Shown here piece by piece: positions 1 to 64,000 of a stretch of DNA of 64,000 bases. The notes under the pieces are model-generated. The model saw only the letters and a list, made by a program, of their open reading frames with translations. It did not search any database and was not told where the DNA came from. Numbering within the stretch: position 1 is the first letter of the stretch; every line of letters starts with the position of its first letter. The translations under genes and the position numbers were made by a program. Where the stretch lies: assembly GCA_000146465.1 (NCBI GenBank), contig CP001951.1; one strand, given 5' to 3'.

Positions 1-1
1 A

Positions 2-358
2 GAGAATATAAGGGATCTGGTTAGACTGTACAAAGAACAAGTTTCGATTAACAACAAGAGGAAGGACCTTCTTCGCAAGAAGTTAAAAGAGAGATTGGCC
101 TACTATGGATACTGGATGGTACTGAGGGCCATTGACTCGGAAATTGAGGATTTGGTTTCCCGAGAGAAGGGAAGAAAGAAGGGAATTGAGGAGGAAAGAG
201 CTCGGGAGGTTCTAGAAAAACGTTCCGAATTCATGGAATTATTCAAGGATTTCTCGGTACTTGAGGAGGACTATAGAAACTATGAGGATCTATTTGATCC
301 CAAGGAGAATGTGGATGCAAGTAGGCATGGAGTGTTTCCATACGACTACTTTTCATAA
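2..358 (+). CDS. hypothetical protein, 5' end outside window (charged, helical C-terminal fragment)
   Basis: Track ORF 95..358 stays open in the same frame back to position 2. No stop is seen upstream, so the gene starts before the window. Confidence 0.35.
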   Translation, partial: ENIRDLVRLYKEQVSINNKRKDLLRKKLKERLAYYGYWMVLRAIDSEIEDLVSREKGRKKGIEEERAREVLEKRSEFMELFKDFSVLEEDYRNYEDLFDPKENVDASRHGVFPYDYFS

Positions 359-408
359 AGAGGGAAGGCTATTAGGAAGGAAAAGATAATGGGCCGGGAG
401 CCCCTGGA

Positions 409-1041
409 ATGAGTCTTGAGGAAAAGCTAATGAAAAGGCTAGAGGGAGGGATGTTTCGGATACTGAACGACAAGATGTACCATGGAAAGGGCTTAAAGAA
501 GAGGGACTTGAAGCTATATCATGAGCTGTATGATCAGCAGGTTAAGCGATGGCCAGTTAATCCTCTTGATGTTATTATTGAGAAGATAAAGAAGAAAGGA
601 AATGGCATGGCGATAGCAGACATAGGATGTGGAGATGCTCGGATTTCCAGGGAGTTTGAAAATGTAATGTCCTTGGATCTGAATCCTTCTCGAAAGGATA
701 TAATCCGCTGCGATATGAGACAAAGGATCCCTTTAGATGACAAGAGTGTGGACATTGCAGTTTGCTGTTTAAGTATGATGGCTGAGAACATTTCGGTTCC
801 TATGAAGGAGGTAAACCGGATACTAAGGGAGTCGGGGTACTGGTATATAGCAGAAGTCAAGAGCAGGATACCTAATATAAAGCATCTGGAGAAGAAGTTT
901 GAGAGCTTTGGGTTTGAAGTTGAGCATACCGACATGTCAAATGCACAGTTTATTCTTTTCGTTTTGAAAAAGAATCTAGATAAGAATCCGAAGAAACTTC
1001 CACCGGTCAGATTGATTCCATGGGTTTACAAGAAGAGATGA
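409..1041 (+). CDS. RRP8: rRNA-processing protein 8 (Rrp8 / Methyltransf_8 family nucleolar methyltransferase)
   Basis: ATG at 409. Family signatures QQVKRWPVNPLDVIIEKI and SAM motif IADIGCGDA. CCC motif (ccccuggaATG) upstream. Confidence 0.75.
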   Translation: MSLEEKLMKRLEGGMFRILNDKMYHGKGLKKRDLKLYHELYDQQVKRWPVNPLDVIIEKIKKKGNGMAIADIGCGDARISREFENVMSLDLNPSRKDIIRCDMRQRIPLDDKSVDIAVCCLSMMAENISVPMKEVNRILRESGYWYIAEVKSRIPNIKHLEKKFESFGFEVEHTDMSNAQFILFVLKKNLDKNPKKLPPVRLIPWVYKKR

Positions 1042-1078
1042 AGGTGGAAAGAGGAAACTTGATGTTTACTACCTTTGG

Positions 1079-1495
1079 CTACTTGGCGGAAACTCCGAAG
1101 AAGAAGACAAAAGCTGTTGAATACACCGAGTAGTATATGAAGAACAGGATTGATACAACGATGTCTGGCGTGGTCATAGTGAAGCACTCTCTGCAGTTCT
1201 TGTATCCCATCCTCATTACAAACACATTATTCATGATGATGAAGAATGCCAGGAGGTTCATTATCTTTGCAATAACATGGAGAGCTTAAATTAAAGATAG
1301 CACTTACCATTTATGATTCTAAAATACAGCTTTCCTTTCTTTGCCATTGGTTTTACAAGAGACAGAGCTGTGGAATATGTTATTATAACTATGAGAACCT
1401 GGCTTCCGTAGAAATATCTTGGTGCTAGGGATGCAGTGAGGATCAGTCCGAGGAGCGATGAAATCTTTGAATTAGTAGGGCAAGGCACTTACCAT
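1079..1495 (-). CDS. small four-TM membrane protein, three exons: complement(join(1493..1495,1308..1464,1079..1284)), 121 aa
   Basis: ATG 1495..1493 is followed directly by GTAAGTG (intron 1465..1492). Exon 2 ends AAATG|GTAAGTG (intron 1285..1307). Splicing joins track ORFs 1291..1488 and 1079..1261 in frame (..RIIN-A-LHVIAKIMNLLAFF..). Confidence 0.6.
1285..1307 (-). other. spliceosomal micro-intron 2 (23 nt): GTAAGTGCTATCTTTAATTTAAG
   Basis: Same GTAAGTG / TAATTT / AAG architecture. Removal fuses exon 2 to the downstream ORF in frame. Confidence 0.55.
1465..1492 (-). other. spliceosomal micro-intron 1 (28 nt) of membrane-protein gene: GTAAGTGCCTTGCCCTACTAATTCAAAG
   Basis: 5' GTAAGTG directly after ATG; CTAAT branch-like motif 6 nt before the 3' AAG; removal keeps frame. 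Confidence 0.6.
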
Positions 1496-1668
1496 TTCCA
1501 TCTTGTCTTTGAACATCATTGTGGTCTGGGGTTGGGTGTTTAGATGGTTTGTTGATGCCAAGAAGGGAGGCCATGGTAGCTTGATGGGCTAGAGACAGCA
1601 AGGGTTCCCTTGGACACATTGGGAATGGATGGCTAGAACGGAGAAGTAAAAAATATTTCGGGATCCCT

Positions 1669-3303
1669 ATGACTCGGAGATTCACCATGACGCCGAACTC
1701 CAGGAATTCTATTAAGACACCTATTTCAGGGGCGAAGGTTGCTCTATTTCCAAGACACTCTGTAGCGGCTGAGGAGATCAAGAGGAGGGATATGAGGCTG
1801 GTGAGAGAGAAAGGATACAAGCAGCAGTGTGTTGACACTATTTTAGGGTTTTTGATGGAAAATGGATACGATGGACAGATATCACAGAAGATCATGCATA
1901 ACCCGTCTTCGAAGGACTTCCAAAGTATCTTCAAGTTCCTGTATGGATTTGTGGACGACTTTGTGTTCTCCTCAAGGTTTGAGGACGAAGTTGTGAATGT
2001 GATGAAGAATTTGAGGTATCCATATTGCGGGGAGATTACGAAAAGCCAGCTGAGTGCAATAACACCCCACACATGGCCTGTAATTCTAAGCATGTGCAGC
2101 TGGCTAGTGGAGCTGATAAGGCATGGAGCAACTCTTCTCGAGCAGGAGGAAGAGAAGAGTGTTGAGAGCTGTTTCTTTGAGTATGTGTGTGATGGGTATA
2201 TGAGATTTATGGAAGGAGATGAGGATGATGCGGCTCTTGAGGAGGAATTTGAGAGGAAGGTCACAGAGATATACACGGGGATATTTAAGGAGATCGATCG
2301 AAAGAAGGAGGAACTTTCCCGGATTGAGGAGATGATAGGGAAGTCTCGAAGGATGTCTGAAAGCCTTGGAGAGCTGGAGAGAAAGAAGAGAGAGTTGACA
2401 GATGATCTGAACATGCTGATAGCTTCTGAGAAACAGCTTGAGGGGAAGAAGAAGAAGTATCTAGGGGCTATTGAGCGTCTTTGCGAAGATATTGCAAGGG
2501 TTGAGGAGGAGATTGAAAGCCAAAGGGTACAAGAGGAAGGATTGAGGGTTCAAATAACGAAACAGAAGATCAATCCTGAAGACGTAAGGGAGATGAATAC
2601 CGAGAAGATGGAGTTATTTAAGGAGCTAGAAAGAATGAAGCCGGAGAAGGAGGGGCTTATGAGAGAGGTAGGAGAACAAGAAAGAGAAGCACAGGAAAAG
2701 GTTGAAGAGGTTGAGAAGTTGTTTTTTGATCTGAAGGGTCTTCGAGATGAGATTTCATTGAGGATAGTGAAGGACACAAAGGGAGGGGTCCAAGTAGTGA
2801 ATGAGGTAAGCAACGAGGTGTTTGACAACGGAATAGCTTCGGTGATTGTACGTCTTGAAGAGGAGCTAAATGGAAGAAGTGATGTTCTTGTGGCAGGGGA
2901 GATGAACAAAGGTATGCTTGAGGAAGCAAGGGCAGAGAAGGAAGGAATGTCTAGCGAACTAAGCAACAGACTCAAATATTGCAGTGATAAGCTTTTGATG
3001 GCAGGAAAGTTGTATCTGGAGAAGAAGGAGATATCTGAGAACGAGCAAAGGAAGAGCAAGACCGAAATGGAGCTGCTGGAGAACGAACTTCTGAAGCTCA
3101 ATCTGGAGTCCAACACGTCTCTGCTGATGAGTGAGCAGAAGCTACAAAAAGCCAAGATACTTCTTGACAGAACACTCAACACCATAAACTATGAGAGAGA
3201 GGAGATTAGCAAGATGGTGTTTAACTTCTACAACACAGTTGTTGATGTTCATACATTGATCCAGTCACAGGTTGGAGACCTGAGGACCTTACTGAACAGG
3301 TGA
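1669..3303 (+). CDS. NDC80: kinetochore protein NDC80/HEC1
   Basis: N-terminal calponin-homology domain (KDFQSIFKFLYGFVDDFVF, HTWPVILSMCSWLVEL) followed by a long coiled coil. GGGATCCCT sits immediately before the ATG. Confidence 0.75.
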   Translation: MTRRFTMTPNSRNSIKTPISGAKVALFPRHSVAAEEIKRRDMRLVREKGYKQQCVDTILGFLMENGYDGQISQKIMHNPSSKDFQSIFKFLYGFVDDFVFSSRFEDEVVNVMKNLRYPYCGEITKSQLSAITPHTWPVILSMCSWLVELIRHGATLLEQEEEKSVESCFFEYVCDGYMRFMEGDEDDAALEEEFERKVTEIYTGIFKEIDRKKEELSRIEEMIGKSRRMSESLGELERKKRELTDDLNMLIASEKQLEGKKKKYLGAIERLCEDIARVEEEIESQRVQEEGLRVQITKQKINPEDVREMNTEKMELFKELERMKPEKEGLMREVGEQEREAQEKVEEVEKLFFDLKGLRDEISLRIVKDTKGGVQVVNEVSNEVFDNGIASVIVRLEEELNGRSDVLVAGEMNKGMLEEARAEKEGMSSELSNRLKYCSDKLLMAGKLYLEKKEISENEQRKSKTEMELLENELLKLNLESNTSLLMSEQKLQKAKILLDRTLNTINYEREEISKMVFNFYNTVVDVHTLIQSQVGDLRTLLNR

Positions 3304-3396
3304 GAAGGCTGGGACTAATAAAGTTGTGTTTCTTGTTACAAAGATAAGAGCGAGGAGGAGTTTTATTCTGGAATTTTTTGCCCTTTCAAAGGAGGC

Positions 3397-4251
3397 ATGA
3401 AGAAGACCAATAAAAAGCCCAACGGAGGGAAATTCCGGAAGGAAAGTAGAATGGCTCGGCCTGACAAAAGAGGGGGGAGAGAAAGGATGAATAACAAGAA
3501 GAAGGGGAGTGTACGGGCCGGGCTTGATAAAAAGGTCTTAGTTGAGCCGCATAGGAGGTTTCCAGGGGTTTATGTTAGTCGGGGGAAGGAGGATCTTTTG
3601 CTTACAAAAAGCTTGGCACCAGGGATTAGCGTGTATGGAGAAAGGAGGATTACTGTTGATGTTGAGCAAGAAAGAATCGAGTATCGGGTCTGGAATGTTT
3701 ATCGAAGCAAGCTTGCAGCAGGAATTGTTTGTGGGGTTGAGAACATCCACATGGGCCCGGGAAGCAAAGTGTTGTATCTAGGGGCTTCATCCGGTACAAC
3801 GGTTTCCCATGTCTCGGACATTGTTGGGAAGGACGGAGTGGTGTATGCCGTGGAGTTCAGTGAAAGATCTGGAAGAGATTTGATCAACATGTCTATGAAG
3901 CGTCCCAACATCGTTCCGATAATAGAGGATGCAAGACATCCATCGAGATACAGAATGCTTGTGCCGATGGTTGACTGCATCTTTTCGGATGTTTCACAGC
4001 CCGACCAGACAAGAATTGTTGCCTTGAATGCCCAGTACTTCCTAAAGGAAGGAGGAGGAGTTGATGTGTCGATCAAGGCCAACTGTGTCAACTCGTCAGT
4101 CCCTGCAGAAACAGTCTTTGCAGAAGAGGTGAACATCCTGAGGAAGCACAACATCAAGCCAAAGGAGCAAGTGACTCTCGAGCCGTTTGAAAAGGACCAT
4201 GCAATGATAGTCGGGAAGTTTAGGCTGTCCAAGTCTGGAGAAAAGAAATAG
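3397..4251 (+). CDS. NOP1: fibrillarin (rRNA 2'-O-methyltransferase Nop1)
   Basis: Basic Arg/Lys-rich N-terminus followed by a fibrillarin methyltransferase core ([28 protein letters not shown]). Confidence 0.9.
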
Positions 4252-4345
4252 TTCCCCCAGGGAAACTCAAAAGCCCTGAAGATGAAATCAGACCTTCATA
4301 TCCAAATCTTTATTTTGACCAAATAAACGACCTAAAAGTATTATT

Positions 4346-5053
4346 TCACCATTTCATGGCAGTCTTCTTAGTTTTCTTGTCCGCCTTCTTTTCTACTCCA
4401 CAGGATTCCTCTTCAAGAATTCCATCGCTTTCTTCCAACTCGGCAACATATCTCTTCTTTCGATTCTGTTTCTTTTCTCTTTCTACTGCAGCCTTGTTTG
4501 CCAAATGGAATCTGTCCTTGAGCTCTGTCCCATAGATTCCACTCTCAAGCCTGAGCATGAGCTCGTCTCCTATGTTCTTCTCGAAGTTGATTTTGTTTAA
4601 AGTTTTGAGTGCTCGGAGCTTTTCTCTTCTATTCATCTTCTTTCTTCTCACCATATACTTTGTCTTCCCGTGCTCCTTGAAGCGCTCCAACCTTCGGAGA
4701 TACTGCGTGAGTTTCGAAAGCTTCTGCTTACATTTGTGGATAATCTTTTCATCCCAGAACTCAAGATTCTCTTCTATCTGCCTGAGAGCTTCTTCGTAGT
4801 TTGAAGACAGCTTGATCTCTTCGTAGACATCTCTAGGAACATGCACCCGCTCAGGCTCCTTGATAAACAGGAAAAGCTCTTCGCCCATTTCCCGGACTGT
4901 TGCATACTTCGAGTTGGCTAGTGGGCATGAAAATCTGTCGCACAACCCAGTTACATTGTTCTTGTTCCTGCACAGAGCGTTCTCTTCTGTCTTCATCTTG
5001 AACGAGCAATAGCCTTCTCCACCTATGTTCCTCCATATGCTCTCGTCGGACAT
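4346..5053 (-). CDS. MAK16: ribosome biogenesis protein MAK16
   Basis: N-terminal Mak16 signature CSFKMKTEENALCRNKNNVTGLCDRFSCPLANSKYATVRE; basic/acidic C-terminal tail. Confidence 0.85.
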   Translation of the reverse strand: MSDESIWRNIGGEGYCSFKMKTEENALCRNKNNVTGLCDRFSCPLANSKYATVREMGEELFLFIKEPERVHVPRDVYEEIKLSSNYEEALRQIEENLEFWDEKIIHKCKQKLSKLTQYLRRLERFKEHGKTKYMVRRKKMNRREKLRALKTLNKINFEKNIGDELMLRLESGIYGTELKDRFHLANKAAVEREKKQNRKKRYVAELEESDGILEEESCGVEKKADKKTKKTAMKW

Positions 5054-5114
5054 CTATCGTGGGTACTGGGTCATACAAATATTAACCGAATATAGACTCA
5101 AACATCCCATGCTG

Positions 5115-5849
5115 CTAAAGGGATGAAGAGAAGGGGTGGCTTCTCAAGTGCTTGAATAAAAACCCATCTGGAAATATCTCTGCTACACTAGTGATTCCAA
5201 ACTTCTCTAAGAGGTCGGCTAGCTTACTTCGGACTAAAAGATGTCCCTTGTGAAGTCTTCCCTTTATGTGCCTGTCTATCTTCACTTTTGTATCACTTAA
5301 AACTATGCCTGCTCCGCACACAGTGCATCTCCCCATCCCTTCTCCGTTGTTCTTTGCATAATATGCTTCCTTGATTCTTTCCAGCTCCCATTTTACCTTC
5401 TCGCATTCATCAAAGGCGTGGCACGCTTCCTCCACTTTTCCTTCCATCCCAAGCTGCTCGATACTTTCATAAAGCTTCTTGAACAACTCCTCCTTTTCTT
5501 TTATTCTCTCAAGCAGAGGAAGATCTGAAGTATCAGAAGCAGTGCATTTCTTGGCAACATTTCGAACATCCAAAACAATCTCAACAAGTAAACGAAGGAG
5601 CTCCCATTCATACTCTTCAGCCCTCTTTCTTCCATTTTTGTTGTATTCAGCCCGGTAATATTCCTCATGGTTACCATATCTGCACTTTCCAATGCTTCTT
5701 CTCGTGTTGCGGAACAACTCAAATGGGCAGAACGAAGCAAGCATGTATATGCAGGTGTCTCTCCTCTCCGAAGATAGCTTGTCAGGGTTGTAGATGTCTC
5801 TTTCCCGCCCAAGAAGCATGTCAAGAACTTCCCTTGCTCGATCTGTCAT
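5115..5849 (-). CDS. LUC7: U1 snRNP protein LUC7-like
   Basis: LUC7 architecture: LDMLLGRERD start, C/H zinc-finger-like motifs (CPFELF..CRYG..H; CTVCGA..HIKGRLH), coiled-coil middle. Confidence 0.7.
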   Translation of the reverse strand: MTDRAREVLDMLLGRERDIYNPDKLSSERRDTCIYMLASFCPFELFRNTRRSIGKCRYGNHEEYYRAEYNKNGRKRAEEYEWELLRLLVEIVLDVRNVAKKCTASDTSDLPLLERIKEKEELFKKLYESIEQLGMEGKVEEACHAFDECEKVKWELERIKEAYYAKNNGEGMGRCTVCGAGIVLSDTKVKIDRHIKGRLHKGHLLVRSKLADLLEKFGITSVAEIFPDGFLFKHLRSHPFSSSL

Positions 5850-5994
5850 TCTAATGGGGGACGATACTTGAACATAGGTAAAGCGATGATGTCTTTCTCA
5901 GAGAGAAACAAGCTTTGTTGCTATTCTCCGTTTCCCGGAAGCCGTCATCCTTATCTAAAAACAATCGCATAGAACTTCTGGAGGCCCTTTTAGC

Positions 5995-7089
5995 CTAACC
6001 TGGTAATGATACAGAGGATCTCCCCCCAATCATAATAAACTCGCCACTCTTCAACTTTATGGAGCAGAAGCTCAAGGTCTTCTTCAGAAAAGAAACATAA
6101 TCATGTGGAAGTCTGGACGAGGTAAGGTCCAAATATCTTAGAGAACCTTTGAAGTGCATGATGACCTCATAGAAAGAAGCCCCATCAAAAGTACATCCAA
6201 CAAACCCAAGCCCAACCAAATTTGGGTATCTCAAATATACCGTCTTGAACATCCTACTGTCGATCTCCGCCTCTGTCACATGAAGCAGCCTCAAATTAGG
6301 AAGACTTTCCCTCATACACTTCAAGTCTCTTCCTCCAACATACATTATCTCTGCCATCTCGAGACCAAGGTTGGTAAGGCACTTCAGAAAGCCCATGCAT
6401 CGTACAGCGTTCACAAAAGAACACAGTCTTACATCCAAACAGACCCCTTCATCAATAATCTTAAACCATACCAACTCCCTTGAGATACACAGGTCAACGA
6501 AGGATTGAAAGTCAATTCCCATGTTGACAAGCTCTATCTTCTTCAATTTTGGCATCTCTTGGAGCTTTTTCATAAGGCCTTCTCTCCACTCATGGCATCC
6601 TAAGACATCAACATTCACTAGTGACACACTTACTAGTGACCCTACACCAAGAATATTCATAAGATCCTCATACGCCACAGTAGTGTCCCTCATAACTATT
6701 TCCTGCAGCACAGTGTCTATGTTGCTCCTCATCTTTACATTTGCAACTTTTAGAATGCTCAGCTTTCTAATGCATGTATTGTTGATCGAAGCCAAATCAA
6801 AAGAACACGAATCACAGACCCTCAGGACCCGAAGGTTGATAAAGGGGTGGAGGTCGACGTCAAATGCAGGCCTTGCCTCATAATACACCTTCCTCTCATA
6901 TGGTTTCCTCCACGGCGAAAGAATGGGTACTTCCCTTGGAGGCACAGATTTGCACAGAGCCTTTAGACGTCTATCGTATTTTCCAATCAGATATACCAAG
7001 TCCCTGGGAATCTGGAACTCAGGCTTGCATGTCTCTCTTGGAATCAAGCGCTTCTTGTTCCCGATCTTAAGATCAGCTATTCTTCTCAT
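5995..7089 (-). CDS. leucine-rich-repeat protein (F-box/LRR- or RNI-like), hypothetical
   Basis: Repeated L.xL..L.V.xC motifs along 364 aa; true ATG at 7089. Confidence 0.35.
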   Translation of the reverse strand: MRRIADLKIGNKKRLIPRETCKPEFQIPRDLVYLIGKYDRRLKALCKSVPPREVPILSPWRKPYERKVYYEARPAFDVDLHPFINLRVLRVCDSCSFDLASINNTCIRKLSILKVANVKMRSNIDTVLQEIVMRDTTVAYEDLMNILGVGSLVSVSLVNVDVLGCHEWREGLMKKLQEMPKLKKIELVNMGIDFQSFVDLCISRELVWFKIIDEGVCLDVRLCSFVNAVRCMGFLKCLTNLGLEMAEIMYVGGRDLKCMRESLPNLRLLHVTEAEIDSRMFKTVYLRYPNLVGLGFVGCTFDGASFYEVIMHFKGSLRYLDLTSSRLPHDYVSFLKKTLSFCSIKLKSGEFIMIGGRSSVSLPG

Positions 7090-7148
7090 ACCTCAAGGGA
7101 TCTCCTCATCGGCATATTTCAGCATTCTTGCTTCTCCCCTGAAGCAGA

Positions 7149-7499
7149 ATGAGTCTAAAAGAGTCTGGAGTAATGGTTATGACAATAGGAGTGACTGTAT
7201 TCCTTGCTGGTGCCATTCTTCTGATGGACAGGGCGCTCATGATATCCGGGAATCTCCTGATAATCATAGGAATTGCTCTTCTTGCCCGGTCCAGGATGTT
7301 CTCCTTTCTGCGCCCAGAGAAAATGCAAGCCATGGTGATTTTTGGAATGGGAATTCTGTTTCAGGTTTACAAGCTCCTTGTCTTTGGCTTTTTTCTGGAG
7401 GTCTTGGGCCTGTTCCTTCTTCTGAAAGACAGCATCCCCACATTCAGGACTGTGCTAACAACCTTACTCTTTGGAAAGTTGCAGAAACTTATAAAGTAA
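7149..7499 (+). CDS. GOT1: Golgi transport protein GOT1-like, 4 TM
   Basis: 116 aa with four hydrophobic helices. MDRALMISGNLLIIIGIAL and EVLGLFLLLKDSIP match GOT1 motifs. Confidence 0.6.
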   Translation: MSLKESGVMVMTIGVTVFLAGAILLMDRALMISGNLLIIIGIALLARSRMFSFLRPEKMQAMVIFGMGILFQVYKLLVFGFFLEVLGLFLLLKDSIPTFRTVLTTLLFGKLQKLIK

Positions 7500-7578
7500 A
7501 GATCTCGATTAAACACCAACGAATTTATTTCATTTACGAGGAAGACCAGAGCCCATCTCTGTGTTTCTTTTTGGATTC

Positions 7579-9366
7579 CTACTCCAATGAAGAACTGCTC
7601 TGAAGTTCTCCCCTTAAGATTTTCAGCCCATATGTATTGAGCATTCTTATAGCATCTACTTCCTCACGGTTGCATCGGTCTGCATCCCATCTATGCTTCC
7701 TCTTGAATATCTCAAGAACTTTCCCAAGACACCGATAGGCCTCCTTTACATCTATAAGCCCAATCATCAGCCTGTTGCAGAGCACATCGCATATCCTGAC
7801 AGCCATCTCGTTGTCTATGCAGTACTCCACTTCTTCGACAAGGTAGGTGTATTTCTCTGATAGGTGATCTTTCTTCTTCCCCCTTCTTCTATACTTTGCA
7901 AGCTTCAAAGCCATTGTTCCGTAGAATCTCGTAAGCCTCTCTGCAGTATCCTTTCCCACCCCTAGTTTCCTTTGGATCGAGACATATGTGTCTTCGGAAT
8001 ACCCATCACTCCCAAGTATCTGAACATATTTCGTCACACAAGGGCCCTTTGGCTTCAATGAAAACTCTCGGATTGCCAAGTCTATGGCATCTTCTGCTAT
8101 TTTTCTATATATCGTCCACTTCCCTCCTGTGACCGTTAGAAGTCCATTCTTCTCAATCTTGACAAAATGCTTCCTAACAATAGAACTTGTTTCCGAAACC
8201 TCGTCATCTTTGACCAGCGGTCTTATTCCTGTCCAGATAGCAGAGACCTCGTCCTTGACCAGCTTTAGGCCCTGCGAAGTGTATGCCCTAACCTCATGCA
8301 TCAGAAACTTTAAATCCTCCTTTGTTGGAGATGGCGACAACTCATTCTTTGCCTTGATGTCCGTGGCCCCCACAAGAGTCTTCCCCATCCATGGCATGAA
8401 AAAGGCTATTCTGTTGTCTCCTGTAAGAGGGTCCAGAAACCCCATTTCCTTGGGTGCATATTCCTTTGGAATAACAATATGTGTTCCCGAACTCTGGGAT
8501 ATAATCTCTCCCGTGCTTGAATCGCTCTTCTTCCTTAGATCATCTGCAAAGCTGCCTGTGCTATTGATAACCCCAAGTCCCTTAATCTCCATTTCCGAGC
8601 CTGTAATCCCGTCTTTGCATCGAACTCCCGTAATCTTTCCACCCGAGCTTATCAAGGATTTCACAGACAGGTAGTTCGTTGCCACTGCTCCATGATAAAC
8701 TGCAGTCATCACTAGCATCACATTGTTTCGAACATCGTCTTGCTGCCCATCAAAATAAACCATTGCTCCACAAAGATTCTTCTTGTTGACATGAGGAAAT
8801 ACATCTATAGCCTCCTTCCTTCCAATAAAATAGCTTCCTCCCAATGATTTCAGCCCTGAGATCCAGTCATAGAGCTTCAGCCCAATGTAATAGTAAGGAA
8901 TAAGTATCCTGCTGTATACCGGAACCATTATCTTGATGCTATTTGTAAGATATGGCGATATTCTAAACATGGTACTTCTTTCTTCCAACGCTTGCCAAAC
9001 AAGCTTGTACTGAGACCAATCTAAGTTACTAACTGCACTTGCAAGATACCTTACTCCACCATGGACAAGCTTGGTCGATTTCGAACTAGTTCCTGACCCG
9101 AAGTCCCCTGCATCTACCAGAGCTACTTTCAGCCCCCTCGTTGCTCCGTCAAGGGCACATCCCGCCCCACTGCTCCCTGCACCAACTATGATCAGATCAA
9201 ACACCTCCGACCGAAGTCTCTCCATCATGGCCTCTCTTGTAGGCACCTCCCAGTTCTTGCAGGGCTTCCTGATGCATTTCAGCCTACCCATTACAAATAT
9301 CTTCTTGTAGAGATATCTGAAGGCCATAAGTACCGAAAGAAACAAAACCACCAGTGCAGCCAGCAT
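7579..9366 (-). CDS. GUT2: FAD-dependent glycerol-3-phosphate dehydrogenase (mitochondrial/mitosomal type)
   Basis: N-terminal TM helix, then FAD motif DLIIVGAGSSGAGCALDGATRGLKVALVDAGDFGSGTSSKSTKLVHGGVRYL. Confidence 0.85.
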   Translation of the reverse strand: MLAALVVLFLSVLMAFRYLYKKIFVMGRLKCIRKPCKNWEVPTREAMMERLRSEVFDLIIVGAGSSGAGCALDGATRGLKVALVDAGDFGSGTSSKSTKLVHGGVRYLASAVSNLDWSQYKLVWQALEERSTMFRISPYLTNSIKIMVPVYSRILIPYYYIGLKLYDWISGLKSLGGSYFIGRKEAIDVFPHVNKKNLCGAMVYFDGQQDDVRNNVMLVMTAVYHGAVATNYLSVKSLISSGGKITGVRCKDGITGSEMEIKGLGVINSTGSFADDLRKKSDSSTGEIISQSSGTHIVIPKEYAPKEMGFLDPLTGDNRIAFFMPWMGKTLVGATDIKAKNELSPSPTKEDLKFLMHEVRAYTSQGLKLVKDEVSAIWTGIRPLVKDDEVSETSSIVRKHFVKIEKNGLLTVTGGKWTIYRKIAEDAIDLAIREFSLKPKGPCVTKYVQILGSDGYSEDTYVSIQRKLGVGKDTAERLTRFYGTMALKLAKYRRRGKKKDHLSEKYTYLVEEVEYCIDNEMAVRICDVLCNRLMIGLIDVKEAYRCLGKVLEIFKRKHRWDADRCNREEVDAIRMLNTYGLKILRGELQSSSSLE

Positions 9367-9540
9367 CTATGGGCACGAACTCCTTCTTCTCTCTTATACT
9401 TCCGGACATCCAATTACTGGTTGACAGGTACAGAGACAAACAAGTATTTCAAGCCTCCTATGAAGAGGCCAATAAAACCGGGTTCGATTGGTCTTCTATC
9501 CCTCTACTGCAAATAAAAAAATTCCTAGAGGCCTTTGCAG

Positions 9541-10464
9541 ATGGAAGGAATCAGGTTTGCTGATGTGCTACAATCCTTTGAAAAGAAAACAGAAGATGGC
9601 GAATATGTGAGTGTGGAAAGAGATTACAACGAAAGAAAGGTGATAGAAAACGATGTCAAGCGCACAGAGCTGCTGGGTGTGGACAAGAGGAATCAGGAGG
9701 CAATTAAGATTCTGAAGAGGCTGCTTTTTGTGGAGCTAGACAAGATTCCAGTTAAGTACACACAGGGGATGAGTGAGGTTGCGTCTGTGTTTGTCCTCTA
9801 CTACTTTCAGGAAATTGTTGAGGAAGAAGTGGCCAAGGGAATGTTTATCGCCGAGCGGGAAGAGAAGCCTGAGGGAGAAGCTTCGACGGCGGAAGGCTTT
9901 TCGGAGCATTTTATTGAGCTACCTGAAGAGGAAACCACAGAGCTTAAGAAATTTCTTTCAAGGCACAAGGACATAATAGCCAAGCTTGGGGTGGTGCTTA
10001 CAAACGTGTTCAAAAGAAAGCTGGAGCCATTAGTTGCAAACGACTTCAAGCTGTACAAGGAGAATATGAAGATATTTGTGGAGATGATGAAGAAGCGGGG
10101 AGTGAAGATTCCAGAGCTGGAAAGCTACAAGTTCATGGGATCTATTCTGACGTTTTTCTTAAGAAACCTGACGAAGATGGAGGATGTCCACAAGGTGTTT
10201 GAAATAATCTTGTCATGTCCCAACACCTGCCCGTTTCTTTTGTTAGTACTTTTTTATGGCCAGATCTCGAGTGGCAAGGCTATAGAGAGTATAAATAACA
10301 AGCTGTTCCCGAAGGTGGTTAAGCTTGAGGAAGAGTTTATTGAGACTCGGAAAAGAATCGAAAGCAAGGAGGTTTGCCCTTCAAAAAGGAAAATCATGCT
10401 GATAGGCGGAGTTATTAGTATAATCACCGCGGTTGTTGTGTATAAGATAACAAGAAAGGAATAA
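9541..10464 (+). CDS. TBC-domain Rab GTPase-activating protein with C-terminal TM anchor (TBC1D20/Gyp8-like)
   Basis: Arg-finger DVKRTE and Gln-finger YTQGMSEV motifs; C-terminal hydrophobic anchor. Track start 9535 is TTG; first ATG is at 9541. Confidence 0.5.
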   Translation: MEGIRFADVLQSFEKKTEDGEYVSVERDYNERKVIENDVKRTELLGVDKRNQEAIKILKRLLFVELDKIPVKYTQGMSEVASVFVLYYFQEIVEEEVAKGMFIAEREEKPEGEASTAEGFSEHFIELPEEETTELKKFLSRHKDIIAKLGVVLTNVFKRKLEPLVANDFKLYKENMKIFVEMMKKRGVKIPELESYKFMGSILTFFLRNLTKMEDVHKVFEIILSCPNTCPFLLLVLFYGQISSGKAIESINNKLFPKVVKLEEEFIETRKRIESKEVCPSKRKIMLIGGVISIITAVVVYKITRKE

Positions 10465-10512
10465 AGCCTTTTTCTCAAGTGCTGTTTGTCTTATAAACAA
10501 AAGAATTTTGTA

Positions 10513-10957
10513 TGTATCAAGCCATGGCGGGTAGACAAAAATCAAATCAAGTTGACACCATTATTTAATCCCAAGAGTCTTGTCAATCTCCTCTGCAAAG
10601 TACTTCTCCACAAGCGCCCTTTTCTTCTTCGCTGTCGGCGTAAGCAGATCCGCGCCCTCAAAACTCTCAAACCCACGCCGCAGCACAACAACCTTCGACG
10701 GAATCTCAAGCCTCGTGATCCTCCTCTGCTTCACCAGCTTCTCTCCAACCTCCCGCAGGTGCTCCATAATCTCCTTCTCACTCCTCTTCTCGTCAGGACA
10801 CACAACAATCGCAATTATCCTCTCGCTCTCAGACCTCCGTGGAATAAACACATCCTGTATAATGTCTCCGTCAATGTACAGCGTCTCAAGCTTCTCAGGG
10901 TCAATGTACTCCCCCTGTGCAGTCTTGAATCCATCCTTCAGATGCCCAATCCCAGAA
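10513..10957. repeat. left arm of ~440-bp inverted repeat (copy of ACSL 3' end + 45 bp 3' flank)
   Basis: Reverse complement of 10513..10957 matches 14470..14909 with about 3 mismatches. Confidence 0.85.
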
Positions 10958-12651
10958 ATCACCTTACTTATAGATATAGCCAAAATATCATCCGCATAGC
11001 TGCTCTTCCATTCAAGTATAACCTCCTGTCCAGACAGCTTGACATGGATGTTTCCAATCATAAGCCCAGACTCCACCTCAACAAGCTCCTCAAACCCATC
11101 CATAAGCACTTGCTTCAACAATACCCCTGTCGAGTTGTATGGGATCCTTTGCCTCTCGTATATGCTCATCTCCTTGTATTTAGATTCCATCAAATCGTCT
11201 CTCTTGTATATCCTAATGTCGTTCTCTGTCCCTACGATAATCCCCTCAAATTCCCCCTCAGCATTGGTAAATATTTTAGCCTCATTATCCTTGACTAGAT
11301 CAAATCCTGCCTCTTCTCCATTCCGTAGAGTATAAAGCTCCATCTCAATCCCTTTCTTTTCGTTTCTCTGCTGAATCACATTCCTGAGTCTCTGCATCTC
11401 ATTCATCTCTCCATGCACAAAGAAGAGGTGCCGAGGTTGGCATTCTTCAATGAACTGGCTATTTTGTGTAAAATCCACATGCGCACTGAATGAGATGTAT
11501 TCCACCGACATGTTAAGCCGAAGCCTCTTTCCATTCAACGCCTCTATCTCCTTGGGCTCGCTGAGTATCTCCTTTGCAAGTGTTCCGTCTACACAGTATC
11601 CAGGTATTATCACGGCATTCTTACTGTCCGAACACCATCGCTCAAAGAGATCTCTTGAAAGCCCGCTCTGCAGCATTCCCGGGCTGGCCATGATCACACA
11701 TGGACCCTCATCATCAAAAGAGTCTATTCCCTTCAGATTCTTGACATATTTGAATGCAAACGGGTTTCGGACCAAGCTTAGTTTTTGAATCCTCTCGTTC
11801 ATCATTCCTATGTAGGTCTGATATACCCCCATACACCTTTTTGCCAATGCAGATGCATAGTAGATTGGGATCTTCTGCAGAGAAGCATTTGAGCTCCAAT
11901 GTTCCTCAAGAATAAGAAGAAGCTCCTGTGCCCTTCCAAGAGCAAACACCGGAAGTAGACATCTCCCCCCTCTTTGAACAACATTCTGAACAATGCTTGT
12001 AAATCGGCCCTCCCTCTCTGATCTCGGAAGATGGCATTGCACTCCATATGTCGATTCCGTTATAAGTGCATCGATTTTGCATCCAGGAGACTCTGCAGCC
12101 TTAAGATGTCTGTCTTCTTCCCTACTGAAATCCCCGGTATAAAGAATCTTGCTCTTCTCTATTTCAACCAAAAACATGGCTGCCCCTAGTACATGCCCTG
12201 CATTCAATGCCTTAACCTTAATCCCCTTCACATTGACTTCTTGATGGTAATCGATAGGTATGATTCTGTCGTAGCATTTAACCAGGTCTGTTTCGGTGTA
12301 GAAGTCTGCATCCGATGCTGCATTGATCAGCCGGATATAATCGTTCAGAAGCCATTTAAGAATGGCCTTTGTAGGATGTGTCATATAAACCTTTCCTTTG
12401 AAGCTTGTCTTTTCCGTTAGAAACGGCAGTGCCGCTGCATGGTCTAGGTGGAAGTGTGTAACAAATATGGCATCGATCTTCGAAAGATCTACAAGATCCA
12501 GAAAAGGAAGGGATGCCACGCCGGTGTATGCCGGATGAACCCCGCAGTCCAGCATTATAGTCCTGCCCCCACACTCGACAATAACGCATGATCTTCCAAC
12601 TTCGTTTCCTGCCCCAAGAGGCATCACTTTTATCTTCTCGCTAGAGAACAT
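10561..12651 (-). CDS. YSH1: cleavage and polyadenylation specificity factor 73 kDa (CPSF73/Ysh1; MBL + beta-CASP) with chimeric C-terminal 126 aa copied from acyl-CoA synthetase
   Basis: HFHLDHAAALP metallo-beta-lactamase motif; beta-CASP and HGE motifs. The last 126 codons are identical to the end of ORF 12799..14868 apart from 2 substitutions. Confidence 0.8.
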   Translation of the reverse strand: MFSSEKIKVMPLGAGNEVGRSCVIVECGGRTIMLDCGVHPAYTGVASLPFLDLVDLSKIDAIFVTHFHLDHAAALPFLTEKTSFKGKVYMTHPTKAILKWLLNDYIRLINAASDADFYTETDLVKCYDRIIPIDYHQEVNVKGIKVKALNAGHVLGAAMFLVEIEKSKILYTGDFSREEDRHLKAAESPGCKIDALITESTYGVQCHLPRSEREGRFTSIVQNVVQRGGRCLLPVFALGRAQELLLILEEHWSSNASLQKIPIYYASALAKRCMGVYQTYIGMMNERIQKLSLVRNPFAFKYVKNLKGIDSFDDEGPCVIMASPGMLQSGLSRDLFERWCSDSKNAVIIPGYCVDGTLAKEILSEPKEIEALNGKRLRLNMSVEYISFSAHVDFTQNSQFIEECQPRHLFFVHGEMNEMQRLRNVIQQRNEKKGIEMELYTLRNGEEAGFDLVKDNEAKIFTNAEGEFEGIIVGTENDIRIYKRDDLMESKYKEMSIYERQRIPYNSTGVLLKQVLMDGFEELVEVESGLMIGNIHVKLSGQEVILEWKSSYADDILAISISKVISGIGHLKDGFKTAQGEYIDPEKLETLYIDGDIIQDVFIPRRSESERIIAIVVCPDEKRSEKEIMEHLREVGEKLVKQRRITRLEIPSKVVVLRRGFESFEGADLLTPTAKKKRALVEKYFAEEIDKTLGIK

Positions 12652-12798
12652 TCTAGGGCGATCAGAGCAAGTTGAATTTCTTGCAACTGGTTTCTTTCAG
12701 AATAAAAGATAAATGTAGAAGTCTATTCATATTAATGAATAGTATTACTATAAGCAGTAAATTGGAAACTATATAATAATAAATGTTATACAATTAGG

Positions 12799-14868
12799 AT
12801 GGGAACAATCAGGTTTATATCTATAATCTCTTTTCTTAGTGATATGATGATTTGGTGCATTGATGGACCTGGTAAAGAAGCCAAGGATAATCTTAAGGCT
12901 CCTCTATTGACAAGTGATAATAAGCCCAATGATTTTAAGGCATCACCTATTCCATGTAGTGAAAGTACCGTTAGAATGTCTCGTTTCAAGGATATGATGA
13001 ACAGAATAAGGATTATGGAAGATGGATCTGTGCAACACGTCAACTTCCAGAGAGATGTTGTGTGTACCCCAGACGGCTCAAAAACCATCCTCGAGCTCCT
13101 TCTCTCGCGCTGTGCAACAATGGGCAACGAGCCCTTCCTCGGCACAATCGTCGGCAACAAGGTCAAGTACAAGACTGCAAACGACATCCGCAGAGAGGCA
13201 GAGGGCCTTGCCTCGTTCCTGGCACAGACCACAAGCCCCGGAGACATGGTGGGCATCTACTCTGTCAACAGATACGAGTGGATAGTTGCCGAGATGGCAA
13301 CTTACATGTGCGGATGCACCAATGTCCCCCTGTACTCCATGTTCTCGCCCGAGAACGTCCAGATGATTCTGAAGGAGACGGGGATGAAGGTGTGTGTTGC
13401 GTCTCGGGAAAAGGCCGAGCAGCTGGTTGAGACTGTGCTGGAGGGCAGGGAGACGATGCTCGAGCACATTGTGCTGATGGACAAGGCGCCCGAGCTGGTG
13501 GCGAGGCTTGAGAATGCCGGGCTGCGGGGACATTACCTCAAGGAAGTGATTTCTCATCGGGGAGGGATAACCAAGGAAAGGTACTCGAAGGGGGAGGATC
13601 TTGCAACGATATGCTATACAAGCGGGACATCTGGGTGTCCCAAGGGGGTGATGCTGACACACCGGAACTTTATCTCTGGGGTTTCTGGGATATTCCGTGG
13701 GTCTCGGAAGGAAGAGATGGTGTCTCTTGACAAGGAGGATGTGTATCTGTCGTACCTGCCGCTAGCACATGTGATGGAGAGGATATGTGTCAACATCTCG
13801 ATGGCATATGGGTGCAAGATAGTGTTCTACAGGGGGAACATGAAGGAGATCAAGGAGGACTATCTTGTGGCGAAGCCGACATTTATTATTTCTGTGCCGC
13901 GGGTGCTGAATCTGTTCAAGGACAAGATTGAGGAGAAGGTGAGGCAGAAGAACTTTGTGCTGCGATGGATTTTCCGGGGGGCCCTCCGGTACAAGATGTG
14001 GAGAGTGGGGCGAGGAGAGCTGAAGAGCAAGTTTGCAGACTGGCTTGTGTTCAACAGGATTGCAAAGGAGTTTGGAGGGCGGATTTCGCGGATTCTGTGT
14101 GGGTCTGCACCTCTTCGGAAGGAAGTTCTGGTGTACATGCAGGCTGTGCTCTCGTGCCGGATTATCCAAGGATATGGGCAGACGGAGAATGTAGGGTCGG
14201 GGATTGTGCAGCCGCTGGACACGAACCTGTACGACAATGTTGGGATTCCCTTTCCGTCGAACGAGGTGAAGCTTGGAGAGATACCAGCGGAGCTTGGGAG
14301 CGAGTATGGGCGCCGGTATCCTGGAAGGAAGTTTGGAGAGATTCTGTTGCGCGGGGACAATGTGACGCAGGGGTACTTCAAGAGGCCTGAGGAGACGGCG
14401 GAGCTGTTTACTAAGGACGGGTGGCTCCGGACGGGGGACATTGGGATGTTTGATGTGTCGACGGGGATGTTTTCTGTGATTGGGCGTCTGAAGGATGGAT
14501 TCAAGACTGCACAGGGGGAGTACATTGACCCTGAGAAGCTTGAGACGCTGTACATTGACGGAGACATTATACAGGATGTGTTTATTCCACGGAGGTCTGA
14601 GAGCGAGAGGATAATTGCGATTGTTGTGTGTCCTGACGAGAAGAAGAGTGAGAAGGAGATTATGGAGCACCTGCGGGAGGTTGGAGAGAAGCTGGTGAAG
14701 CAGAGGAGGATCACGAGGCTTGAGATTCCGTCGAAGGTTATTGTGCTGCGGCGTGGGTTTGAGAGTTTTGAGGGCGCGGATCTGCTTACGCCGACAGCGA
14801 AGAAGAAAAGGGCGCTTGTGGAGAAGTACTTTGCAGAGGAGATTGACAAGACTCTTGGGATTAAATAA
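12799..14868 (+). CDS. long-chain fatty-acid-CoA ligase (acyl-CoA synthetase, AMP-binding family)
   Basis: AMP-binding motifs YTSGTSGCPKGV, GYGQTEN, GWLRTGDIG. The first ~85 codons are AT-rich and hydrophobic. The remainder is GC-rich with CGN/GGG codons. Confidence 0.85.
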   Translation: MGTIRFISIISFLSDMMIWCIDGPGKEAKDNLKAPLLTSDNKPNDFKASPIPCSESTVRMSRFKDMMNRIRIMEDGSVQHVNFQRDVVCTPDGSKTILELLLSRCATMGNEPFLGTIVGNKVKYKTANDIRREAEGLASFLAQTTSPGDMVGIYSVNRYEWIVAEMATYMCGCTNVPLYSMFSPENVQMILKETGMKVCVASREKAEQLVETVLEGRETMLEHIVLMDKAPELVARLENAGLRGHYLKEVISHRGGITKERYSKGEDLATICYTSGTSGCPKGVMLTHRNFISGVSGIFRGSRKEEMVSLDKEDVYLSYLPLAHVMERICVNISMAYGCKIVFYRGNMKEIKEDYLVAKPTFIISVPRVLNLFKDKIEEKVRQKNFVLRWIFRGALRYKMWRVGRGELKSKFADWLVFNRIAKEFGGRISRILCGSAPLRKEVLVYMQAVLSCRIIQGYGQTENVGSGIVQPLDTNLYDNVGIPFPSNEVKLGEIPAELGSEYGRRYPGRKFGEILLRGDNVTQGYFKRPEETAELFTKDGWLRTGDIGMFDVSTGMFSVIGRLKDGFKTAQGEYIDPEKLETLYIDGDIIQDVFIPRRSESERIIAIVVCPDEKKSEKEIMEHLREVGEKLVKQRRITRLEIPSKVIVLRRGFESFEGADLLTPTAKKKRALVEKYFAEEIDKTLGIK

Positions 14869-14909
14869 TGGTGTCAACTTGATTTGATTTTTGTCTACCC
14901 GCCATGGCT
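14470..14909. repeat. right arm of inverted repeat (native ACSL 3' end)
   Basis: See left arm. The repeat spans the last 126 codons, the stop codon and ~45 bp downstream. Confidence 0.85.
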
Positions 14910-14941
14910 CTGATAATTTTTGTCTACCTTAAAACCCTGAA

Positions 14942-17248
14942 ATGGAAAATTCGTTGAATAGCAAAAGAGTCAAATCGGAGAAGCTTAAAATAGATATGGT
15001 CCGAGGCCAAATAGAAGAATACACCAATCTTCTCAAGCTCCAACATGTAAATGTCGATGAGCTGATGGAAAAGATAGCGTCTGGATGGTGCGAAGACATG
15101 ACCAGAAAGGAAATTGTAGATTACTGTAGTGAAACCGCAGCCTCGATGATCACCAAACATCCTGAGTATGGATGGATCTCGTCCCGAATCATTGTCTCAT
15201 ATATCCACGATATCACCATGGATTCTTTTGTTGAAAAGATCAAATACATACAAAAGTACCAGGGAACGATTTCTGAAGAGATGTACAAGATAATAGTGGA
15301 GAATGCAGAAATAATTGATTCGATTATAGACTACGAAAAAGATTTCCTTTTCAACTACTTTGGAATACTTACCTTGATGAAATCTTATCTGATAAAGGTG
15401 GGGGAGGAGATTGTTGAAAGACCCCAGGATGTATTTATGAGGACAGCCCTTCAAGTCCATAAGTCTGACTTTGGGAAGGTCAAGGAGACATATGAAATGC
15501 TGTCAAGACACTACTTTACCCATGCAACACCGACCTTGTACAATTCATGTCTCAAGGAAGCACAATTGGCCAGCTGTTTTCTCATAACACCTCGGGAAGA
15601 TTCGATTGAGGGGGTATACCACATGATCAACCAAACGGCAATTATAACTAAGTACTCTGGGGGCATAGGACTCAATCTTCATGGGATTAGGTCGAAGGGA
15701 AGCCCTCTGAAAAGAACTGGGGGAAAGAGTAATGGAATCATTCCGCTGATCCAGGTTTTGAATGCCACAAAGAGATACATCAATCAGGGTGCCGAAAGAA
15801 GACCCGGGTCGATAGCCATTTATCTTGAGCCTTGGCATATGGAGATATTTGACTTTCTGGACCTTAGGAAGAACACAGGCCCTGAGGAATTCCGGGCAAG
15901 GGACATCTTCATTGCACTATGGATCAACGATCTATTTATGGAAAGGGTCAAGAACAATGAGGAATGGTCGTTGTTTTGCCCTAGCCAGGCTGTTGGGCTG
16001 AATGAGACATGGGGAGAGGAGTTCAATGCCTTGTACTGCAAGTACGAGAAGACAATCAGCAGGACGGTGGTTCCTGCGCAAAAGTTGTGGAAGGCCATAA
16101 TCGAGGCGCAGATCGAAACCGGAACACCTTACATGTGTTATAAGGATGCATGCAACAGACTTAGCAATCAGCAGCATCTTGGAACTATTAAATCATCGAA
16201 CCTTTGTGCAGAGATAGTTGAATATTCCTCTGGAGAAGAGACCTCGGTGTGTAATCTTGGATCTATTTCTCTTCCTATGTTTGTCAAGAACAAGAAGTTT
16301 GACTTTGAATCTCTTAAAGACGTGGTCCGGATACTTACAATCAACCTCAACAAGGTGATCGACTTCAACTACTATCCTGTGGAAGAGTCCAAGAGATCGA
16401 ATATGAAGCACCGGCCGATCGGAATAGGAGTGCAGGGTCTAGCAGATTTGTTTGCAATTCTAAGGCTTCCGTTTGATAGCGATGAGGCCCGTAATCTGAA
16501 CAAAGACATCTTTGAGACGATGTACTATTCGGCACTGGAGACCTCGTGCAAGTTGGCCGAGAAAGAGGGGCCGTTTGAGTCATATGAAGGATCTCCCATA
16601 AGTAAAGGGATCTTTCACTTTGAGCTGGCAGGCAAGAAGGCTTCCAACAACTGGGACTGGGAAGGGCTTCGGGAAAGAATTAAGAAGTATGGAACCCGGA
16701 ATAGCCTTCTGATTGCGCTAATGCCGACTGCAGGAACGTCGCAGATCTTTGGAAACAACGAGACATTTGAGCCGTTCATATCGAACATATATACCAGGAG
16801 AACACATGCTGGGGAATTTCAGATTGTTAATAAACATCTGATTAACGATCTTTCCGAGCTGGGGCTGTGGTCATATGAGATGAAGAACCTGATTATTGAA
16901 AACGAAGGATCTATCCAGAACATCACAACGATTCCAAAAAAGATCAGAGACATATACAAGACAGCATGGGAAATAAAGATGAAGGCTGTGATAGACCTGG
17001 CGGCGGATAGACAGGTGTTTGTTGACCAATCGCAGTCTTTGAACGTCTTTGTGGCAAAGCCGACCTACTCACAGCTCACATCGATGCACTTCTACGGATA
17101 TCATTGCGGTCTGAAGACGGGAATGTACTATTTGAGAACAAGGCCGATAACATCTGCAATCAAGTTTACAGTGGACAAGAAGCTTGCAGAGAAAACCTTA
17201 TCCTCCATGAATGATACGGACGAGCCCTGTTCGATGTGCTCCTCTTGA
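14942..17248 (+). CDS. RNR1: ribonucleoside-diphosphate reductase large subunit (R1)
   Basis: N-terminal ATP-cone; catalytic motifs SNLCAEI, PTAGTSQI; C-terminal CSMC redox tail. Confidence 0.9.
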   Translation: MENSLNSKRVKSEKLKIDMVRGQIEEYTNLLKLQHVNVDELMEKIASGWCEDMTRKEIVDYCSETAASMITKHPEYGWISSRIIVSYIHDITMDSFVEKIKYIQKYQGTISEEMYKIIVENAEIIDSIIDYEKDFLFNYFGILTLMKSYLIKVGEEIVERPQDVFMRTALQVHKSDFGKVKETYEMLSRHYFTHATPTLYNSCLKEAQLASCFLITPREDSIEGVYHMINQTAIITKYSGGIGLNLHGIRSKGSPLKRTGGKSNGIIPLIQVLNATKRYINQGAERRPGSIAIYLEPWHMEIFDFLDLRKNTGPEEFRARDIFIALWINDLFMERVKNNEEWSLFCPSQAVGLNETWGEEFNALYCKYEKTISRTVVPAQKLWKAIIEAQIETGTPYMCYKDACNRLSNQQHLGTIKSSNLCAEIVEYSSGEETSVCNLGSISLPMFVKNKKFDFESLKDVVRILTINLNKVIDFNYYPVEESKRSNMKHRPIGIGVQGLADLFAILRLPFDSDEARNLNKDIFETMYYSALETSCKLAEKEGPFESYEGSPISKGIFHFELAGKKASNNWDWEGLRERIKKYGTRNSLLIALMPTAGTSQIFGNNETFEPFISNIYTRRTHAGEFQIVNKHLINDLSELGLWSYEMKNLIIENEGSIQNITTIPKKIRDIYKTAWEIKMKAVIDLAADRQVFVDQSQSLNVFVAKPTYSQLTSMHFYGYHCGLKTGMYYLRTRPITSAIKFTVDKKLAEKTLSSMNDTDEPCSMCSS

Positions 17249-17337
17249 TTAAACTTCGTTGCTTTCTTTTCAGCCTTGTTTTTCTGTTTGAACGCCGTAC
17301 CTCCAGCAGATGTATTGAGGAGCTTTAAAACCCATAG

Positions 17338-18921
17338 ATGAACTTTTTCAAGGAAGGAGAGAGACTGAAGGCAATCTTCGACGACCTGGTGAAGCAGCAC
17401 AAAAAGAGTAAGAGGAAGGTTGTTGATAACAAGAACGTGAGCAAGGAGATGCTACAGACATATGAAGAGAACAGGATGAAGCTGATGCATTTTTTCGAGA
17501 TGCACTCGAGATTTATTAGGCCAAGGAAGAACAGTATTGGAATCTTTTCTGTGGATGACTTTGTCAAAGTCAAAACCTCGGAATCGATGATGTTTCCCAA
17601 AAAGGAAGATTTTAGGAGGGAAGGGAGACCAGGAATGCCATTTTCTGTTGGAAGGCCTATGCAGTGGGGAGGAATGAATGGGAGAGAGCCTTTTTACATT
17701 CAGGATAGGATTCCCACACAAGGATGGAAGGGGTGTGGTCGGGATGGAAAGCCGATGTGGATGGGGTTTGGAGGGTACCCGGGGGCTCCTGGGCAGGAAA
17801 GCATATTACGAGGCTGGGGTCCTATGAACTTCCTGCATCAGAATAGCAGAGGGTTTTTTGGGGCCGGGTCATATGAAATGGAAGGTGGGAGTTTTGAAGG
17901 AGAACATGGTAGCTATGGATATGGAATTCGGATGGCACCGGGGCCAGGAGTTAGAAGACGGTTTGATATTGGAGGAGGGGGCCCAAGTGATGGGTACGGT
18001 ATGTTTCCTAAGAGAAGACCACCTGACATGGACTCCAAGACAGCAGAAGTATCTAAAATGGGTTTTCCACATGAGAGAGAGGAAATAGGAAGGAATGGAG
18101 TTCCACCATCGATGAGTTGGACGGGTAGTAGGAGGCCATACATCCCTACGGAAAGGAGAGAGGAAATGATAAGGCCTCCCTTCTACTATCCGATTTTAGG
18201 GGGATACGGCTATCCTGTCCATGGAAATGGTACGTTTCCTGGTGTTCCAGTGGAAGAGACCTTTGCAACAGCATGCTCGATATATCCAGAAACATCCAGG
18301 AAAGAACAACACTTTGTAAAATACCCACAAAGCTTTCCAGGTAGTGATGTGATAGACTGGATGCCGGAGAAGAAAAGTTCTAAGACGAAGACACCAAAGG
18401 AAACGAAAGTGCCAACCTCTCCAAAAGAAAACGAAAGCTCTATTTCAGGGAAAGAGGATCCCTGGAGGCTAGACATAACAACAGACTTAGAGAAAAGAAA
18501 GTTGTGTGATGAAGATCAGGGCAGAGACGAGAATAAGGAAAAGGCTTCTTTCGCAGACTTCCCAGATGGCAAGAACAACTCCCATGGGGAACTTTCCACA
18601 AACCACGGGAAGGATCTGAATATAATGACCATAGAGGATCTAATTGGAGACAAGACGATTGACAAGGATGCAAAAGAGTTCATCTATGAACTTTGCGATG
18701 GATTTGTCGATCATATTATCCATATGTCATGTGCATTGGCTTACCACAGGAAAAAAAATACTGTGGAGGTCTGTGATGTCAAATTAGCATTGAAAACAGA
18801 GGTTGGGATCGAGCTCCCCTCGGATGGGGATTCGGAAGAGGAGTCTTCCTTAAGTCCCGGAAGAGAAGTGAAGGTTGTAAGAAATGAAGAGAAACAGCCC
18901 CGGATGGCCAAAAAAGACTAG
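17338..18921 (+). CDS. TAF12: histone-fold protein, TAF12-like (possibly Ada1-like), with ~400-aa Gly/aromatic/Pro/Met-rich low-complexity N-terminal region
   Basis: C-terminal histone fold: EDLIGDKTIDKDAKEFIYELCDGFVDHIIHMSCALAYHRKKNTVEVCDVKLALK. Confidence 0.45.
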   Translation: MNFFKEGERLKAIFDDLVKQHKKSKRKVVDNKNVSKEMLQTYEENRMKLMHFFEMHSRFIRPRKNSIGIFSVDDFVKVKTSESMMFPKKEDFRREGRPGMPFSVGRPMQWGGMNGREPFYIQDRIPTQGWKGCGRDGKPMWMGFGGYPGAPGQESILRGWGPMNFLHQNSRGFFGAGSYEMEGGSFEGEHGSYGYGIRMAPGPGVRRRFDIGGGGPSDGYGMFPKRRPPDMDSKTAEVSKMGFPHEREEIGRNGVPPSMSWTGSRRPYIPTERREEMIRPPFYYPILGGYGYPVHGNGTFPGVPVEETFATACSIYPETSRKEQHFVKYPQSFPGSDVIDWMPEKKSSKTKTPKETKVPTSPKENESSISGKEDPWRLDITTDLEKRKLCDEDQGRDENKEKASFADFPDGKNNSHGELSTNHGKDLNIMTIEDLIGDKTIDKDAKEFIYELCDGFVDHIIHMSCALAYHRKKNTVEVCDVKLALKTEVGIELPSDGDSEEESSLSPGREVKVVRNEEKQPRMAKKD

Positions 18922-18993
18922 GAGAGACGAAGTCTTTCTTTTGGGAGAAGGTATGTTTTGTTTCTAAAAAGTTTTAACCCTCTATTTCTGGAG

Positions 18994-19470
18994 ATGGCAA
19001 CAACTAAAGGCAAAAATAGCAGGCTGGCAATTGAGATGGAGTCTATGTCGAGAGACCCACCACCAGGATGCAGCGCAAGCCCAATAAGCCCCAACGAACT
19101 AGACAAGTGGATTGCAGTTATAACAGGGCCCCCAGGATCGGTCTATGAGGATGGGATATTTGAACTTCTGATTGTCTTTCCTCCATTTTATCCATTCAGC
19201 CCGCCAAAGGTGACGTTCAAGACACGGATATTCCATTGCAACATATTTGAAAAGAATATCTGCCTAGATATCTTAAAGGACCAGTGGAGCCCAGCACTAA
19301 CGATAGATAAGATCCTCTTGTCCATAGTTTCCCTGCTCCAGGATCCCAATCCCGACGATCCTCTGAACAAGGAGGCAGCCGATCTGTACCGAAACAATAG
19401 GATGGAGTACAATAGGAAAGCAAAGGAATGGGTGCGGCTTCATGCCTCGAAACATAAGTCTGAGGAATAA
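18994..19470 (+). CDS. UBC4: ubiquitin-conjugating enzyme E2 (UBC4/UBE2D class)
   Basis: HCNIFEKNICLDILKDQWSPALTIDKILLSIVSLLQDPNPDDPL active-site region. Track start 18958 is TTG; ATG at 18994. Confidence 0.85.
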   Translation: MATTKGKNSRLAIEMESMSRDPPPGCSASPISPNELDKWIAVITGPPGSVYEDGIFELLIVFPPFYPFSPPKVTFKTRIFHCNIFEKNICLDILKDQWSPALTIDKILLSIVSLLQDPNPDDPLNKEAADLYRNNRMEYNRKAKEWVRLHASKHKSEE

Positions 19471-19586
19471 GAAGTTTCTTGATGGAACAGATGATTCTGT
19501 TATATTAAATTGTTCTGTTTATTTCTGTACAACCAGGATGCCAAAACAAGGAGCAAAGGAAAATTCTGTATGAAAACAGAGTCCCT

Positions 19587-20135
19587 ATGATTTTTGGAGA
19601 AGCAGGCACATGGCTCCTCGAGGACCTCAAGTCAAGTGTCCTTAAACCCTATAGACATGCAGAGATAAAGGCAATACAAGGAGAAAATGGAGATCTGGAC
19701 AAGAAGATGGAGGAGATTAGAAGGGCAGCAGGGTCTGGGATATCTGAGGAGCTCTCAGTGAACTACGTCATGATGAAGCATTTCAAAGAGCGTAACGAAA
19801 GAATAGTCAGGAGTTACAAGTTCCATCGAATCCTGGGTCTTTTCGACTGCTTTTTTGGCAGAAAGGAAACTTCTGGAATACTTTCTCCTGAAGAGGAGGA
19901 ATGTGCAGAGGAATACTACGCAACTCTCAAGGAGTATCTTGAGCCTTTTGCTGACATGGACTTTACCACGGAAACACCGCCCACACAGTTTTTTGTGCAG
20001 GTGATCACGCTGGAGGACTGTGGAGTGGTGATGGATGAGGGAGACCTCATAGAACTCAAGAAGGACAGAATATACTTTATCAAGAAGAGTTCTATTGCTC
20101 ATCTGATCAGCGATGGACTTGTACGAATCATTTAA
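19587..20135 (+). CDS. PSF1: GINS complex subunit (Psf1-like)
   Basis: GINS A-domain helix MKHFKERNERIVRSYKFHRI and C-terminal B-domain (VITLEDCGVVMDEGDLIELKKDRIYFIKKSSIAHLISDGLV). Confidence 0.5.
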   Translation: MIFGEAGTWLLEDLKSSVLKPYRHAEIKAIQGENGDLDKKMEEIRRAAGSGISEELSVNYVMMKHFKERNERIVRSYKFHRILGLFDCFFGRKETSGILSPEEEECAEEYYATLKEYLEPFADMDFTTETPPTQFFVQVITLEDCGVVMDEGDLIELKKDRIYFIKKSSIAHLISDGLVRII

Positions 20136-20144
20136 TAAAATCAC

Positions 20145-20657
20145 CTATGGGATGTCTACAGAAGATTCCGGGCCTATCTTTTTACTGATAATGCACATTG
20201 CTTCCTCTGAAGTCAATCCTCCTTCCTCTTCTCCAATGGTATGGTAATTATCTCCAAAGAGGCCCTCAACCTCCTCTTCAACAACTCCGAAGATCTCGCA
20301 TTCAATATTCTCCTTGATCTTGTCTTCGTCGTATCCTCTCTCCTTAAGTCTCTTGTAAAGAACTTCAACAGGAGCCTTCATCAGAAAGACTAAATCAAAG
20401 GCTATATTGGCTGCCATCCCACAACTGTGGGTGTCTATGATGTATGACTCCTTGCCAAGGAGATATCCTTCTAGAGATTTTCTCACCACTTCATCATCGA
20501 AGAGAAGCGATTTGTATGTCTCGCTGTACTCCTCATATAGGTTGTTTTCCTCGATGTACCGGCTCATCTCGACATGGGGAATCCCAAATCTTTTCGATAT
20601 GTCCAACGAAAAAGTTGTCTTTCCTACTCCAGGCGTCCCAGTAACTAGAATCTTCAT
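20145..20657 (-). CDS. FAP7: adenylate kinase isoenzyme 6 / Fap7 (hCINAP)
   Basis: MKILVTGTPGVGKTT P-loop at the N-terminus; THSCG motif. Track start 20681 is TTG; ATG at 20657. Confidence 0.8.
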   Translation of the reverse strand: MKILVTGTPGVGKTTFSLDISKRFGIPHVEMSRYIEENNLYEEYSETYKSLLFDDEVVRKSLEGYLLGKESYIIDTHSCGMAANIAFDLVFLMKAPVEVLYKRLKERGYDEDKIKENIECEIFGVVEEEVEGLFGDNYHTIGEEEGGLTSEEAMCIISKKIGPESSVDIP

Positions 20658-20687
20658 TGGGAGGAGTGTGGAGACATTCAAATAAAT

Positions 20688-21935
20688 TCAGCCTTTAATC
20701 CTCGATTCTACAAAGTCCTTGAACCAGATGGACTCCTCAAATCCCTCGCAGAATCTCTTTACTATCTCTCCAGCTCCCTTCTTGTCAAGCATGTTCAGGA
20801 GATAAAAAGATCTATACACCTCAAATGCGCTGTCTCCTGACGGAAGGCAAAATCTGTTTTTTCCGAAGCTCTTGAAATCCTCGAGAAACTTCTTATGGAC
20901 TGGAGAACCTCGGATCCTGTCGTTGAGTATCACACAGAGGAGCTTCATCACAAGGCCGTGGTTTGGAGGCTGCACCTCAGAACACTTTGAAAGAACTTCA
21001 AACGAGGTCTCGAAGTCTCCACTGCGGAACGAAGACAATCCAAACTCCCCTAGAACTTCTTGCTCAATCTTCCCCTCTCCTATTGTGTCCTTGATCGACT
21101 CATAGTACTTCCTTGACTCCCCATATCCTTGGGTTCGATCAATGTAGAGAAGCCTGAACAACCTGTCCTCTGTTTTTGCCGGCCTTCCCAGCTTGAAAAA
21201 CTCAAACTGTAGAACTCTTCTTTCGACAAGCTTCGGGTCTATTTCCAAAAGCCTTTTAAGAAGGCCATTGTAAGTACTTATCTTCGGAGAGTCAAGAATC
21301 TCATACAGAGTCTCAAGATAGAAGTCTATGTTTTCCAGAAGCGTGTTTTTTTCTCTATCCCCAAAGCAATCAAGCAACTCGTTGATCGTCTTCATGATCT
21401 CCACCCCATCCTTGGACTTCATGTGGATAGACAGGAGAGTCCTTAAGGCTTTGGCCTTCATTTCTTTATCCTTTGCACTATCCTTGAACTCTTCTAACTC
21501 TTTTCTTCTCTCCTCTGTGTCTTTGATGACCAGTATCTTGCTTAGATCCCTGGACAGCCTCTCCTCGTCTCTCCGATCCTCTTGTTGCCCATTCTCATCT
21601 TCTTTGGGCTCGTGATGGGCCAGCAGCTCGTCAATTGTCTTCTTGTGGGTCTTAGTGTATACTCTCGGCGACTCCAAGAACTTCTTCAAAAACGGAGGAA
21701 GGCCCCTGCTCAAATACCCCTCCATCTTTCGGATGTCGACAAGTATCTTCTTTAGTTGCTTGTCAAAAATCTTCTGGTTTTCTTCCTCCTCCAGCTCCAT
21801 CACTCTGCACTGGAGATCATGGAGTCTCTTCTCCTTCTTCCCCTGCTTCTCAGATGCCTCATAAGTCTTTTCTTTTATCTTTACTCGGCTACTTTCCTCT
21901 CTCTCCTCGTCAATCGACTCAAAAAATCTAGACAT
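20688..21935 (-). CDS. hypothetical protein (charged N-terminus, helical-repeat C-terminal half; possible PCI-like scaffold)
   Basis: Track start is TTG. First ATG at 21935, preceded by ccccugATG. Confidence 0.35.
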   Translation of the reverse strand: MSRFFESIDEEREESSRVKIKEKTYEASEKQGKKEKRLHDLQCRVMELEEEENQKIFDKQLKKILVDIRKMEGYLSRGLPPFLKKFLESPRVYTKTHKKTIDELLAHHEPKEDENGQQEDRRDEERLSRDLSKILVIKDTEERRKELEEFKDSAKDKEMKAKALRTLLSIHMKSKDGVEIMKTINELLDCFGDREKNTLLENIDFYLETLYEILDSPKISTYNGLLKRLLEIDPKLVERRVLQFEFFKLGRPAKTEDRLFRLLYIDRTQGYGESRKYYESIKDTIGEGKIEQEVLGEFGLSSFRSGDFETSFEVLSKCSEVQPPNHGLVMKLLCVILNDRIRGSPVHKKFLEDFKSFGKNRFCLPSGDSAFEVYRSFYLLNMLDKKGAGEIVKRFCEGFEESIWFKDFVESRIKG

Positions 21936-22001
21936 CAGGGGATGAATGGGCTTCTTCAAATTCTCTCCAGAACACTGTATTTATTACACATCTTTCAAGC
22001 A

Positions 22002-22877
22002 TCATAGATATCGCCAGTCCGAGTCCACAATCCCCTCCTTCATCCAGAACTCCAGCGACCTACTGTTCTTGGTCAGAAGGTCGTTCAGTTGAGTAAACGA
22101 TACCACCAGATCTCTTCCATTTATCTGTACATCGGCATGAGAAAGCGGATGGAACAGCTCTGCACACACCTCCGAGCTTAAACGCATCTTGTCCTTGAGT
22201 TGGGGGAAAAACTCCATGGCATCCTCACACTTTTCTTCATCTTCGCACCAATAAGAAGATGTAATGATTCTCCCTCCCTCAGGAATGCATCCCGAAAATT
22301 CTTCGAAGAGCTCCAGATCTTTCTCAATGATGTCAAAGCACTGTAGGTTCTTATGGAGTCTATCCCTAAGCGCCTTGAGGATCTTCTTCTTGGGAGCTTG
22401 TTGAAGGACCAGAGATCTCACAAAGTATTCTTTATACCTTTCTAGAAGATCAGGCATCAGCTCGAGAAAAAAGCTTAGGACATCAGATGTCTTCAGCCCC
22501 GGATACCATGAGAAGAGCTCGTCCTCTATCACTTCCATACTTTCTACCTGGTCCAAGATACACTCAAAGAGGTCGTCTCTTTTGGTCAGCTCCTCCTTGA
22601 TTCTTTCAAGCTTCTTTATTATCTTTTTGTTGATATTCCGAAATGATTCGGAAACTGCAAACAGTATATTTCTGGTGCTCATGTTTCTTATCTTCAAGCT
22701 AAGCATCCCAGGCCTTGCGCTCTTCTTCGTGGCTTCTGTGCTATTCATTGCAACAAGATTTGGAATGTAGCTGATCCTTTTACTTTTCAAGCTTTCGTTG
22801 CATGCATCTTCCATCGATTCCCTGTCAAATTTCTTCATCCTCCTTACAATTTCCCGATCTCTTTCAATCTCCTCCAT
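22002..22877 (-). CDS. hypothetical protein
   Basis: Track start is TTG; first ATG at 22877. No family recognised. Confidence 0.35.
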   Translation of the reverse strand: MEEIERDREIVRRMKKFDRESMEDACNESLKSKRISYIPNLVAMNSTEATKKSARPGMLSLKIRNMSTRNILFAVSESFRNINKKIIKKLERIKEELTKRDDLFECILDQVESMEVIEDELFSWYPGLKTSDVLSFFLELMPDLLERYKEYFVRSLVLQQAPKKKILKALRDRLHKNLQCFDIIEKDLELFEEFSGCIPEGGRIITSSYWCEDEEKCEDAMEFFPQLKDKMRLSSEVCAELFHPLSHADVQINGRDLVVSFTQLNDLLTKNSRSLEFWMKEGIVDSDWRYL

Positions 22878-23008
22878 CCCAAACAAAGAATTTATAGGAT
22901 AGATCAAACTCGTTATTTTTACTTGTTTTAGATGCAGAGACAGTTATCAAAAGGCTACAAGACATGGAAAGAAAGAGCCCGTAGTAACAACTATCAAAAG
23001 AAGACAAT

Positions 23009-23480
23009 TTAATAAGTAATTATCCACTTCCCCCCAACTCTTGTGATCTCTTCTTTTGCTGATGGCGTGAAATACCTGGCTTTGACAACAATCGGCCTTT
23101 CCAAAGGCAGCTTTCCTCCAATAACAATGTGATATCCAAACTCCCTGACATCGATCACAGGAACCTTCTCAACGTTATCCAGGAACTCGTATCTTTGCTC
23201 CTTTGGGATCATCCCCCACAGCCTTGCAGAGCTGATTGGGCGGGCATAGTTCGAGTTCTCCTTCCTGTGGTAAACCCTCATTCCTCTCTTTCCATGGTAG
23301 TCCGGATGGAATCTTGTGAAAAGAGTCTTCATGTGGCTGAATCCTCCTGCCAGCCCTCGGCCTCCAGAGTGTTTTCTATGCTTTCCTACACGTCCATGTC
23401 CGTGCGATACATGCCCTCGCATCTTTCTAGTCTTCTTAACCTTTTCTGCCTTCAAATTAGCTCAGATAGCCACTTACCAT
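23009..23480 (-). CDS. RPL27A: 60S ribosomal protein L27a (uL15), two exons: complement(join(23478..23480,23009..23449))
   Basis: The spliced product [37 protein letters not shown].. is the canonical uL15 N-terminus. Track ORF starts at a TTG inside the intron/exon 2. CCCTGAA sits before the ATG. Confidence 0.8.
23450..23477 (-). other. spliceosomal micro-intron (28 nt) directly after the RPL27A start codon: GTAAGTGGCTATCTGAGCTAATTTGAAG
   Basis: ATG|GTAAGTG. CTAAT branch-like motif 6 nt before the 3' AAG. The spliced frame restores a canonical protein. Confidence 0.75.
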
Positions 23481-23635
23481 TTCAGGGATAAAATTTTTAC
23501 CTCGACAAATACAAGCAATCCAATTTTCTTCAATGGCCATCCATTTTCCACTCAAGCCGTTGTACAGGCGCCTGATGCAGGAATGTGAAACTGTCGTTTG
23601 AGCAAGGTTCAAAAGAAGTGCAAGCACACTCTGAA

Positions 23636-25009
23636 ATGCACTCCACACACAAGAAGATCAAGGTCAGCATAAGGCTAAGGCCCTCTACAGGGAACAGAGA
23701 GATATGGAAGACCTCTGAAGACGGTTTGTGGCATATCCGTGGGGAGAGGAGAGTGAAATACAGCGGGTTCCAAAGCATCCTGTCGAACATGACAAACGAA
23801 GAGGTTTACAAGCTGTGTGTGCAGGAGGAGGTTTGGAAGTTTTTGAACGAAGAGAACTGCACGGTGTTTGCATATGGACAGACAGGCTCTGGAAAGACAT
23901 ACACAATGCTGGGAGGAGATGAGGAGGGGATTATAAAGCTGGCAATAAGAGATGTTTTGAAGAAGAGGTCTGTGGGGATATCGTATCTAGAAATTTACAA
24001 CGAGAAGCTCTTTGATCTTTCGAACAACAACGAGGTTCAGATGTTCAGTGTTGGAAACAAGAATGTGATCTCGAACTTGTGGGTCGAGCATGTGGATAAG
24101 TGGGAAGATGTTGTGCCTTTTATTGAGAAGTGTGAGAAGAACAGGAGGTTTGGAACTACGGAGTTCAACACAAAGAGTAGTAGGTCACATACTGTGGTTC
24201 AAGTGACATACAGCAGCAACAACCGAGTCCGGACTTTGAATATGATAGACCTTGCAGGGAGCGAAAGAGCAAGCCGATCGAATGACAGGAGGAAGGAAGG
24301 GTCCTTTATTAACAGGAGCCTTCTTGCACTCTGCACGGTTGTCAACAACATAGGAAATGGGAAGTATCTGGGGTTTCGGAACTCGAAACTGACAAGGGTG
24401 CTTCAGCCGTCATTGGACGGACTTACGAATCTGATTGCAATCTGCACGTTGTCACCTTATGAAGATTGTGTTGAAGAGTCTGTAAGTACATTGAAGTTTG
24501 CGGCAAGGCTGTGCAATCTCGAGCTGAAGACGGAAGAGATGCAGATATCAAGCGATGGGGATGGAAGATGTGGAGGAGATGGATTGGAAGGAAGTTCCAG
24601 ATGCGAGGTGAAACACAGATGCTGCAGAAAGTTTCATCCTGAAGTTAGTAAAGAAACAAGCGATGTTCTGGAGAAGACAGAGTCCATGACCTTTGAGAAG
24701 TACTTTGAAGGATACGGCTTTTCGGAAGCTCCTGGGCTGGAAGAGCATAGAGAGCATGACAAGGTGTGTAGTGAGAAGGATTCTGTAGCAGGGATACTCC
24801 GGACCTTTGGAAGGGTGATTATGGAGAATCTGGAGTGGAAGGTAAAGCTTATGGAGGAGCTGAACATAATTAACAACGATAGAATACATTTGCTAGAGAG
24901 AATGGTAGGAGAGTTACTTGGTAAGAACCCATCAAGAAGAATGAATGAGATCTTCATACTCGAGAAGTACAGGTTCAACCTTCGTAGGAAGATGGTTGGA
25001 AGAAAATGA
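23636..25009 (+). CDS. kinesin-like protein (N-terminal motor domain)
   Basis: P-loop GQTGSGKTY, switch I SSRSHT, switch II DLAGSE, neck VSTLKFA. Track start 23585 is GTG; ATG at 23636. Confidence 0.8.
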   Translation: MHSTHKKIKVSIRLRPSTGNREIWKTSEDGLWHIRGERRVKYSGFQSILSNMTNEEVYKLCVQEEVWKFLNEENCTVFAYGQTGSGKTYTMLGGDEEGIIKLAIRDVLKKRSVGISYLEIYNEKLFDLSNNNEVQMFSVGNKNVISNLWVEHVDKWEDVVPFIEKCEKNRRFGTTEFNTKSSRSHTVVQVTYSSNNRVRTLNMIDLAGSERASRSNDRRKEGSFINRSLLALCTVVNNIGNGKYLGFRNSKLTRVLQPSLDGLTNLIAICTLSPYEDCVEESVSTLKFAARLCNLELKTEEMQISSDGDGRCGGDGLEGSSRCEVKHRCCRKFHPEVSKETSDVLEKTESMTFEKYFEGYGFSEAPGLEEHREHDKVCSEKDSVAGILRTFGRVIMENLEWKVKLMEELNIINNDRIHLLERMVGELLGKNPSRRMNEIFILEKYRFNLRRKMVGRK

Positions 25010-25040
25010 TTATGCACTGTTGATTTTACCCATAGAAGGA

Positions 25041-25466
25041 ATGGGACCGAAGATCAAAACACTTGTATTTTTGAAAGTAATGGTTCTTGTTATACTTCTG
25101 CACTTTCTTCCTGTGGTCTTGAAGGAGATAGGGCTAAAGAAGAGGGTGGAAATGATGAAGAGGGACTTCAATAGAAGGCTTCTCGAGGGAAGTGAGAGCT
25201 TGGAGAGGCTTAGGATGCTGAAGACGCTAATAAACAATGCAAGATACTGCAAAGACGGAGATATACCGCTGGACGGTTCCATGGCCGAAACCAAGAGGGC
25301 TTATGAAGGGCTAAGGGTATGGAGCGACCCTGTTTTCCTGAGGCTTTCGAATATATACAATATTTCTATTTTTTTTCCTGTGTTTGCGCCTGTGGTGATA
25401 CAGAGCATAAAGATTCTGAGGTATAGAGACTCTTGGGGGAGCCGGGGGGAGAAGGTTGAACCATAA
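25041..25466 (+). CDS. hypothetical membrane protein (N-terminal TM)
   Basis: ATG at 25041 preceded by cccauagaaggaATG. The track ORF 24945.. overlaps the kinesin 3' end and begins at a non-ATG. Confidence 0.3.
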   Translation: MGPKIKTLVFLKVMVLVILLHFLPVVLKEIGLKKRVEMMKRDFNRRLLEGSESLERLRMLKTLINNARYCKDGDIPLDGSMAETKRAYEGLRVWSDPVFLRLSNIYNISIFFPVFAPVVIQSIKILRYRDSWGSRGEKVEP

Positions 25467-25485
25467 TAAATGTAATATGTTTTAG

Positions 25486-26205
25486 ATGTGTTTAGGGCTT
25501 TCTGAACTGTGTCTGCAGAAAGAACAAAATGGCAACTACGATGCCCAGGGGATGAATGAGGAGAGTGGAAAGGAATGTTCGAAGCAGCAGAAGAGGCTGG
25601 CAGAGGCTCTCAGAAGAAGAGATGGCCTGAAGGAGGAGATGGAAAAAGTCAGACAGGATCTTCAAAAGCTGGAGATCCACCGGAGAGTACTATTGGACAT
25701 GGTAAGGATTGGAAATGGAGGAATGGAAATAGACGTTAACAGATACAGACCGATCTATAAAGCAGAAGTCGAGGGAGCAAAAGGCCTGATACATGTTCCG
25801 GGAGAGCGATACCATCTAGCAATATATAACCTCGGGAGGATTCCGATGGCGAGTATGAAGCCCTTTTATAACCAGAAGAACATCTATCCAATTGATTACA
25901 TGTGTAAGAGAGCCTACTACAAAAGTAGAGGGAGCCCTGGAGGAGACGGGTATGCCCTGTATACATGTACAATAAGGAATGTTTGTAGCAAGCCTCTGTT
26001 TGAGATATCTGAGAGGGACCTATGCATAAGAGGGAAGGCTGGGGAGGTCTTCAATGCATTTAAAAGTTTGTTTTCCTGGGAGATTGAGTTTGGAAGCATA
26101 ACGGAGTTTTTTGGGCTGAACAATCTGTATGTTCGGAGACTGATCAGCGAGCAAGAAGGATTTAGAGGGCTTGGAATTGGAGATAGATGGGAAAGGAAGG
26201 CCTGA
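25486..26205 (+). CDS. FYR-domain (FYRN+FYRC) protein, TBRG1-like
   Basis: FYRN-like: GLIHVPGERYHLAIYNLGRIP..FYNQKNIYPIDYMCKRAYYKS..YTCTI. FYRC-like: GKAGEVFNAFKSLFSWEIEFGSITEFFGLNNLYVRRLI. Confidence 0.45.
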   Translation: MCLGLSELCLQKEQNGNYDAQGMNEESGKECSKQQKRLAEALRRRDGLKEEMEKVRQDLQKLEIHRRVLLDMVRIGNGGMEIDVNRYRPIYKAEVEGAKGLIHVPGERYHLAIYNLGRIPMASMKPFYNQKNIYPIDYMCKRAYYKSRGSPGGDGYALYTCTIRNVCSKPLFEISERDLCIRGKAGEVFNAFKSLFSWEIEFGSITEFFGLNNLYVRRLISEQEGFRGLGIGDRWERKA

Positions 26206-26279
26206 GAGTGTTAGCCTGTTTATATTAAAGGTTGTGACAATTTTTGCAGAGTATTGTTTGTGAAGACTAACCCCAAGGG

Positions 26280-28085
26280 ATGATTCTAGATGAGATTGTG
26301 AAGGAAGCGGCAGCGCTGCAGCTGAGGAAGGAAGACGAGAATACATGGTCTCGGGTGAACGATGTACTCATGAGGCTTTCCGGGGCAGTTGTGGGGCCGG
26401 AAGATGTGCGAAGAGTGTTAGAGAGTGTTTCCGACCTGATTGTAAGGTCGATGCAGAGTGACAGATCGAGGCTTGCAGGAACAGCCCTTGGATTTCTCAA
26501 GAACTGCATTTGCATCTTGGGAAATGAGTTTGGGATGGCAGGGCAATATCTAGTGCCTCTAGCGAAAGTATGTGGAAAGAGCAGTAAGGTGTTTTATTCA
26601 AGGGGAGAGGAAGTGCTTGTAGAACTTTGTAAGAGAGTGAATATTAAGGGACATGCAAGGTTTTTTAGCGAATACTGTGGAAGTGCCAATAAGAATGTTA
26701 GGCTTGCTATTTTCCGGGGGATTGAAGCATGGGGGAGTGAGTCTGGAAAGATAGAAGGATTGGAGAATCTTGTTATAAAGGGAAGAGAAGATGCATTTTC
26801 GGAAGTTCGAGAGGTGTGCAAAAGAATGATGGAGAAGTTCAGTATTGGGGAGAGAAAGGAAGGATGCTTTAGAAGACAGCGTTTGGAAGAGAGTCTTGAG
26901 AGTGGGGTAAAGAAAGGGCCTGTTAGAATGGCCAGGATGCCGGTGCGAGGGGGATATGGAGGAATGGAAGGAATCGGGGCAAGAGAGATGGAAAAGAAAG
27001 AGCTTGCACCCAAGTTTTCTCCGGCTAGAAAGCAAACAAAAACAGGAGATAAAGACTATGACAAGATAAGGGAGCTTTCAAGACAGGTCAAGGACATAGC
27101 CGAAGACATAAGGCCGAATGTGGGGGCTGAGAAGAGCTCAAGCGGTAGAATAAGAACCAAGATAAAAGAGATGTTCTCCAGAGGAAGTGATAAGGCAGGG
27201 ACTGTGTATCCAGAAAGTAAGGTTGAGATACCAAAGGAGGTGATGAACCATGAGGATCTAACTCCAGTGAGGTTGGACAAGTATCTCAGTAGATATCGTG
27301 AAGAGTATGGAAGGCTTATTCCCAAGAATATAACTGGAGTTAGCAATGGATTTGAAGTTGAGGATACCGAGCTAGGGGAAGAATTTCTAGAAGCCAAAGA
27401 AGTCTCTGATGAAGACAAGGCGAGGATTGGAGAAACAAAGGAAGAAGATAAGCTTAATGGGTCTTGCGAAGAGAAGAAGGAAAGGATTGTTGTTGGGAAT
27501 GAAAGCTTTGATGAGGAGATGGGACATGATTTAGAGGGAGGAGATGAAGTGTGTGCAGAGCTTGAGATCGGAGAACTTTCGAAGAGCTTAGCGAACATCT
27601 CGATCAATGAAGGAGATGTGGAGGATAAACCACATTCCGATGGAGATGGGATGTTGTCGGAGGCTTCTGGAAATCCCTACGAGAATCTTGTTGAAGGACA
27701 AGAGATGGAAAGCTCTCTTAAAGAGTACACCATAATGGATTCTGGGAAGCTAGAAGAACACAAGGAAAATAACAGGGATGAATCCCGGCTTTGTAGAGGA
27801 TCTGGGGCCTCGATCGGAGAGTCAACAATTTCGATTGACTCGGAGGTTGAGAACCAAAGAAAGGAGAGAAAGAAGGGATGTAGGAATGCTCTTGAGATGA
27901 TGAAGGGAAATCGATTTGCAGGGTTTCTTGAGTTGAGTGAAAGCAGCGAGGAAGAGACTGTATTTTCTAGAAGGCAGGGGGAAAGGAAGGAAGGAGTGGA
28001 GAAGCAAGATGCAGACAACACAGGCGACTTTACGGCGATGGACTCCCTTGTGGAGGTTAGAAGAGGGGTTTTTAGAAAGAAGTAA
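26280..28085 (+). CDS. hypothetical protein: N-terminal armadillo/HEAT-like helical region plus long acidic Glu/Ser-rich disordered C-terminal half
   Basis: 601 aa ORF with a clean ATG. The antisense serine-rich ORFs here are shadows. Confidence 0.45.
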   Translation: MILDEIVKEAAALQLRKEDENTWSRVNDVLMRLSGAVVGPEDVRRVLESVSDLIVRSMQSDRSRLAGTALGFLKNCICILGNEFGMAGQYLVPLAKVCGKSSKVFYSRGEEVLVELCKRVNIKGHARFFSEYCGSANKNVRLAIFRGIEAWGSESGKIEGLENLVIKGREDAFSEVREVCKRMMEKFSIGERKEGCFRRQRLEESLESGVKKGPVRMARMPVRGGYGGMEGIGAREMEKKELAPKFSPARKQTKTGDKDYDKIRELSRQVKDIAEDIRPNVGAEKSSSGRIRTKIKEMFSRGSDKAGTVYPESKVEIPKEVMNHEDLTPVRLDKYLSRYREEYGRLIPKNITGVSNGFEVEDTELGEEFLEAKEVSDEDKARIGETKEEDKLNGSCEEKKERIVVGNESFDEEMGHDLEGGDEVCAELEIGELSKSLANISINEGDVEDKPHSDGDGMLSEASGNPYENLVEGQEMESSLKEYTIMDSGKLEEHKENNRDESRLCRGSGASIGESTISIDSEVENQRKERKKGCRNALEMMKGNRFAGFLELSESSEEETVFSRRQGERKEGVEKQDADNTGDFTAMDSLVEVRRGVFRKK

Positions 28086-28209
28086 GAGCCTAAGGGCGAA
28101 GAAATAAAGTCTTTAAGTTAGCCAGGTTTTTGTGTTTTATGTGTGGGACGTAGAAAAAGAAGACATACTTTGAAGGTTTGTTTAAATTGTCCTGAGGAAG
28201 AACTAGTGG

Positions 28210-28394
28210 TTAGATGGCAAGTCGACCGCTCTGGGCAGTAAGCGCGGGTCTAGAGATCTCCTTGTGGGTAGTTGGGGAGTCTGTAGGGACTCTGCACCTA
28301 CCATTAAAGCGGAGGGGAACGCATGAGGGCGGAAACGCAGCAATGAGTACCTCCTGCAAGGCAGAGTCTCCAGCCTTCCGCGCCAGTCCTTTTT
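28210..28394 (+). ncRNA. candidate signal recognition particle RNA (7SL/scR1-like), Pol III transcript
   Basis: Helix-8 signature GCG-GAAA-CGC-AGCA (28329..28342) with flanking internal loops. Nested helices GCGGAGG/CCUCCUGC and GGGACUCUGC/GCAGAGUCUC; GCGCGGG/UCCGCGC stem. T5 at 28390..28394; TTTAAATTG ~25 nt upstream of the putative start. The 5' end is uncertain. Confidence 0.45.
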
Positions 28395-28460
28395 GTGGAG
28401 TATGGCTTTTGCTTTTGAAGAAGGGATGGGGATATTGCTAAAAAAAACAAAGATCCCTAC

Positions 28461-29894
28461 ATGCTTGAGAACATAAGGATAGAGCCGAAGATGAGCTACA
28501 GGAAGATAGTGGGGGTCAATGGGCCTCTTGTGATAATGGACAACATCGGGTTTCTAAAGTATGCAGAGATAGTCAGTCTGACGCTTCCTGATGGAAGTGT
28601 TAGGCAGGGACAGGTTCTGGAGGTGTGTGGAAAGAAGGCTGTGGTCCAGGTGTTTGAGGGGACGTCTGGAATAGACATCAAGGAGACACAGGTTACATTT
28701 ACAGGAGAAACATTGAAGATGGGGATTTCGGAAGACGTGCTGGGAAGGATATTCAACGGGAGCGGAAAGGTCATTGACGGAGGCCCGAACATCATTGCCG
28801 AAGACTACTTCGACATCCAGGGACAGCCCTTGAATCCATACTCCAGGATATATCCCGAGGAGATGATCCAGACTGGAATATCATCGATTGATGTGATGAA
28901 CTCGATTGCCAGGGGACAGAAGATTCCTATATTCAGTGCATCGGGGCTTCCCCACAACGAAATAGCTGCACAGATATGCAGGCAGGCAGGGCTTGTGAAG
29001 AGAAAGGACTCGATAGATAGTAGTGACGACAACTTTGCAATAGTTTTTGCAGCAATGGGGGTGAATGTAGAGACTGCAAATTTCTTCCGGAACAGCTTCG
29101 AAGCATCTGGATCGATTGGGAGGACAGCATTGTTCCTGAATCTGGCCAACGACCCCACCATCGAAAGGATCATCACGCCACGACTGGCGTTGACGGCAGC
29201 AGAATATCTTGCATATGAGAAAGAGAAGCATGTTCTTGTGATCATGACAGACATGAGTTCGTATGCAGATGCGTTGCGTGAGGTTAGTGCTGCAAGGGAA
29301 GAGGTTCCAGGAAGAAGAGGATATCCAGGATACATGTATACAGACCTTAGCACGATATACGAGAGAGCAGGGAGGCTGGAGGGAAGAAACGGATCTATCA
29401 CCCAGATCCCGATTCTAACAATGCCAAATGACGACATAACGCATCCGATTCCAGATCTCACGGGATACATCACCGAAGGACAGATTTACGTTGACAGGCA
29501 GATGCACAACAGACAGATCTATCCACCCATAAATGTGCTTCCATCATTGTCTAGGCTGATGAAAAGCGCAATTGGGGAAGGGATGACGAGAAAGGACCAT
29601 GGAGATGTGTCGAACCAACTTTATGCAAAGTATGCAATAGGCAAGGATGCCCAGGCCATGAAAGCTGTTGTGGGTGAGGATTCTCTTTCTTTGGAGGACA
29701 AGATCTCGATAGAGTTTTTGGAAAGGTTTGAGAAGGAGTTTATAAGCCAGAGACATAACGAGCTTAGGACAGTGAACCAGTCCCTGGACATTGCATGGGA
29801 TCTCCTTCGAACGTTTCCACGAGAAATGCTTAATAGAATCCCATCGGACATATTGGATGAGTTCCATTCTGTGGCGCCCTCGAGATCGGAGTAG
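28461..29894 (+). CDS. VMA2: V-type H+-ATPase subunit B
   Basis: [43 protein letters not shown]; high-confidence family match along the full length. Confidence 0.9.
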
Positions 29895-29963
29895 ATCCAC
29901 GTTCTTGTTTCCGGGGATGGATAACTCGGAAGAGGGGAAAAAGGCGATTTCCAGCAAACCCCG

Positions 29964-30128
29964 ATGAACGGAATGGGCACAGACCAGAAAGTCTTTACAT
30001 ATGTATGCATACAGTGTCCCTCGCTGAGGGAGCTGAAACTGAAGGATCCCATCAGATGCACGGAATGCGGCAACAGGGTTCTCCGCAAGAAGAGGACAGA
30101 CAATGTGGTGCAGCTGGATGCCGTCTAG
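29964..30128 (+). CDS. RPB12: DNA-directed RNA polymerases I/II/III subunit RPABC4 (Rpb12/ABC10alpha), 54 aa
   Basis: Below the 60-aa cutoff of the ORF track. Zinc-ribbon YVCIQCPSLRELKLKDPIRCTECGNRVLRKKRTDNVVQLDA matches the Rpb12 consensus. aaaccccgATG lies upstream. Confidence 0.7.
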   Translation: MNGMGTDQKVFTYVCIQCPSLRELKLKDPIRCTECGNRVLRKKRTDNVVQLDAV

Positions 30129-30204
30129 TTTACTCAATAAATATGTTCTCTGTCAGTACGACTCTTATAATAGTCTTTATAAAAAAGTGTGTTGGAAACC
30201 CCAA

Positions 30205-30564
30205 ATGGAAGAGGGAAGGAAAAGAAAGGCAAAGGACCAATTGTCGCCATATTCCAATCCGGTTGAGGAGAGTGACCAGCATAGTGGTGTTGTAGAGCCT
30301 CTTCCATTGATTCACAAGAAGAGGGCCAAGGCAAGGGTTGGGGATTCATCAATGATTGCAAACTCCGAATCTCTGAAAGGGGTGCTGAGTTCTGTGAATA
30401 TCCTAAAGCCGAGGGGAGGAGGCAACGATAGAATAAGCGGTCTGAACAGATGCTTTGTCAATGCTGTGCAGAAGGTGGTTGAGAAGGAATCCAACAAGAG
30501 TCTTTTGTATTTATTTAGGCAATACGAGAAGTATTACAGGGAGTTGACGGAATCGAATGATTGA
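30205..30564 (+). CDS. hypothetical basic protein (119 aa)
   Basis: ATG at 30205 preceded by gaaaccccaaATG. The track ORF 30103.. starts upstream at a non-ATG and overlaps the RPABC4 3' end. Confidence 0.3.
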   Translation: MEEGRKRKAKDQLSPYSNPVEESDQHSGVVEPLPLIHKKRAKARVGDSSMIANSESLKGVLSSVNILKPRGGGNDRISGLNRCFVNAVQKVVEKESNKSLLYLFRQYEKYYRELTESND

Positions 30565-30622
30565 ATTCCAAGTTGAATAAATGACGATATTATTTAAGAA
30601 GTTGTAAACAGATAGATTTTTG

Positions 30623-32134
30623 ATGAGAAATGTGTGTTTGGTGGTGATAGACGGATGGGGGCATTTGGAATCAAGGACGCAGGGGAATGCTGTGTCGGAG
30701 TCGGAGTGCCGTTGGATGAGGGCTTTAAGCTGGGGACGTTGCAGTCTTCTTCTGCATGCCCATGGTAGATATGTGGGGCTCCCTGACGGGTTAATGGGGA
30801 ATTCCGAGGTAGGGCATCTAACTATAGGGAGCGGGAGGATTATCGAGCAGGACATACTAAGGATAGATCGAGCCATTGAGGAGGGAAGGCTGAAGAAAAT
30901 AGTGGATGAAGTGCTCCAGGGAGGCCGAGGTAGAATACATGTGGTGGGGATGGTTAGCGACGGAGGAGTCCACTCACACATAAGACATCTGAAGGGGATT
31001 TTGGAGTCTCTGAAAGGACGTAACGAAGAAGTGTTTATCCATTGTATAAGTGATGGGAGAGATACAGAGCCACAGGTGTTTTTAAAGTATCTTGAAGAAA
31101 TTAAGAATTTCTGCCGGGATATTGGCACAGGAAAGATTGCTTCTGTGGCCGGGAGGTTTTACTCAATGGACAGAGCAAACAACGAGGAAAGAACAGAGCT
31201 TAGCTTCAAGACAATGACAAGTGGGAAGGAGATAGGAGAAGATGCCGAGGATTATGTCCTTGGAATGTACAAGGAAGGTCTGGGAGATGAGACCCTTAGG
31301 CCTTTTCTTGTTGATAAGGCCGGAAGGATAAGTAGAGAAGATACCATCATCTTCTTCAACTTCAGAGCAGACAGGATGAGACAAATTGCTTCTAGGTTTG
31401 CCAAGAACGGAAACAACATAGTGACAATGACCGAGTACAAGAAAAATCTTAAGTCCAAGGTTCTCTTCGGGAAGGTCTGTGCGAAGAACACCTTGGCAGA
31501 GGTTTTGTCAGACCGCGGAATAAGACATACACACATAGCAGAAAAGGAGAAGGAGGCACATGTGACATACTTCTTCAACGGGGGTAGGGAGCAGCCATTT
31601 CTCTGGCAAAAGACGATAATACTTCCCAGCCCAGACGTTGAATCTTTCGACACAGTACCATCAATGGCCTCGAAGGAAGTGACAGAGTATGTGATTGCAG
31701 AGATTAGAGACGGAGTACCGATGGTAATTGCCAACCTTGCACCCCCCGACATGGTAGGACATACAGGAAACCTTGAGGCAACAAAGATGGCTGTTGAGGC
31801 AGTGGATGGATGCATAGGGACAATATACAGAGCCTGCATAGAGAACAAATATACTCTAATCGTAACTGCAGACCATGGAAATGCCGAAAGAATGACGGAT
31901 GGAAGAGGAAACTGCTGCAAAACCCATACAACAAGTAAGGTTCCTCTAATAGTCTGTGGAGAAGAAGTGGGAGAATTCTCTTCCTCATGGGGATACACAG
32001 ACACCGACTACTCGTTGAGAGACATAGCCCCGACTGTATTAGAAATAATGGGAATTCCCAAACCAGATGAAATGACTGGGAGGTCGGTGTTGGGAGCCTT
32101 CGGCCACACCCTTCCAGCAAGAGATAATCAGTAA
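30623..32134 (+). CDS. 2,3-bisphosphoglycerate-independent phosphoglycerate mutase (iPGM)
   Basis: VCLVVIDGWGH, SDGGVHSH, ISDGRDT, ADHGNAE metal-binding motifs. Track start 30620 is TTG; ATG at 30623. Confidence 0.85.
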   Translation: MRNVCLVVIDGWGHLESRTQGNAVSESECRWMRALSWGRCSLLLHAHGRYVGLPDGLMGNSEVGHLTIGSGRIIEQDILRIDRAIEEGRLKKIVDEVLQGGRGRIHVVGMVSDGGVHSHIRHLKGILESLKGRNEEVFIHCISDGRDTEPQVFLKYLEEIKNFCRDIGTGKIASVAGRFYSMDRANNEERTELSFKTMTSGKEIGEDAEDYVLGMYKEGLGDETLRPFLVDKAGRISREDTIIFFNFRADRMRQIASRFAKNGNNIVTMTEYKKNLKSKVLFGKVCAKNTLAEVLSDRGIRHTHIAEKEKEAHVTYFFNGGREQPFLWQKTIILPSPDVESFDTVPSMASKEVTEYVIAEIRDGVPMVIANLAPPDMVGHTGNLEATKMAVEAVDGCIGTIYRACIENKYTLIVTADHGNAERMTDGRGNCCKTHTTSKVPLIVCGEEVGEFSSSWGYTDTDYSLRDIAPTVLEIMGIPKPDEMTGRSVLGAFGHTLPARDNQ

Positions 32135-32165
32135 AAACTAGTTTTCGTTGGAAGAAATCCTTTAA

Positions 32166-32471
32166 TCAGAACATTCCAAAGTCGATTTCAACTTCTTCCT
32201 CCTCAGGCTCTTCCTTCTTTCCTGCGTCCCCAGGGACATCAGCTGAAGCCTTGGCCTCCACAGGGGCTGCTGCCTCCTGGGTACTACTCATCAACAGAGT
32301 CTTAATCTCAAGTGCGTCCATTTCAAAAAACTCACTGATCTTCGGATGGCTTTCCAGTCCAAAGAACTTGAACACAGAGTCAATCTTCTCTTTGGTCACT
32401 TGCTGGTTAGTTGCATATATAAGCAATGCTGCTAGCGGGTACATATCGTTTATCATGTTTTCTTGTGTCAT
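32166..32471 (-). CDS. RPP2: 60S acidic ribosomal protein P2-like (stalk protein)
   Basis: YPLAALLIYATNQ N-terminus, Ala-rich hinge, acidic tail ending EEEEVEIDFGMF. Confidence 0.7.
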   Translation of the reverse strand: MTQENMINDMYPLAALLIYATNQQVTKEKIDSVFKFFGLESHPKISEFFEMDALEIKTLLMSSTQEAAAPVEAKASADVPGDAGKKEEPEEEEVEIDFGMF

Positions 32472-32615
32472 TCTACTTTAAGCAATTTAACGATATCGGG
32501 CCCAAAGTTTGGTAGCCCTTCTGTTGCTTTTGCTTTTATACTTTTCCCTGAAAATTTTGCTTTTCAAGGCAGCCAGGCATTGGAAGGATCCTGTCCACAC
32601 CCATAAATCCCTTGG

Positions 32616-33875
32616 ATGGACTTTGACAGCCAGATCTTTAGGAAGCTGAGCAGAAGGTACAGCACCAAGTCGGACATAAGGATGGTGCGCCGGCCAAGGA
32701 TATCAAACTTCTATCTCAAAAAAGGCGACAAGTACGAATATGTGGCCTACAGACTTACTTCGATGAAGCCATACTTCCTGGAGCTTCTCGGCATAGAAGA
32801 CTTTTCGCCTGTGAATAGCATTTCAAGCACCTCTTTTTACACATATGGCATCATCATGAATCCGTTTGGACACAAGTTGGACTCCCAAAACACATTTATT
32901 GCATCGAACATTGATGGAAGCAACGATGTGGTTGTGAAGTTGAATCTATCGCATCTAAGGAGATATTCTGTGTTCCCTGGGCAGATTGTTGCCGTTAAGG
33001 GAAAGAATATTACGGGAGGCGAGATAACAGTGGAAACTCTTCATTGCATACCCGTTGTGGATATCAATGAGGAGAAGGATGGCAAGGAAGAAAAGCATAA
33101 CCAACCGTCTATTGTTGCATTCTCGGGCCCCTACGGATTTGCATCTGAGTTTGATGTTCTCGACAGGATCCTTATGGAAGAAGCTGATGTGTTGATACTG
33201 GTTGGGCCATTTATAAGTTCGGCCCACGGAAGTGAAGACCATTCTCCAGCCTCGATGATGGAGAAAGAGTTCGTTCCAAGGATCAGGCGATGGCTGAATG
33301 AAAGACCAGGAAGTAAAGTTGTTCTTGTGCCGTCTGTCAACGACATAACATGTCTGGGTGTGTTTCCTCAGGGCCCAATAGACATTGATGAGGAAAGAAT
33401 TGTATGTACAAGTAATCCCTGCGAGTTCTTTTTAAACGAGTTCCTGGTGTGTGTTTCTTCTCTGGACACACCTCTTGAGATAAGCTCGGAAGAGTGTTTC
33501 CATGACTCAGGCCTGGAGTCGGAGGATGATGCCTGTGGAAATCTTCTTTTTGGAGGAGATAGGCTGAAAAGGATAGCATATCATCTTATCTTCCAAAGAA
33601 CTTTTCTTCCGGTCTTTCCGTCTCGGAATGTTGTTTCGTATTCTGTGCCAGAGAATATGTCCATGGACACGGCGCCAGACATATACATTGTTGTGTCCAG
33701 GCTGAAGCATTTCTCCAGAGATGTAGGCCCTTCTGTGGTGGTCAATCTGGGACTGCAGACAGGGAAGACAGAGAAAGTGGCATGCCATATAAGACTTCCT
33801 GAGGCAGAGGAGCCGAAGAAGTTTTCTGTGGAATTTGTAGATTTGGAGATCTCCATGCCTAGAGAAAATAAATAA
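32616..33875 (+). CDS. DNA polymerase alpha/delta/epsilon regulatory subunit B family (OB fold + inactive phosphoesterase domain)
   Basis: ILVGPFISSAHG and LVPSVNDI..FPQGP motifs typical of the Pol B-subunit phosphodiesterase-like fold. The polymerase it partners with is not resolved. Confidence 0.5.
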   Translation: MDFDSQIFRKLSRRYSTKSDIRMVRRPRISNFYLKKGDKYEYVAYRLTSMKPYFLELLGIEDFSPVNSISSTSFYTYGIIMNPFGHKLDSQNTFIASNIDGSNDVVVKLNLSHLRRYSVFPGQIVAVKGKNITGGEITVETLHCIPVVDINEEKDGKEEKHNQPSIVAFSGPYGFASEFDVLDRILMEEADVLILVGPFISSAHGSEDHSPASMMEKEFVPRIRRWLNERPGSKVVLVPSVNDITCLGVFPQGPIDIDEERIVCTSNPCEFFLNEFLVCVSSLDTPLEISSEECFHDSGLESEDDACGNLLFGGDRLKRIAYHLIFQRTFLPVFPSRNVVSYSVPENMSMDTAPDIYIVVSRLKHFSRDVGPSVVVNLGLQTGKTEKVACHIRLPEAEEPKKFSVEFVDLEISMPRENK

Positions 33876-33885
33876 GACTCGGCCC

Positions 33886-34446
33886 ATGGGATCCATGCAG
33901 ACGCATTTTGAGGTTTTTGACAAGATGCTTGAAGAGATCCAACAGCTGCGTCTAGACGCCATCTACTTTACAAAATCGACATCCAGAACAGAGGGGAAAA
34001 TAGAAAAGCTGAGAGGAAAGTGCAAGAGATATAAGGAGAAGTTTGTACGGAAGCCGTCGGAAAGGTATTTCAAAAAGATCGAGAAATTTTATCGAGCAAT
34101 AAAGAAACATCTAGTGAATAATAGGAGGTGTGAAGATGCGTTCCAAGAAGTCATCCATGAGCTTAAGAAGAAATGCGAGGACCTTTGCTCGAGATCCGGG
34201 GTGTCCTTTGACCTGGAATGCCCAGAAATACCAGATGTAAACTGCGTTGTGAACCTGGGAGAGATGGGAAGCAACGAGCAACTATACTGCAAGTGCAAAA
34301 GACCTGCATTCAAAAATATGATAGCATGCGATTCCTTGGACTGCAAGGGGAGATGGTTCCATTTTGAGTGTGTTGGAATTTCAACTGTTCCAAAAACACT
34401 TTGGATATGCCCGGAATGCAGAAAAGCTGGAACGCTGACTAGGTAA
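33886..34446 (+). CDS. ING-family PHD-finger protein (Yng/ING histone H3K4me3 reader)
   Basis: C-terminal PHD: LYCKCKRPAFKNMIACDSLDCKGRWFHFECVGISTVPKTLWICPECRK. N-terminal ING coiled coil. Confidence 0.7.
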   Translation: MGSMQTHFEVFDKMLEEIQQLRLDAIYFTKSTSRTEGKIEKLRGKCKRYKEKFVRKPSERYFKKIEKFYRAIKKHLVNNRRCEDAFQEVIHELKKKCEDLCSRSGVSFDLECPEIPDVNCVVNLGEMGSNEQLYCKCKRPAFKNMIACDSLDCKGRWFHFECVGISTVPKTLWICPECRKAGTLTR

Positions 34447-34498
34447 GCGGAGTTGATACAATAAAAGATTGTTTAGTTGTCTAGGTATCGGGAAGAGA

Positions 34499-35131
34499 TT
34501 ACATTGCCATGAGCACCAGCATGATTATTACCAGAAAGGTAAGTATTTTCTGTGTGTCAGGATCGTTTGCAGTAGGTGGTCTCCTCCGATGATCGAATCT
34601 CCTGTACATTTGGGAATATAAATATTCGTAAAAATCGTTAGAGTAAACAAAGGACTCTTGATATCCTTGGGAGTGGAATGCATTGAAGAAGACATTTGGC
34701 ATGACGTCTTCGGGAGTAGAGAATCTGGGGCTGGCTCTGAATGTGGGAGCCTCTCTGGCCATGTCATATTTCCTTCTCTTTTCTGGATTTCCAAGTGTTG
34801 AGTATGCATTCTGGATGATTCCGGAAACAGCACTAGACTCATCCATGCCAGTCTTATCGGGATGAAACTTCATGATTAAAGTGTTGAAGGCTCTTTTTAT
34901 TTCTGCCTGGGTAGCATTCTTGGGCACTCCCAGAATGTCATAGTAGTCCTCGGACTTTTTCTTAAGAAATGCCTCGATATCCTTGTGGAGAGAAAGAGTC
35001 CTTGTTGCCTTCTCCATCTCTCTCTTGTCCTCGGGGGATCCTGTGAGCTCGTACTGCTTCTTGGCATTTTCCAAGTATCCCGAATAATCCTTCCTGCTTA
35101 AGCATGATCTGGCAGCCTCGGAATAGTCCAT
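34499..35131 (-). CDS. tail-anchored J-domain co-chaperone (Hlj1/DNAJB12-like)
   Basis: J domain DYYDILGVPKNATQAEIKRAFNTLIMKFHPDK with HPD; C-terminal TM LTFLVIIMLVLMAM. Confidence 0.75.
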   Translation of the reverse strand: MDYSEAARSCLSRKDYSGYLENAKKQYELTGSPEDKREMEKATRTLSLHKDIEAFLKKKSEDYYDILGVPKNATQAEIKRAFNTLIMKFHPDKTGMDESSAVSGIIQNAYSTLGNPEKRRKYDMAREAPTFRASPRFSTPEDVMPNVFFNAFHSQGYQESFVYSNDFYEYLYSQMYRRFDHRRRPPTANDPDTQKILTFLVIIMLVLMAM

Positions 35132-35309
35132 GGAGGGGTCCTTGATGCAGAGATACTTGTTGAATTTGAAGGAATATATCCAGAGTGGTGAGAGAATGGG
35201 AAGAGAGATGGAAGAGAATGGAAAGGAAGGAGTAACAATCTGAAGGATCTGAGGAGAGAATAGATTCTAGAAAAAAAGAAAAAATTTTACCCTTCAAGAG
35301 GAGTAGTCC

Positions 35310-36797
35310 ATGGAGATAGACGAAAGCAAGAGAGCAAGCAGTGATTCATTAACAATATATGTAGGAGATCTCTCGCCCAAGACCCTTGACTCGGATCTTT
35401 TTAGGATCTTCTCAAATGTGGGAAAGGTTTTGAATGTCAAGCTGATTAAGAGGGGAGAGCCTGTTTCATCCTTTGCATTTGTGACATTTGAAAACGAGGA
35501 GGAGGCAGAGAGGGCAATCAGGGAGTATAAGCACTATGAACTGCATAATAGACAGATAAGGGTAATGAGGAAGGACGAAAGACCCCCGGAGACAGGGAAC
35601 ATCTTTGTCAAGAATCTTCCTGAGAACTTTACGAGCAAGGACCTTGATGATGCGTTTTCGATGTTTGGAGAGATTACCAGCTGCAAGGTTGCAACAACAT
35701 CGCATGGAAAGTCGAAGGGATATGGGTTTGTTCAGTTTAAGGAGAAGAAGGCAGCGAAGAAGGTGATCAAGAACTTCAACAACCTCAATGGGCTTATGCT
35801 TGGAGAAAACAAGATTGTTGTGGAGCTGTATAACCCGGAGATGAAGAAGGGAGAGAACAAGAAGACACCGACGATGTTTACAAACTGTTTTATTAAGAAT
35901 TTTCCTGTTGATGTTGAGGAAGAGAATCTTCGAGAGCTTCTTGAGAAGTACGGGAAGGTGACGTCCTTGTTCTTCCCGACGAAGGAGGATGGAAAACCAA
36001 AAGGATTTGCATTTGCTAATTTTGAGAGCCATGAGTGTGCTCTGAATGCTATCAAGAATCTCCATGAGACATTTCCCTTCGGGGACGGCGAGAGTGGGGA
36101 GCCGTTCTACATCCAGAAAGGGCAAAGAAAAGAAGAGAGGGCAGAGGAACTCCGAAAGACGTTTGAGCAGCTGAGCATGCAGGGGCAGAGCTACAAGAAG
36201 AATCTCTACATAACAAACATTCCCGAGGGCTTTGGGGCTGAGGAGCTTAATAACATATTCAGAGAGTTTGGAAACATCACATCTATGTCTGTGGGGACTG
36301 ACGGAGCCAACAGCCAGAAGCAGTATGCCTATGTGTGCTACTCGACGCCGGAGGAGGCCAGCATAGCTGTGGAAAGAGGGAATGAGATATATCTTGATGG
36401 AAACAGGCTTCAGGTTGCATACTTCAAGAATAAGCTGGAAAGAATGAAAGAGAAAGAATTTGGAAGCATTGGATACAAGCCGAATATCCCATACATGTAT
36501 AACCAGGGGGTTAATTTTGTACCCAATGGATTCAAGCGTGAAAGAAACCGAGGAGGATCTGCAAAGGGATACAGCAGCGAACTCGAAAAGCTACATGGTC
36601 TTGTGCTTGCAGAAGCACCATCTTTCAAGAGCCAATGGAAGAGCTTCGGGGTGAACAACGAGGCCGAGTTTACCAGCAAGGTTACAAGGGCCTTTCGTAA
36701 CAAATCCGAAGAAGAAATCAAGGATATGATCGACCTGGACTTTGTGCTTGCAAAAAGCATAGCAGCGGTTATTGAGAACGACAACTCTAGCGACTAA
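35310..36797 (+). CDS. PAB1: polyadenylate-binding protein (four RRMs)
   Basis: Four RNP-1/RNP-2 pairs (IYVGDL..KGYGFVQF etc.). Confidence 0.85.
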   Translation: MEIDESKRASSDSLTIYVGDLSPKTLDSDLFRIFSNVGKVLNVKLIKRGEPVSSFAFVTFENEEEAERAIREYKHYELHNRQIRVMRKDERPPETGNIFVKNLPENFTSKDLDDAFSMFGEITSCKVATTSHGKSKGYGFVQFKEKKAAKKVIKNFNNLNGLMLGENKIVVELYNPEMKKGENKKTPTMFTNCFIKNFPVDVEEENLRELLEKYGKVTSLFFPTKEDGKPKGFAFANFESHECALNAIKNLHETFPFGDGESGEPFYIQKGQRKEERAEELRKTFEQLSMQGQSYKKNLYITNIPEGFGAEELNNIFREFGNITSMSVGTDGANSQKQYAYVCYSTPEEASIAVERGNEIYLDGNRLQVAYFKNKLERMKEKEFGSIGYKPNIPYMYNQGVNFVPNGFKRERNRGGSAKGYSSELEKLHGLVLAEAPSFKSQWKSFGVNNEAEFTSKVTRAFRNKSEEEIKDMIDLDFVLAKSIAAVIENDNSSD

Positions 36798-36883
36798 GTT
36801 CTACTATAAACATTAAAGCCTTTTTAACTTTGAACTTGAATGTGTTCGCACCTCAGGAGAGTCTGGGAGGAGGCGAGAGACAA

Positions 36884-36954
36884 GGGGGATTATCTTAGTG
36901 GTAGAGGATTTGCTTCGCATGTGAATTGCCCGGGTTCGATTCCCGGATCCTCCA
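36884..36954 (+). tRNA. tRNA-Ala (anticodon CGC)
   Basis: Cloverleaf folded by hand. Anticodon loop UUCGCAU. G3:U70 Ala identity pair; discriminator A; B-box GGTTCGATTCC. T5 Pol III terminator 5 nt downstream (36960..36964). Confidence 0.85.
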
Positions 36955-36959
36955 TTCCA

Positions 36960-36964
36960 TTTTT
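36960..36964 (+). terminator. Pol III oligo-T terminator of tRNA-Ala
   Basis: TTTTT begins 5 nt after the tRNA 3' end. Confidence 0.5.
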
Positions 36965-37004
36965 CAAAGAGCAATAATTTCAACAGACTTTAGTCCCGAG
37001 TTCG

Positions 37005-38075
37005 ATGCTGTTTTCAAAGGAGACTCTCAAGTCTTTTGCACAATCAAAGGGGATTTCCAACATTGACGACGACGCACTGAGGGTTTTGTCCCAGGATCTG
37101 GAGTATAGAATCAAGGAGGTGTGCCAGGAAGGAAGCAAATTCATGGTTGGCTCAAAGAGGACAAAGCTGTCGATCGATGACATCAACTATGCTCTAATCA
37201 GCAGGAATGTAGATCCACTGTTTGGATATGATCCTCAGGAGAGCCTTGTTTTCCGCGGTCTTCCCTCGAATGTATACTATGTTCCTGACGAGGAGATTGA
37301 TCTTGAGGAGTATCTTGACAGGCCTCTTCCCAAGATTCCTCTTCGGCCGTCGATTCAATCTCACTGGCTAGCCATTGAAGGAGTGCAGCCCCAGATTCCC
37401 TACAACCCGATACTTCTTGAAAAGCCAGTTGCAAAGAAGGACACACTAGGAACATACCAAGAGGAGGCCGAGCTGAAGTCCCAGAATAGGCATATGCTCA
37501 CAAAGGAGCTGAGCATGTATTTTGACAAGGTTATCCAGGCCATGGAAACCGACGAAGAGATAGCAATGGAGTGCCTGCACAACGAAAGTGGGATCCAGCA
37601 GCTTGTTCCATATTTCATTCACCATTTCAATGAGCAGATAGTGAAGAACATAAAAAACAAAGAAAAGCTCATGACGGTTATGATGGTTTATAACTCTCTG
37701 CTAAGGAACAAGTACATCTTCATCGATCCGTATCTCCACCAGATCCTCCCCTCACTTATAACATGTGTGATTGGGAAAAGCGTTGACGACGAGGTCAGGA
37801 GAGTGGCCGCAGATGTTGTCAAGTATGTTTTTAGTAACTTTTCCAGTTCCTACAAGACACTTGCGCCAAGGATCATTAACACCCTCAGCAAGGCATGGCT
37901 GGACAAGGAGAAGACAGAGTCCACGCAGTATGGGGCTTTGCTCTGCCTAAGCCTCCTGTCAAAACATGTTGTAGAGACTGTTGTAAAGCCTAAGGCCGAC
38001 TACTATGTTAAGGAAATCAACAATCCACGGGTTACGGAGCTTCTGGATGACATTCTGAAAAAGAACGATATTTAA
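37005..38075 (+). CDS. TAF6: TFIID subunit TAF6 (H4-like histone fold + HEAT repeats)
   Basis: N-terminal histone fold FAQSKGISNIDDDALRVLSQDLEYRIKEVCQEGSKFMVGSKRTKLSIDDINYALISRNVDPLFGY. Confidence 0.7.
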   Translation: MLFSKETLKSFAQSKGISNIDDDALRVLSQDLEYRIKEVCQEGSKFMVGSKRTKLSIDDINYALISRNVDPLFGYDPQESLVFRGLPSNVYYVPDEEIDLEEYLDRPLPKIPLRPSIQSHWLAIEGVQPQIPYNPILLEKPVAKKDTLGTYQEEAELKSQNRHMLTKELSMYFDKVIQAMETDEEIAMECLHNESGIQQLVPYFIHHFNEQIVKNIKNKEKLMTVMMVYNSLLRNKYIFIDPYLHQILPSLITCVIGKSVDDEVRRVAADVVKYVFSNFSSSYKTLAPRIINTLSKAWLDKEKTESTQYGALLCLSLLSKHVVETVVKPKADYYVKEINNPRVTELLDDILKKNDI

Positions 38076-38099
38076 TGTCTGGACTGGCCTGGAAAGCCT

Positions 38100-38867
38100 T
38101 CAGTCCAAGCTACCCAGCTCCTTTGCTACTTCCTTTTTCTCGGCGGAGGACATGCAGACTGTAATCTCCGAGCCGTTTCTAACCTTTAGGAGGCCATGGT
38201 CAATAAACTCACTGATCATCGAAAGAACAGATGTCTTCGATGTGAGAAACAATTTTCTCTTTATTCTCTCAAACAACTCTCCAAGGCCTACAACATCTGA
38301 ATTGTACAGCAGGATTTCCTTGAGCACGAGTCTGGAGTTCCTTGGAACATTTCTAACCACCTTGGACGAAGCCTCTGCTCTTGTTTCTCTGAAATGGATG
38401 CCAGCTATTTCTTCTTCATATGGCTCGAAGGTGGTGAGATCTCTGAAGATAAAGTTGAACTTCTCGGCGTCTTCAAAACTGAACTTTATGTTGATCTCTT
38501 CAATAGTTCCCAGAATCGCAAAGTTCCTCAGACCCGAGAAGTCTGTCATACTGAAGTCGAAGTTTGCCATGACAATCTTGTACTTTTCCTTTCTAAACCC
38601 TATTGCCTCGTCTATGTCCTTTATTGTCGATACTTTTGAGATGCTTTGAGCTGCAGACCTCGACCTGCGTCTAACGGCATCCATGATTTCCAAAAGAATC
38701 TCATGCCGACTCATGGCTCTGCAGTTGAGGTGAATTGCCGAAGGAAACATTTTCCTCAGCAACGGCATCTTCGAGCCATATCCATAGAACAAGATGTTGA
38801 ACGACTTTGCTAATGCATTGAGTTCCTTCTTGCAGTTGAAATGGAAGTCGCTGAGATCCGAGCTCAT
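38100..38867 (-). CDS. ORC2: origin recognition complex subunit 2-like
   Basis: ORC2 signature NILFYGYGSKMPLLRKMF and downstream conserved block. Confidence 0.5.
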   Translation of the reverse strand: MSSDLSDFHFNCKKELNALAKSFNILFYGYGSKMPLLRKMFPSAIHLNCRAMSRHEILLEIMDAVRRRSRSAAQSISKVSTIKDIDEAIGFRKEKYKIVMANFDFSMTDFSGLRNFAILGTIEEINIKFSFEDAEKFNFIFRDLTTFEPYEEEIAGIHFRETRAEASSKVVRNVPRNSRLVLKEILLYNSDVVGLGELFERIKRKLFLTSKTSVLSMISEFIDHGLLKVRNGSEITVCMSSAEKKEVAKELGSLD

Positions 38868-38961
38868 CTGGACGGGTGTTGTGAAGGAGCAGATAATCTA
38901 CTTTTTGCCCAGGGTAGTTAGGCTCTCATCGAGAGATATCATAATCCCAAACCGATAGCCC

Positions 38962-41900
38962 ATGGATGAGTCCAAACAAAAGCTCGAGGAGGTGCAGATT
39001 CTTCTGAACAGGCTGGCGGCTTCGTCTAACAAGGAGATTAGAAGGATTTTGGATGGGTTACCCTCATGTCCGACATCAAAGTCTATCTTGGATACCTTTT
39101 GCCTTCTTTTTAGCTTAGGGAGGTACAGTAACAAGGAATTGCTTTGTTTTCTAGATGCATTCCAAAGGTTCATACCTATCTGCAGGGCAGACCTAAGCGA
39201 GGTTGGGGACAAGATAGTAGAGCTTAAGTTTACTCCTTCGGAGAAAGACACCGATCTTGTGATCCTCAAGTACTTCGAAATCACGAACACCATAGCCGAG
39301 AGTATCCAGTCGGAATCCTCGAGAAGTGTTTTTAGTAGATATATGTTTGTTCTCTCGAACAGTGTTGTAAGCAGAGGTGCGCAAGTAGAGGTGCTTGGGA
39401 GATTCAGGGAGTTTCTCAAGAAGAAGAAAGGTCTTCTAAAGCTCTTTGCAGCTCGAAGAATGTATAGAAACATTGGATGCACAGAAGATTTGATCATAAA
39501 CTTCAGCGAGCTTCTTAGTGACGAGGAGATGGTTGAAGTTGCACTAGAGTGCACCACCCTCCGAGGCTTTATAATAGCCAAAACAAGGAGTAGGTATCTG
39601 TTCCAGATGTATCACAACGAACTTCCCTGGTGGTATGTGATGGGGATGCATGAGTCGCTGATTCCGTATTTATACTACACTTTCGATGGAGTTGGGCTTT
39701 ACAAGAACGTCTCCAAGGAAGTGTATGGCAGACTAGATGAACAGGACATAATAAGGGCGATGGACGAGGATATGAAGAGCAAGATCTCACCAGATGAATG
39801 CGATGTGCTTGGGAATGTGTCTGAACATAAGAATATGGCGGATGATGAAGGAATGGTCGGAGTGAAGAGAGACATAAGAAGATTCAACGAAACGGGATGC
39901 TTGAAAGAGATGCTTGAGAAGTATGGAGAGCAGATGAGCTTTGAGTTTTTGAGGTATTTTGAGGAAACAGACCTCCGGAGATTGGGGGAATTTCTGTGCA
40001 AGCTAAAGAACGAGCCTTTACTAAGGATGTTTGCCGAGACATTTGATTTTCTTGACATGGATATTCTCGATGGTTTGAGGATTTTTCTCCTTTCCTTCCA
40101 CCTATCTCCAGAGGGCCAGGTAATTCATAGAGTTGTCGAGGCTTATGCCGATAAGTACTATTTGGATAATGCAGGAATATGCACGTTTATGGACATGGCC
40201 AAGGACAAGAAGACAAAGGAGTTTGTGTTTAATCTCTCATTCTCATTTCTCGTCCTTAACACGAAGTTCCATAACCCGAATATAAAGGTCAAACCTACAT
40301 TCAAGGACTACATGAAGGACTTTACACCTGAGGAGATTCCTCCTTCGTTTGGAGAGGAGTATCTTGAGTCCATGTACCAATCCATCAAAAAAAAGCCGTT
40401 GGAATTCCCGGCCAAGAACCAGCCTGGAAAAGAACACTATAAAGTATTCAAGAAGGTGTGTAAGAACCTCCAAGAGATGGAGTCAAGAGAATCCAAGCTT
40501 AGAATTCGGCTACTTGAGCCTGAACTTCCAGAGGGACTGAGGATATGTACAGCATGCAGGATGGAGGCCCACAGGAAGTTGTTTTCGACAGATTTCAAGA
40601 GATTTCTTTTCCTGGACCCTAAGGTGTTCTACCAAATATGCAGTAGGCTAAGGATGACACATATATTTGAAGAGTATCTGAATGCCCATAAAGAAGATAC
40701 CCAAAAATTCATTGAGTCCTTTGTCTATTATCTGGGAATGGAAGGAAAGGCCAGCCTGTATGCAACTCTACTCGATGTTCTTGCAAGGACCGACAAGCAA
40801 AGGAGCAGTGGAATGCTTTCGGATCTTGGAATTTCGTTTCTAAAGAGCTCACCAGGAAAAGACAGGGTCCAGCAACAATATAGAGACGCATACAAAGAAC
40901 TTTTGAATTCGGAAATCCCTAATGTCGGCCTCCTATGCGAAGGTTTGTGTCTCTTTCTTTCAAGAGATGTGTCTGGAGGGGTGTCTGGGGAGGAAGAGAT
41001 GGCTTCCCAGAAGAGAAGGCAGAGATCTATAGGGTTTGTAAAGGGTGTGGTTGTTGACATTCTTAAGAGGAACATCTCGAAGGTGGAGGATCTGTCGATG
41101 CTGGACGACGAGAACATTGGGGTCTTACTGAGGGAATGTGTTGAAACAGGAAACAGGAAGAAGTTCTGCCATATATCCAAGTTTGTCTCGGAAGAAAGAC
41201 TTCTTTTTTATTTCCGGCAGGTTTTGGAGGAAAGCCCAGGGTTTTTGGACGATGAGATTCTGGAGGTATTCAAGAGGATCTCCATCTATAATGAAAATGG
41301 ATTCCACTGCATTCTGCTTCTACAGAGTAATGGAGTTGATATGTTTGACTTTGTAGTCACAGTAAAATACGAAAGTATTGTCTGCAGAGCTATAAATGCT
41401 CACGAAGGAGAAGATGGAGACCAATCTGAACAGTCGAGGCTGGAGTTTTCTGGAAAAGACACTTTGAATTGTTACACTGTTGAAGAAAAGTATGGGGAGA
41501 GCCTGTCTGTTCCCTCGAATCTGTTTCACTTCTATGTATCTTCCAATTCTGTTCTGAATCAGTCAAAGGCAAGATCGATTCACAAGTCTGGGTGTCCTCT
41601 GAAAGAAAAGCTGTTTAACCGCGAAGAAATGGACAAGAGATTGATATACATGATAAAGAAGGCGGACTCGATGAACAGTAAGGACATAACCAACTATGCC
41701 CTTTGGATTGTGAACCTTCTATCTTCAAGCCTTCCGTTGCTGTCTAAGTTCTTTGTCAGGAATTTTGGGCTTCTCCTTACCTTAAAGGACCAGACAATGA
41801 CAAACAACTTCATCAAGATATTCTACTCGAGAATATGCAAGGTAATAAATGGGTCTGAGTTGTGCTGCCGCTGCGGATATTCCTATCTGGACGATGTGGA

Positions 41901-42138
41901 GAAGCTTATCGAGATGCTGTTGAAGTATGACCTTGCATCGGAAAAGGACTTTGAATTCTACTTTAAAGGAAAATCCGAAATGATAAAGAGCGGAAGGGTT
42001 AAGGTTGGCGAAAGGGGTGTGCAGCTGGTTAATTCCAAGGAGAAGAATGACGGAAGTGAGAACAACAGTGGAGAACCTGGAGAGGTAGCGGTGGTTGGGG
42101 AGCCAAATATCAAAACAAACCCTGACTTCAATCTATAA
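38962..42138 (+). CDS. Sec7-domain ARF guanine-nucleotide exchange factor (GBF1/Gea- or BIG/Sec7-like)
   Basis: Sec7 motifs FHLSPEGQVIHRVVEAYADKYY and SFLVLNTKFHNPNIKVKPTFKDYMKDF. Confidence 0.7.
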   Translation: MDESKQKLEEVQILLNRLAASSNKEIRRILDGLPSCPTSKSILDTFCLLFSLGRYSNKELLCFLDAFQRFIPICRADLSEVGDKIVELKFTPSEKDTDLVILKYFEITNTIAESIQSESSRSVFSRYMFVLSNSVVSRGAQVEVLGRFREFLKKKKGLLKLFAARRMYRNIGCTEDLIINFSELLSDEEMVEVALECTTLRGFIIAKTRSRYLFQMYHNELPWWYVMGMHESLIPYLYYTFDGVGLYKNVSKEVYGRLDEQDIIRAMDEDMKSKISPDECDVLGNVSEHKNMADDEGMVGVKRDIRRFNETGCLKEMLEKYGEQMSFEFLRYFEETDLRRLGEFLCKLKNEPLLRMFAETFDFLDMDILDGLRIFLLSFHLSPEGQVIHRVVEAYADKYYLDNAGICTFMDMAKDKKTKEFVFNLSFSFLVLNTKFHNPNIKVKPTFKDYMKDFTPEEIPPSFGEEYLESMYQSIKKKPLEFPAKNQPGKEHYKVFKKVCKNLQEMESRESKLRIRLLEPELPEGLRICTACRMEAHRKLFSTDFKRFLFLDPKVFYQICSRLRMTHIFEEYLNAHKEDTQKFIESFVYYLGMEGKASLYATLLDVLARTDKQRSSGMLSDLGISFLKSSPGKDRVQQQYRDAYKELLNSEIPNVGLLCEGLCLFLSRDVSGGVSGEEEMASQKRRQRSIGFVKGVVVDILKRNISKVEDLSMLDDENIGVLLRECVETGNRKKFCHISKFVSEERLLFYFRQVLEESPGFLDDEILEVFKRISIYNENGFHCILLLQSNGVDMFDFVVTVKYESIVCRAINAHEGEDGDQSEQSRLEFSGKDTLNCYTVEEKYGESLSVPSNLFHFYVSSNSVLNQSKARSIHKSGCPLKEKLFNREEMDKRLIYMIKKADSMNSKDITNYALWIVNLLSSSLPLLSKFFVRNFGLLLTLKDQTMTNNFIKIFYSRICKVINGSELCCRCGYSYLDDVEKLIEMLLKYDLASEKDFEFYFKGKSEMIKSGRVKVGERGVQLVNSKEKNDGSENNSGEPGEVAVVGEPNIKTNPDFNL

Positions 42139-42165
42139 TGAATTATTATAAGCATATGAAAATAA

Positions 42166-44904
42166 ATGGGCAGTATTTGTACTTGTGGTTCTTCTTTTCC
42201 AACCTGTCTTGGAAAACCATTTTGGAATCAACAAATCGCTTGTTTTCGGGACCCCAGAGATATGGAAATATTTGCCAATGATCCTTTCCTGGAGGAAGGG
42301 ATGTGCAATGCACCCATAGGGACATTTGACAAGCACTACAGACTTTCTAGGAACTTCATTGCAGACCTTGTGCATCTGGGGCCCATTCTTGTATCTGTTG
42401 CTGTTGAAAAGGATTTTTCAAGAGCATTGGTAAGGTCTGTTCTGGGGTTCAAGGAGTACAGGTTTTACAGTAAGCATATTGAAGAGTGTCCATATTTTTT
42501 CACTGTGAGAAATAGCCTTTCCAGGTATTTTGTAGATACCATCGACAATTGGAGACATGTAGAGATTGCTCCAGAGCAGAGGGAGTCTTCTTTGATGGGA
42601 ATTTTGGGGTCGATCTTTTCATTTGGGGCCTGGCCGTTGAGAGATGAGTCTGGGGGAGGAAGGAAAAAGATGTATGATGCAATCTCCTCTGGAATGATGG
42701 GATGCCCAGAAAGGTATTCTGCCAAGGAGATAATGAATAAGATGGCAGAGGTGAGGGTGGAGTATGCCAGGGGCGTAGATAATGAATTCTATACGAAACC
42801 AATTTATGTCGATTTGGTTTGTGAGAGCAGCAAGAGGATTCCGCGGGAGATGCTTGGGAAGAGGTTTATTGATCCTGAGGACACCCTTTCTGTATCCTCG
42901 GATGATTTAGAAGACATAAAGTCCCCCACCCACTCTGGAGAGAAAAGACTACGGCAGGCACTCCTCGGATTTCTTTTCAATGAAGTTGAATACTTTTGCC
43001 AGGTGAACGGGTTCTACCTGGATATTGTCTCCAAAGCACGGAAATCCGAGATAAACTTTGAGGATGTGTTCAAAGGGTTCTACAAGGTTCACAGCTTCGA
43101 GGCTGGATTTATAGAATCAATGAGAGATATAGTGGAAGAAGCAGGGTTTAAGATGGATAGAATCCTTTCTGATCCCCAATACTTTGCAGATACAATGAGG
43201 GATAATGGGGTTGGAGAGATTAAAATGGATGACGAAGAGATTCTGGAGAAGGTCCTGGACTCATTTGAAAGGCATCTCAACGGATTCCGATGCTATGAAG
43301 ATATGATGTTATTCCATGAAGAATATATTGAAACCTTGGAGAAGGTCAGGAGTTACGACTGGGCACCGGACTACAGGGTTGTAAACGATTGCTTCTGCAA
43401 CTGTCTGCAGCGAATTGTGAGGTATCCAATTCTTATTGATGACATTCTTCAGAACCTCACCTTCTCTCTGCATGAGAAGAGAGTAAAGAAGATCTATGCA
43501 AAAATGACCAAGCTCATCAACATAATCGACAAGAAGAAAGAAAGACATGACAATATCCGATGCGAGCAGCTGATCAGGGAAAAGGTTGAGGAGATTCCTG
43601 GGGAGGTGGCTGAAAGAAAAGCGAACTTTCTTTTTCAATTGAATTGCGAGGATTCGAATGGAGATCCTATTGCATTGTTCTTGTTCCGTGAAATGGTTAT
43701 TATTGCAGATAGAGAAGGCCCTTCCTTACCTATCCAGGACCCTAGGTGTGGAAGGTACTTTTTCCGGCATTCCCTGAGGCTAGAGGATATAGAAATAGTT
43801 TCTTTTGGAACAACTGGGATAAAGATAATTGGGAAGGGAAGTCTGAAAGGAAACGAGATGTACGAGATGAAAGAGGTTTATAGTGACGTCTCTATTGGAG
43901 TGATGTACTTTTCAAAAGGATCTCCTCATTCTGTGAAATGGTTCATCGAGGAGTACCACAAAGCGGGAACCGACTCTGGAAATGGATTGTATGCATCGGG
44001 AAATGTGTTTTTCAGAGTTCTCAAGGACTCCGAAGAAGGAGGCCAAGAAAGAAAAAGAGATTTGATAATATATGTAGGAGATGTAGGATTGGATATATCT
44101 TCAGATTCCAATTCCGCACACCTTGATCTTGAAAATGGAGCTTTCACAACAAAGGGACAAAGTATTCAACACTCCATAAACTACGGAAAAGACGAGATAA
44201 AGCAAAAGTTTGGAGAGATTGTAGGAAATGGGGTCAGAGCCAGGAAAGCATGGATGGCCTCAAAAGATACACCTGGGAAATGTCCTGAGCTGTTTGCCAT
44301 GTACAGGATAAAGCTTAGGGAGATTGTAGAGGAATGTGGGGACTCTTCAGTTGTTGAATTCAATGGAAGATTTTCCAAATGCAATTCATCCACCATAACC
44401 CGGAAGATTCGTGTAGCAGAAGGGATCATAAGATATCTATCAAGATCTTTGCCATATGTAGGATGCAGAAGCTCTGGTGGAAAATATCTTTTTTCTAGTG
44501 CAGGGCTAGATAGAAGCAGACTTAAAGAAGAAGAGATGGTGAACTTCCTAGAAAAGGCCCTAAGCACAGAGGAACTAGAAGATTACGCCTTTTCCGAATA
44601 CAATGCAGAAGACATCCTATACCTGCTGATGTATTTCATACGTACAAGCATGTACACGTTCTTTAGAATAGAAGACATAGAAACATTGCACAGAACACTG
44701 TTTGTAGATAAAATTCATTTTCTAGGAGCAGTTGTTCCAAAGATGAGCAATCCTTCATTTGTCTCGTCCCTTTTCGAAACCATAGTCACAGCCCGAGACA
44801 AGCTTTGTATTGTGCCAACGCTGGATATGTTTCTAGTTATGTTTTCCCCATTCCAGGTGTCCGAGCAGGAAATGGCCGAAATTGTGACTAAGATTTGCTG
44901 GTGA
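42166..44904 (+). CDS. Dbl-homology (RhoGEF) domain protein with N-terminal MGSICTC acylation motif
   Basis: DH CR1 (LRQALLGFLFNEVEYFCQV) and CR3 (NCLQRIVRYPILIDDILQNLT) blocks. Confidence 0.55.
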   Translation: MGSICTCGSSFPTCLGKPFWNQQIACFRDPRDMEIFANDPFLEEGMCNAPIGTFDKHYRLSRNFIADLVHLGPILVSVAVEKDFSRALVRSVLGFKEYRFYSKHIEECPYFFTVRNSLSRYFVDTIDNWRHVEIAPEQRESSLMGILGSIFSFGAWPLRDESGGGRKKMYDAISSGMMGCPERYSAKEIMNKMAEVRVEYARGVDNEFYTKPIYVDLVCESSKRIPREMLGKRFIDPEDTLSVSSDDLEDIKSPTHSGEKRLRQALLGFLFNEVEYFCQVNGFYLDIVSKARKSEINFEDVFKGFYKVHSFEAGFIESMRDIVEEAGFKMDRILSDPQYFADTMRDNGVGEIKMDDEEILEKVLDSFERHLNGFRCYEDMMLFHEEYIETLEKVRSYDWAPDYRVVNDCFCNCLQRIVRYPILIDDILQNLTFSLHEKRVKKIYAKMTKLINIIDKKKERHDNIRCEQLIREKVEEIPGEVAERKANFLFQLNCEDSNGDPIALFLFREMVIIADREGPSLPIQDPRCGRYFFRHSLRLEDIEIVSFGTTGIKIIGKGSLKGNEMYEMKEVYSDVSIGVMYFSKGSPHSVKWFIEEYHKAGTDSGNGLYASGNVFFRVLKDSEEGGQERKRDLIIYVGDVGLDISSDSNSAHLDLENGAFTTKGQSIQHSINYGKDEIKQKFGEIVGNGVRARKAWMASKDTPGKCPELFAMYRIKLREIVEECGDSSVVEFNGRFSKCNSSTITRKIRVAEGIIRYLSRSLPYVGCRSSGGKYLFSSAGLDRSRLKEEEMVNFLEKALSTEELEDYAFSEYNAEDILYLLMYFIRTSMYTFFRIEDIETLHRTLFVDKIHFLGAVVPKMSNPSFVSSLFETIVTARDKLCIVPTLDMFLVMFSPFQVSEQEMAEIVTKICW

Positions 44905-44986
44905 TGATGTATTAAATAAACGTTCTGTCTAATGTTTCAGAATTCCAATGGAAGTGTTTACTTGAAGATGATTGTTTTCCATTCCT

Positions 44987-45250
44987 ATGGATACAGAGGA
45001 GGAAAAGGCTTTGAGGGAGTCTTCAAGAAACATGAAGACGACCGTCCAGATAATACAGGAGAAGATGGACCAGCAAGCTTTAATATACGAATCCATTGAG
45101 GCCGAAACAGAAAGAAATGGGAAGATTTTGTTCCTGAACATTCGAAGGTTCGAAGAAGCAATCAGGAGAATGAACAGCGATCCAAGGAACAAAATAATAT
45201 TTATGTTATTTCTGGTGATTGTAGGATGCAGTGGATATCTATTCTTTTAG
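44987..45250 (+). CDS. small tail-anchored SNARE (Bet1/Sft1-like)
   Basis: 87 aa: heptad SNARE helix followed by C-terminal TM IIFMLFLVIVGCSGYLFF. Track start 44972 is TTG; ATG at 44987. Confidence 0.45.
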   Translation: MDTEEEKALRESSRNMKTTVQIIQEKMDQQALIYESIEAETERNGKILFLNIRRFEEAIRRMNSDPRNKIIFMLFLVIVGCSGYLFF

Positions 45251-45269
45251 TTGCCCATTCCTCGATAAA

Positions 45270-48200
45270 TTATGGTGTTTTACACGCTATGTTTTTCAGC
45301 ATTTCAACATCAAGCAAATTATCGCTTTCTGCATACTTCTCATAGAAGTCTGTCAGTATGTCAATGATGAATTTCTTGTCTGCATCCGATGCTTCCGAAT
45401 ACTCCTTCAGGAAGATCTTATTGATTCTGGACATGTCCCTCCTTAGTTTCCTTCGGCTTCTTTTGTTGGTTTCCTTCAGGTACTTTACTGTGCTTTTGAA
45501 TCCCTCGGGATTCTCCTTCATCGATAGAAGAAGGAAGTATCTGGTCATGTTGAAGTATTCCTGATCTACTGGAGAGATTGGAAAGCAGATGAAGAAGGTA
45601 GAAATCACATCTAGAACTAGATGAAAAGTCGATGCAATTTTCAAAGTTCCCATTCCGCAAGTCACTATCCCAAGACACATCTTGTATCTCTCAATGTCTC
45701 CATACCTCATAGAGAGCTGGGCTTCTTGCTTACATCTACTGGATGTAAAAAAGAGGTCTGTCTGTTCTCCCAGGGACTTCCCTGTTTCTGTTGCTTTGAT
45801 CTGTCTCCTCAAAATCCTGATGGTATCAAGGTTACAAGATGAATTCGATATCAACGAAAGAGACACAAGAGATGCATCAAATAGTATCTTAAACTCATCG
45901 TTTTCCCTCATGGCTCTTTCTGCAAAAAGACACACCTCTAGAATGGACTTGAAAAGACTTCCTTCCAAATCCACCTTGATTCCTTTATACAGAAGGTAAA
46001 GAGACACATATAATAATCTCCCAGATCCCCTGTAAAGCTCATAAAAACTTGCTGCTCGGCTCTTTTTGGCCACCTCCTCGATAATAGAATCCAGTTGTTC
46101 GTTCATTTCTAATCCAAGCAGGAACAACTCCGAATAAAAAACCTCTTCAGGCGTACTTGTGTCCGATCTTTTAAACTTACTTCGGAATCTCGTCTGCTTG
46201 CTTCCGAAAAGAACAATCCCGTTGGTAAGGAGCTCACAGAGAGAATCTTCCAGCTCGATGAACTTGAACATGTCGAGGCTAGTTTTCATATACACCATCG
46301 AAAGCGAAATTGATGACAAAACTCTGTATGTGTAGTCGTACCATATCTTGTTTCCTTTGTTGTATTGCTCATCTCCAAAGACTCCTTTTTTGTTTGCCTC
46401 TGAGCTTAAAACGTTCCTTATAAACACGTTTCCGCTTCCTGCATATAGCATTCCAAGCCCAACAATACACCCAGCATGGATATACAATGGCTGTGGAGAC
46501 TTGAGGCAATGTAGATACATTTTCCCTAACAAGTCATCTCTCTTGCCAAGATGACTCATCCCCATTCCCGCCAGAAGCGCCATGGACACTACAGGATACT
46601 TTGCTGTGATAAACTCCCCAACCTTCTGGGGATGAACTCCTTCCAACCGGCCCTGGAGCCCAAATGCGAATATTCTTCCTGCCACCTCAAACTCGTTTCC
46701 CTCTCCTGTGGATGTAAATTCCAAGATTCTCGACTCTATAAAATCATGTGAAATCTCATCAAAGGAGCTCAGCCCGCAACTCCTAGAAACAGAGTAGTTA
46801 AACATAGGCCAATTCATCCATTCCGGATCTTTAATTTCAATCTCTCCTAATTCCCCATTCTTGTAGATCGGGAATCTTAGTTGTCCTGGACTTTGTTCTT
46901 CCTTTGCTACCCCCAGTCCATAAAACAAATATGCTCCTCCTATGTTCGATATCTTCCGAAGAACATATCCTTTTTCCTTCTTGTTTTCAAGGTCGTACTC
47001 GTCAATCTCAAATATTATTGGCTTCTCATCAAACAAAGAAATCACTTCCTCTATCCGAGAGTCCCCAAAGTGCTTTTTAGCTATTCTGCACAGTTTATTG
47101 ATGGACCTTGTGGGCTTGGTACTTCCTAGTATCCTACTTTTCTTCATTTCCATATAAATCACTCTGTATCCAAGATTCTTCACATCCGAATACTTCAATC
47201 CTGTAATGGCATCTAGATTGCATCTCATGATCCTCCTAAACTTTATATTCATCACATCTTGGCCTACAGAGAGCGAAGGACAGGTATAATTAATCAACTC
47301 CTTGCATCTGGACATCGTCTCCAAACCTTTAATCGGAGCTATCTCCATTCCTAAAAACTCCCATACGCTCTTGCATCGAGCTAGCCATTCGTCCAGAACT
47401 CTATCAATTCCTGCCATAACATCCTCGGTTATCTCCAGAAGGTCAAATCTCTTCTCTTTGCTTTGAAGAAATGCCCCCATAAACACTCTTTGCATCGCCC
47501 TTGGATAGCATGAAAGGATATTCTTCTCCACCTCATTTATCCCTGACCAGAAAGGCTTGTAATAGTTCTGCATCCATTTCTTTGGAATCCTCGACTTTGG
47601 CCACAGATCTTTTCTAATCCTAGAGCACATAATCTCGTTTCCCATAAAGAGCACATCGTTTATCCTTAAAAACTCGAGATATTTGTCTCTTGTAAGCCTC
47701 ATTCGATATTTTATGAGGTGTTTGGCCTCCTTCTCGAACCTTACATTGGTTTCGGATAGAAGCTTACTTCTCTTCACTCTTCCTTTACTTCCCCCAACCC
47801 GGACAAACAATGCTGTATTCCCATAAATCCCAACCATGAAATTTTCGTACTCAGTGATCCTCATCTTTATTCCCCCCTCATTTTTGGTATCTTCTTCATA
47901 GTCCTCAACAAGGCATCTTATTCCTTCCTCTATCTTATAAGCAATCAGCATTCTTGTTCTGTTGGTCTCGTCAAAGTTGTCGTCTCCCATTCCAGAGCAT
48001 GAGGACTCTATCGGATCTTCCAGTCCTATTTCCTTTCTTCCTGTATTCCTAAGGAGATATCTTCCCCTCCCCTCCAGAATCATCTCTCCAGATATGACTT
48101 CCCGGAGAACAAATCCGTGATGAAAGAACACAAATTCCTCGGGTTCAAAGGGATGGGAAATAAACATCACATGGTTGTTTTCCTTGTGATGGTAATAAAC

Positions 48201-48392
48201 ACCTTCTTCCTTCACAATAGCTGCTTTTATTGGCCGTGACAAGGTCATGTCCTCATCTCCAAAGAAGTGAATCCTCGACTGGGTACAAACAACAACCCAT
48301 TTCTTGAAATTCCCCACACTAATAATCTCCTCCCTAAACCTTAGCTTCTTTCCTTTAAACACAAGCTCTGTACTTCTCCATTTAACTACCAT
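45270..48392 (-). CDS. large beta-propeller + PC-repeat protein, candidate anaphase-promoting complex subunit 1 (APC1-like)
   Basis: Beta-rich N-terminus. PC-repeat-like ALLAGMGMSHLG and IVGLGMLYAGSGN. Low-confidence call. Track start is TTG; ATG at 48392. Confidence 0.3.
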   Translation of the reverse strand: MVVKWRSTELVFKGKKLRFREEIISVGNFKKWVVVCTQSRIHFFGDEDMTLSRPIKAAIVKEEGVYYHHKENNHVMFISHPFEPEEFVFFHHGFVLREVISGEMILEGRGRYLLRNTGRKEIGLEDPIESSCSGMGDDNFDETNRTRMLIAYKIEEGIRCLVEDYEEDTKNEGGIKMRITEYENFMVGIYGNTALFVRVGGSKGRVKRSKLLSETNVRFEKEAKHLIKYRMRLTRDKYLEFLRINDVLFMGNEIMCSRIRKDLWPKSRIPKKWMQNYYKPFWSGINEVEKNILSCYPRAMQRVFMGAFLQSKEKRFDLLEITEDVMAGIDRVLDEWLARCKSVWEFLGMEIAPIKGLETMSRCKELINYTCPSLSVGQDVMNIKFRRIMRCNLDAITGLKYSDVKNLGYRVIYMEMKKSRILGSTKPTRSINKLCRIAKKHFGDSRIEEVISLFDEKPIIFEIDEYDLENKKEKGYVLRKISNIGGAYLFYGLGVAKEEQSPGQLRFPIYKNGELGEIEIKDPEWMNWPMFNYSVSRSCGLSSFDEISHDFIESRILEFTSTGEGNEFEVAGRIFAFGLQGRLEGVHPQKVGEFITAKYPVVSMALLAGMGMSHLGKRDDLLGKMYLHCLKSPQPLYIHAGCIVGLGMLYAGSGNVFIRNVLSSEANKKGVFGDEQYNKGNKIWYDYTYRVLSSISLSMVYMKTSLDMFKFIELEDSLCELLTNGIVLFGSKQTRFRSKFKRSDTSTPEEVFYSELFLLGLEMNEQLDSIIEEVAKKSRAASFYELYRGSGRLLYVSLYLLYKGIKVDLEGSLFKSILEVCLFAERAMRENDEFKILFDASLVSLSLISNSSCNLDTIRILRRQIKATETGKSLGEQTDLFFTSSRCKQEAQLSMRYGDIERYKMCLGIVTCGMGTLKIASTFHLVLDVISTFFICFPISPVDQEYFNMTRYFLLLSMKENPEGFKSTVKYLKETNKRSRRKLRRDMSRINKIFLKEYSEASDADKKFIIDILTDFYEKYAESDNLLDVEMLKNIACKTP

Positions 48393-48440
48393 CAAAGGGT
48401 ATACTCATCAAAGTTTTATAGGTTCCTTGCCTACTGCTCT

Positions 48441-49013
48441 TCATAGCTCTTCCTCCTCAACAGACATTCCACATCTACATCTACAAACTTCCCCATCATC
48501 TTCAAACACATGCTCATGCTTCTTGGTGTCTCCAACTTCCATCCTGGTTTTTCTCCTAAGATCCTTTATATTCTTTTTCAACTTCCTTTGCTTCCGATCT
48601 TTAGTTCTCTTTTTCCTCTTTTCCTTGATCTCCTCAATCTTCTCGAGCGATCCCCACTTCCAGACTGCAAACTCTTCAACCTCCTCCTTCAGATACAGAT
48701 GCATTCTTGACCATGTTCCCTTGCGAGGATTGGGTCTCTCAAGAAACCGGAGCTCCTTAAGCTCGTCATCTACTAGAAGATAGTCGGAAAGGCAAGAAGT
48801 CTTTGTTACAAACTTAAGAGAGCTGTAACGGCACGATCTGCAGACCGGAATTCCAAATGTCTTTTCAATCTCATCATCGAGAGGAATCTGGAGACAATAC
48901 TTGCATCTCTTGCCAGGAAGCACTGGAAGAAGTATGGACTCATCTTCCTTTAGCTCCTTTTTCTTGTCTTCCTTTTCTGGGAAAAATCCTCCGTCCCGCG
49001 AAGTATTCTCCAT
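48441..49013 (-). CDS. RAD14: DNA repair protein XPA/Rad14
   Basis: C4 zinc finger CKYC..CRSC, then XPA core YSSLKFVTKTSCLSDYLLVDDELKELRFLERPNPRKGTWSRMHLYLKEEVEEFAVWKWGS. Track start is TTG; ATG at 49013. Confidence 0.7.
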   Translation of the reverse strand: MENTSRDGGFFPEKEDKKKELKEDESILLPVLPGKRCKYCLQIPLDDEIEKTFGIPVCRSCRYSSLKFVTKTSCLSDYLLVDDELKELRFLERPNPRKGTWSRMHLYLKEEVEEFAVWKWGSLEKIEEIKEKRKKRTKDRKQRKLKKNIKDLRRKTRMEVGDTKKHEHVFEDDGEVCRCRCGMSVEEEEL

Positions 49014-49061
49014 CCTACCCAACGGAGGGCATCTGCTTTACGTTTATGCTTCCTTTAAGAC

Positions 49062-49805
49062 ATGATAGAACAGATCTTGCTTGAGAGAGAAAGGATAATT
49101 GGTTCTCCAGTAGCCCCTTGTATGCTTCTCGATTTGTTTGGACTGTTCGGAGGAAAGCCTTCATGGTCTCTAAGTCCAAAAAAGTTTGAAGGGTGCAACC
49201 AGAACAACTTCGGAGGAAAAGTGATAGTCCCGCAATCCGTTCTGGTTGATCTTGTATCGTTCCAGATCCAACCTCCATTTACATTTGAAATTTCACACTC
49301 CGACGGGGTTTTCAAGACCCATTGTGGAGTCTTGGAGTTTACTGGCGAGGAAGGCCAGGTAGTTGTTCCTTCATGGATGTACCAGCAACTTTCTATGGGA
49401 GATGTAGACAAGGTCGAGCTCAAATATATGACTTTTCCACTTGGGAGGTTTGTAAAGCTGATTCCTCACTCTGTAGACTTCCTTGAGGTCGAAAACCCAA
49501 AGCAAGAGCTGGAGCTGTGTCTGAGAAACTACCAGGTCCTTTCCGAGGGAGATGAGATCTTGTTCCAGTTTGATGAAGTTGGATCGATGAGATTCACAGT
49601 TGCACATATAGAGCCATCAAGCAGTGCAGTATACATTGTAGACACAGATCTGGCTGTTGACTTCCTGGAACCAATTGGATTTAAGGACAAGGTGGAGAGA
49701 GAAAGGACTGTTACAAAGTACATCGAAGTAGTAAATTCAAACTATGACATAAAGCCAATCCGGATGAAGAAGCTTGGGCTGTATATGTATAAGTCAGCAG
49801 ATTAA
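49062..49805 (+). CDS. UFD1: ubiquitin fusion degradation protein UFD1
   Basis: UFD1 double-psi barrel: GGKVIVPQSVL, THCGVLEFTGEEGQVVVPSWM, GDVDKVEL, RFVKLIPHSVDFLEVENPKQELELCLRNYQVLSEGD. Confidence 0.8.
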   Translation: MIEQILLERERIIGSPVAPCMLLDLFGLFGGKPSWSLSPKKFEGCNQNNFGGKVIVPQSVLVDLVSFQIQPPFTFEISHSDGVFKTHCGVLEFTGEEGQVVVPSWMYQQLSMGDVDKVELKYMTFPLGRFVKLIPHSVDFLEVENPKQELELCLRNYQVLSEGDEILFQFDEVGSMRFTVAHIEPSSSAVYIVDTDLAVDFLEPIGFKDKVERERTVTKYIEVVNSNYDIKPIRMKKLGLYMYKSAD

Positions 49806-49846
49806 ATCCAACAACTGATACTGTTTATTGGGAAATGGAATTTTGA

Positions 49847-51397
49847 TTAAGAAACACCGTTGAAAGAGTCCACCACGGATTTATATGCCAAATACAGGCG
49901 GTCTTCCCCATGGCTGCTTCCAATGTTATTCACAATCTGGTCGAAGGAAAAGATGCCTTCTGACATAAGTATGAAATTCTCCACAAAACATCTTTCATTG
50001 TCTGGAGGGCACAGAAAGATCTTAAGATACTTTTCAACAACATCTATCAGAGGAAGAACACTCACTTTTGTCCTTAGGTATCGCTTTATCTCTGCAGTCT
50101 CGAGTAAAAGAGCCTCGGAAATCCTAGGTGTGACTTTGATGGAGTAGATTCCAGAAAAGACATGAGAAACCACGCTCTCCACCAATGTGATTCGGATATC
50201 CTCGTATATTCCCTCTATCTCTTCATTCATTATGTCTTTGTCTAGGATCTGTATGACTTTCCTAGAAAGACCCTCTGGAGCAGAAAAGTCCAGGCCTAGG
50301 AAGTAGCTTGAGAGAAAATCATCAATAAATGTGTTTTGAAGTCTTTCGGCCTTTCTCATTTGCATGTGAATCTTTGGAATGTCCTCTTCTACTTCTGACT
50401 TTTCTATGATTTGGTCCAAAAAATCTAGAGCAGTTTCTCTGATGTAAAGCATAGTGTTTAGTACAATTATAGACTCGTTCAGACATCCAGGGAGGCGTGT
50501 TCTTTTGATCAGAAGACTCAAATACTCGTCGAAATAATGTACGAGATGCCTATGCGCAGACTTGTCATTAAGGTACTCAACCCTTTTAAGAATCTTTTCT
50601 ACTCCACGAAAGAAGTCCAGAAACCCCGAGATAATGCATAGTTTAACATTCTCTTGGTTGAGGTCGGACTCCATAAGCTCTTTGAAGGATCTTTCTAGAT
50701 ATATCTCGATGTTTGGCACAAACAATGAGGATAGCATTGTCTTGTGTGGACAGAAGGTTTCCTTTTGACTCAAGCCTTTGGATTTACATGCTCCATCTTC
50801 CAGAGATGTAGACTGTACACATGCACTGCATCCCTGTTTTTCAAACAGCTTCCCAAGTCTCTTCTCACATCTGATCGTTGCATCAAAAGCTTCTATGAAA
50901 TCCTCTTCATCGACCTCGTTGTAAAAGAAGTAATCACATACCCGTTGCTTCGTCATAACATAGTACTTGAGCAATATTTCTCGTGGTAAGCTCCAGTCGT
51001 CTGGGACATGGGAATATTTGAGGCTTACTCTGCTTATGCTTTCTTCAATCCATCCAAGACAGCTCTTTAATGAAGATAGTCTTTGAAAGTTACAATTCAA
51101 GAACTCCTGGTAACTCACAGAACATAGTGATCCTAGGTAAGAAATCGCCAACGATTTCATCCTGGCCTCAAAGCTTTCTCCCTGCAGTAACGTGATGTTG
51201 ACCAGTGGCTTTGGAATTCCCTTTTGCTCATGGACACATCTTCTTATTTCTTCCTCTATCGAGGACTGAAGACCTTCCAAGTCATTGGTGCACAGCTTGT
51301 CTCTAAGAGATAGCTTTTCCATTTCTTCCCTGATAATATTGTAAATCTCCTCGTAGTTTTTCGAGCTGTGCAATGTCCTCAGCTCAGAAGCATGCAT
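49847..51397 (-). CDS. hypothetical helical protein (possible vesicle-tethering complex subunit)
   Basis: 516 aa, all-alpha by composition; no confident family call. Confidence 0.3.
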   Translation of the reverse strand: MHASELRTLHSSKNYEEIYNIIREEMEKLSLRDKLCTNDLEGLQSSIEEEIRRCVHEQKGIPKPLVNITLLQGESFEARMKSLAISYLGSLCSVSYQEFLNCNFQRLSSLKSCLGWIEESISRVSLKYSHVPDDWSLPREILLKYYVMTKQRVCDYFFYNEVDEEDFIEAFDATIRCEKRLGKLFEKQGCSACVQSTSLEDGACKSKGLSQKETFCPHKTMLSSLFVPNIEIYLERSFKELMESDLNQENVKLCIISGFLDFFRGVEKILKRVEYLNDKSAHRHLVHYFDEYLSLLIKRTRLPGCLNESIIVLNTMLYIRETALDFLDQIIEKSEVEEDIPKIHMQMRKAERLQNTFIDDFLSSYFLGLDFSAPEGLSRKVIQILDKDIMNEEIEGIYEDIRITLVESVVSHVFSGIYSIKVTPRISEALLLETAEIKRYLRTKVSVLPLIDVVEKYLKIFLCPPDNERCFVENFILMSEGIFSFDQIVNNIGSSHGEDRLYLAYKSVVDSFNGVS

Positions 51398-51570
51398 AAA
51401 CTATGATGATTCTCACGATTTTAGGCCAGAACTGAAACATTTGTTTCAGACAGGACTCTGAATGAGAAAAAGGATGGAGAAGTCCGTCCTGGCATTCAGA
51501 CAGAAGGACTCCTCTACCGAAGCGATAAAAGGCAAAATGTTTTTCTAGTCTTACAAAAACAAGCCTGGAG

Positions 51571-52188
51571 ATGGAGAATTTGCTGGAAGATGACTCGGAG
51601 AATTTACTAAGGATGAGTCCAGATGAGTATTGGGTAGGCGACTTCATGCACAGAAGAGAAAACCGCAGCATAGTCCGTGTTCCAGACGAGTTTCTTGAAG
51701 ATCGATTTAACATTATTGGACTGGACAGGTACATAAAAGACCTCGAAAAGGTATATAGTTCGATACTTGACAAGGGACCAAGGAGTAGTTTTCAGGAGGA
51801 GTCTTCTCTATACTATCTGATACATCAGAAATACATCTTCACAAAGCCTGGGCTTGAGACTGTTCTGGACAGGGTGATGAGCAAGGAGTATGGAGCATGT
51901 CCAAGAATAGGATGCAAGTCAGTTGGAATGATCCCCATTGGGCTGAGCGACAGGCCTGGAGTTTCGTCAACAAAAGTCTATTGCCACTGTTGTGTGAGTG
52001 TGTACGAGGCCAGGGGAATTCTCCGGCTTGTAGATGGGTGTGCATGGGGGAAATCGTTCCCGCATTTCCTAATTTTGACTCACTCGTACCATTTCCCTTC
52101 AGGAAAGTGTGAGGAGTATGTCCCAAGGATATACGGCTTTCGGATATGCGCCCACGACGACAACGACTCTCTCTCCGAAGACAACTAA
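51571..52188 (+). CDS. CKB: casein kinase II regulatory subunit beta
   Basis: CPRIGC...CHCC zinc motif, YGACPRIGCKSVGMIPIGLSDRPG, DGCAWGKSFPH. Confidence 0.85.
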   Translation: MENLLEDDSENLLRMSPDEYWVGDFMHRRENRSIVRVPDEFLEDRFNIIGLDRYIKDLEKVYSSILDKGPRSSFQEESSLYYLIHQKYIFTKPGLETVLDRVMSKEYGACPRIGCKSVGMIPIGLSDRPGVSSTKVYCHCCVSVYEARGILRLVDGCAWGKSFPHFLILTHSYHFPSGKCEEYVPRIYGFRICAHDDNDSLSEDN

Positions 52189-52193
52189 AATAA

Positions 52194-55100
52194 ATGCCTA
52201 ATATGGAAGACAGCCTGAATCTTTGGTTATTTTCAAAAGACATCGAAACCGCAATGAGAGACGAGCTTCTAGAGGAGCAATATGGATTTATATCTCACCA
52301 TGAAAGCAGAAGAAGAGAGGGATGGGTCCTGAACTACATCACTACTGTATTCAAAGACGGGAGAATGGAAGCAAAGCTTTATCTGATTGATGACAAGAGA
52401 GCCGAATTTCTTGTGAAGATTCCATATTTTCCATCTCTTCTCCTTAAAGCTTCGGATTATGATTCTGTTGAAGAATATCTCAGGAGAAAATATGCAGCAG
52501 AGATTTACAGCATGGAGAGAGTGCATAGAATTGACTTTAACGAATACAATCATCTGAACAAAGACCCAGGAGTGTTTCTAGAGGTTAGATTCAGGACCGA
52601 GTCTGGGTTTTCAACAGCTGTGAAGGACTTCAAGAAGATAGTGGCAAGGAACAAAGTGCAGAAGAATAATGAATATGATTGCTTTGGAAAGGATCGAACA
52701 CTCTGCGCAGAGGAACTTATGGAGGGAATCTTCGAGTATGATATTCCTGTAGAGGTTTGCACGGCCAACAACCTGAAGATCAGATGTGGAAAGTGGTATA
52801 CTTTCTACTATACCGGAGAGACATATGTTATAGAGAAGAGCGAAAGAGTCGTGTTTCCAGATCTTCGGATACTTGCATTTGATATCGAGACATTCAAAAA
52901 GCCGCTGAAATTTCCTAATCCAGACTATGATGAGGTGATGATGATATCTGTTAAAACAGAATGCAGGGGAGAATTGATTGTGAACCGGAGGCTGGTTTCT
53001 AAAGACATCAGGAAGTTTGAGTACAATCCAAGAGAAGACATGGAGTGTGTGTTTGATGTGTCGAACGAGGGAGACGAAGAAGGGGTGCTGATTAGATTTG
53101 TTGAGTTGATTCAAAAACACAAACCACACTTGATAACAACGTTTAATGGAGCATTATTTGACTTTCCGTTCCTGGAGAAAAGGATGAAGAACTATGGAAT
53201 AAGCCTGAGGGAGACAACTGGATTTACTCTGAAGGATGAATACTACATTTCACCGTTTATTGTGCATCTTGATTGCTACAAATGGGTTAAAAGAGACTCG
53301 TATCTTCCGGCAGGGAGCCAGGGTCTCAAGGAGGTCACTAAAGTGAAACTAGGATACTTCCCTGACGAGATTGATCCTGAAGACATGGTTAGGCTTGCAA
53401 TGTCCGACCCCGACAAAATGGCATCTTATTCTGTTTCGGATTCGGTTGCAACATACTTTCTTTACACCAAATATGTCCAGCCTCATGTTTTTTCCCTATG
53501 CTCTCTTGTTCCTCTCTCTCCGACCTCGGCACTTTGCCAGGGGTCTGGAACACTGTGTGAAGCTCTGCTTGTCTCTGAAGCCATTGAATACGGGGTGCTT
53601 ATCCCAGAAAGGAGGAGAGAAAGCAAAACCCGAGAGCACAACGGACACATAGCAGAAAGCATCACATATGTTGGAGGATATGTCGAGTGTCTCCGGTCCG
53701 GGATTTTTCGGTCTGACCTGGAGCATGAATTTAACATCTCTAAAGAATTCATTGGAGAAGTGGTTTCAAGCCTTGACGAAATTCTCTATGAGTACAAGGA
53801 AGAAGGAGGTTTTGAAGAGATGAAAGCACAGATTCTTGCCAATCTTCAGGAGAACAAGGGAAGACTTCGAAAGGAGGGGCTTATATATCATCTGGATGTT
53901 GGAGCAATGTATCCAAACATCATACTTACCAACAAACTGCAGCCTGTGTCAATTGTTAACGAAGAGATCTGCATAAGATGTGACTTTTCGGATGAGTCGA
54001 ACAATTGTAAGAAAAGAATGGAATGGAGCCTTAAGGTCGAGTACATTCCGGCTGGTAAGAGGGAAACCGAGATGATTAGGAGGCAGGTAGAGAAGGAAAA
54101 GAACTTTGAAGGAAATGAGGAAGAAGAGGTGAAGAAGAGGGTCAGAAGGTATTCGAAGAGTATGTACGGAAAGAAAAGGGAAAAGAAGATTTGTACTAGA
54201 AGTTCGACAGTTTGTCAGAGGGAGATTCCATTCTATGTGGAAACAGTTAGAAAATTCAGGGACCAAAGATATGTGTATAAGAGGCTGCAAGCCCAGGCAC
54301 AAAAGGCTGCTGAGGAAGCCACAACCGATGAGGAAAGAAAGTATGCGATGAAGTCTGTTGTTGTGTACTCCTCGCTCCAAGTGGCACACAAATGTGTTCT
54401 AAACTCGTTCTATGGATATGTGATGAGAAAAAGCTCACGGTGGTACAGCATGGAGATGGCGGCGATAGTTTGCAATGTAGGAGGGAACATTATTAAGAAG
54501 GCCCGAGAGATTGTGGAGAAGATAGGGATTTCCTTGGAACTGGATACCGACGGAATATGGTGCATAGTTCCATCTTCATTGGTATCTTCATATGTACTCC
54601 CGTCGGGGAAGAAGTTTTCTCTCTTGTCAGGCCTCCTCAACCACTTTGTATGTAAGAAATTTACAAACAACCAATACCAGGAGAAGATTGATGGGGAGTA
54701 TGCCACAAGAAGTGAGAATTCGATATTCTTTGAGATTGATGGGCCGTACAGGGCAATGCTTCTTCCTACGTCGACCGAGGAAAGCAAATTGCTGAAGAAG
54801 AGATATGCAATAATCGATGACAACAACAAGATTGCCGAATTGAAAGGATTTGAGATGAAAAGGAGAGGAGAGCTCCAGATTACTAAGAAGTTCCAGGAGG
54901 AGCTTTTTCTACACTTCCTTGATGGGAGTAACTTAAACGAATGCTATGAGTCGCTGGCCGAGGTGTGCAGATACTGGCTAGACATACTAAAGAGCAAGGG
55001 AGAATATCTTGATGACGATACGATTCTTGAGTTACTGTCTGAGAGCAGAAGTATGTCTAAGGGATTTGGGGAATACAGAGGAAGAAAGTCGAACCTCACT

Positions 55101-57584
55101 GTTACGGCGGTTAGGATGTCTGAAGTCCTGGGAGAAGGAATTCTTGAAGAGAAATTGAAGTGCGAGTATATTGTTGCGGCATACCCAGAGAATAAATCGG
55201 TGGCAGAGAGGGCTATACCAGTGGTGGTTTTCCGGTCTGAGCAAAAGGAAGAGTTTCTCAGGAAATGGCTGGAAAGAGACTATTCTGGAGACATTAGAGC
55301 CGTTATTGACTGGGAATATTATAGAGTAAGATTGGAGTGTGTGATTCAGAGGATGGTTATACTGCCTGCTCTATCGCAAGGAATCAAGAATCCTTTGAGC
55401 GAGGTGGGGATTCCAGAATGGGCCAAGGCCAAGACCCAGCTTAGGGGTTTTGATCTAAGAAACGTAGATGACATTGAGGATGCCTTCTGCAAAGCAAGAC
55501 TAAGCAAGGACACAGAAGCCGGGCGTGAAAAGTGCAAGGAAGATTTTGAAGAAGACAAAGAGAATTGCAAAGATGATGAAAAGAAAATGAGGGACCTGAT
55601 GGAAACTGATGTTAGGGAGTATATTCTTAAGAACAGGATCGCGTGGATTGAAAGAATAAAAAGGATTATTGACGTAGGCGACATCATTAAGATGGTTTGT
55701 AGCAATGATGGATATATGGATGTATATCGCATGGGACGGAGTGATTCTGTGGAAAGAATTCCTTTAGAGAGGAGAATCTATATGCAAGTCAATGACTGGA
55801 GATACTTTGACAAGTCTGGAGATATCGAGAGAGTGGCCGTGTACTTTCCTGAGAATTCCGAGACAACTGAAGTGGGGACTATTAGTATAAAAGAACATGA
55901 GTTTGTGAAAGACTATTCATTGTACAGGAAGTTTCTCAGTCACTTTTCGATAAGAAGAGTTTTTGAAGACAAGATTCCGATTCTGTACAGTAATTTGAAA
56001 GAATGCGAAGGACATGATGTCGAGTTTGTAACAGTGGGCAGCTTTATTTTCCTTGGAAAACCTGTTTACACAGTGGGAGAAGAAGAATTCCTTGTATTTT
56101 CTGGGAAGGAAGGGCTCTATGACCTTGGAAGATATCTTCTTAGAAACTTCGGAAAGTGGAGGATTGGAGTTATCGGATCCAGCGACCCATGCAAGACCGA
56201 ACTCCGGAAGATACTGTGCAAATATCACATTCTTGAAATACAAGTTAGGAGGAATCTGTCTTTGAAGGAATATTCTGTAATGTGCAATGAACAGAAAGAG
56301 TTCCACAAGCAGATGGCCAGGGAAGTGGAGCTGGTGTGCAAGCTGAGCAAGTATAGCCGAATTCCCATTTTCAATGTAAACGAAAATGTAATGGATGTTC
56401 TATTTTATAGGGAGTTAAAGAAAAACAGAGTTGTATGCGGAAGACAAGAATGTGAAATGAGCTACTCCCCGCGTCTGAGGGCAGAGAGTTTCCGGCCTGG
56501 CCTCTACAAGAAATACGTGGTTGAGATAGAGTGTATTGGAACATTGGTGCTTTCTATTATTGAATACGAGGCATTTCTGGGGAAAGACACCTTATTTAAA
56601 GGTGTGGAAAGGAAAGACTTCCATATCCTCAGAAGTCTTCTGAAGCGGATAGTCCTGGACTCGATCAAAGGAGAAGATGGAGCTAAGCTTTTACTAAGAA
56701 ATATTGGAAGATGGATAAGGAGTGATTCGGCCATAATTTGCTCGGAGTTGAGGAGCATTTGCTGCATGCTGCAGAAAAGATACATGATGCATCTGGCCAA
56801 AAAGCTGAGAGATGAAAAGTACGATGTGATTTGTGTGGCGGGAGATGTGGTTTTGATCGACACAGGGAAGACAAGCGAGGAATCGGCATTGGACTTTTTT
56901 CAGTATATCTGCAAGAAGGGGCTGGAGCTCTGTGGATACGAGATGATGAAGATGAAGGCTATTAGAATATTCCAAAGCCTTGCATTTGTAGACCCAAGCA
57001 CCTACTTCTTTCTTGACAGGGGAGAATACTTCTGTTTCAGTGAGAGTAAGGTTCCTACAGCATTTCTTCAGGCCTATTTTAATGAAGAGAAGGTGGATTC
57101 GGAGTTTGTGTACAGCCTTGTAACCAAAATTCCTCTTGAGAGCTCCAAGATGGTTTTGAAACTCCTCTCGTTCAGACAGGACTCGCAAGCCCTTCTGTCT
57201 AACTGTTATAAACTCTTACATTTGAGTGAGTTTGCAGAGAAGGAAAGAAAAGAGATATATCTTGACATTGTGTGTCCTTCGTGTGGAATGGAAAGTGCTT
57301 TGAGAGCCAGATGTATCAAGTGCTACAATGCATATCCAAAAAGCGCTGTGTTAGAAGTGTGTATGGCTTATGCCAAGCATCTTCTTTGGTTGGAACTTTC
57401 AAGGGATCTATCCTGCACCATCTGTGGGAAATCTAATGAAGCAAGGCTGTCTAGTTTTTGTAAATGCGGTGGTGCGTTCCAAAAGACAAGTTATGGAAAT
57501 GAGTTGGAGAGCCTAAGGGAAATAGCTGGTAGCCCGATTTTTGACGGTTTCTACAGGAGAATCTCAAAGCATTTCCTGAAATGA
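52194..57584 (+). CDS. POL2: DNA polymerase epsilon catalytic subunit (Pol2)
   Basis: Exo I FDIETFK; Pol epsilon-specific motif A YHLDVGAMYPNIILTNKLQP; motif C ELDTDGIWC; C-terminal inactive polymerase half ending in two Cys4 modules. Confidence 0.9.
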   Translation: MPNMEDSLNLWLFSKDIETAMRDELLEEQYGFISHHESRRREGWVLNYITTVFKDGRMEAKLYLIDDKRAEFLVKIPYFPSLLLKASDYDSVEEYLRRKYAAEIYSMERVHRIDFNEYNHLNKDPGVFLEVRFRTESGFSTAVKDFKKIVARNKVQKNNEYDCFGKDRTLCAEELMEGIFEYDIPVEVCTANNLKIRCGKWYTFYYTGETYVIEKSERVVFPDLRILAFDIETFKKPLKFPNPDYDEVMMISVKTECRGELIVNRRLVSKDIRKFEYNPREDMECVFDVSNEGDEEGVLIRFVELIQKHKPHLITTFNGALFDFPFLEKRMKNYGISLRETTGFTLKDEYYISPFIVHLDCYKWVKRDSYLPAGSQGLKEVTKVKLGYFPDEIDPEDMVRLAMSDPDKMASYSVSDSVATYFLYTKYVQPHVFSLCSLVPLSPTSALCQGSGTLCEALLVSEAIEYGVLIPERRRESKTREHNGHIAESITYVGGYVECLRSGIFRSDLEHEFNISKEFIGEVVSSLDEILYEYKEEGGFEEMKAQILANLQENKGRLRKEGLIYHLDVGAMYPNIILTNKLQPVSIVNEEICIRCDFSDESNNCKKRMEWSLKVEYIPAGKRETEMIRRQVEKEKNFEGNEEEEVKKRVRRYSKSMYGKKREKKICTRSSTVCQREIPFYVETVRKFRDQRYVYKRLQAQAQKAAEEATTDEERKYAMKSVVVYSSLQVAHKCVLNSFYGYVMRKSSRWYSMEMAAIVCNVGGNIIKKAREIVEKIGISLELDTDGIWCIVPSSLVSSYVLPSGKKFSLLSGLLNHFVCKKFTNNQYQEKIDGEYATRSENSIFFEIDGPYRAMLLPTSTEESKLLKKRYAIIDDNNKIAELKGFEMKRRGELQITKKFQEELFLHFLDGSNLNECYESLAEVCRYWLDILKSKGEYLDDDTILELLSESRSMSKGFGEYRGRKSNLTVTAVRMSEVLGEGILEEKLKCEYIVAAYPENKSVAERAIPVVVFRSEQKEEFLRKWLERDYSGDIRAVIDWEYYRVRLECVIQRMVILPALSQGIKNPLSEVGIPEWAKAKTQLRGFDLRNVDDIEDAFCKARLSKDTEAGREKCKEDFEEDKENCKDDEKKMRDLMETDVREYILKNRIAWIERIKRIIDVGDIIKMVCSNDGYMDVYRMGRSDSVERIPLERRIYMQVNDWRYFDKSGDIERVAVYFPENSETTEVGTISIKEHEFVKDYSLYRKFLSHFSIRRVFEDKIPILYSNLKECEGHDVEFVTVGSFIFLGKPVYTVGEEEFLVFSGKEGLYDLGRYLLRNFGKWRIGVIGSSDPCKTELRKILCKYHILEIQVRRNLSLKEYSVMCNEQKEFHKQMAREVELVCKLSKYSRIPIFNVNENVMDVLFYRELKKNRVVCGRQECEMSYSPRLRAESFRPGLYKKYVVEIECIGTLVLSIIEYEAFLGKDTLFKGVERKDFHILRSLLKRIVLDSIKGEDGAKLLLRNIGRWIRSDSAIICSELRSICCMLQKRYMMHLAKKLRDEKYDVICVAGDVVLIDTGKTSEESALDFFQYICKKGLELCGYEMMKMKAIRIFQSLAFVDPSTYFFLDRGEYFCFSESKVPTAFLQAYFNEEKVDSEFVYSLVTKIPLESSKMVLKLLSFRQDSQALLSNCYKLLHLSEFAEKERKEIYLDIVCPSCGMESALRARCIKCYNAYPKSAVLEVCMAYAKHLLWLELSRDLSCTICGKSNEARLSSFCKCGGAFQKTSYGNELESLREIAGSPIFDGFYRRISKHFLK

Positions 57585-58054
57585 CTTCCTTTTGGGAGTT
57601 AAGAAATAGATCTATCAACCCATGCTTTTCGATGTGTTCGGAAATCAAAGTCCTTGAAAGGAACAATGAGACACAGATAGACACTCTTCTCTATGACCAT
57701 ACATTGGTACATATAACTTTCAACACAAAGGAACACCCGTTATCACCAAGAGACCTTTCGATTAACCATTTGGGAAGAAGTTCAAGCGGATCTGTTAAAG
57801 TGTTTGTTAACTCAAAGAAAGTCGACTTTTCGTATGAGCTTGTGTTCGGATATGCGTTAAGCTGCATTGGGATTGAAGAATATGATTGCAAGGTCTATTT
57901 ATTTGACGATACTGATGACCTGTGTGTGTTAAAGAACCTAATGTTTGCAATAGACGAGAAGTTTAAGGCGGGCCTTCGTGTCTTTTCGGATCACAGCAAG
58001 ACAACGGTGTCTTTAGGCGGAAAGATAATTTATGAAACAACTATAGTACTATAA
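57581..58054 (+). CDS. hypothetical protein (157 aa)
   Basis: ATG overlaps the Pol2 stop (ATGA). CCTGAA sits before the ATG as at other genes. No family recognised. Confidence 0.35.
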   Translation: MTSFWELRNRSINPCFSMCSEIKVLERNNETQIDTLLYDHTLVHITFNTKEHPLSPRDLSINHLGRSSSGSVKVFVNSKKVDFSYELVFGYALSCIGIEEYDCKVYLFDDTDDLCVLKNLMFAIDEKFKAGLRVFSDHSKTTVSLGGKIIYETTIVL

Positions 58055-58103
58055 TAGTCGATGCATGATTCGAAACAGCATCCGTTAAATATACCTCCAG
58101 TTC

Positions 58104-59819
58104 TCAGTATTTTGACTTATCGATAATAAAGTCGTCAAAGGAATTATATATTTTAACCTTGTTGTCATGGAGGCCAAGTATCTTATCAAAGCCTCTGAGA
58201 AGGTCATGGTCATGCACAACCAGAAACACAGTCTTGTCTTCCATCTTTTTGAGTATTGTTTCTACAAGCTCCTTTTCCGAGTCTGCATCCAAATTCGATG
58301 TCGGCTCATCCAAAACCACTATGTCGGAATCCTTGACCATTGCTCTCATAAAGCTAACCCTCTGCTTCTGCCCTCCACTCAGGAACTTTCCATTTTCTCC
58401 CACAAGGGTTTGATATCCTCTAGGAAGCTTGCTGAATATCTCATGCACATTGAAATGCACACATTTCTTCATAACATGATCGTATTCAATGGAATTGTAA
58501 GAGTAGCCTATGTTTTCAAGAATGGTTCCATTGAACAAATGATGGTTTTGAGGAACAAACGATATGAGGCCCCTTACAGACGACTTCCTGATCCTTCTCA
58601 GCTCAATTCCATCAATGTAAACTTCTCCACTATAGTCGAGGAACCTGAGGAGAACGTTAACAAGAGATGACTTCCCGCATCCATTTTTTCCAATGATCCC
58701 TATCTTCTCGCCCTTTTTGATTTCTCCGCTGAAACCTTCTAATATGAGTCTGTTTCCTATGTGCACAGACATCCCGTTGAACCTTATGGTATCACCAAAC
58801 CTCTCTATTGCAAGCCCAAGGTCTTCTTCCTCAAGTGCATCCTCAATCTTCGAGTCAAAAATATCTGTCAAATTCTCATTCATTACAAATGTGCTTTCCT
58901 TTAGCTTCATTATCCCACTCCGTAGCTCGGAAAAGAACTTGGAGTACTCGATGTATCTGTTCCCAATTCTCATACTCTTAAACATATATCCTCCAATGAT
59001 CATCAACACCATAAATGCATTTGGGACAAAGAGTAAACTTTTCTGGAAAAACTCGACAAATCCATTGATCTGATCATATCTCCTCGAGTGTCTTCCGACA
59101 TCCCGAAAAGTGTCGATGTATTTCTGCAGCTCGTTTTCTTCTTTATTGTACGATTTGATTATGTCATAGTTCTGCAGAATCCCGTACAGCCTGTTGGAGG
59201 CAAAGTTGTATGCTCCATTGTATTTCCTTCTGAAGTGGTTTCTAAGAATTGTTCCATACCATGACACAACAACATATACCAGTATCTGGATAACAGTTAG
59301 AATCACAACACCTGTAGAACAGCGGGAAAAGTACAAAAACCCCCACAGAACATAAGATGCATTGAAAAAGATATCGGCAAACAATATCCTCAAGAAACTA
59401 ACCATTCCGTTGGATCTCCTCTCAACTAATGAGTGTATCTGTCCAGACCCAAGGTGATGGAACCGATGGTAGTTGGTCAAAAGATACTCTCTCAAGCAGT
59501 GATGGAACGACTTCCCTATAAGCAGCTGGATGACATAGGCCGAAACAAGCTTGTAGAGAAGACTCGACATGTAATGACTAATGGGAAGAAGCATAAACGT
59601 GATAAGAAGCCTGCTGGAATCTGTCTCATCAATTGTCTTTCTGGCAATATATTGCTCGATCTTTGTTAACGACTTTTGAAATTCAAAGTGAAACTTGCTC
59701 GAGAGCATTATAAAGAATACGGTTGTTAAAATTCCCAAGAGAACTGCCTTGTCCTTGACAAGAAAGTGTATTATTAGCGATATCATGTAGGAGTATCTTC
59801 CAGATACTTTTTTCTTCAT
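58104..59819 (-). CDS. ABC half-transporter (TMD-NBD, ABCB type; Atm1-like candidate)
   Basis: Walker A GKNGCGKSS; signature LSGGQKQRVSFMRAM; Walker B IVVLDEPTS; six N-terminal TM helices. Track start is TTG; ATG at 59819. Confidence 0.8.
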   Translation of the reverse strand: MKKKVSGRYSYMISLIIHFLVKDKAVLLGILTTVFFIMLSSKFHFEFQKSLTKIEQYIARKTIDETDSSRLLITFMLLPISHYMSSLLYKLVSAYVIQLLIGKSFHHCLREYLLTNYHRFHHLGSGQIHSLVERRSNGMVSFLRILFADIFFNASYVLWGFLYFSRCSTGVVILTVIQILVYVVVSWYGTILRNHFRRKYNGAYNFASNRLYGILQNYDIIKSYNKEENELQKYIDTFRDVGRHSRRYDQINGFVEFFQKSLLFVPNAFMVLMIIGGYMFKSMRIGNRYIEYSKFFSELRSGIMKLKESTFVMNENLTDIFDSKIEDALEEEDLGLAIERFGDTIRFNGMSVHIGNRLILEGFSGEIKKGEKIGIIGKNGCGKSSLVNVLLRFLDYSGEVYIDGIELRRIRKSSVRGLISFVPQNHHLFNGTILENIGYSYNSIEYDHVMKKCVHFNVHEIFSKLPRGYQTLVGENGKFLSGGQKQRVSFMRAMVKDSDIVVLDEPTSNLDADSEKELVETILKKMEDKTVFLVVHDHDLLRGFDKILGLHDNKVKIYNSFDDFIIDKSKY

Positions 59820-59980
59820 TTTGGGATGGGTTTGAACTTCTTTTATATGCAATGCCGGGAAAAGATGGTTGAAAGACTTTGATGCTCTCGCCTCTGCCTA
59901 ATACAGAAAGGAGATCAAGCCTGAGCCACATACAATGAGATGGACGCTGGATTTCATGAACTAGAAAAAATCACCCCAAC

Positions 59981-62467
59981 ATGGATAGAAGAGGATTAGA
60001 ATCGTGTCTTTATGAGGTACTGAAATCCGATTCCACTTCAGGGAAGAGGGCCGAGGCTAAGATCCTAGAGCTACAGTCAAGCGATTTTGAAAGGTTTATA
60101 TCGATACTTGTGGAGGTGTTCTGCGACCTGAAAAGCAATGACCAGCTTCGAATGGTTTCTGGGATCATCCTTAAGAATAGCCTTCATGCAAATGATCCGG
60201 ATCTTCAGAAAGGTTGTTTGAGTAGGTGGCTGGGGATGAGGCCTGAATCCAGAGAATATATCAAGAACACGATTAAGAGAGCCCTCCGGGGGCCTACTCC
60301 AAGGTTTTGTACAATGGCAGGGGCGGCTCTTGGGCAAATATCCAGGATGGAGATTCCAAACAGTTTATACCAGGGGTTTTTTGAAGAGATGAAAAGGATG
60401 GTTTGCGACGAAGAGACGGCGTGTGGAGTGTGCGAAGCTGTAGGAACATGTTGTAGTTATCTGACAAAGGAAGCTCCGGACATCCTCCGAATGCATAATG
60501 CTACTGTGTTTGAAATATGCATACATCCTCTTAAGAGAGGAACTACGAGGGAAAGTAAGCTGTCAGGCTTAAAATGCCTAATGAATTGTATGGAAGTCGA
60601 AGGGATATTCTGCTATGAGGAGAATGTAAACATATTTCTTAATTCGACCATTGAAATATGGAACGGTGATGACGAAGAACTGATACACAAGTTAATGATC
60701 TGCTTTAACAGACTTGTGATGCTCAACTATAAGTTTATTCGGAAGAGCATATTAGAGAATATACTTGGCCAGTATCTGGGAAGATTCTTTAAATCGAAGC
60801 ATGACGAAATTAAGATCCAAGCAATTGAGTACTGGTGTATTTTTGCAGAGAAAAGAGACGAAGAGATGGCCAACAAGTACATGTCTGTTGTTCTTCCCGA
60901 AATACTGAGTCTTCTTAAGAAAGGTCCCGACTATTATGAGGAAATATGGTCCCCGCATAAAGCTGCCTCCTCCTGCCTTGAGATTTACACAGAGTTGAAG
61001 GGAGACAAGATGATGAGAAACGGAATGATATGGGGATTTATAGAGACCTCTCTAAAATCGGAGTCAAAGGCTGATGTGGACATAGGTGCTGTTGCACTAG
61101 GAAGTGTAATGCATGAGAAATGTGAAGATTGCTTGGTAAAGATTGTCCCAGACCTTGTTGCCGGAATAGGATTTGAGGAGTCAAAGGACTCTTGTCTGTG
61201 GGCATTGTCCAGAACGGCAGAATGTAACTTTTATGCATTAGTAGATCATCTTCCTATCATTTTGAGCAGATGTGGATCGGTAGTTCTTGAGAGTTCCAAG
61301 TCTTCGATTGGAGCAGCATGGGCGATGGATTGTATATTCCGCTCTGTAGCAGACAGCAAGAGAAAAGAGGGCTTTGCCAGCCATATACCAAGCTCCACCA
61401 AGAAGAGGGCAGACGATTTTGTCGAAAGCTTCCTTGTAAAGCAGTATCTCGACATTCTCAATGTATTAGTTAAGGGAACTGAACTGGCGAACTTAAATGA
61501 TTCAAGCCTAAGGGTTGCCTTATTTTCGGCTCTTGATGAATTGATCCTCATATGTCCTCAGACTGTCTTGGACATCCTTATTGGGTTTTATGACTATACA
61601 TCTAAAAAGATCGATGAGTGCATCAGTGTGTTGGGATATGCCACACAGGATCAACTACTAGTAGTTGAGGATGTACTTTCGAACTACATAGGACTTATTG
61701 AGGCAATAGCCACAGCAAGAAAGAGAGAGGATGTAGAGGACCTTCTGGAGCTGTTCATAAGAATCCTGGAGTCAACACCGACAATAGCCTTTGGGGAAGT
61801 TTACACAAGCATTTCAAATCTCTCTACAAAATTTGCACCGCACACGTCTCGAATACTGCCTTACATGACAAGGGACATGAGGTGCACAGACCGATTTGTT
61901 TTAAATTCAGTGATAAACCTTGTTGGAAGGCTTGCAAATACAATGGGGACAGACTTTAATATCCTTGCAACGGTTCTTACATCATCTCTGGTTCAATGTC
62001 TCAGCTCGGAAGCCACTCATAGAGATCTTAAGCCTATAATACTGTCTGTATTTGGAGACATTGCTTTGGCGCTGGAAAGAAACTTCGAATCATACCTGGA
62101 TATGGTTGTTATGCTATTCCAGCAGATATCAGAGCTTAACAGGCATGGGGACGAAGAATATGTGGACGACCTTCGGAAGAACGCAGTTCAGCTTGTGAAC
62201 TGTTCTTTGGTAGCCATCGGGGACAGTTCCAAGGTTAGAAATCTCCTCCCCAGAATTATCAGCATAGCCCACAAAATGGGCATTGAGGATGGAAGTGGCA
62301 AGACACATGAAGACATCCTTGGCCTTATCGATGATCTTGTTGGAATGTATGGAAAGAACTTTGGGCTGGACGAGCCATGGATTAAGGAATTTCTGTACGG
62401 AATGATGAAGTCCAGTAACGACAGGAATAGAAAGAAGGCTAGCCATGTTCTGGAGGTGCTGAGATAA
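59981..62467 (+). CDS. importin-beta family karyopherin (Kap95-like)
   Basis: Importin N-terminal domain (ILELQSSDFERFISILVEVFCD..RMVSGIILKNSL) followed by HEAT repeats; 828 aa. Confidence 0.6.
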   Translation: MDRRGLESCLYEVLKSDSTSGKRAEAKILELQSSDFERFISILVEVFCDLKSNDQLRMVSGIILKNSLHANDPDLQKGCLSRWLGMRPESREYIKNTIKRALRGPTPRFCTMAGAALGQISRMEIPNSLYQGFFEEMKRMVCDEETACGVCEAVGTCCSYLTKEAPDILRMHNATVFEICIHPLKRGTTRESKLSGLKCLMNCMEVEGIFCYEENVNIFLNSTIEIWNGDDEELIHKLMICFNRLVMLNYKFIRKSILENILGQYLGRFFKSKHDEIKIQAIEYWCIFAEKRDEEMANKYMSVVLPEILSLLKKGPDYYEEIWSPHKAASSCLEIYTELKGDKMMRNGMIWGFIETSLKSESKADVDIGAVALGSVMHEKCEDCLVKIVPDLVAGIGFEESKDSCLWALSRTAECNFYALVDHLPIILSRCGSVVLESSKSSIGAAWAMDCIFRSVADSKRKEGFASHIPSSTKKRADDFVESFLVKQYLDILNVLVKGTELANLNDSSLRVALFSALDELILICPQTVLDILIGFYDYTSKKIDECISVLGYATQDQLLVVEDVLSNYIGLIEAIATARKREDVEDLLELFIRILESTPTIAFGEVYTSISNLSTKFAPHTSRILPYMTRDMRCTDRFVLNSVINLVGRLANTMGTDFNILATVLTSSLVQCLSSEATHRDLKPIILSVFGDIALALERNFESYLDMVVMLFQQISELNRHGDEEYVDDLRKNAVQLVNCSLVAIGDSSKVRNLLPRIISIAHKMGIEDGSGKTHEDILGLIDDLVGMYGKNFGLDEPWIKEFLYGMMKSSNDRNRKKASHVLEVLR

Positions 62468-62505
62468 TATATGATGAACCTGAATTAAAATGTTTCATTT
62501 AACTT

Positions 62506-64000
62506 CTAAGTTGCTTTAGGGCAGAAGCTTCGGTTCTGGGTCTTTCTATATCTTCCAAGTTCTTGTTTCGTGCTATTTAGGAAATCAGACAGTGTCGTCA
62601 ATATCTCTCTCAAGCTTTTCGTTTCTTCCTCTCCAAACTTGCGCTTCACCATACTAGAATGGAGATGAAATTTTTTAAAGCTGCAGCTCATCTCCTCAAG
62701 TTTACTATATGCGAATCTGAAGAACTTTGCATATTCTTTCTTGGCATCTTCTTCCAGCAGGTTCAGAAGGCCTAACTTCTCTGTATATATCTCTATGAAA
62801 TGGTTAATCTTTTCACGTATCTTTGGTAGCTCTTCGTTTTTCAGATCATGGAGAGGAGAAAGCTCTTCAAGCAGATGTTCTACTCTAACGCCATTGGCCT
62901 CCAGTACATGGAACAGAAACGGAAAGAGAGATGTGTTGTTCTTCCCTCTGTAATTGCTAAATACATATAAGCTGGAAAGCTTGAATCCGTTTGCCTTTTT
63001 CCTGCTAATAGAATATCTGAAATTCATTGTGTTTCCAATCTCAAGAATAGTCCGGAGGACGATCCTTAGGCTTTGGCTATCCAAGATCCTGTTGCATACC
63101 TCTAGTAGCCCGAGAAGAGTTTTTTCTATAAGAAATATTTCATCGAAAAACCTTCTTTCAAAAATCAATATCTCAACAAGCTTACGGACATCTAGAAGCT
63201 TCGAAAACTCCAGCATGGCTTTCTCAACCTTTCCAAGGGATTCGGGGGGTGTGGATATCAGATCCATCACCTCTTCCTGCCCAGGGTACATCTTTTCAAT
63301 GTTCAGCAGGTCCTGAAGCCCAAGAGGATTGTCGGGTGTTTTGAGTATAGAATACACATTCTCCGGAGTTATGTTCCGAAGCTCAAGGTGCTTCAGTGAG
63401 AGGGATGCCAGAAATAGTCTACTTTCCTCTATTATGCTCCTTTTGGTTTCTTTGCTCGTTTTCTTCTGCTCCGAGAATGGCTCGCAGAATATCTCTTCAA
63501 ACTTCTCGTAATCGATGTCAGTACTGATCCCAGAAGTCTCACTGAATATTGTTTCCTCAGCCCTTGACAATGGAATCCAATGAAAGGGCTTCTTTATGAC
63601 AACGTTTGGTTGTGCATCGCATTTTTCAGCCTGTCTCTTCTTTACAACAATCTTCTTTGGCTTTACCTTATATCTGTTCTCCACTCTAGAAAATGACCCT
63701 ATAAGCTCTAATGGTTTTGGGTTCCCATTCTCCATGGTGTACAGAGCCTTCCGGTCGATGCCTACTCCTCCACAGACGCCTTCACCGGAAATCTCTTCCA
63801 CCTCTGCATCCCTGTGCTTCCCCCAGCACTTCTCCTTGTTCTCAAAAACTATGTCTGCATGCTTGAGAGTCTTGGCTTCAAGGATACTAGCTCTGAAGCC
63901 TTTTGCTTCTAGAGTTCTGACGAGCTCCGAGGTCTTCTCTGAAAAATATCTCATAAATGCACAGAACTTTGCTACTATTTCATTCTGGCCTTCGGAGACA
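62506..64000 (-). CDS. formin (FH2 domain), N-terminal part lies beyond window end
   Basis: FH2 motifs KKPFHWIPL and EIGNTMNFRYSISRKKANGFKLSSL. Frame stays open upstream of the first ATG (63954) to position 64000. Confidence 0.75.
   Translation of the reverse strand, partial: VSEGQNEIVAKFCAFMRYFSEKTSELVRTLEAKGFRASILEAKTLKHADIVFENKEKCWGKHRDAEVEEISGEGVCGGVGIDRKALYTMENGNPKPLELIGSFSRVENRYKVKPKKIVVKKRQAEKCDAQPNVVIKKPFHWIPLSRAEETIFSETSGISTDIDYEKFEEIFCEPFSEQKKTSKETKRSIIEESRLFLASLSLKHLELRNITPENVYSILKTPDNPLGLQDLLNIEKMYPGQEEVMDLISTPPESLGKVEKAMLEFSKLLDVRKLVEILIFERRFFDEIFLIEKTLLGLLEVCNRILDSQSLRIVLRTILEIGNTMNFRYSISRKKANGFKLSSLYVFSNYRGKNNTSLFPFLFHVLEANGVRVEHLLEELSPLHDLKNEELPKIREKINHFIEIYTEKLGLLNLLEEDAKKEYAKFFRFAYSKLEEMSCSFKKFHLHSSMVKRKFGEEETKSLREILTTLSDFLNSTKQELGRYRKTQNRSFCPKAT

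Follow-up and report, generated by a model that had tools for sequence, protein, structure and literature searches.

Among the closest described systems are the short introns of Encephalitozoon. In E. cuniculi, 37 introns of 22-76 nt with GT-AG boundaries and strict motifs have all been confirmed by RNA-seq; 81% of the junctions were spliced in <50% of transcripts, and two-intron genes are few (Grisdale et al., 2013; PMC3629993). E. intestinalis has a 2.3-Mb genome in which introns are very few and very short (PMC4355639). The 37 confirmed introns of E. cuniculi include two 'recently discovered' ones that came from a comparison of four species (PMC3629993), and these are very probably the introns of ECU10_0805, because this is the only spliced gene transferred from that comparison. 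The assignment is our own; ECU10_0805 goes unnamed in the text of PMC3629993 and is not in its table of expression (FPKM) values. Here we analyse the E. intestinalis orthologue of this gene, Eint_100755, within a stretch of 64,000 nucleotides of contig CP001951.1, referred to below as the window.

Gene model and identity

Eint_100755 occupies positions 1079..1519 on the minus strand of the window, which belongs to E. intestinalis chromosome 10, and comprises three exons and two introns (Table 1); chromosome coordinates are obtained by adding 96,000 to those of the window. A preliminary description of the locus had proposed a three-exon gene missed by the track of open reading frames, and the mechanical list indeed holds only two fragments of it, at 1291..1488 (65 aa) and 1079..1261 (60 aa). 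An ATG directly before GTAAGTG is present at 1495..1493 on the minus strand as claimed, exon 2 does end in AAATG/GTAAGTG, and the two proposed micro-introns, 1465..1492 (28 nt, GTAAGTGCCTTGCCCTACTAATTCAAAG) and 1285..1307 (23 nt, GTAAGTGCTATCTTTAATTTAAG, both given for the minus strand), proved to be real, exact in their coordinates and conserved in seven lineages. Their joint removal leaves, as predicted, an open frame of 366 nt with 121 codons and the TAG stop at 1081..1079, the junction reading ..FRIIN-A-LHVIAKIMNLLAFF.., and when one intron or both are left in the window sequence, early stops follow. The proposal of one 121-aa four-helix membrane protein was right as to the single gene and the four helices but not as to the length, which is 129 aa with a start 24 nt farther upstream.

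Translation of 1519..1493 joined to 1464..1308 and 1284..1079 gave an exact string match to the database protein Eint_100755 (P0001), and the 121-aa spliced product was 100% identical over 100% of its length to Eint_100755 of E. intestinalis ATCC 50506. Belkorchia et al. (2015, PLoS One; PMC4589312) list Eint_100755 in their Table S1 as complement(join(97079..97284,97308..97464,97493..97519)) and ECU10_0805 as complement(join(109856..110061,110085..110241,110270..110296)). The former coordinates equal those of the window plus 96,000, with exon and intron sizes of 206/23/157/28/27 that match exactly, and the latter agree with the E. cuniculi locus compared here (L002). In the same table the accessions are given as CP001951 for ECU10_0805 and AL590449 for Eint_100755, yet 109856..110296 matches AL590449.1. 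Eint_100755, ECU10_0805, EROM_100680 and KMI_02g03350 of E. hellem, all annotated as hypothetical proteins, are one gene with a common structure of three exons and two introns, and the database orthologues from the four Encephalitozoon species are each 129 aa long. The database model of Eint_100755 does not differ from the gene found here, whereas the version first proposed lacked the 8 N-terminal codons. The gene is thus already known, its model having been available from GenBank and publications since 2012-2015; in full-text literature searched by locus tag no mention was found, and the gene is listed only in the supplementary Table S1 of PMC4589312. In our judgement it is very likely that 1079..1519 on the minus strand is the annotated gene Eint_100755, the orthologue of ECU10_0805, from which two introns are spliced out to encode a four-pass membrane protein of 129 aa.

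Table 1. Coordinates of Eint_100755, its neighbours and flanking signals, and the intron of uL15/L27a in the window.
Feature	Position	Strand	Remarks
Methyltransf_8 protein	409..1041	+	neighbour
AGTAAA, putative polyadenylation signal	1065..1070	-	aligns with AATAAA of the orthologues; in 37-nt convergent spacer
Exon 3	1079..1284	-	206 nt with TAG stop 1081..1079; TM helices 3-4 and NVFVM..G..C..C loop
Intron 2	1285..1307	-	23 nt, phase 1; GTAAGTG, TTTAAT branch box, TTAAG
Exon 2	1308..1464	-	157 nt; TM helices 1-2 and basic loop KPMAKKGKLYFRIIN
Intron 1	1465..1492	-	28 nt, phase 0, after codon 9; GTAAGTG, variable middle, TACTAAT branch box, TCAAAG
Exon 1	1493..1519	-	27 nt, ATGATGTTCAAAGACAAGATGGAAATG = MMFKDKMEM; start codon 1519..1517
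CCC, candidate CCC-like transcription-start signal	1529..1531	-	invariant in alignments; ~10 nt upstream of ATG 1519
Upstream block AACAAACCA	1545..1553	-	invariant in four Encephalitozoon species and L005; in 149-nt divergent spacer with Ndc80
Ndc80	1669..3303	+	neighbour
Fibrillarin	3397..4251	+	neighbour
uL15/L27a micro-intron	23450..23477	-	28 nt, GTAAGTGGCTATCTGAGCTAATTTGAAG; directly after ATG; CDS runs on to 23009

Signals, conservation and coding context of the introns

Both introns begin with GTAAGTG and end with AG, and thus have GT-AG boundaries; putative branch boxes are found as TACTAAT, 5 nt from the AG, in intron 1 and as TTTAAT, 3 nt from the AG, in intron 2, and the lengths of 28 and 23 nt fall within the published range of 22-76 nt (PMC3629993). 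GTAAGT alone occurs at 14 sites in the window against 16.9 expected, which is chance level. When the 64 kb were scanned with a strict intron model, introns 1 and 2 were the only matches, but this count of two, compared with 0.66-1.2 in shuffled sequences with shuffle maxima of 3-6, is on its own not above chance. Chance is excluded by the arrangement of the two sites on the same strand at a distance of 157 nt, by the one frame that they restore together and by the conservation of both positions across seven lineages. These are the window, E. cuniculi (L002), E. hellem (L003), E. romaleae (L004) and three loci of sequencing-run or metagenome origin (L005, L009 and L008, the last a 1-kb metagenome scaffold).

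Both introns were found at identical positions in 7/7 lineages, at protein identities to the window as low as 52%. Exon 2 measures exactly 157 nt in all seven, while intron 1 ranges from 25 to 30 nt and intron 2 from 23 to 26 nt. GTAAGT, the TAA[TC] branch box and the terminal AAG are invariant in the seven lineages and the middles of the introns vary; in intron 1 the invariant parts are GTAAGTG and the TAA..AAG 3' block. Removal of the introns restores one conserved frame and retention leads to a stop or a frameshift, the exception being intron 1 of L008. In the five species checked, retained intron 1 would leave a peptide of 14-15 aa and retained intron 2 a truncated product of 63-66 aa, the stop usually being the branch-box TAA in frame and, in intron 2 of E. 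hellem and E. romaleae, an earlier TGA. In the most divergent intron-bearing relative (L008:426-668, P0015) intron 1 is 30 nt long, in frame and stop-free, so that its retention would add 10 residues rather than truncate the product, unlike the rule stated for the E. cuniculi introns; the database protein P0015 reads through it (..DKLEI-VSAFSNSNFK-LTSAITL..).

Among five species, the fractions of variable alignment columns at codon positions 1/2/3 were 0.33/0.22/0.67, 0.49/0.31/0.79 and 0.36/0.28/0.68 for exons 1, 2 and 3, respectively, and this third-position bias shows each of the three to be constrained as coding sequence when read in the spliced frame. The corresponding values for the introns, 0.24 and 0.35, lie below those of the third positions, in agreement with the genome-wide pattern described for this genus, of introns that are more conserved than silent sites (Corradi, 2010; PMC4355639). 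Two distant homologues, P0014 (L006) and P0017 (L007), carry the whole four-helix protein in one uninterrupted ORF across both junction positions, and therefore the exons of Eint_100755 belong together.

These data also bear on the view that no splicing takes place, that the ORFs 1291..1488 and 1079..1261 are either genes of their own or non-coding, and that the resemblance to introns is coincidental. Gene callers run on the assemblies of relatives did annotate individual exons as proteins in their own right (P0005, P0007, P0010, P0015 and P0021), and splicing in E. cuniculi is generally inefficient, with 81% of junctions below 50% (PMC3629993). However, the 65-aa ORF 1291..1488 would have to start at a GTG within intron 1, exon 3 has no conserved first in-frame Met (position 7 or 16), and conservation at the protein level extends to both splice junctions and ends there. 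With the exon lengths fixed as they are, the spliced frame is the only one open in 7/7 lineages, and the homologues P0014 and P0017 read through both junctions as one ORF. We consider it extremely improbable that the locus remains unspliced, and retain the gene model with two introns.

The preliminary description had further taken the ATG together with the following intron as a unit duplicated inside the gene, in an otherwise intron-free locus. Neither point was borne out. The two introns have only splice signals in common, and the codon before them varies across lineages, being ATG or ATC at intron 1 and ATG or ATA at intron 2. The 12-mer AAATGGTAAGTG occurs in exactly three copies in the window, where 0.34 would be expected with one mismatch allowed, and the third copy, at 23471..23482, lies at the 5' end of a third intron, 23450..23477, in the unrelated gene for ribosomal protein uL15/L27a. 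This gene (Pfam PF00828; 23450..23480 on the minus strand, continuing to 23009) is represented in the ORF track only by a TTG-start ORF of 148 aa that begins within the intron. The strict intron model had barred a G before CTAAT and so left the uL15 intron outside; a relaxed scan recovered it. Since the same 12-mer precedes an intron in an unrelated gene, AAATGGTAAGTG represents the extended context of 5' splice sites in this genus and not an intragenic duplication, and introns 1 and 2 can be ruled out as duplicates of each other. The 28-nt uL15 intron shares with those of Eint_100755 the AAATG/GTAAGTG context and a TAAT branch box followed by the 3' AG. It differs in that the ATG of uL15 is the true initiator, with an exon 1 of 3 nt, whereas the ATG before intron 1 of Eint_100755 is codon 9.

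Start codon and flanking regions

The annotated and conserved start of Eint_100755 lies 8 codons upstream of the ATG that adjoins intron 1, at 1519..1517, so that exon 1 is 27 nt long and the first intron does not follow straight after the initiator, as had been proposed. The four database orthologues begin with M-[ML]-[FV]-KDK-[ML]-E-M, and among the lineages the peptide of the 8 upstream codons is conserved as M-x-x-K/R/Q-D-K-x-E. Six of the lineages have an exon 1 of 27 nt, while that of L008 measures 33 nt. Intron 1 is preceded by ATG in 5/7 lineages and by ATC in L005 and L008; in these two that codon therefore cannot be the initiator, and the upstream ATG is the sole one in frame. Exon 1 of E. 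intestinalis itself holds four in-frame ATGs, at 1519, 1516, 1501 and 1495.

The original model, with initiation at ATG 1495..1493, a bare start codon as exon 1 and a 121-aa product, draws on the retention of this ATG in 5/7 lineages, and an initiator ATG followed at once by an intron is a classic Encephalitozoon arrangement, of which uL15 (23450..23480) is an example in the window. It is nevertheless very improbable: besides the ATC at this codon in L005 and L008, whose only in-frame ATG is the upstream one, the 8 upstream codons display a coding-type substitution pattern (0.33/0.22/0.67) together with their conserved peptide, the invariant CCC sits upstream of ATG 1519 rather than of 1495, and every database model as well as the published model starts at 1519. 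Judged by these alignments, ATG 1519..1517 is the initiator of Eint_100755, a later ATG of exon 1 being conceivable in E. intestinalis.

CCC/GGG-like motifs are known to lie 5' of Encephalitozoon transcripts (PMC5499648), and the CCC at 1529..1531 would be a signal of this kind. The block AACAAACCA lies ~30 nt upstream of the start codon in a spacer that is otherwise poorly conserved, and is a possible promoter element of Eint_100755 or of the divergent Ndc80. The gene order fibrillarin, Ndc80, Eint_100755, Methyltransf_8, Ada3 and RFC is conserved at all syntenic loci, the 1-kb scaffold L008 excepted.

Antisense to Ndc80, a serine/leucine-rich ORF of 323 aa at 1443..2414 on the minus strand reaches into exon 1 and intron 1; it is almost certainly spurious, being a shadow ORF of the strand that codes for Ndc80. 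Over the whole window, GC skew and AT skew change sign together in blocks of several kb, among them positive ones at 1-4 kb and 24-32 kb and a negative one at 4-12 kb, and these blocks probably follow the orientation of purine-rich coding strands.

Protein family and comparison with described systems

An exhaustive phmmer search of 1.84 billion representatives returned 15 matches. Three of these were long proteins (P0006, P0011 and P0018); the others were all small, comprising full-length relatives of 110-135 aa and single-exon fragment entries of 55-89 aa. P0006 and P0011 were rejected as relatives, being false positives that arise from adding weak matches over tandem repeats, and the long protein P0018 has a multi-stretch match pattern like theirs. 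Single exons have been deposited as separate proteins of 55-80 aa in public collections for L005:3001-3183, L009:2501-2668, P0005, P0007, P0010, P0015 and P0021, and automatic gene callers routinely miss the two-intron structure in related microsporidia.

The family is seen only in microsporidia. Across its 13 members N81, G88, C92, C95 and Y113 are invariant, within the motif NVFVM..G..C..C. AlphaFold2 applied to the family alignment predicted a four-helix bundle (pLDDT 87, pTM 0.76), and the product is by this prediction a confidently modelled four-helix membrane bundle. The loop between TM2 and TM3 (loop 2) contains +2 to +5 basic residues in 10 full-length members, with +4 in the four Encephalitozoon species. 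By the positive-inside rule this loop and both the N and the C terminus would be cytosolic, and therefore the TM3-TM4 loop with its G..C..C motif would face the lumen or the exterior.

The suggestion that the product might match small ER/Golgi membrane protein families found no support in Pfam, in PDB sequences or in any significant fold match. Neither the 121-aa product nor any of the 13 family members matched a family in Pfam scans, a sequence profile search of the PDB gave 0 matches even at E<=10, and a fold search yielded only generic four-helix-bundle matches, none of them significant. Sub-threshold Pfam matches (Maf_C, PMP22_Claudin and others) were dismissed as scattered noise. In overall architecture the protein can be likened to the four-pass membrane bundles of MS4A/CD20/FcεRIβ, MARVEL (synaptophysin), sarcospan, tetraspanin and claudin/TARP. 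The hallmark of the Claudin / PMP22 family is a large first extracellular loop with a W-GLW-C-C motif. Loop 1 of the present family has only 3-4 residues and just one of the 13 members gave a sub-threshold match to PF00822 (E 0.013), which argues against membership there; for tetraspanin, MARVEL and MS4A no sequence-profile match and no fold match above generic helical bundles was obtained, and membership was likewise rejected.

Taken together, we propose that Eint_100755 would be transcribed from the 149-nt divergent spacer that it has in common with Ndc80, yielding a pre-mRNA that contains two U2-type GT-AG introns, ultra-short at 28 and 23 nt. Both would have to be excised by the reduced microsporidian spliceosome so that the exons (27, 157 and 206 nt) form one reading frame of 390 nt, and only the doubly spliced mRNA would encode the 129-aa four-pass membrane protein; were either intron retained, translation would be expected to end at the branch-box TAA, or at the earlier TGA in intron 2 of two species. 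In the protein, the G..C..C loop between TM3 and TM4, on the side of the lumen or exterior, could form a disulfide or bind metal, the role of the cysteines being presumed from their position. Splicing of Eint_100755 is supported by conservation and by published work on the E. cuniculi genome, which carries the orthologue, and its actual efficiency is presumed. For this microsporidia-restricted protein, with its CxxC loop predicted to be luminal or extracellular, it is in our estimate rather unlikely that inefficient splicing serves to set the dose, intron retention giving dead-end products of 15 aa or 66 aa.

Eint_100755 is a non-ribosomal gene with two introns, one of few such genes in a genome that has <50 introns; the preliminary description was right that it is not a ribosomal-protein gene. 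Both of its micro-introns are fixed in position down to ~50% protein identity, and more distant homologues are intronless. That a reader of the sequence alone can recover a real two-intron gene missed by ORF tracks matters little past quality control, and the gene could serve as a convenient reporter for the minimal microsporidian spliceosome. Its introns resemble the published short introns of Encephalitozoon (PMC3629993), which likewise have a GTAAGT 5' site and a branch box only a few nucleotides before the 3' AG, and likewise cause a stop or a frameshift on retention; the position of intron 1 is 5'-biased, as theirs are.

Follow-up and report, generated by a model that had tools for sequence, protein, structure and literature searches.

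[quoted passage not shown] Their sequences, the restoration of reading frames on their removal, the conservation of their positions, the separation of conserved from diverging nucleotides and the spacing of their signals were observed directly, and splicing in E. intestinalis itself would follow by analogy with published work. Two of them interrupt the membrane-protein gene Eint_100755 and one interrupts RPL27A (uL15). The window is a piece of Encephalitozoon intestinalis chromosome X, as the spliced products of Eint_100755 and L27A are both 100% identical to E. intestinalis proteins (the former from E. intestinalis ATCC 50506). This microsporidian has the smallest known nuclear genome (PMC4355639), and in the window the G+C content is ~44% and long ORFs cover 93% of the sequence. 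The introns, exons and adjoining promoter signal are as follows.

1079..1284, minus strand: exon 3 of Eint_100755 including the stop codon
1285..1307, minus strand: intron 2 of Eint_100755, 23 nt, phase 1, GTAAGTGCTATCTTTAATTTAAG; its removal restores the frame, and it has the same position in six species; parts GTAAGTG-CTATCT-TTAATTT-AAG, putative branch A at 1291
1308..1464, minus strand: exon 2 of Eint_100755, 157 nt
1465..1492, minus strand: intron 1 of Eint_100755, 28 nt, phase 0, after codon 9 (ATG), GTAAGTGCCTTGCCCTACTAATTCAAAG; parts GTAAGTG-CCTTGCCCTA-CTAATTC-AAAG, putative branch A at 1472
1493..1519, minus strand: exon 1 of Eint_100755, MMFKDKMEM, its start ATG kept in six species
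23009..23449, minus strand: exon 2 of RPL27A including the stop codon (Pfam PF00828, E=3e-10; 100% identical to annotated E. intestinalis L27A)
23450..23477, minus strand: RPL27A intron, 28 nt, GTAAGTGGCTATCTGAGCTAATTTGAAG, directly 3' of the initiator ATG; parts GTAAGTGG-CTATC-TGAGCTAATTTGAAG, putative branch A at 23457
23478..23480, minus strand: exon 1 of RPL27A, the initiator ATG alone, the same layout as in E. cuniculi ribosomal-protein genes (PMC6349667)
23481..23498, minus strand: ribosomal-protein promoter signal AAAAATTTTATCCCTGAA, with AAATTT-like and CCC-like motifs, abutting the RPL27A ATG and providing the 'AA' of AAATG

Removal of the two introns from Eint_100755 joins its three exons into an uninterrupted 390-nt coding sequence, and removal of the RPL27A intron joins the initiator ATG to the body of the gene to give a 444-nt coding sequence. 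When left unspliced, both reading frames reach stop codons within a few codons. Both this recovery of a conserved reading frame and the GT...AG ends are as expected of U2-type introns. At 129 aa, the spliced product matches the annotated 'uncharacterized protein Eint_100755' with 100% identity and has orthologs in E. hellem (71% identical) and E. romaleae (68%). Since the 129-aa product arises only after splicing, the introns are already annotated in GenBank. The intron sequences quoted in the initial annotation are present in the window exactly as given, on the minus strand.

For RPL27A, the 5' exon consists of a very short leader plus the AUG, and 5' UTRs shorter than 7 nt have been reported in E. 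cuniculi (PMC2803860). The promoter signal AAAAATTTTATCCCTGAA matches the E. cuniculi L27A entry AAAATTTTTATCCCTGAA (PMC2803860 supplement). E. cuniculi, E. hellem and E. romaleae all retain this signal, and its TATCCC core is also seen in Ordospora pajunii and Vairimorpha bombi. L27A is listed among the experimentally confirmed intron-containing genes of E. cuniculi (PMC3486916 supplement), and the position of the intron directly after the initiator ATG is the usual place for a ribosomal-protein intron in Encephalitozoon. In E. cuniculi, introns are ~25 nt long and usually lie directly after the initiator ATG (PMC6349667).

Conserved and diverging positions were distinguished by aligning 17 orthologous copies of the two Eint_100755 introns and the RPL27A intron. 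GTAAGT is invariant in 17/17 copies and is followed by G at +7 in 15 of them; TAAY, with its second A 6–7 nt from the 3' end, is found in all 17; and the final AG is likewise invariant and preceded by A in 16/17. Overall, the 5' splice site reads G^GTAAGT(G), where the caret marks the exon-intron boundary, and the branch motif reads (C/T)TAAYT(T/C). The individual branch motifs TTAATTT, CTAATTC and CTAATTT are of the TAAYTT/CTAAYTT type of Encephalitozoon short introns. That of intron 1 ends in C in four Encephalitozoon species and in O. colligata, and the Ordospora-like genome has ATAACTT. The three introns of 23, 28 and 28 nt, with orthologs of 23–29 nt, fit the ~22- to 30-nt Encephalitozoon class. 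Thus, introns in unrelated genes do share a 5' splice site, a branch motif and a 3' AAG in one common frame, as initially noted; all three begin AAATG^GTAAGTG and end TAATT-N2-3-AG.

The similarity, however, does not extend to the whole intron. Between GTAAGTG and the branch motif lies a spacer of 6–12 nt that varies among orthologs in both sequence and length, and the initial description of whole-intron conservation was therefore overstated. Its proposal of a constraint on the spacing of splice signals applies to the signals and the 3' spacing, but the spacer is free. Similarly, the distance from branch point to 3' splice site, described as fixed at ~6 nt, is tightly constrained but does not take a single value: intron 2 has 6 nt, intron 1 and the RPL27A intron each have 7 nt, and all 17 copies have 6–7 nt. 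The signals take up 17–19 of the 23–28 nt of each intron, so two such introns will be ~70% alike without shared ancestry. Consistent with this figure, non-orthologous introns are 66–79% identical in each of the four Encephalitozoon species.

The signals suggest how these introns would be recognised. The complementarity of U1, U2 and U6 was judged against published motifs. Encephalitozoon U1 is reported to carry ACUUACC (PMC5499648), to which the 5' splice site G^GUAAGU is exactly complementary, and this bears out the U1 check that had been proposed; by analogy, G^GUAAGU(G) would base-pair with the ACUUACC at the 5' end of U1. No U1 gene was seen in the window, where every ACTTACC match lies inside an intron or an ORF. 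The 6- to 12-nt spacer is unconstrained. By analogy with the yeast UACUAAC, the branch motif (C/U)UAAYU(U/C) may be recognised by the GUAGUA box of U2, with its second A as the putative nucleophile. The acceptor would be the first AG 3' of the branch motif, the 3' AAG setting the branch adenosine 6–7 nt from the end. Comparable features are established in E. cuniculi, in which the branch consensus is CTAAYTT, TAAYTT occurs in 13/13 introns and the 5' splice site is strong (PMC2483917), and in which 37 introns of 22–76 nt with strict motifs have all been confirmed by RNA-seq (PMC3629993). E. intestinalis and E. cuniculi have the same intron set, and the introns are more conserved than synonymous sites (PMC4355639). 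Short E. cuniculi introns are spliced at <20% on average (PMC6349667); therefore, much of the transcript pool may stay unspliced.

The combination of signals exceeds chance in the window. The pattern ATGGTAAGTG occurs three times, compared with 0.08 expected occurrences, and none of 100 shuffles reaches three. Plain GTAAGT, in contrast, is at chance level (14 observed, 16.9 expected), and the other 11 GTAAGT sites are all either antisense to ORFs or within uninterrupted ORFs. The published microsporidian intron finder GTA[AG]GT[ACGT]+?TAATT[ACGT]{0,4}AG (PMC3486916) matches exactly the three introns and nothing else in 64 kb, with 0.65 matches expected at lengths up to 80 nt and 0.19 at lengths up to 30 nt. 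A relaxed scan, in which one mismatch was permitted in the 5' splice site, followed by TAAYT and then AG, returned 12 combinations at 10 distinct 5' sites, compared with 58 in mononucleotide shuffles; the seven additional candidates all fall where no intron is required. This apparent depletion of cryptic introns was rejected, as it disappears under a second-order Markov null (11 +/- 4) and arises because TAA is depleted in coding DNA.

The initial annotation had further suggested AAATGGTAAGTG as a genome-wide intron finder. In the window, and likewise in the ~85 kb of orthologous sequence that was fetched, it indeed matches true introns only, but it would miss known introns, including the E. 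cuniculi RPS10 5'UTR intron, which follows GAAG, and O. colligata intron 1, which follows AAATC. Nor is motif-based finding a new tool, since both string and regular-expression finders have been published (PMC3486916; PMC3629993, citing Lee 2010). A regular-expression search was used to scan Trachipleistophora (PMC3486916), and motif-string searches had brought the number of introns counted in E. cuniculi from 16 up to 34 (PMC3629993). The age of the three introns can be read from orthologous loci, which were fetched and aligned from Encephalitozoon, Ordospora and Vairimorpha genomes; the E. cuniculi locus was reached via Ndc80, the 90%-identity clusters of fibrillarin and Rrp8 being without E. 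cuniculi members.

Introner-like elements are intron families that have multiplied recently in certain algae and fungi and place near-identical introns in unrelated genes; they are similar over their full length and differ in presence or absence between close relatives. A recent gain of this kind, whereby the E. intestinalis lineage acquired introns through duplication or reverse splicing of one of them into the other genes, would explain the near-identity of the introns, including the spacer word CTATCT: intron 2 and the RPL27A intron agree at 22 of 28 aligned positions, this 6-mer among them, and AAATG precedes all three introns. However, E. hellem, E. romaleae, E. cuniculi, Ordospora colligata and a further Ordospora-like assembly have both Eint_100755 introns at identical positions, and in-silico splicing yields intact proteins of 129–131 aa in all six species. 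In RPL27A, E. cuniculi, E. hellem, E. romaleae and Vairimorpha bombi (23 nt, GTAAGTTGAAATTATAATTTTAG) have the intron after the ATG, and Ordospora pajunii and one Logan assembly lack it (the three loci outside Encephalitozoon were compared at positions 590-640 in two and 598-630 in one), a pattern that indicates an old intron with lineage-specific loss. In contrast to introners, then, only the signals match, the spacers are unrelated and the positions are common to Encephalitozoon, Ordospora and Vairimorpha. Recent gain by copying, one of the two explanations initially offered, is thus refuted by positions shared as far as Ordospora (Eint_100755) and Vairimorpha (RPL27A), and we give it practically no chance of being correct. 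The word CTATC(T), the one element beyond the signals that is common to intron 2 and the RPL27A intron, does not alter this conclusion. It could in principle be a functional element or a product of gene conversion between E. intestinalis introns, since its distance from the 5' splice site is almost equal in the two introns, and the chance of a shared 6-mer among three such spacers is ~0.010 (nominal, within the window). Yet the match was picked after the fact, and ~2.7 pairs with a shared spacer 6-mer are expected among 36 introns. CTATCT is found in no ortholog: the intron 2 spacers there are TCAACT, ATCACT and ATCATT, those of RPL27A are GTTGCTTGAG, GTGTATGAG and GCGTCTGAG, and the two sets differ from each other. 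The E. romaleae RPL27A spacer GCGTCTGAG is also a small change away from that of E. intestinalis. On these sequence comparisons we consider a functional or conversion-derived CTATC(T) exceedingly unlikely, and the word, which had been listed as a shared intron element, is read as an E. intestinalis-specific, probably coincidental match.

The exon side of the 5' splice site offers a further similarity. ATG does precede all three introns, as initially described, but AAATG was counted before only two of them and in fact precedes all three; the published U1 motif ACUUACC does not account for it. In Eint_100755, the codons abutting the two 5' splice sites, GAA (before ATG^) and AAT G^, are both among the only 8 codon-invariant columns of the 42 in which the amino acid is identical in six species (p ~0.03). 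According to a published table of sequences upstream of E. cuniculi ribosomal-protein genes (PMC2803860 supplement), 14 of 18 genes with an intron have AA before the ATG, vs 19 of 53 genes without one (Fisher p=0.0027). The exon-side AAATG (positions -5 to -1) therefore seems mildly constrained, a post hoc observation that is confounded by promoter architecture; the sites concerned are 1493-1498 and 1308-1311 on the minus strand. Both the shared AAATG and the ribosomal-protein counts would also agree with an ancient common origin, whereby the short Encephalitozoon introns descend from one founder inserted at AAATG^G proto-splice sites and are both homologous and constrained, and homology across unrelated genes has been proposed for long microsporidian introns (PMC6349667). 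However, nothing is shared outside the functional signals and the spacers are unrelated, AAATG may equally be start-codon context or extended splice-site recognition, and at such an age homology is indistinguishable from convergence on signals. We regard a single ancient founder as very unlikely. A somewhat better, though still doubtful, possibility is that the exon side of AAAUG^GUAAGUG either takes part in splice-site recognition in Encephalitozoon or is a relic proto-splice site. Recognition might involve a pairing with U1 that extends to its nucleotides 3' of ACUUACC, or base-pairing with loop 1 of U5. If true, an AAAUG preference would add a small detail to the picture of 5' splice-site selection by a minimal spliceosome where the site lies only a few nucleotides from the mRNA cap. 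A constraint on the exon-side AAATG may already be contained in Lee et al. 2010.

The reading preferred here, that these are ordinary short Encephalitozoon introns, agrees with what is known of related systems. The short introns of E. cuniculi (Katinka 2001; Lee et al.; 2013) have the same length of 22–30 nt, GT-AG ends, GTAAGT, and CTAAYTT near the 3' AG, and they are distributed in the same way, directly after the ATG in ribosomal-protein genes and elsewhere in other genes. Orthologs of all three introns exist in E. cuniculi, with no difference of substance. Outside the microsporidia, the intron-poor Yarrowia, Trichomonas and Giardia likewise have a strict branch consensus of the WCTRAYN type, anchored a few nucleotides from the AG and without a polypyrimidine tract (Irimia and Roy 2008, PMC2483917). 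The distance itself is lineage-specific, the motif lying 2 nt from the AG in Yarrowia but 4 nt from it in both Trichomonas and Giardia (PMC2483917), whereas here the branch A is 6–7 nt from the intron end. Constrained branch-to-AG distances have been reached convergently in intron-poor eukaryotes (PMC2483917), and the 6- to 7-nt spacing is an instance of this convergence. The long Poly-A-binding/S23 intron family of microsporidia (Whelan et al. 2018, PMC6349667) also comprises similar introns with strict splice motifs in unrelated genes. Unlike the present introns, which are 23–28 nt long and have spacers without conservation, its members are ~76 nt long, contain a conserved internal stretch together with a predicted stem-loop, and have a hyper-extended branch point (PMC6349667).

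The initial observation is thus correct and non-random, yet it describes textbook properties of Encephalitozoon introns. The motifs, the branch-to-3' constraint, the post-ATG position and motif-based finding are all already known (Irimia and Roy 2008; Lee 2010; Heinz 2012; Grisdale 2013). Beyond correct annotation the result has little significance; it re-derives, from raw sequence, the published minimal-signal introns that are read by a drastically reduced spliceosome. The practical point is that introns of 23–28 nt need to be modelled if small genes are to be called.

Two of the orthologous loci bear on annotation. The E. cuniculi ortholog of Eint_100755 (CP091432.1, fetched-locus 1881-2501), which matches window positions 1079-1519, is intact and encodes 129 aa once its two introns are removed, but it is not among the called genes of CP091432.1. 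ECU10_0755 likewise has no entry in the 2013 E. cuniculi expression table. The uncalled ortholog is probably an annotation gap due to the two mini-introns. In E. romaleae, RPL27A (CP003529.1, fetched-locus 1944-2030) is annotated as a 137-aa protein starting from an internal Met, whose true ATG, together with a 27-nt intron, is located upstream of the annotated start.

The Eint_100755 product is a four-helix membrane protein, for which AlphaFold predicts a confident four-helix bundle (pLDDT 87.7). It has no Pfam match, and its family has an invariant NVFV..G..C..C motif. An exhaustive profile search recovered 14 small or fragmentary relatives, and the protein is restricted to microsporidia. 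A comparison of the predicted fold with the PDB gave no match at E <= 0.001, the best matches being generic four-TM proteins.

Several other features of the window were also recorded. Long ORFs overlap by 65–167 nt at 6923-7089 (5995..7089, minus strand, with 6923..7603, plus strand), 24945-25009 (23636..25009 with 24945..25466, both plus strand) and 51571-51734 (51384..51734, minus strand, with 51571..52188, plus strand). These could be true gene overlaps or could result from over-long start-codon choices. An Rfam search of the window returned no snRNA gene; only an SRP RNA and one tRNA were found. The SRP RNA match (28240-28384, plus strand; Rfam RF00017, model positions 101-249) scores 70.7 bits against a gathering score of 70 and sits in a 376-bp gap between the ORFs 26280..28085 and 28461..29894. 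The sole tRNA of the window is a tRNA-Ala(CGC) at 36884-36954 on the plus strand.

Follow-up and report, generated by a model that had tools for sequence, protein, structure and literature searches.

Organization of the ACSL locus

The DNA analyzed here is a window of 64,000 nucleotides from Encephalitozoon intestinalis, which was compared with the telomere-to-telomere (T2T) record of strain ATCC 50506. The features of the locus are listed in Table 1. Its central gene, ACSL, carries an AMP-binding domain; PF00501 matches residues 122-527 with 232.9 bits, against a Pfam gathering score of 29.9. The closest homologs are named long-chain acyl-CoA synthetase in their source databases, and the gene is predicted to encode such an enzyme with a fatty-acid substrate.

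Table 1. Features of the ACSL locus in window coordinates
Feature	Coordinates	Strand	Evidence and composition
RabGAP-TBC gene, left single-copy flank	9541..10464	+	gene tables; GC 0.431, GC3 0.55
Stub of second (RabGAP-side) ACSL arm: last ~127 codons and 3′ flank	10515..10961	-	inverted repeat; collinear with L001 3780-4223
Genuine CPSF73, ~codons 1-569 of 643, in palindrome spacer	10962..12651	-	Pfam Beta-Casp, Lactamase_B, RMMBL, CPSF73-100_C
Divergent intergenic region, CPSF73 to ACSL copy A	12652..12798	.	GC 0.272
ACSL copy A ORF, 689 aa, AMP-binding, predicted long-chain acyl-CoA synthetase	12799..14868	+	Pfam PF00501, E = 7e-69
Copy-A-specific N-terminal leader (putative), AT-rich, outside repeat	12799..12988	+	GC 0.363, GC3 0.29
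Complete ACSL palindrome arm, GC-rich island	12989..14915	+	matches both T2T inverted copies
Antisense ORFs, by-products of GC-rich, purine-rich sense strand	13762..14877 (371 aa); overlapping 13860..14849 (329 aa)	-	ORF list
Ribonucleotide reductase large subunit (RNR), right single-copy flank	14942..17248	+	Pfam families; GC 0.438, GC3 0.53

The T2T record reveals that ACSL forms the arms of a palindrome. A 1,927-bp segment is present twice in inverted orientation, 99.69% identical (L001 3780-5705 and 8048-9974), giving the gene order RabGAP, ACSL, CPSF73, ACSL, RNR. The spacer between the 1.93-kb arms measures ~2.3 kb and contains CPSF73. In the complete arm of the window, a 623-codon ACSL core (ATG 12997, stop 14868) is accompanied by 8 nt upstream and 47 nt downstream.

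The window itself holds one full arm and a 442-nt stub of the other, which appear as an inverted repeat between 10520-10961 and 14468-14909 (442 nt, 99% complementary). No further repeat of at least 60 nt was found within the 64 kb. The stub is joined in frame to a truncated CPSF73 at a shared 8-mer, GCCCAATC, with the junction at 10944-10961, producing a chimeric ORF of 696 aa, and 1,779 bp of the T2T record are missing from the window. The genuine CPSF73 portion is collinear with L001 6043-7750. In the locus gene tables, all Encephalitozoon records that cover CPSF73 give it a length of 643 aa, and the length is 641-644 aa in Ordospora and lineage L018; contig L003 begins inside the repeat and so falls outside this comparison. 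The fusion is most likely a finishing artifact, with ~1.8 kb lost during assembly finishing. An earlier note on this DNA had remarked that the tail of CPSF73 shares the anomalous composition of ACSL. The tail is indeed GC-rich (GC3 of 0.63, compared with 0.48 in the rest of the ORF) and lies within the inverted repeat, but it is the stub of the second ACSL copy and not genuine CPSF73. Likewise, the suspected ACS paralogs with the same 3′ end correspond to one local, full-length inverted copy, mostly absent from the window, and not to a subtelomeric family.

Copy A differs from copy B in having an N-terminal leader. The leader frame is open in all four Encephalitozoon species and reads MG-x-(I/V)-(R/K) followed by ~20 hydrophobic residues, with a Kyte-Doolittle 19-residue maximum of 1.62-2.27. 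These features suggest that the leader is coding sequence and that its hydrophobic stretch is probably a membrane anchor. Because the leader is unique to copy A, the palindrome may encode anchored and non-anchored ACSL isoforms with identical catalytic cores. Neither a leader nor a remnant of a second ACSL copy was found in Ordospora by tblastn.

Composition of the ACSL arm

The earlier note described the ACSL core as a compositional island, and every measure of the window agrees. The 1,927-nt unit (12989-14915) has a GC content of 0.529, compared with a mean of 0.437 (sd 0.017, maximum 0.488) for other windows of this size. One-kilobase windows over 13001-15000 reach 0.534 and 0.509, against 0.398-0.483 in the remainder of the 64 kb, and a 200-nt profile climbs from 0.28 at 12700-12899 to 0.515-0.59 within the ACSL gene before falling to 0.375 at 14800-14999. 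The GC3 of the core is 0.68 (z = 4.5 against the 42 other ORFs of the window, which range from 0.40 to 0.57), and 27 of its 50 Arg codons are CGN, compared with roughly 20% elsewhere in the window. The third-position shift is mostly from A to G, with G/(A+G) at 0.81 (z = 4.8) and C/(C+T) at 0.50 (z = 0.9 only).

The abrupt codon switch within the ACSL ORF is also real, but lies further upstream than first proposed, at codons 64-67 (nt 12989) instead of codon 85. GC3 is 0.29 in the leader and 0.68 in the first 63 core codons. As the note held, the AT-rich start of the ORF (~190 nt) has the local composition. It lies outside the converted unit, and the boundaries of the T2T inverted copies coincide with the island. 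The two long antisense ORFs that were pointed out are both present. Neither matches a Pfam family at E ≤ 0.1; we reject them as genes and treat them as by-products of composition.

Conservation of the palindrome in Encephalitozoon

The ~1.93-kb palindrome is found in each of the four Encephalitozoon species compared: E. intestinalis, E. cuniculi (three strains), E. hellem (three strains), and E. romaleae. Across the nine genome records, the two arms of a genome are 99.69-100% identical over 1,926-1,947 bp (99.79-100% in E. cuniculi, E. hellem, and E. romaleae), whereas arm segments are 75-82% identical between species. Arms so much more alike within genomes than between species indicate concerted evolution, and show that the ACSL arms have been repeatedly homogenized by arm-to-arm gene conversion. 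Strain-specific substitutions occur on both arms (alignment columns 637, 1019, 1099, and 1285 in E. cuniculi; 318, 472, and 779 in E. hellem). Most arm-to-arm differences in E. intestinalis, and several in the other species, lie no more than ~35 nt from the repeat edges. Arm boundaries agree within ~20 nt among species, and copy A is spaced 145-148 nt from CPSF73 in all four (gene tables).

Both orientations of the spacer are seen among chromosome-length records. Copy B adjoins RNR in the T2T records of E. intestinalis and E. hellem 50604, and adjoins RabGAP in E. hellem GCA_029215505.1 and every E. cuniculi record. Occasional crossovers between the arms have thus flipped the spacer, leaving two isomers among the assemblies. 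For the short-read SPAdes assemblies L002 and L017, the orientation of the spacer was disregarded, because paired reads of 151 bp are unable to phase repeats of 1.9 kb and because contigs had been oriented and merged against the T2T reference (PMC12697097).

The duplication arose once, in the Encephalitozoon ancestor, from the single-copy order CPSF73→ACSL→RNR. A metagenome scan for further close relatives yielded only matches at 25-30% identity. In an incomplete literature collection, we found no earlier description of the palindrome or of GC-biased gene conversion (gBGC) at the ACSL locus.

The GC excess in palindrome and single-copy lineages

In the four palindrome species, the GC3 of ACSL relative to its neighbors is 0.684/0.517, 0.762/0.608, 0.689/0.541, and 0.658/0.459, corresponding to log-odds shifts of +0.63 to +0.82 (p = 1e-12 to 1e-20). 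Single-copy ACSL at the same syntenic position gives 0.459/0.427 in O. colligata and 0.534/0.531 in O. pajunii (log-odds shift +0.01 to +0.13), and 0.681/0.664 in lineage L018 (z ~ 0.3), though this contrast of four lineages with three represents one evolutionary event and not seven independent observations, since a single branch saw the only origin of the palindrome and of the GC excess. When only the 261 codons whose amino acid is identical across the six species are counted, the GC3 values are 0.704 versus 0.479. The excess is present in every 40-codon bin of ACSL and lowest at both ends; the first and second codon positions are likewise richer in GC, and the share of GARP amino acids is higher. 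Within ORF A, GC3 leaps at the repeat boundary from 0.29-0.42 to 0.67-0.76. Flanking genes within 1-8 kb and CPSF73 inside the palindrome have ordinary GC3, so the effect stays within the arms and does not extend to the region.

Origin of the GC excess

The island is one arm of a gene palindrome, and its GC content was probably raised by GC-biased conversion between the arms. Such conversion, acting among ACS paralogs, was one of the possibilities raised in the earlier note, and it is the best explanation that we found. Mismatch repair favoring G/C during conversion would move the arms toward GC with each event. A constant GC3 log-odds excess of ~0.6-0.8 over any local background would result, and the copy-A leader, lying outside the repeat, would keep its AT-rich local composition. 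Counting against this explanation, a published phastBias scan of Ordospora, the sister genus, found no gBGC tracts in its single-copy genes (PMC6944219).

The strand asymmetry of the shift also counts against simple gBGC, which predicts equal purine and pyrimidine shifts. Third-position log-odds in the palindrome species are +1.2 to +1.6 for G/(A+G) and 0 to +0.4 for C/(C+T). A sense-strand excess of G over C is also intrinsic to the single-copy orthologs, and it explains much of the asymmetry but not all. Once this skew is allowed for, a symmetric boost of 0.6-1.0 fits roughly, with some asymmetry left. GC content in the non-coding 3′ portion of the arm is 0.37-0.45, only marginally above typical intergenic values. 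Polarized strain differences (W→S:S→W) are 7:5 in the arms and 32:40 in flanks plus spacer, too few sites for statistical power, and synonymous sites are saturated between species at 75-82% nucleotide identity. Faster evolution of the ACSL protein, as gBGC might bring, was not seen; protein identity between species (0.71-0.79) is in the range of DAO, RabGAP, and other neighbors, and the relative rate is equal in Ordospora.

A strand bias specific to the gene and independent of duplication is a serious but rather unlikely alternative. Either a transcription-associated mutation bias from A to G in the non-template strand or selection favoring codons that end in G would then be responsible, with high expression as an example of the cause, and the palindrome would cover ACSL by chance. 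The nature of the anomaly argues for this explanation, as it is mainly a third-position A→G shift on the sense strand (z = 5-9, compared with 0-2 for C/(C+T)), and a weaker skew of the same sign occurs in the single-copy orthologs of three lineages. Moreover, the repeat is nearly coextensive with the gene (8 nt upstream and 47-56 nt downstream), so an effect bounded by the repeat is not fully separable from one bounded by the gene. However, the single-copy orthologs have no net GC3 excess. The frame open in four species suggests that the leader belongs to the copy-A mRNA, and a transcription-linked bias should therefore reach the leader too, yet its G/(A+G) of 0.44-0.52 and GC3 of 0.29-0.42 are at or below background. 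Nor is GC enriched in CPSF73, directly upstream of copy B, or in likely highly expressed neighbors, including ribosomal-protein (L28e), fibrillarin, and UBC genes. Single-cell RNA sequencing (scRNA-seq) gives ACSL only a "slight increase" in one cluster (PMC11972355).

It is improbable that the high GC predates the palindrome or is regional, reflecting a position near the chromosome center, the GC apex of Encephalitozoon cores. The palindrome does lie at 45-49% of chromosome length (record ranges), and the GC excess of X palindromes is not wholly explained by recent gBGC (Jackson et al., PMC8981503). Against this stand the ordinary GC3 of the nearby genes and of CPSF73 in the spacer, and the orthologs of the three palindrome-free lineages, which are not enriched over their neighbors. 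We note that in 22-kb loci the ACSL arms already suggest sharp GC3 spikes above a smooth central trend.

Recent acquisition of the gene body by horizontal transfer, followed by fusion to a native leader, as the earlier note had envisaged, explains a composition atypical for the locus but is scarcely credible: identity declines along the species tree from Encephalitozoon (70-73%) through Ordospora (55-56%) and Nosema/Vairimorpha (46-48%) to other microsporidia and fungi, with no bacterial or host-like best matches, Ordospora and lineage L018 keep the order CPSF73-ACSL-RNR, with ACSL at the matching syntenic position, the composition is common to the orthologs of four congeners, and the divergence of the protein is ordinary beside that of neighboring genes. 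ACSL is vertically inherited and lies mid-chromosome, in a window that lacks other long repeats, and the proposed membership of a subtelomeric paralog family is rejected as well.

The palindrome could be an ongoing recombination hotspot, with GC-biased conversion frequent enough to remove arm differences over the time in which strains diverge, flipping of the CPSF73 spacer, and an anchored and a soluble ACSL kept catalytically identical; we advance this idea tentatively, as somewhat less than an even prospect. A relation of the mid-chromosome inverted repeat to a centromere-like function is very unlikely. Arms and spacer are ordinary genes and Ordospora has no palindrome, observations that speak against such a link.

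Comparison with known systems

The closest structural parallels are the human Y palindrome P6 (PMC3723533) and primate X palindromes (PMC8981503), which likewise consist of two inverted arms, over 99% identical to each other, on either side of a unique spacer. In mammalian sex-chromosome palindromes, as here, structure is kept while sequence diverges, arms are GC-richer than flanks (attributed to gBGC in primate X palindromes; PMC8981503), and spacers invert. The ACSL palindrome is, however, one to three orders of magnitude smaller, with 1.9-kb arms that are each essentially one gene, and it resides in the ordinary chromosome core of a 2.3-2.6 Mb microsporidian genome (PMC4355639, PMC12697097). 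Its spacer is a conserved single-copy gene, CPSF73, and its composition shift is strand-asymmetric. The likeness to the sex-chromosome arms in GC bias is one of composition.

Within the genus, the EXT/SUB blocks of E. cuniculi are also recombining repeats with GC markedly above the single-copy core; these repeated chromosome ends are enriched to ~60% GC (PMC4704409). The EXT/SUB blocks occupy subtelomeres of multiple chromosomes and extend over tens of kilobases, whereas the ACSL repeat is two-copy, intrachromosomal, and mid-core, and carries a housekeeping enzyme gene.

Long inverted-repeat gene pairs of Caenorhabditis, as summarized in the abstract of PMC1803023, are near-perfect and actively maintained, and there as in the ACSL palindrome conservation between species is greater for the inverted arrangement than for the sequence. 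That abstract mentions no GC effect. Compared with the pairs it describes, the ACSL arms flank a third, unrelated gene, and one of the two ACSL copies has acquired an N-terminal extension that the other lacks. Plastid inverted repeats, in excerpted accounts (PMC4524490, PMC5713276), resemble the ACSL palindrome in that two copies are kept identical by conversion and the intervening segment can lie either way round; a GC bias of conversion in plastid genomes is also proposed in these accounts. Relative to the repeats described there, the ACSL palindrome is nuclear and has much shorter arms, and its isomers are known across assemblies.

Significance

The locus calls for a correction in how the genome is read. 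The window, apparently the 2010 reference, has one ACSL and a chimeric CPSF73. The T2T record, made from the same strain, contains a second ACSL, and its CPSF73 is intact at 643 aa. Expression values assigned to "the" ACSL gene (Eint_100850) with a one-ACSL reference of this kind consequently sum two genes. More generally, a native gene that evolves in concert with a local copy can develop a strong codon-usage island, so that such composition, taken by itself, is no evidence of horizontal transfer.

Recombination in Encephalitozoon is poorly known and evidence for gBGC in the clade is sparse. The palindrome provides a concrete locus at which to study the rate and bias of conversion: it is common to four species, its arm differences are measurable, it exists as two isomers, and its GC excess is quantified. 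If the palindrome is indeed the recombination hotspot tentatively proposed above, it would be a natural reporter of recombination in the smallest eukaryotic genomes.

GC content and codon usage of the ACSL gene

The ACSL (long-chain acyl-CoA synthetase) gene of Encephalitozoon intestinalis does lie in a GC-rich island, as the earlier note proposed: the 1-kb windows of 13001-15000 have GC contents of 0.534 and 0.509, versus at most 0.483 for all others in the 64 kb. In the 200-nt profile, GC is 0.28 at 12700-12899, 0.515-0.59 within ACSL, and 0.375 at 14800-14999. The proposed shift in codon usage is borne out, with GC3 values of 0.65 for the whole ORF and 0.68 for its core against 0.40-0.57 for 42 other ORFs of at least 150 codons (z = 4.5 for the core), and with CGN making up 27 of 50 Arg codons versus roughly 20% elsewhere. 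The switch is abrupt but comes a little before codon 85, where it had been placed: it sits at nt 12989, in codons 64-67. The inverted-repeat arm (442 nt, 99%) and the GC-rich tail of the 'CPSF73' ORF are also present as described, the last ~127 codons having a GC3 of 0.63 versus 0.48 owing to the repeat. Both antisense ORFs of more than 300 codons exist, though neither matches a Pfam family. A third antisense ORF (270 aa) lies opposite CPSF73 and the ACSL stub (a partial second arm). Its stub section is a near-exact repeat of the N-terminal portion of the antisense ORF at 13762-14877, because the same repeated sequence underlies both, and it is most likely no gene.

Features of the ACSL locus on window coordinates
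Feature	Position	Strand	Remarks
ACSL ORF (AMP-binding acyl-CoA synthetase)	12799-14868	+	PF00501, E = 7e-69
Copy A-specific N-terminal extension	12799-12988	+	Open frame in four species
Repeated unit	12989-14915
Inverted repeat, 442 nt	10520-10961 and 14468-14909
Chimeric 'CPSF73' ORF, 696 aa	10515-12651	-	CPSF73 codons 1-~569 plus last ~127 ACSL codons
Spacer (CPSF73 segment)	10962-12988	Both orientations	Chromosome-length records L001, L012, L013, L015
Third antisense ORF, 270 aa	10486-11298	+

A palindrome truncated in the window

E. intestinalis records that contain a protein identical to the adjacent ribonucleotide reductase (RNR) of the window include the telomere-to-telomere (T2T) assembly of ATCC 50506 (GCA_024399295.1, CP075167.1; PMC12697097). 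Its gene order at the locus is RabGAP(+), ACSL 689 aa(-), CPSF73 643 aa(+), ACSL 623 aa(+), and RNR(+). Compared with itself, this record contains an inverted duplication of 1,927 bp, 99.69% identical, around a spacer of 2,342 bp. The position of the repeated unit on the window makes the GC island exactly one palindrome arm. We refer to the 689-aa gene, which has its own N-terminal leader, as copy A, and to the leaderless gene, located after CPSF73, as copy B.

Two things set the window apart from the T2T record. Its spacer runs the other way, and it lacks 1,779 bp, made up of most of the RabGAP-side arm together with the final 224 nt of CPSF73 and a short spacer piece beyond. The 442-nt ACSL stub is joined in frame at CPSF73 codon ~569, at an 8-nt microhomology (GCCCAATC), and carries two private A->G differences absent from every other arm. 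In the gene tables of the locus, CPSF73 is 643 aa long wherever an Encephalitozoon record covers it, and in Ordospora and L018 (a microsporidian from a public sequencing run) its length is 641-644 aa; the 696-aa chimeric product was not found among protein records. The window ACSL protein is identical to ADM12411.1 (E. intestinalis ATCC 50506) and to T2T copy A, UTX46243.1. The 2010 genome was produced with Velvet (k = 19) from 31-bp reads, with nested PCR, cloning, and Sanger finishing (PMC4355639). The chimeric CPSF73 is probably an artifact of the finishing of this reference (PCR, cloning or assembly).

Conservation of the palindrome and exchange between its arms

Two inverted ACSL copies flank CPSF73, between RabGAP and RNR, in all records of E. 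cuniculi (GB-M1, EcunIII-L, ATCC 50602 T2T), E. hellem (ATCC 50504, ATCC 50604 T2T, GCA_029215505.1), and E. romaleae. The arms of these species measure 1,926-1,947 bp. Within a genome their identity is 99.79-100%, while the arm segment shows only 75-82% identity when species are compared. Repeat boundaries match to ~20 nt between species, and copy A and CPSF73 have 145-148 nt between their start codons in all four. Given these shared boundaries and spacings, and arms alike within but divergent between species, the parsimonious reading is that the locus was duplicated once, in an ancestor, and that the arms then evolved in concert. In Ordospora colligata, O. pajunii, and L018, ACSL is single-copy and the gene order is CPSF73(+), ACSL(+), RNR(+); no second copy or remnant was found in these three.

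Arm conversion is still going on within species. Each strain carries its own allele on both arms at four positions that differ among E. cuniculi strains and three among E. hellem strains. Most of the differences between arms in E. intestinalis, and several of those in the other species, are found no more than ~35 nt from a repeat edge. In the copy A arm of E. hellem GCA_029215505.1 (L013, 7182-9127), four private differences cluster within 146 nt (repeat columns 76-221). All are A/T to G/C (W->S) changes (A->G, T->C, A->G, T->C) confined to one arm, and together they resemble a short tract brought in by conversion or recombination from an allele that was not sampled.

The arms have also recombined to invert the spacer, as its two orientations indicate. 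Copy B adjoins RNR in T2T E. intestinalis 50506 and T2T E. hellem 50604, an arrangement that keeps the Ordospora gene order, and adjoins RabGAP in E. hellem GCA_029215505.1 and ATCC 50504, all E. cuniculi records, and E. romaleae. The spacer is thus inverted between two chromosome-length E. hellem records, as expected from a crossover between inverted arms. The edge variants of E. intestinalis accord with such a crossover: outer-edge variants go with the flank and inner-edge variants with the spacer end. Short-read assemblies were left out of the orientation evidence, since they cannot phase the repeat.

In structure and behavior, the locus matches palindromes kept by arm-to-arm conversion, such as human Y palindrome P6 (PMC3723533). 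Arm GC likewise exceeds that of the flanks in primate X palindromes, where the excess was ascribed to GC-biased gene conversion, gBGC (PMC8981503). The conserved inverted gene pairs of Caenorhabditis, as outlined in PMC1803023, are similar, and Encephalitozoon itself has GC-rich repeated chromosome ends (PMC4704409). We found no earlier description of the ACSL palindrome in the searchable literature. The T2T paper screened for repeats with bit scores of 5,000 or more (PMC12697097); by our estimate, a match of 1.9 kb would reach roughly 3,500 bits, under this threshold.

Origin of the GC excess

ACSL core GC3 was compared with that of pooled neighboring genes.

GC3 of the ACSL core and of neighboring genes
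Species	ACSL GC3	Neighbors	Log-odds
E. intestinalis	0.684	0.517	+0.70
E. cuniculi	0.762	0.608	+0.72
E. hellem	0.689	0.541	+0.63
E. romaleae	0.658	0.459	+0.82
O. colligata (single copy)	0.459	0.427	+0.13, not significant
O. pajunii (single copy)	0.534	0.531	+0.01, not significant
L018 (single copy)	0.681	0.664±0.053 (per-gene mean)

The excess in the four Encephalitozoon species (Fisher p 1e-12 to 1e-20) is matched at four-fold degenerate sites. Where the amino acid is the same in the six species (261 codons), Encephalitozoon has a GC3 of 0.704 versus 0.479 in Ordospora. Every 40-codon bin shows the excess (+0.10 to +0.37, lowest in the first and last), and GC3 of ORF A rises from 0.29-0.42 in the leader to 0.67-0.76 just inside the repeat. 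ACSL is also higher in GC at first and second positions and in its proportion of GARP amino acids. The log-odds shift is near-constant over backgrounds of 0.46 to 0.61, as would be expected if the W<->S substitution ratio were multiplied by a fixed bias; our own arithmetic from the GC3 log-odds puts the population-scaled bias at roughly 0.6-0.8. Gene conversion, an option raised in the earlier note, probably accounts for the island, given the near-identical inverted arms and the GC3 excess. Polarized strain differences (W->S:S->W) number 7:5 in the arms and 32:40 in flanks plus spacer, counts too few to give a direction. Divergence of the ACSL protein is ordinary.

The main rival is an expression-linked bias acting on ACSL, against which stand the ordinary composition of the leader, the lack of enrichment in neighbors that are likely highly expressed, and scRNA-seq data in which ACSL is up only slightly, in one cluster (PMC11972355). 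A regional effect is unlikely: GC does peak towards the center of E. cuniculi chromosome cores (PMC4704409), and on three T2T chromosomes (L001, L012, L015) the palindrome sits 45-49% of the way along, close to the central GC apex reported for Encephalitozoon cores, but CPSF73 within the palindrome and genes 0.1-8 kb outside it have ordinary composition. Recent acquisition by horizontal transfer is rejected, as homologues rank along the species tree and synteny is conserved, and the reading of the island as foreign DNA is wrong.

Conversion with a simple GC bias predicts equal shifts on both strands, and the ACSL shift is strand-asymmetric. At third positions, G/(A+G) is 0.81-0.91 in ACSL versus 0.54-0.68 in the background (z = 5-9), and C/(C+T) is 0.46-0.56 versus 0.38-0.54 (z = 0-2). 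Third positions of the single-copy orthologues (L008, L009, L018) are richer in G and poorer in C than those of their neighbors; this skew, seen in all three lineages, has the same sign as the asymmetry in Encephalitozoon (about +0.3 to +0.5 at purine and -0.3 to -0.4 at pyrimidine sites). The sense-strand G skew of these orthologues is gene-intrinsic. Relative to the leader, both site classes are strongly up. Adding a symmetric boost of 0.6-1.0 to the single-copy baseline fits the observed values only approximately, with about 1.0-1.2 needed at purine and 0.4-0.8 at pyrimidine sites, so transcription-associated mutation or codon selection may add a strand-specific part.

The leader of copy A

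In each of the four Encephalitozoon species, an open frame of 48-67 codons lies upstream of the repeat in copy A; this leader is missing from single-copy ACSL orthologues. It starts with MG-x-(I/V)-(R/K), followed by some 20 hydrophobic residues (Kyte-Doolittle maximum over 19 residues, 1.62-2.27) and a poorly conserved polar linker. The hydrophobic character of the start is conserved over the four species, and no Pfam family matches the leader. These features suggest an N-terminus resembling a signal anchor, recruited from DNA that was once intergenic. With such a leader, copy A may be membrane-anchored and copy B not, and the leader would then separate two otherwise identical isoforms.

Follow-up and report, generated by a model that had tools for sequence, protein, structure and literature searches.

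An SRP RNA gene with conserved flanking signals upstream of the V-ATPase subunit B gene of Encephalitozoon intestinalis

Gene content of the locus

The DNA analysed here is a stretch of 64 kb, referred to as the window. Within it, a CLASP_N-like gene (26280..28085) and the gene for V-ATPase subunit B (28461..29894) are separated by a gap of 375 bp (28086..28460). Between the encoded V-ATPase B and its counterpart in Encephalitozoon intestinalis ATCC 50506, protein identity is 100%, and E. intestinalis assemblies contain the locus. An earlier note, made from the letters of the sequence, had placed a candidate gene for signal recognition particle (SRP) RNA in this gap; all strings quoted there were recovered, each no more than a few bases away from its stated position. 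The GC content of the proposed RNA body is 56.8% compared to 43.9% for the whole window, which agrees with the description of the gap as GC-rich.

The gap had also been called the largest non-coding one of the window, and this is probably right. In a crude scan for stretches lacking ORFs of 100 aa or more, it comes third, but both longer stretches are otherwise explained, one as an artefact of the window edge, the other by an apparent intron-bearing gene on the minus strand, which accounts for the ORF-free gap at 1042..1442. In this gene, two copies of AAATGGTAAGTGC are present on the minus strand (about 1130..1495), placing 5' splice sites at 1492 and 1307. Of these, the first directly follows an ATG and is itself followed by TACTAAT...AG, suggesting an intron of 28 nt (1492..1465), while a hydrophobic ORF of about 121 aa stays open if a second candidate intron of 23 nt (1307..1285) is removed. 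No Pfam match was obtained with the spliced product. Next in rank is the stretch 44905..45269, which is largely filled by a short ORF at 44972..45250 (+), 92 aa long if started at TTG and 87 aa from the first ATG. It ends in a C-terminal hydrophobic tail, giving it the shape of a tail-anchored protein, and was likewise without a Pfam match. Just downstream of the V-ATPase B gene, at about 29964..30128 (+; 4504..4668 of sequence L002), a gene for a Zn_ribbon_RPAB4 protein of 54 aa, a small RNA polymerase subunit, is located. One E. intestinalis assembly includes this gene call, which is missing from another one and from several sister species, indicating inconsistent annotation.

The gap itself contains an ATG-initiated frame of 75 aa (28214..28441, plus strand), which could be taken to encode a small protein. 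It has no Pfam match, however, and stop codons occur within its length in eight of nine orthologues, the ninth lacking the ATG. The insertions and deletions in the alignment are also not multiples of three. With the frame broken in the orthologues and no Pfam match, the coding interpretation was rejected; its probability is considered negligible.

Sequence conservation and consensus structure of the RNA

Searches with Rfam covariance models revealed one SRP match in the 64 kb, to RF00017 (Metazoa_SRP; clan CL00003) at 28240..28384 (+), with a score of 70.7 bits and an E-value of 9.4e-16 over the whole window. The curated gathering score of RF00017 is 70 bits, and the search, which had been proposed as a check in the earlier note, was thus positive by 0.7 bits. 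The match covers model positions 101-249, which correspond to helices 5, 6, and 8, and includes none of the Alu domain. At the orthologous loci (n=10), scores of 56-74 bits with E-values of at most 1.1e-11 were obtained. Two of them, L011 and L005, reach the threshold, and the other eight are below it (56-69 bits). The small margin and the sub-threshold scores of the eight orthologues can be attributed to the Alu domain, one third of the model, which has no counterpart in these RNAs. When the whole window was scanned with Rfam under permissive settings, no ncRNA beyond those already found was obtained.

For comparison, V-ATPase B loci of E. cuniculi, E. romaleae, E. hellem, Ordospora colligata, O. 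pajunii, and four relatives represented by sequencing-run assemblies were used. The ten related loci fetched stem from nine distinct genomes, and the RNA alignment comprises ten species. All ten related loci contain a match to the SRP S domain in the same position relative to V-ATPase B, on its upstream side, and the conserved block measures 189-193 nt in all ten species. Conservation of the gap in related genomes had been suggested as another check; gap and RNA are kept in every one examined.

Folding of the ten aligned RNAs by RNAalifold resulted in a consensus structure of 57 pairs, 22 of which are maintained through changes on both sides. When pairing was counted independently on the alignment, 96.8% of the cells were standard pairs. 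None of 500 column shuffles reached the observed values for pairing, number of compensatory pairs, or covariation score, and in controls with shifted register 37-53% of the cells were paired. The unguided minimum free energy fold of 28205..28394 shows the same architecture, including a 5' hairpin (z = -2.59).

The conserved structure begins with this 5' hairpin (28205..28230, plus strand), a remnant of the Alu domain that is missing from the description in the earlier note. It consists of 10 bp, four of which show changes on both sides, with 94% of the cells paired, and is closed by a GNRA or GNNRA loop, GGCAA in the window. It is followed by the 5' strand of a closing helix of 4 bp, formed by GGGC (28233..28236) and GUCC (28386..28389), in which 95% of the cells are paired and the third pair is G-U, A-U, or G-C depending on the species. 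Overlapping this 5' strand, the junction motif GGCAGUAAG (28234..28242, plus strand) is conserved in all ten species; its single-stranded part, 28237..28241, reads AG(U/C)AA throughout. Helix 5, the scaffold, is built from 28242..28266 and 28355..28383 and comprises 17 pairs in three segments, seven of them compensatory, with 95-100% of the cells paired. The stem GCGCGGG/UCCGCGC reported before is present here, its strands being located at 28242..28248 and, as TCCGCGC in the DNA, at 28377..28383. Helix 6 is a hairpin at 28267..28302 with the tetraloop GUAG (28283..28286). Ten of its 15 pairs have undergone compensatory changes, and the loop conforms to GNAR, the expected SRP19 site, in nine of the ten species.

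Helix 8 (28311..28354, plus strand) is almost invariant among the ten species and constitutes the expected site for the M domain of SRP54. Its GAAA loop (28332..28335) and the symmetric loop formed by GAGG (28325..28328) and AGCA (28339..28342) are identical in all of them; an asymmetric loop is located below. The core string GCGGAAACGCAGCA was found at 28329..28342. Helix 8 is equal to the Rfam consensus AGGgcgGAAAcgcAGCA at every position of this core, which had been reported to match the human sequence at 12 of 14 positions. The symmetric 4x4 loop and the adjoining CAU/AUG stem were also correctly recognized from the E. intestinalis sequence. For the enclosing helix GCGGAGG/CCUCC-U-GC, with GCGGAGG at 28309..28315 and CCTCCTGC at 28350..28357, the outcome was mixed: GGAGG/CCUCC is part of the consensus, but the two basal G-C pairs (GC...U-GC) are absent from it.

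A further helix of 10 bp, GGGACUCUGC/GCAGAGUCUC, had been thought to enclose the apex. The complementarity exists in the E. intestinalis sequence, between GGGACTCTGC at 28286..28295 and GCAGAGTCTC at 28361..28370, but only 64% of the cells are paired across species, compensatory changes are not observed at all, and the values are no better than those of shuffles. Its 5' strand is part of helix 6, which explains the lack of conservation. Pairing of 28286-95 with 28361-70 was therefore rejected in favor of helices 6 and 5, in which GGGACUCU forms the 3' side of helix 6 and GCAGAGUC is paired to the 5' side of helix 5.

From these analyses, the region belongs to the SRP RNA family: the covariance score, the helix 8 loops, the GNAR loop of helix 6, and a covarying helix 5 are all present. 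One hallmark of eukaryotic SRP RNAs, the canonical Alu domain, is lacking. The 5' domain is a single hairpin, and no UGUNR motif is conserved within RNA positions 1-45 of the ten species. The absence of Alu helices 3 and 4 had been noticed before and agrees with the literature on the genus (PMC8137916; PMC5499648). Since this departure is already documented, it identifies a reduced variant and does not argue against membership. Based on the Rfam match, the conserved block, and the covarying structure, 28205..28394 on the plus strand is almost certainly the single-copy SRP (7SL-type) RNA gene of E. intestinalis, specifying about 190 nt that mostly represent the S domain. The assignment made in the earlier note is hence upheld by the covariance-model match, the covariation among ten species, and the conservation in every related genome examined.

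Comparison with known SRP RNAs and predicted function

An SRP RNA of E. cuniculi was reportedly predicted by Rosenblad et al. in 2004. According to a survey of microsporidian ncRNAs (Belkorchia et al. 2017, PMC5499648), SRP RNA is among the Encephalitozoon ncRNAs already contained in Rfam 12, and all 18 ncRNAs of E. cuniculi, SRP RNA included, were validated by 5' and 3' RACE. The same text ascribes an 'uncommon Alu domain' to the Encephalitozoon SRP RNA and reports SRP9/14 and SRP68/72 as absent from the genus, and the E. cuniculi RNA has been described as completely devoid of helices H3 and H4 (PMC8137916). The Encephalitozoon SRP RNA is thus already published, as are its lack of Alu helices 3/4 and the loss of SRP9/14, and the locus described here is its E. 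intestinalis copy. The designation of the RNA as unannotated is correct only with respect to protein gene calls, but not for the RNA as such. As this reduced SRP RNA was already known from the genus, the identity of the feature is not novel; the significance is mostly one of annotation, because gene calls restricted to proteins leave the SRP RNA locus blank.

The direct orthologue is the E. cuniculi SRP RNA, encoded upstream of V-ATPase B (1229..1421 of L005) and scoring 73 bits with Rfam. Both RNAs share the 5' hairpin, helices 5, 6, and 8, and a non-canonical Alu domain without helices 3/4. With 193 nt in E. cuniculi and 190 nt in E. intestinalis, they differ only by substitutions at the species level, many of them compensatory. 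Similarity to metazoan 7SL RNA (RF00017) extends to the GNRA loop and the AGG.../AGCA arrangement of helix 8, the GNAR loop of helix 6, the helix 5 scaffold, and the T-run. In contrast to the metazoan RNA, however, the E. intestinalis RNA is about 110 nt shorter and lacks helices 3/4, the loop-loop pseudoknot, and UGUNR, and the partners SRP9/14 and SRP68/72 are reported to be absent from Encephalitozoon (PMC5499648). The SRP RNAs of ascomycetes and basidiomycetes (S. cerevisiae scR1, S. pombe, C. neoformans; PMC4605306) are likewise without helices 3 and 4, but they possess UGUNR along with Srp14/Srp21 (PMC4605306), where the Encephalitozoon junction reads AG(U/C)AA. They are also much larger, and none of the extra fungal helices 9-11 is found in the E. 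intestinalis RNA. The UGUNR motif, said to be kept universally in fungal SRP Alu domains (PMC4605306), is therefore not maintained in the ten RNAs compared here.

By analogy to these systems, the GNRA tetraloop of helix 8, together with the symmetric and asymmetric loops, would bind the M domain of SRP54, the GNAR tetraloop of helix 6 would serve SRP19, and helix 5 would act as the scaffold. The particle should, judged by homology, recognize signal peptides on nascent chains and target the ribosome to the ER. Its Alu domain, responsible for elongation arrest, is reduced to the 5' hairpin, the 4-bp closing helix, and the single-stranded junction AG(U/C)AA. Without helices 3/4 and UGUNR, this arrangement fits the reported absence of SRP9/14, and of SRP68/72, from the genus. 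For the reduced 5' domain, the alignment of ten species provides a well-supported secondary structure.

Flanking signals and transcription

Two signals are conserved upstream of the RNA. The first is the 10-mer CGTAGAAAAA at 28149..28158 (+; -56..-47), a candidate upstream promoter element. It is identical in all ten species (L004-L014 and the window), starts exactly 56 nt before the RNA without a single insertion or deletion in between, and occurs once per locus. The spacers flanking it are only about 32-34% identical, which is near random. The second signal, the TATA-like box TTTAAATT at 28181..28188 (+; -24..-17), is conserved in position in the ten species, with a mean identity of 73% and the sequence ATATAAT in Ordospora. 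This box corresponds to the TTTAAATTG element that had been reported about 25 nt before the 5' end, and which was indeed located at 28181..28189, 24 nt before 28205. At the other end, the TTTTT at 28390..28394 (+) follows the GCGCGGG/UCCGCGC stem as described before. It represents a Pol III-type terminator and is found as a run of 4-5 T at one alignment position in all ten species.

Between the 10-mer and the upstream gene lie about 23 to 312 nt, depending on the locus, and between the RNA end and the start codon of the V-ATPase gene 35 to 255 nt. From the variable distances to both neighbors it appears that the 10-mer travels with the SRP RNA gene. At two loci, L012 and L013, the SRP match is present even though the upstream neighbor is a TAF1-like gene (DUF3591 plus bromodomain) and not a CLASP_N-like gene. 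Synteny is broken there directly upstream of the 10-mer, a break that delimits the SRP RNA gene unit on its 5' side.

These observations also bear on the proposal that no independent RNA is made from the region, which would then only be transcribed as part of an mRNA, either as 5' leader of V-ATPase B or as read-through tail of the upstream gene. Microsporidian transcripts often overlap their neighbors, and the region is on the same strand as the V-ATPase B gene, 66 nt upstream of its ATG. An mRNA leader should, however, not match an SRP covariance model and show 22 covarying pairs. The terminator is conserved at the RNA end, the length of the RNA is constant (189-193 nt) despite the 35 to 255 nt to the ATG, and the region has its own upstream signals, which are kept even where the upstream gene differs. 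Furthermore, the E. cuniculi orthologue was validated by RACE as a discrete ncRNA (PMC5499648). A mere leader or tail is therefore regarded as very improbable.

The SRP RNA gene is most likely transcribed from an external promoter by RNA polymerase III, with termination in the T-run. The TATA-like box at -24..-17 and the T-run are in accordance with such a promoter. In none of the ten RNAs was an A or B box detected by a scan in which the B-box control, the tRNA gene of the window, was positive and the A-box control was not. TATA-like boxes have been described upstream of 17 of the 18 E. cuniculi ncRNA genes, the exception being the U46 C/D snoRNA. In the same survey (PMC5499648), no Pol III signal except TATA was found, recruitment by TATA alone is proposed, and a CCC/GGG motif is reported near every transcription start (PMC5499648). 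Between the TATA-like box and 28205, no CCC/GGG motif was found in E. intestinalis.

The 5' end of the RNA should be located at about 28205, probably to within about 5 nt, and the 3' end within the T-run. A longer transcript of about 245 nt, starting near 28150 at or close to the 10-mer and containing CGTAGAAAAA as well as the A/T-rich box, was also considered. The Encephalitozoon RNA has been described as '60 nt shorter' than the homologous RNAs of human and yeast (PMC5499648), which for the human homologue would imply about 240 nt, not obviously equal to 190 nt and close to the 245 nt of 28150..28394. A GGG is also present at 28145..28147, just upstream of the 10-mer, and GGG/CCC is reported near starts in the same source. 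On the other hand, the regions -46..-25 and -16..-1 are only 32% and 46% identical, without any insertions or deletions, and a consensus fold including the flanks placed no pairs in -56..-1. Fixed spacing without conservation of sequence or pairing is typical of a promoter and not of a structured RNA. The A/T-rich box is fixed in position and varies in sequence, which is the behavior of TATA boxes, and for this class of genes the TATA-like box has been placed upstream of the start (PMC5499648). The longer transcript is consequently judged unlikely, and a start at about 28205 is preferred.

With this start, the TATA-like box at -24 would make up the promoter, perhaps with a contribution from CGTAGAAAAA at -56. 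Type 3 Pol III promoters, such as those of vertebrate U6 and 7SK genes, contain a PSE at about -55 and a TATA box at about -25. The arrangement in E. intestinalis is alike in several respects: an element at -56..-47, an A/T-rich box at -24..-17, strictly fixed spacing, a T-run, and no A or B box found. The 10-mer and the TATA-like box together therefore suggest a gene-external, type-3-like promoter. To our knowledge, no PSE or USE consensus is similar to CGTAGAAAAA. The 10-mer could be a proximal-sequence-type element of an external Pol III promoter, an idea put forward tentatively and with somewhat more doubt than confidence. Such a signal, and the 10-mer itself, are not mentioned in the available part of the published survey of microsporidian ncRNA promoters (PMC5499648), and a full-text literature search for the motif returned only unrelated matches of the primer type. 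The invariant -56 element may thus be the sole item going beyond the literature; its invariance demonstrates constraint rather than function. Should the element also be present at the genes for U6, RNase P, and MRP, it would be useful for understanding Pol III recruitment in a minimal eukaryote.

Within the 64-kb window, no other copy of the 10-mer in a promoter-like context was detected. One copy at 54904 on the minus strand lies antisense inside an ORF of 1796 aa and is consistent with chance. The same applies to a copy with one mismatch at 1407, which is not followed by a TATA box and is located in the apparent intron-bearing gene. A metagenome scan with the pattern CGTAGAAAAA-N21-23-TTTAAAT hit at least 120 contigs, with an SRP core downstream in none among the matches listed, so that the pattern is evidently not long enough for a specific search. 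The tRNA gene of the window, specifying tRNA-Ala (anticodon CGC) at 36884..36954 (+), scored 54.6 bits with Rfam. It is without CGTAGAAAAA upstream, contains a B box, and is followed by TTTTT 6 nt downstream.

Two more distant V-ATPase B loci, those of Nosema granulosis (L015) and Glugoides intestinalis (L016), showed neither an SRP match nor the 10-mer; a divergent, AT-rich SRP RNA could escape such searches. The lack of an SRP match at both loci suggests that linkage to V-ATPase B is confined to the Encephalitozoon/Ordospora clade. The G. intestinalis locus contains, at 116..179 (+), a match resembling the C/D-box snoRNA snoR38, which with 38.1 bits and an E-value of 0.0025 is below the gathering score of 45 and in which C, D', C', and D boxes are clearly discernible.
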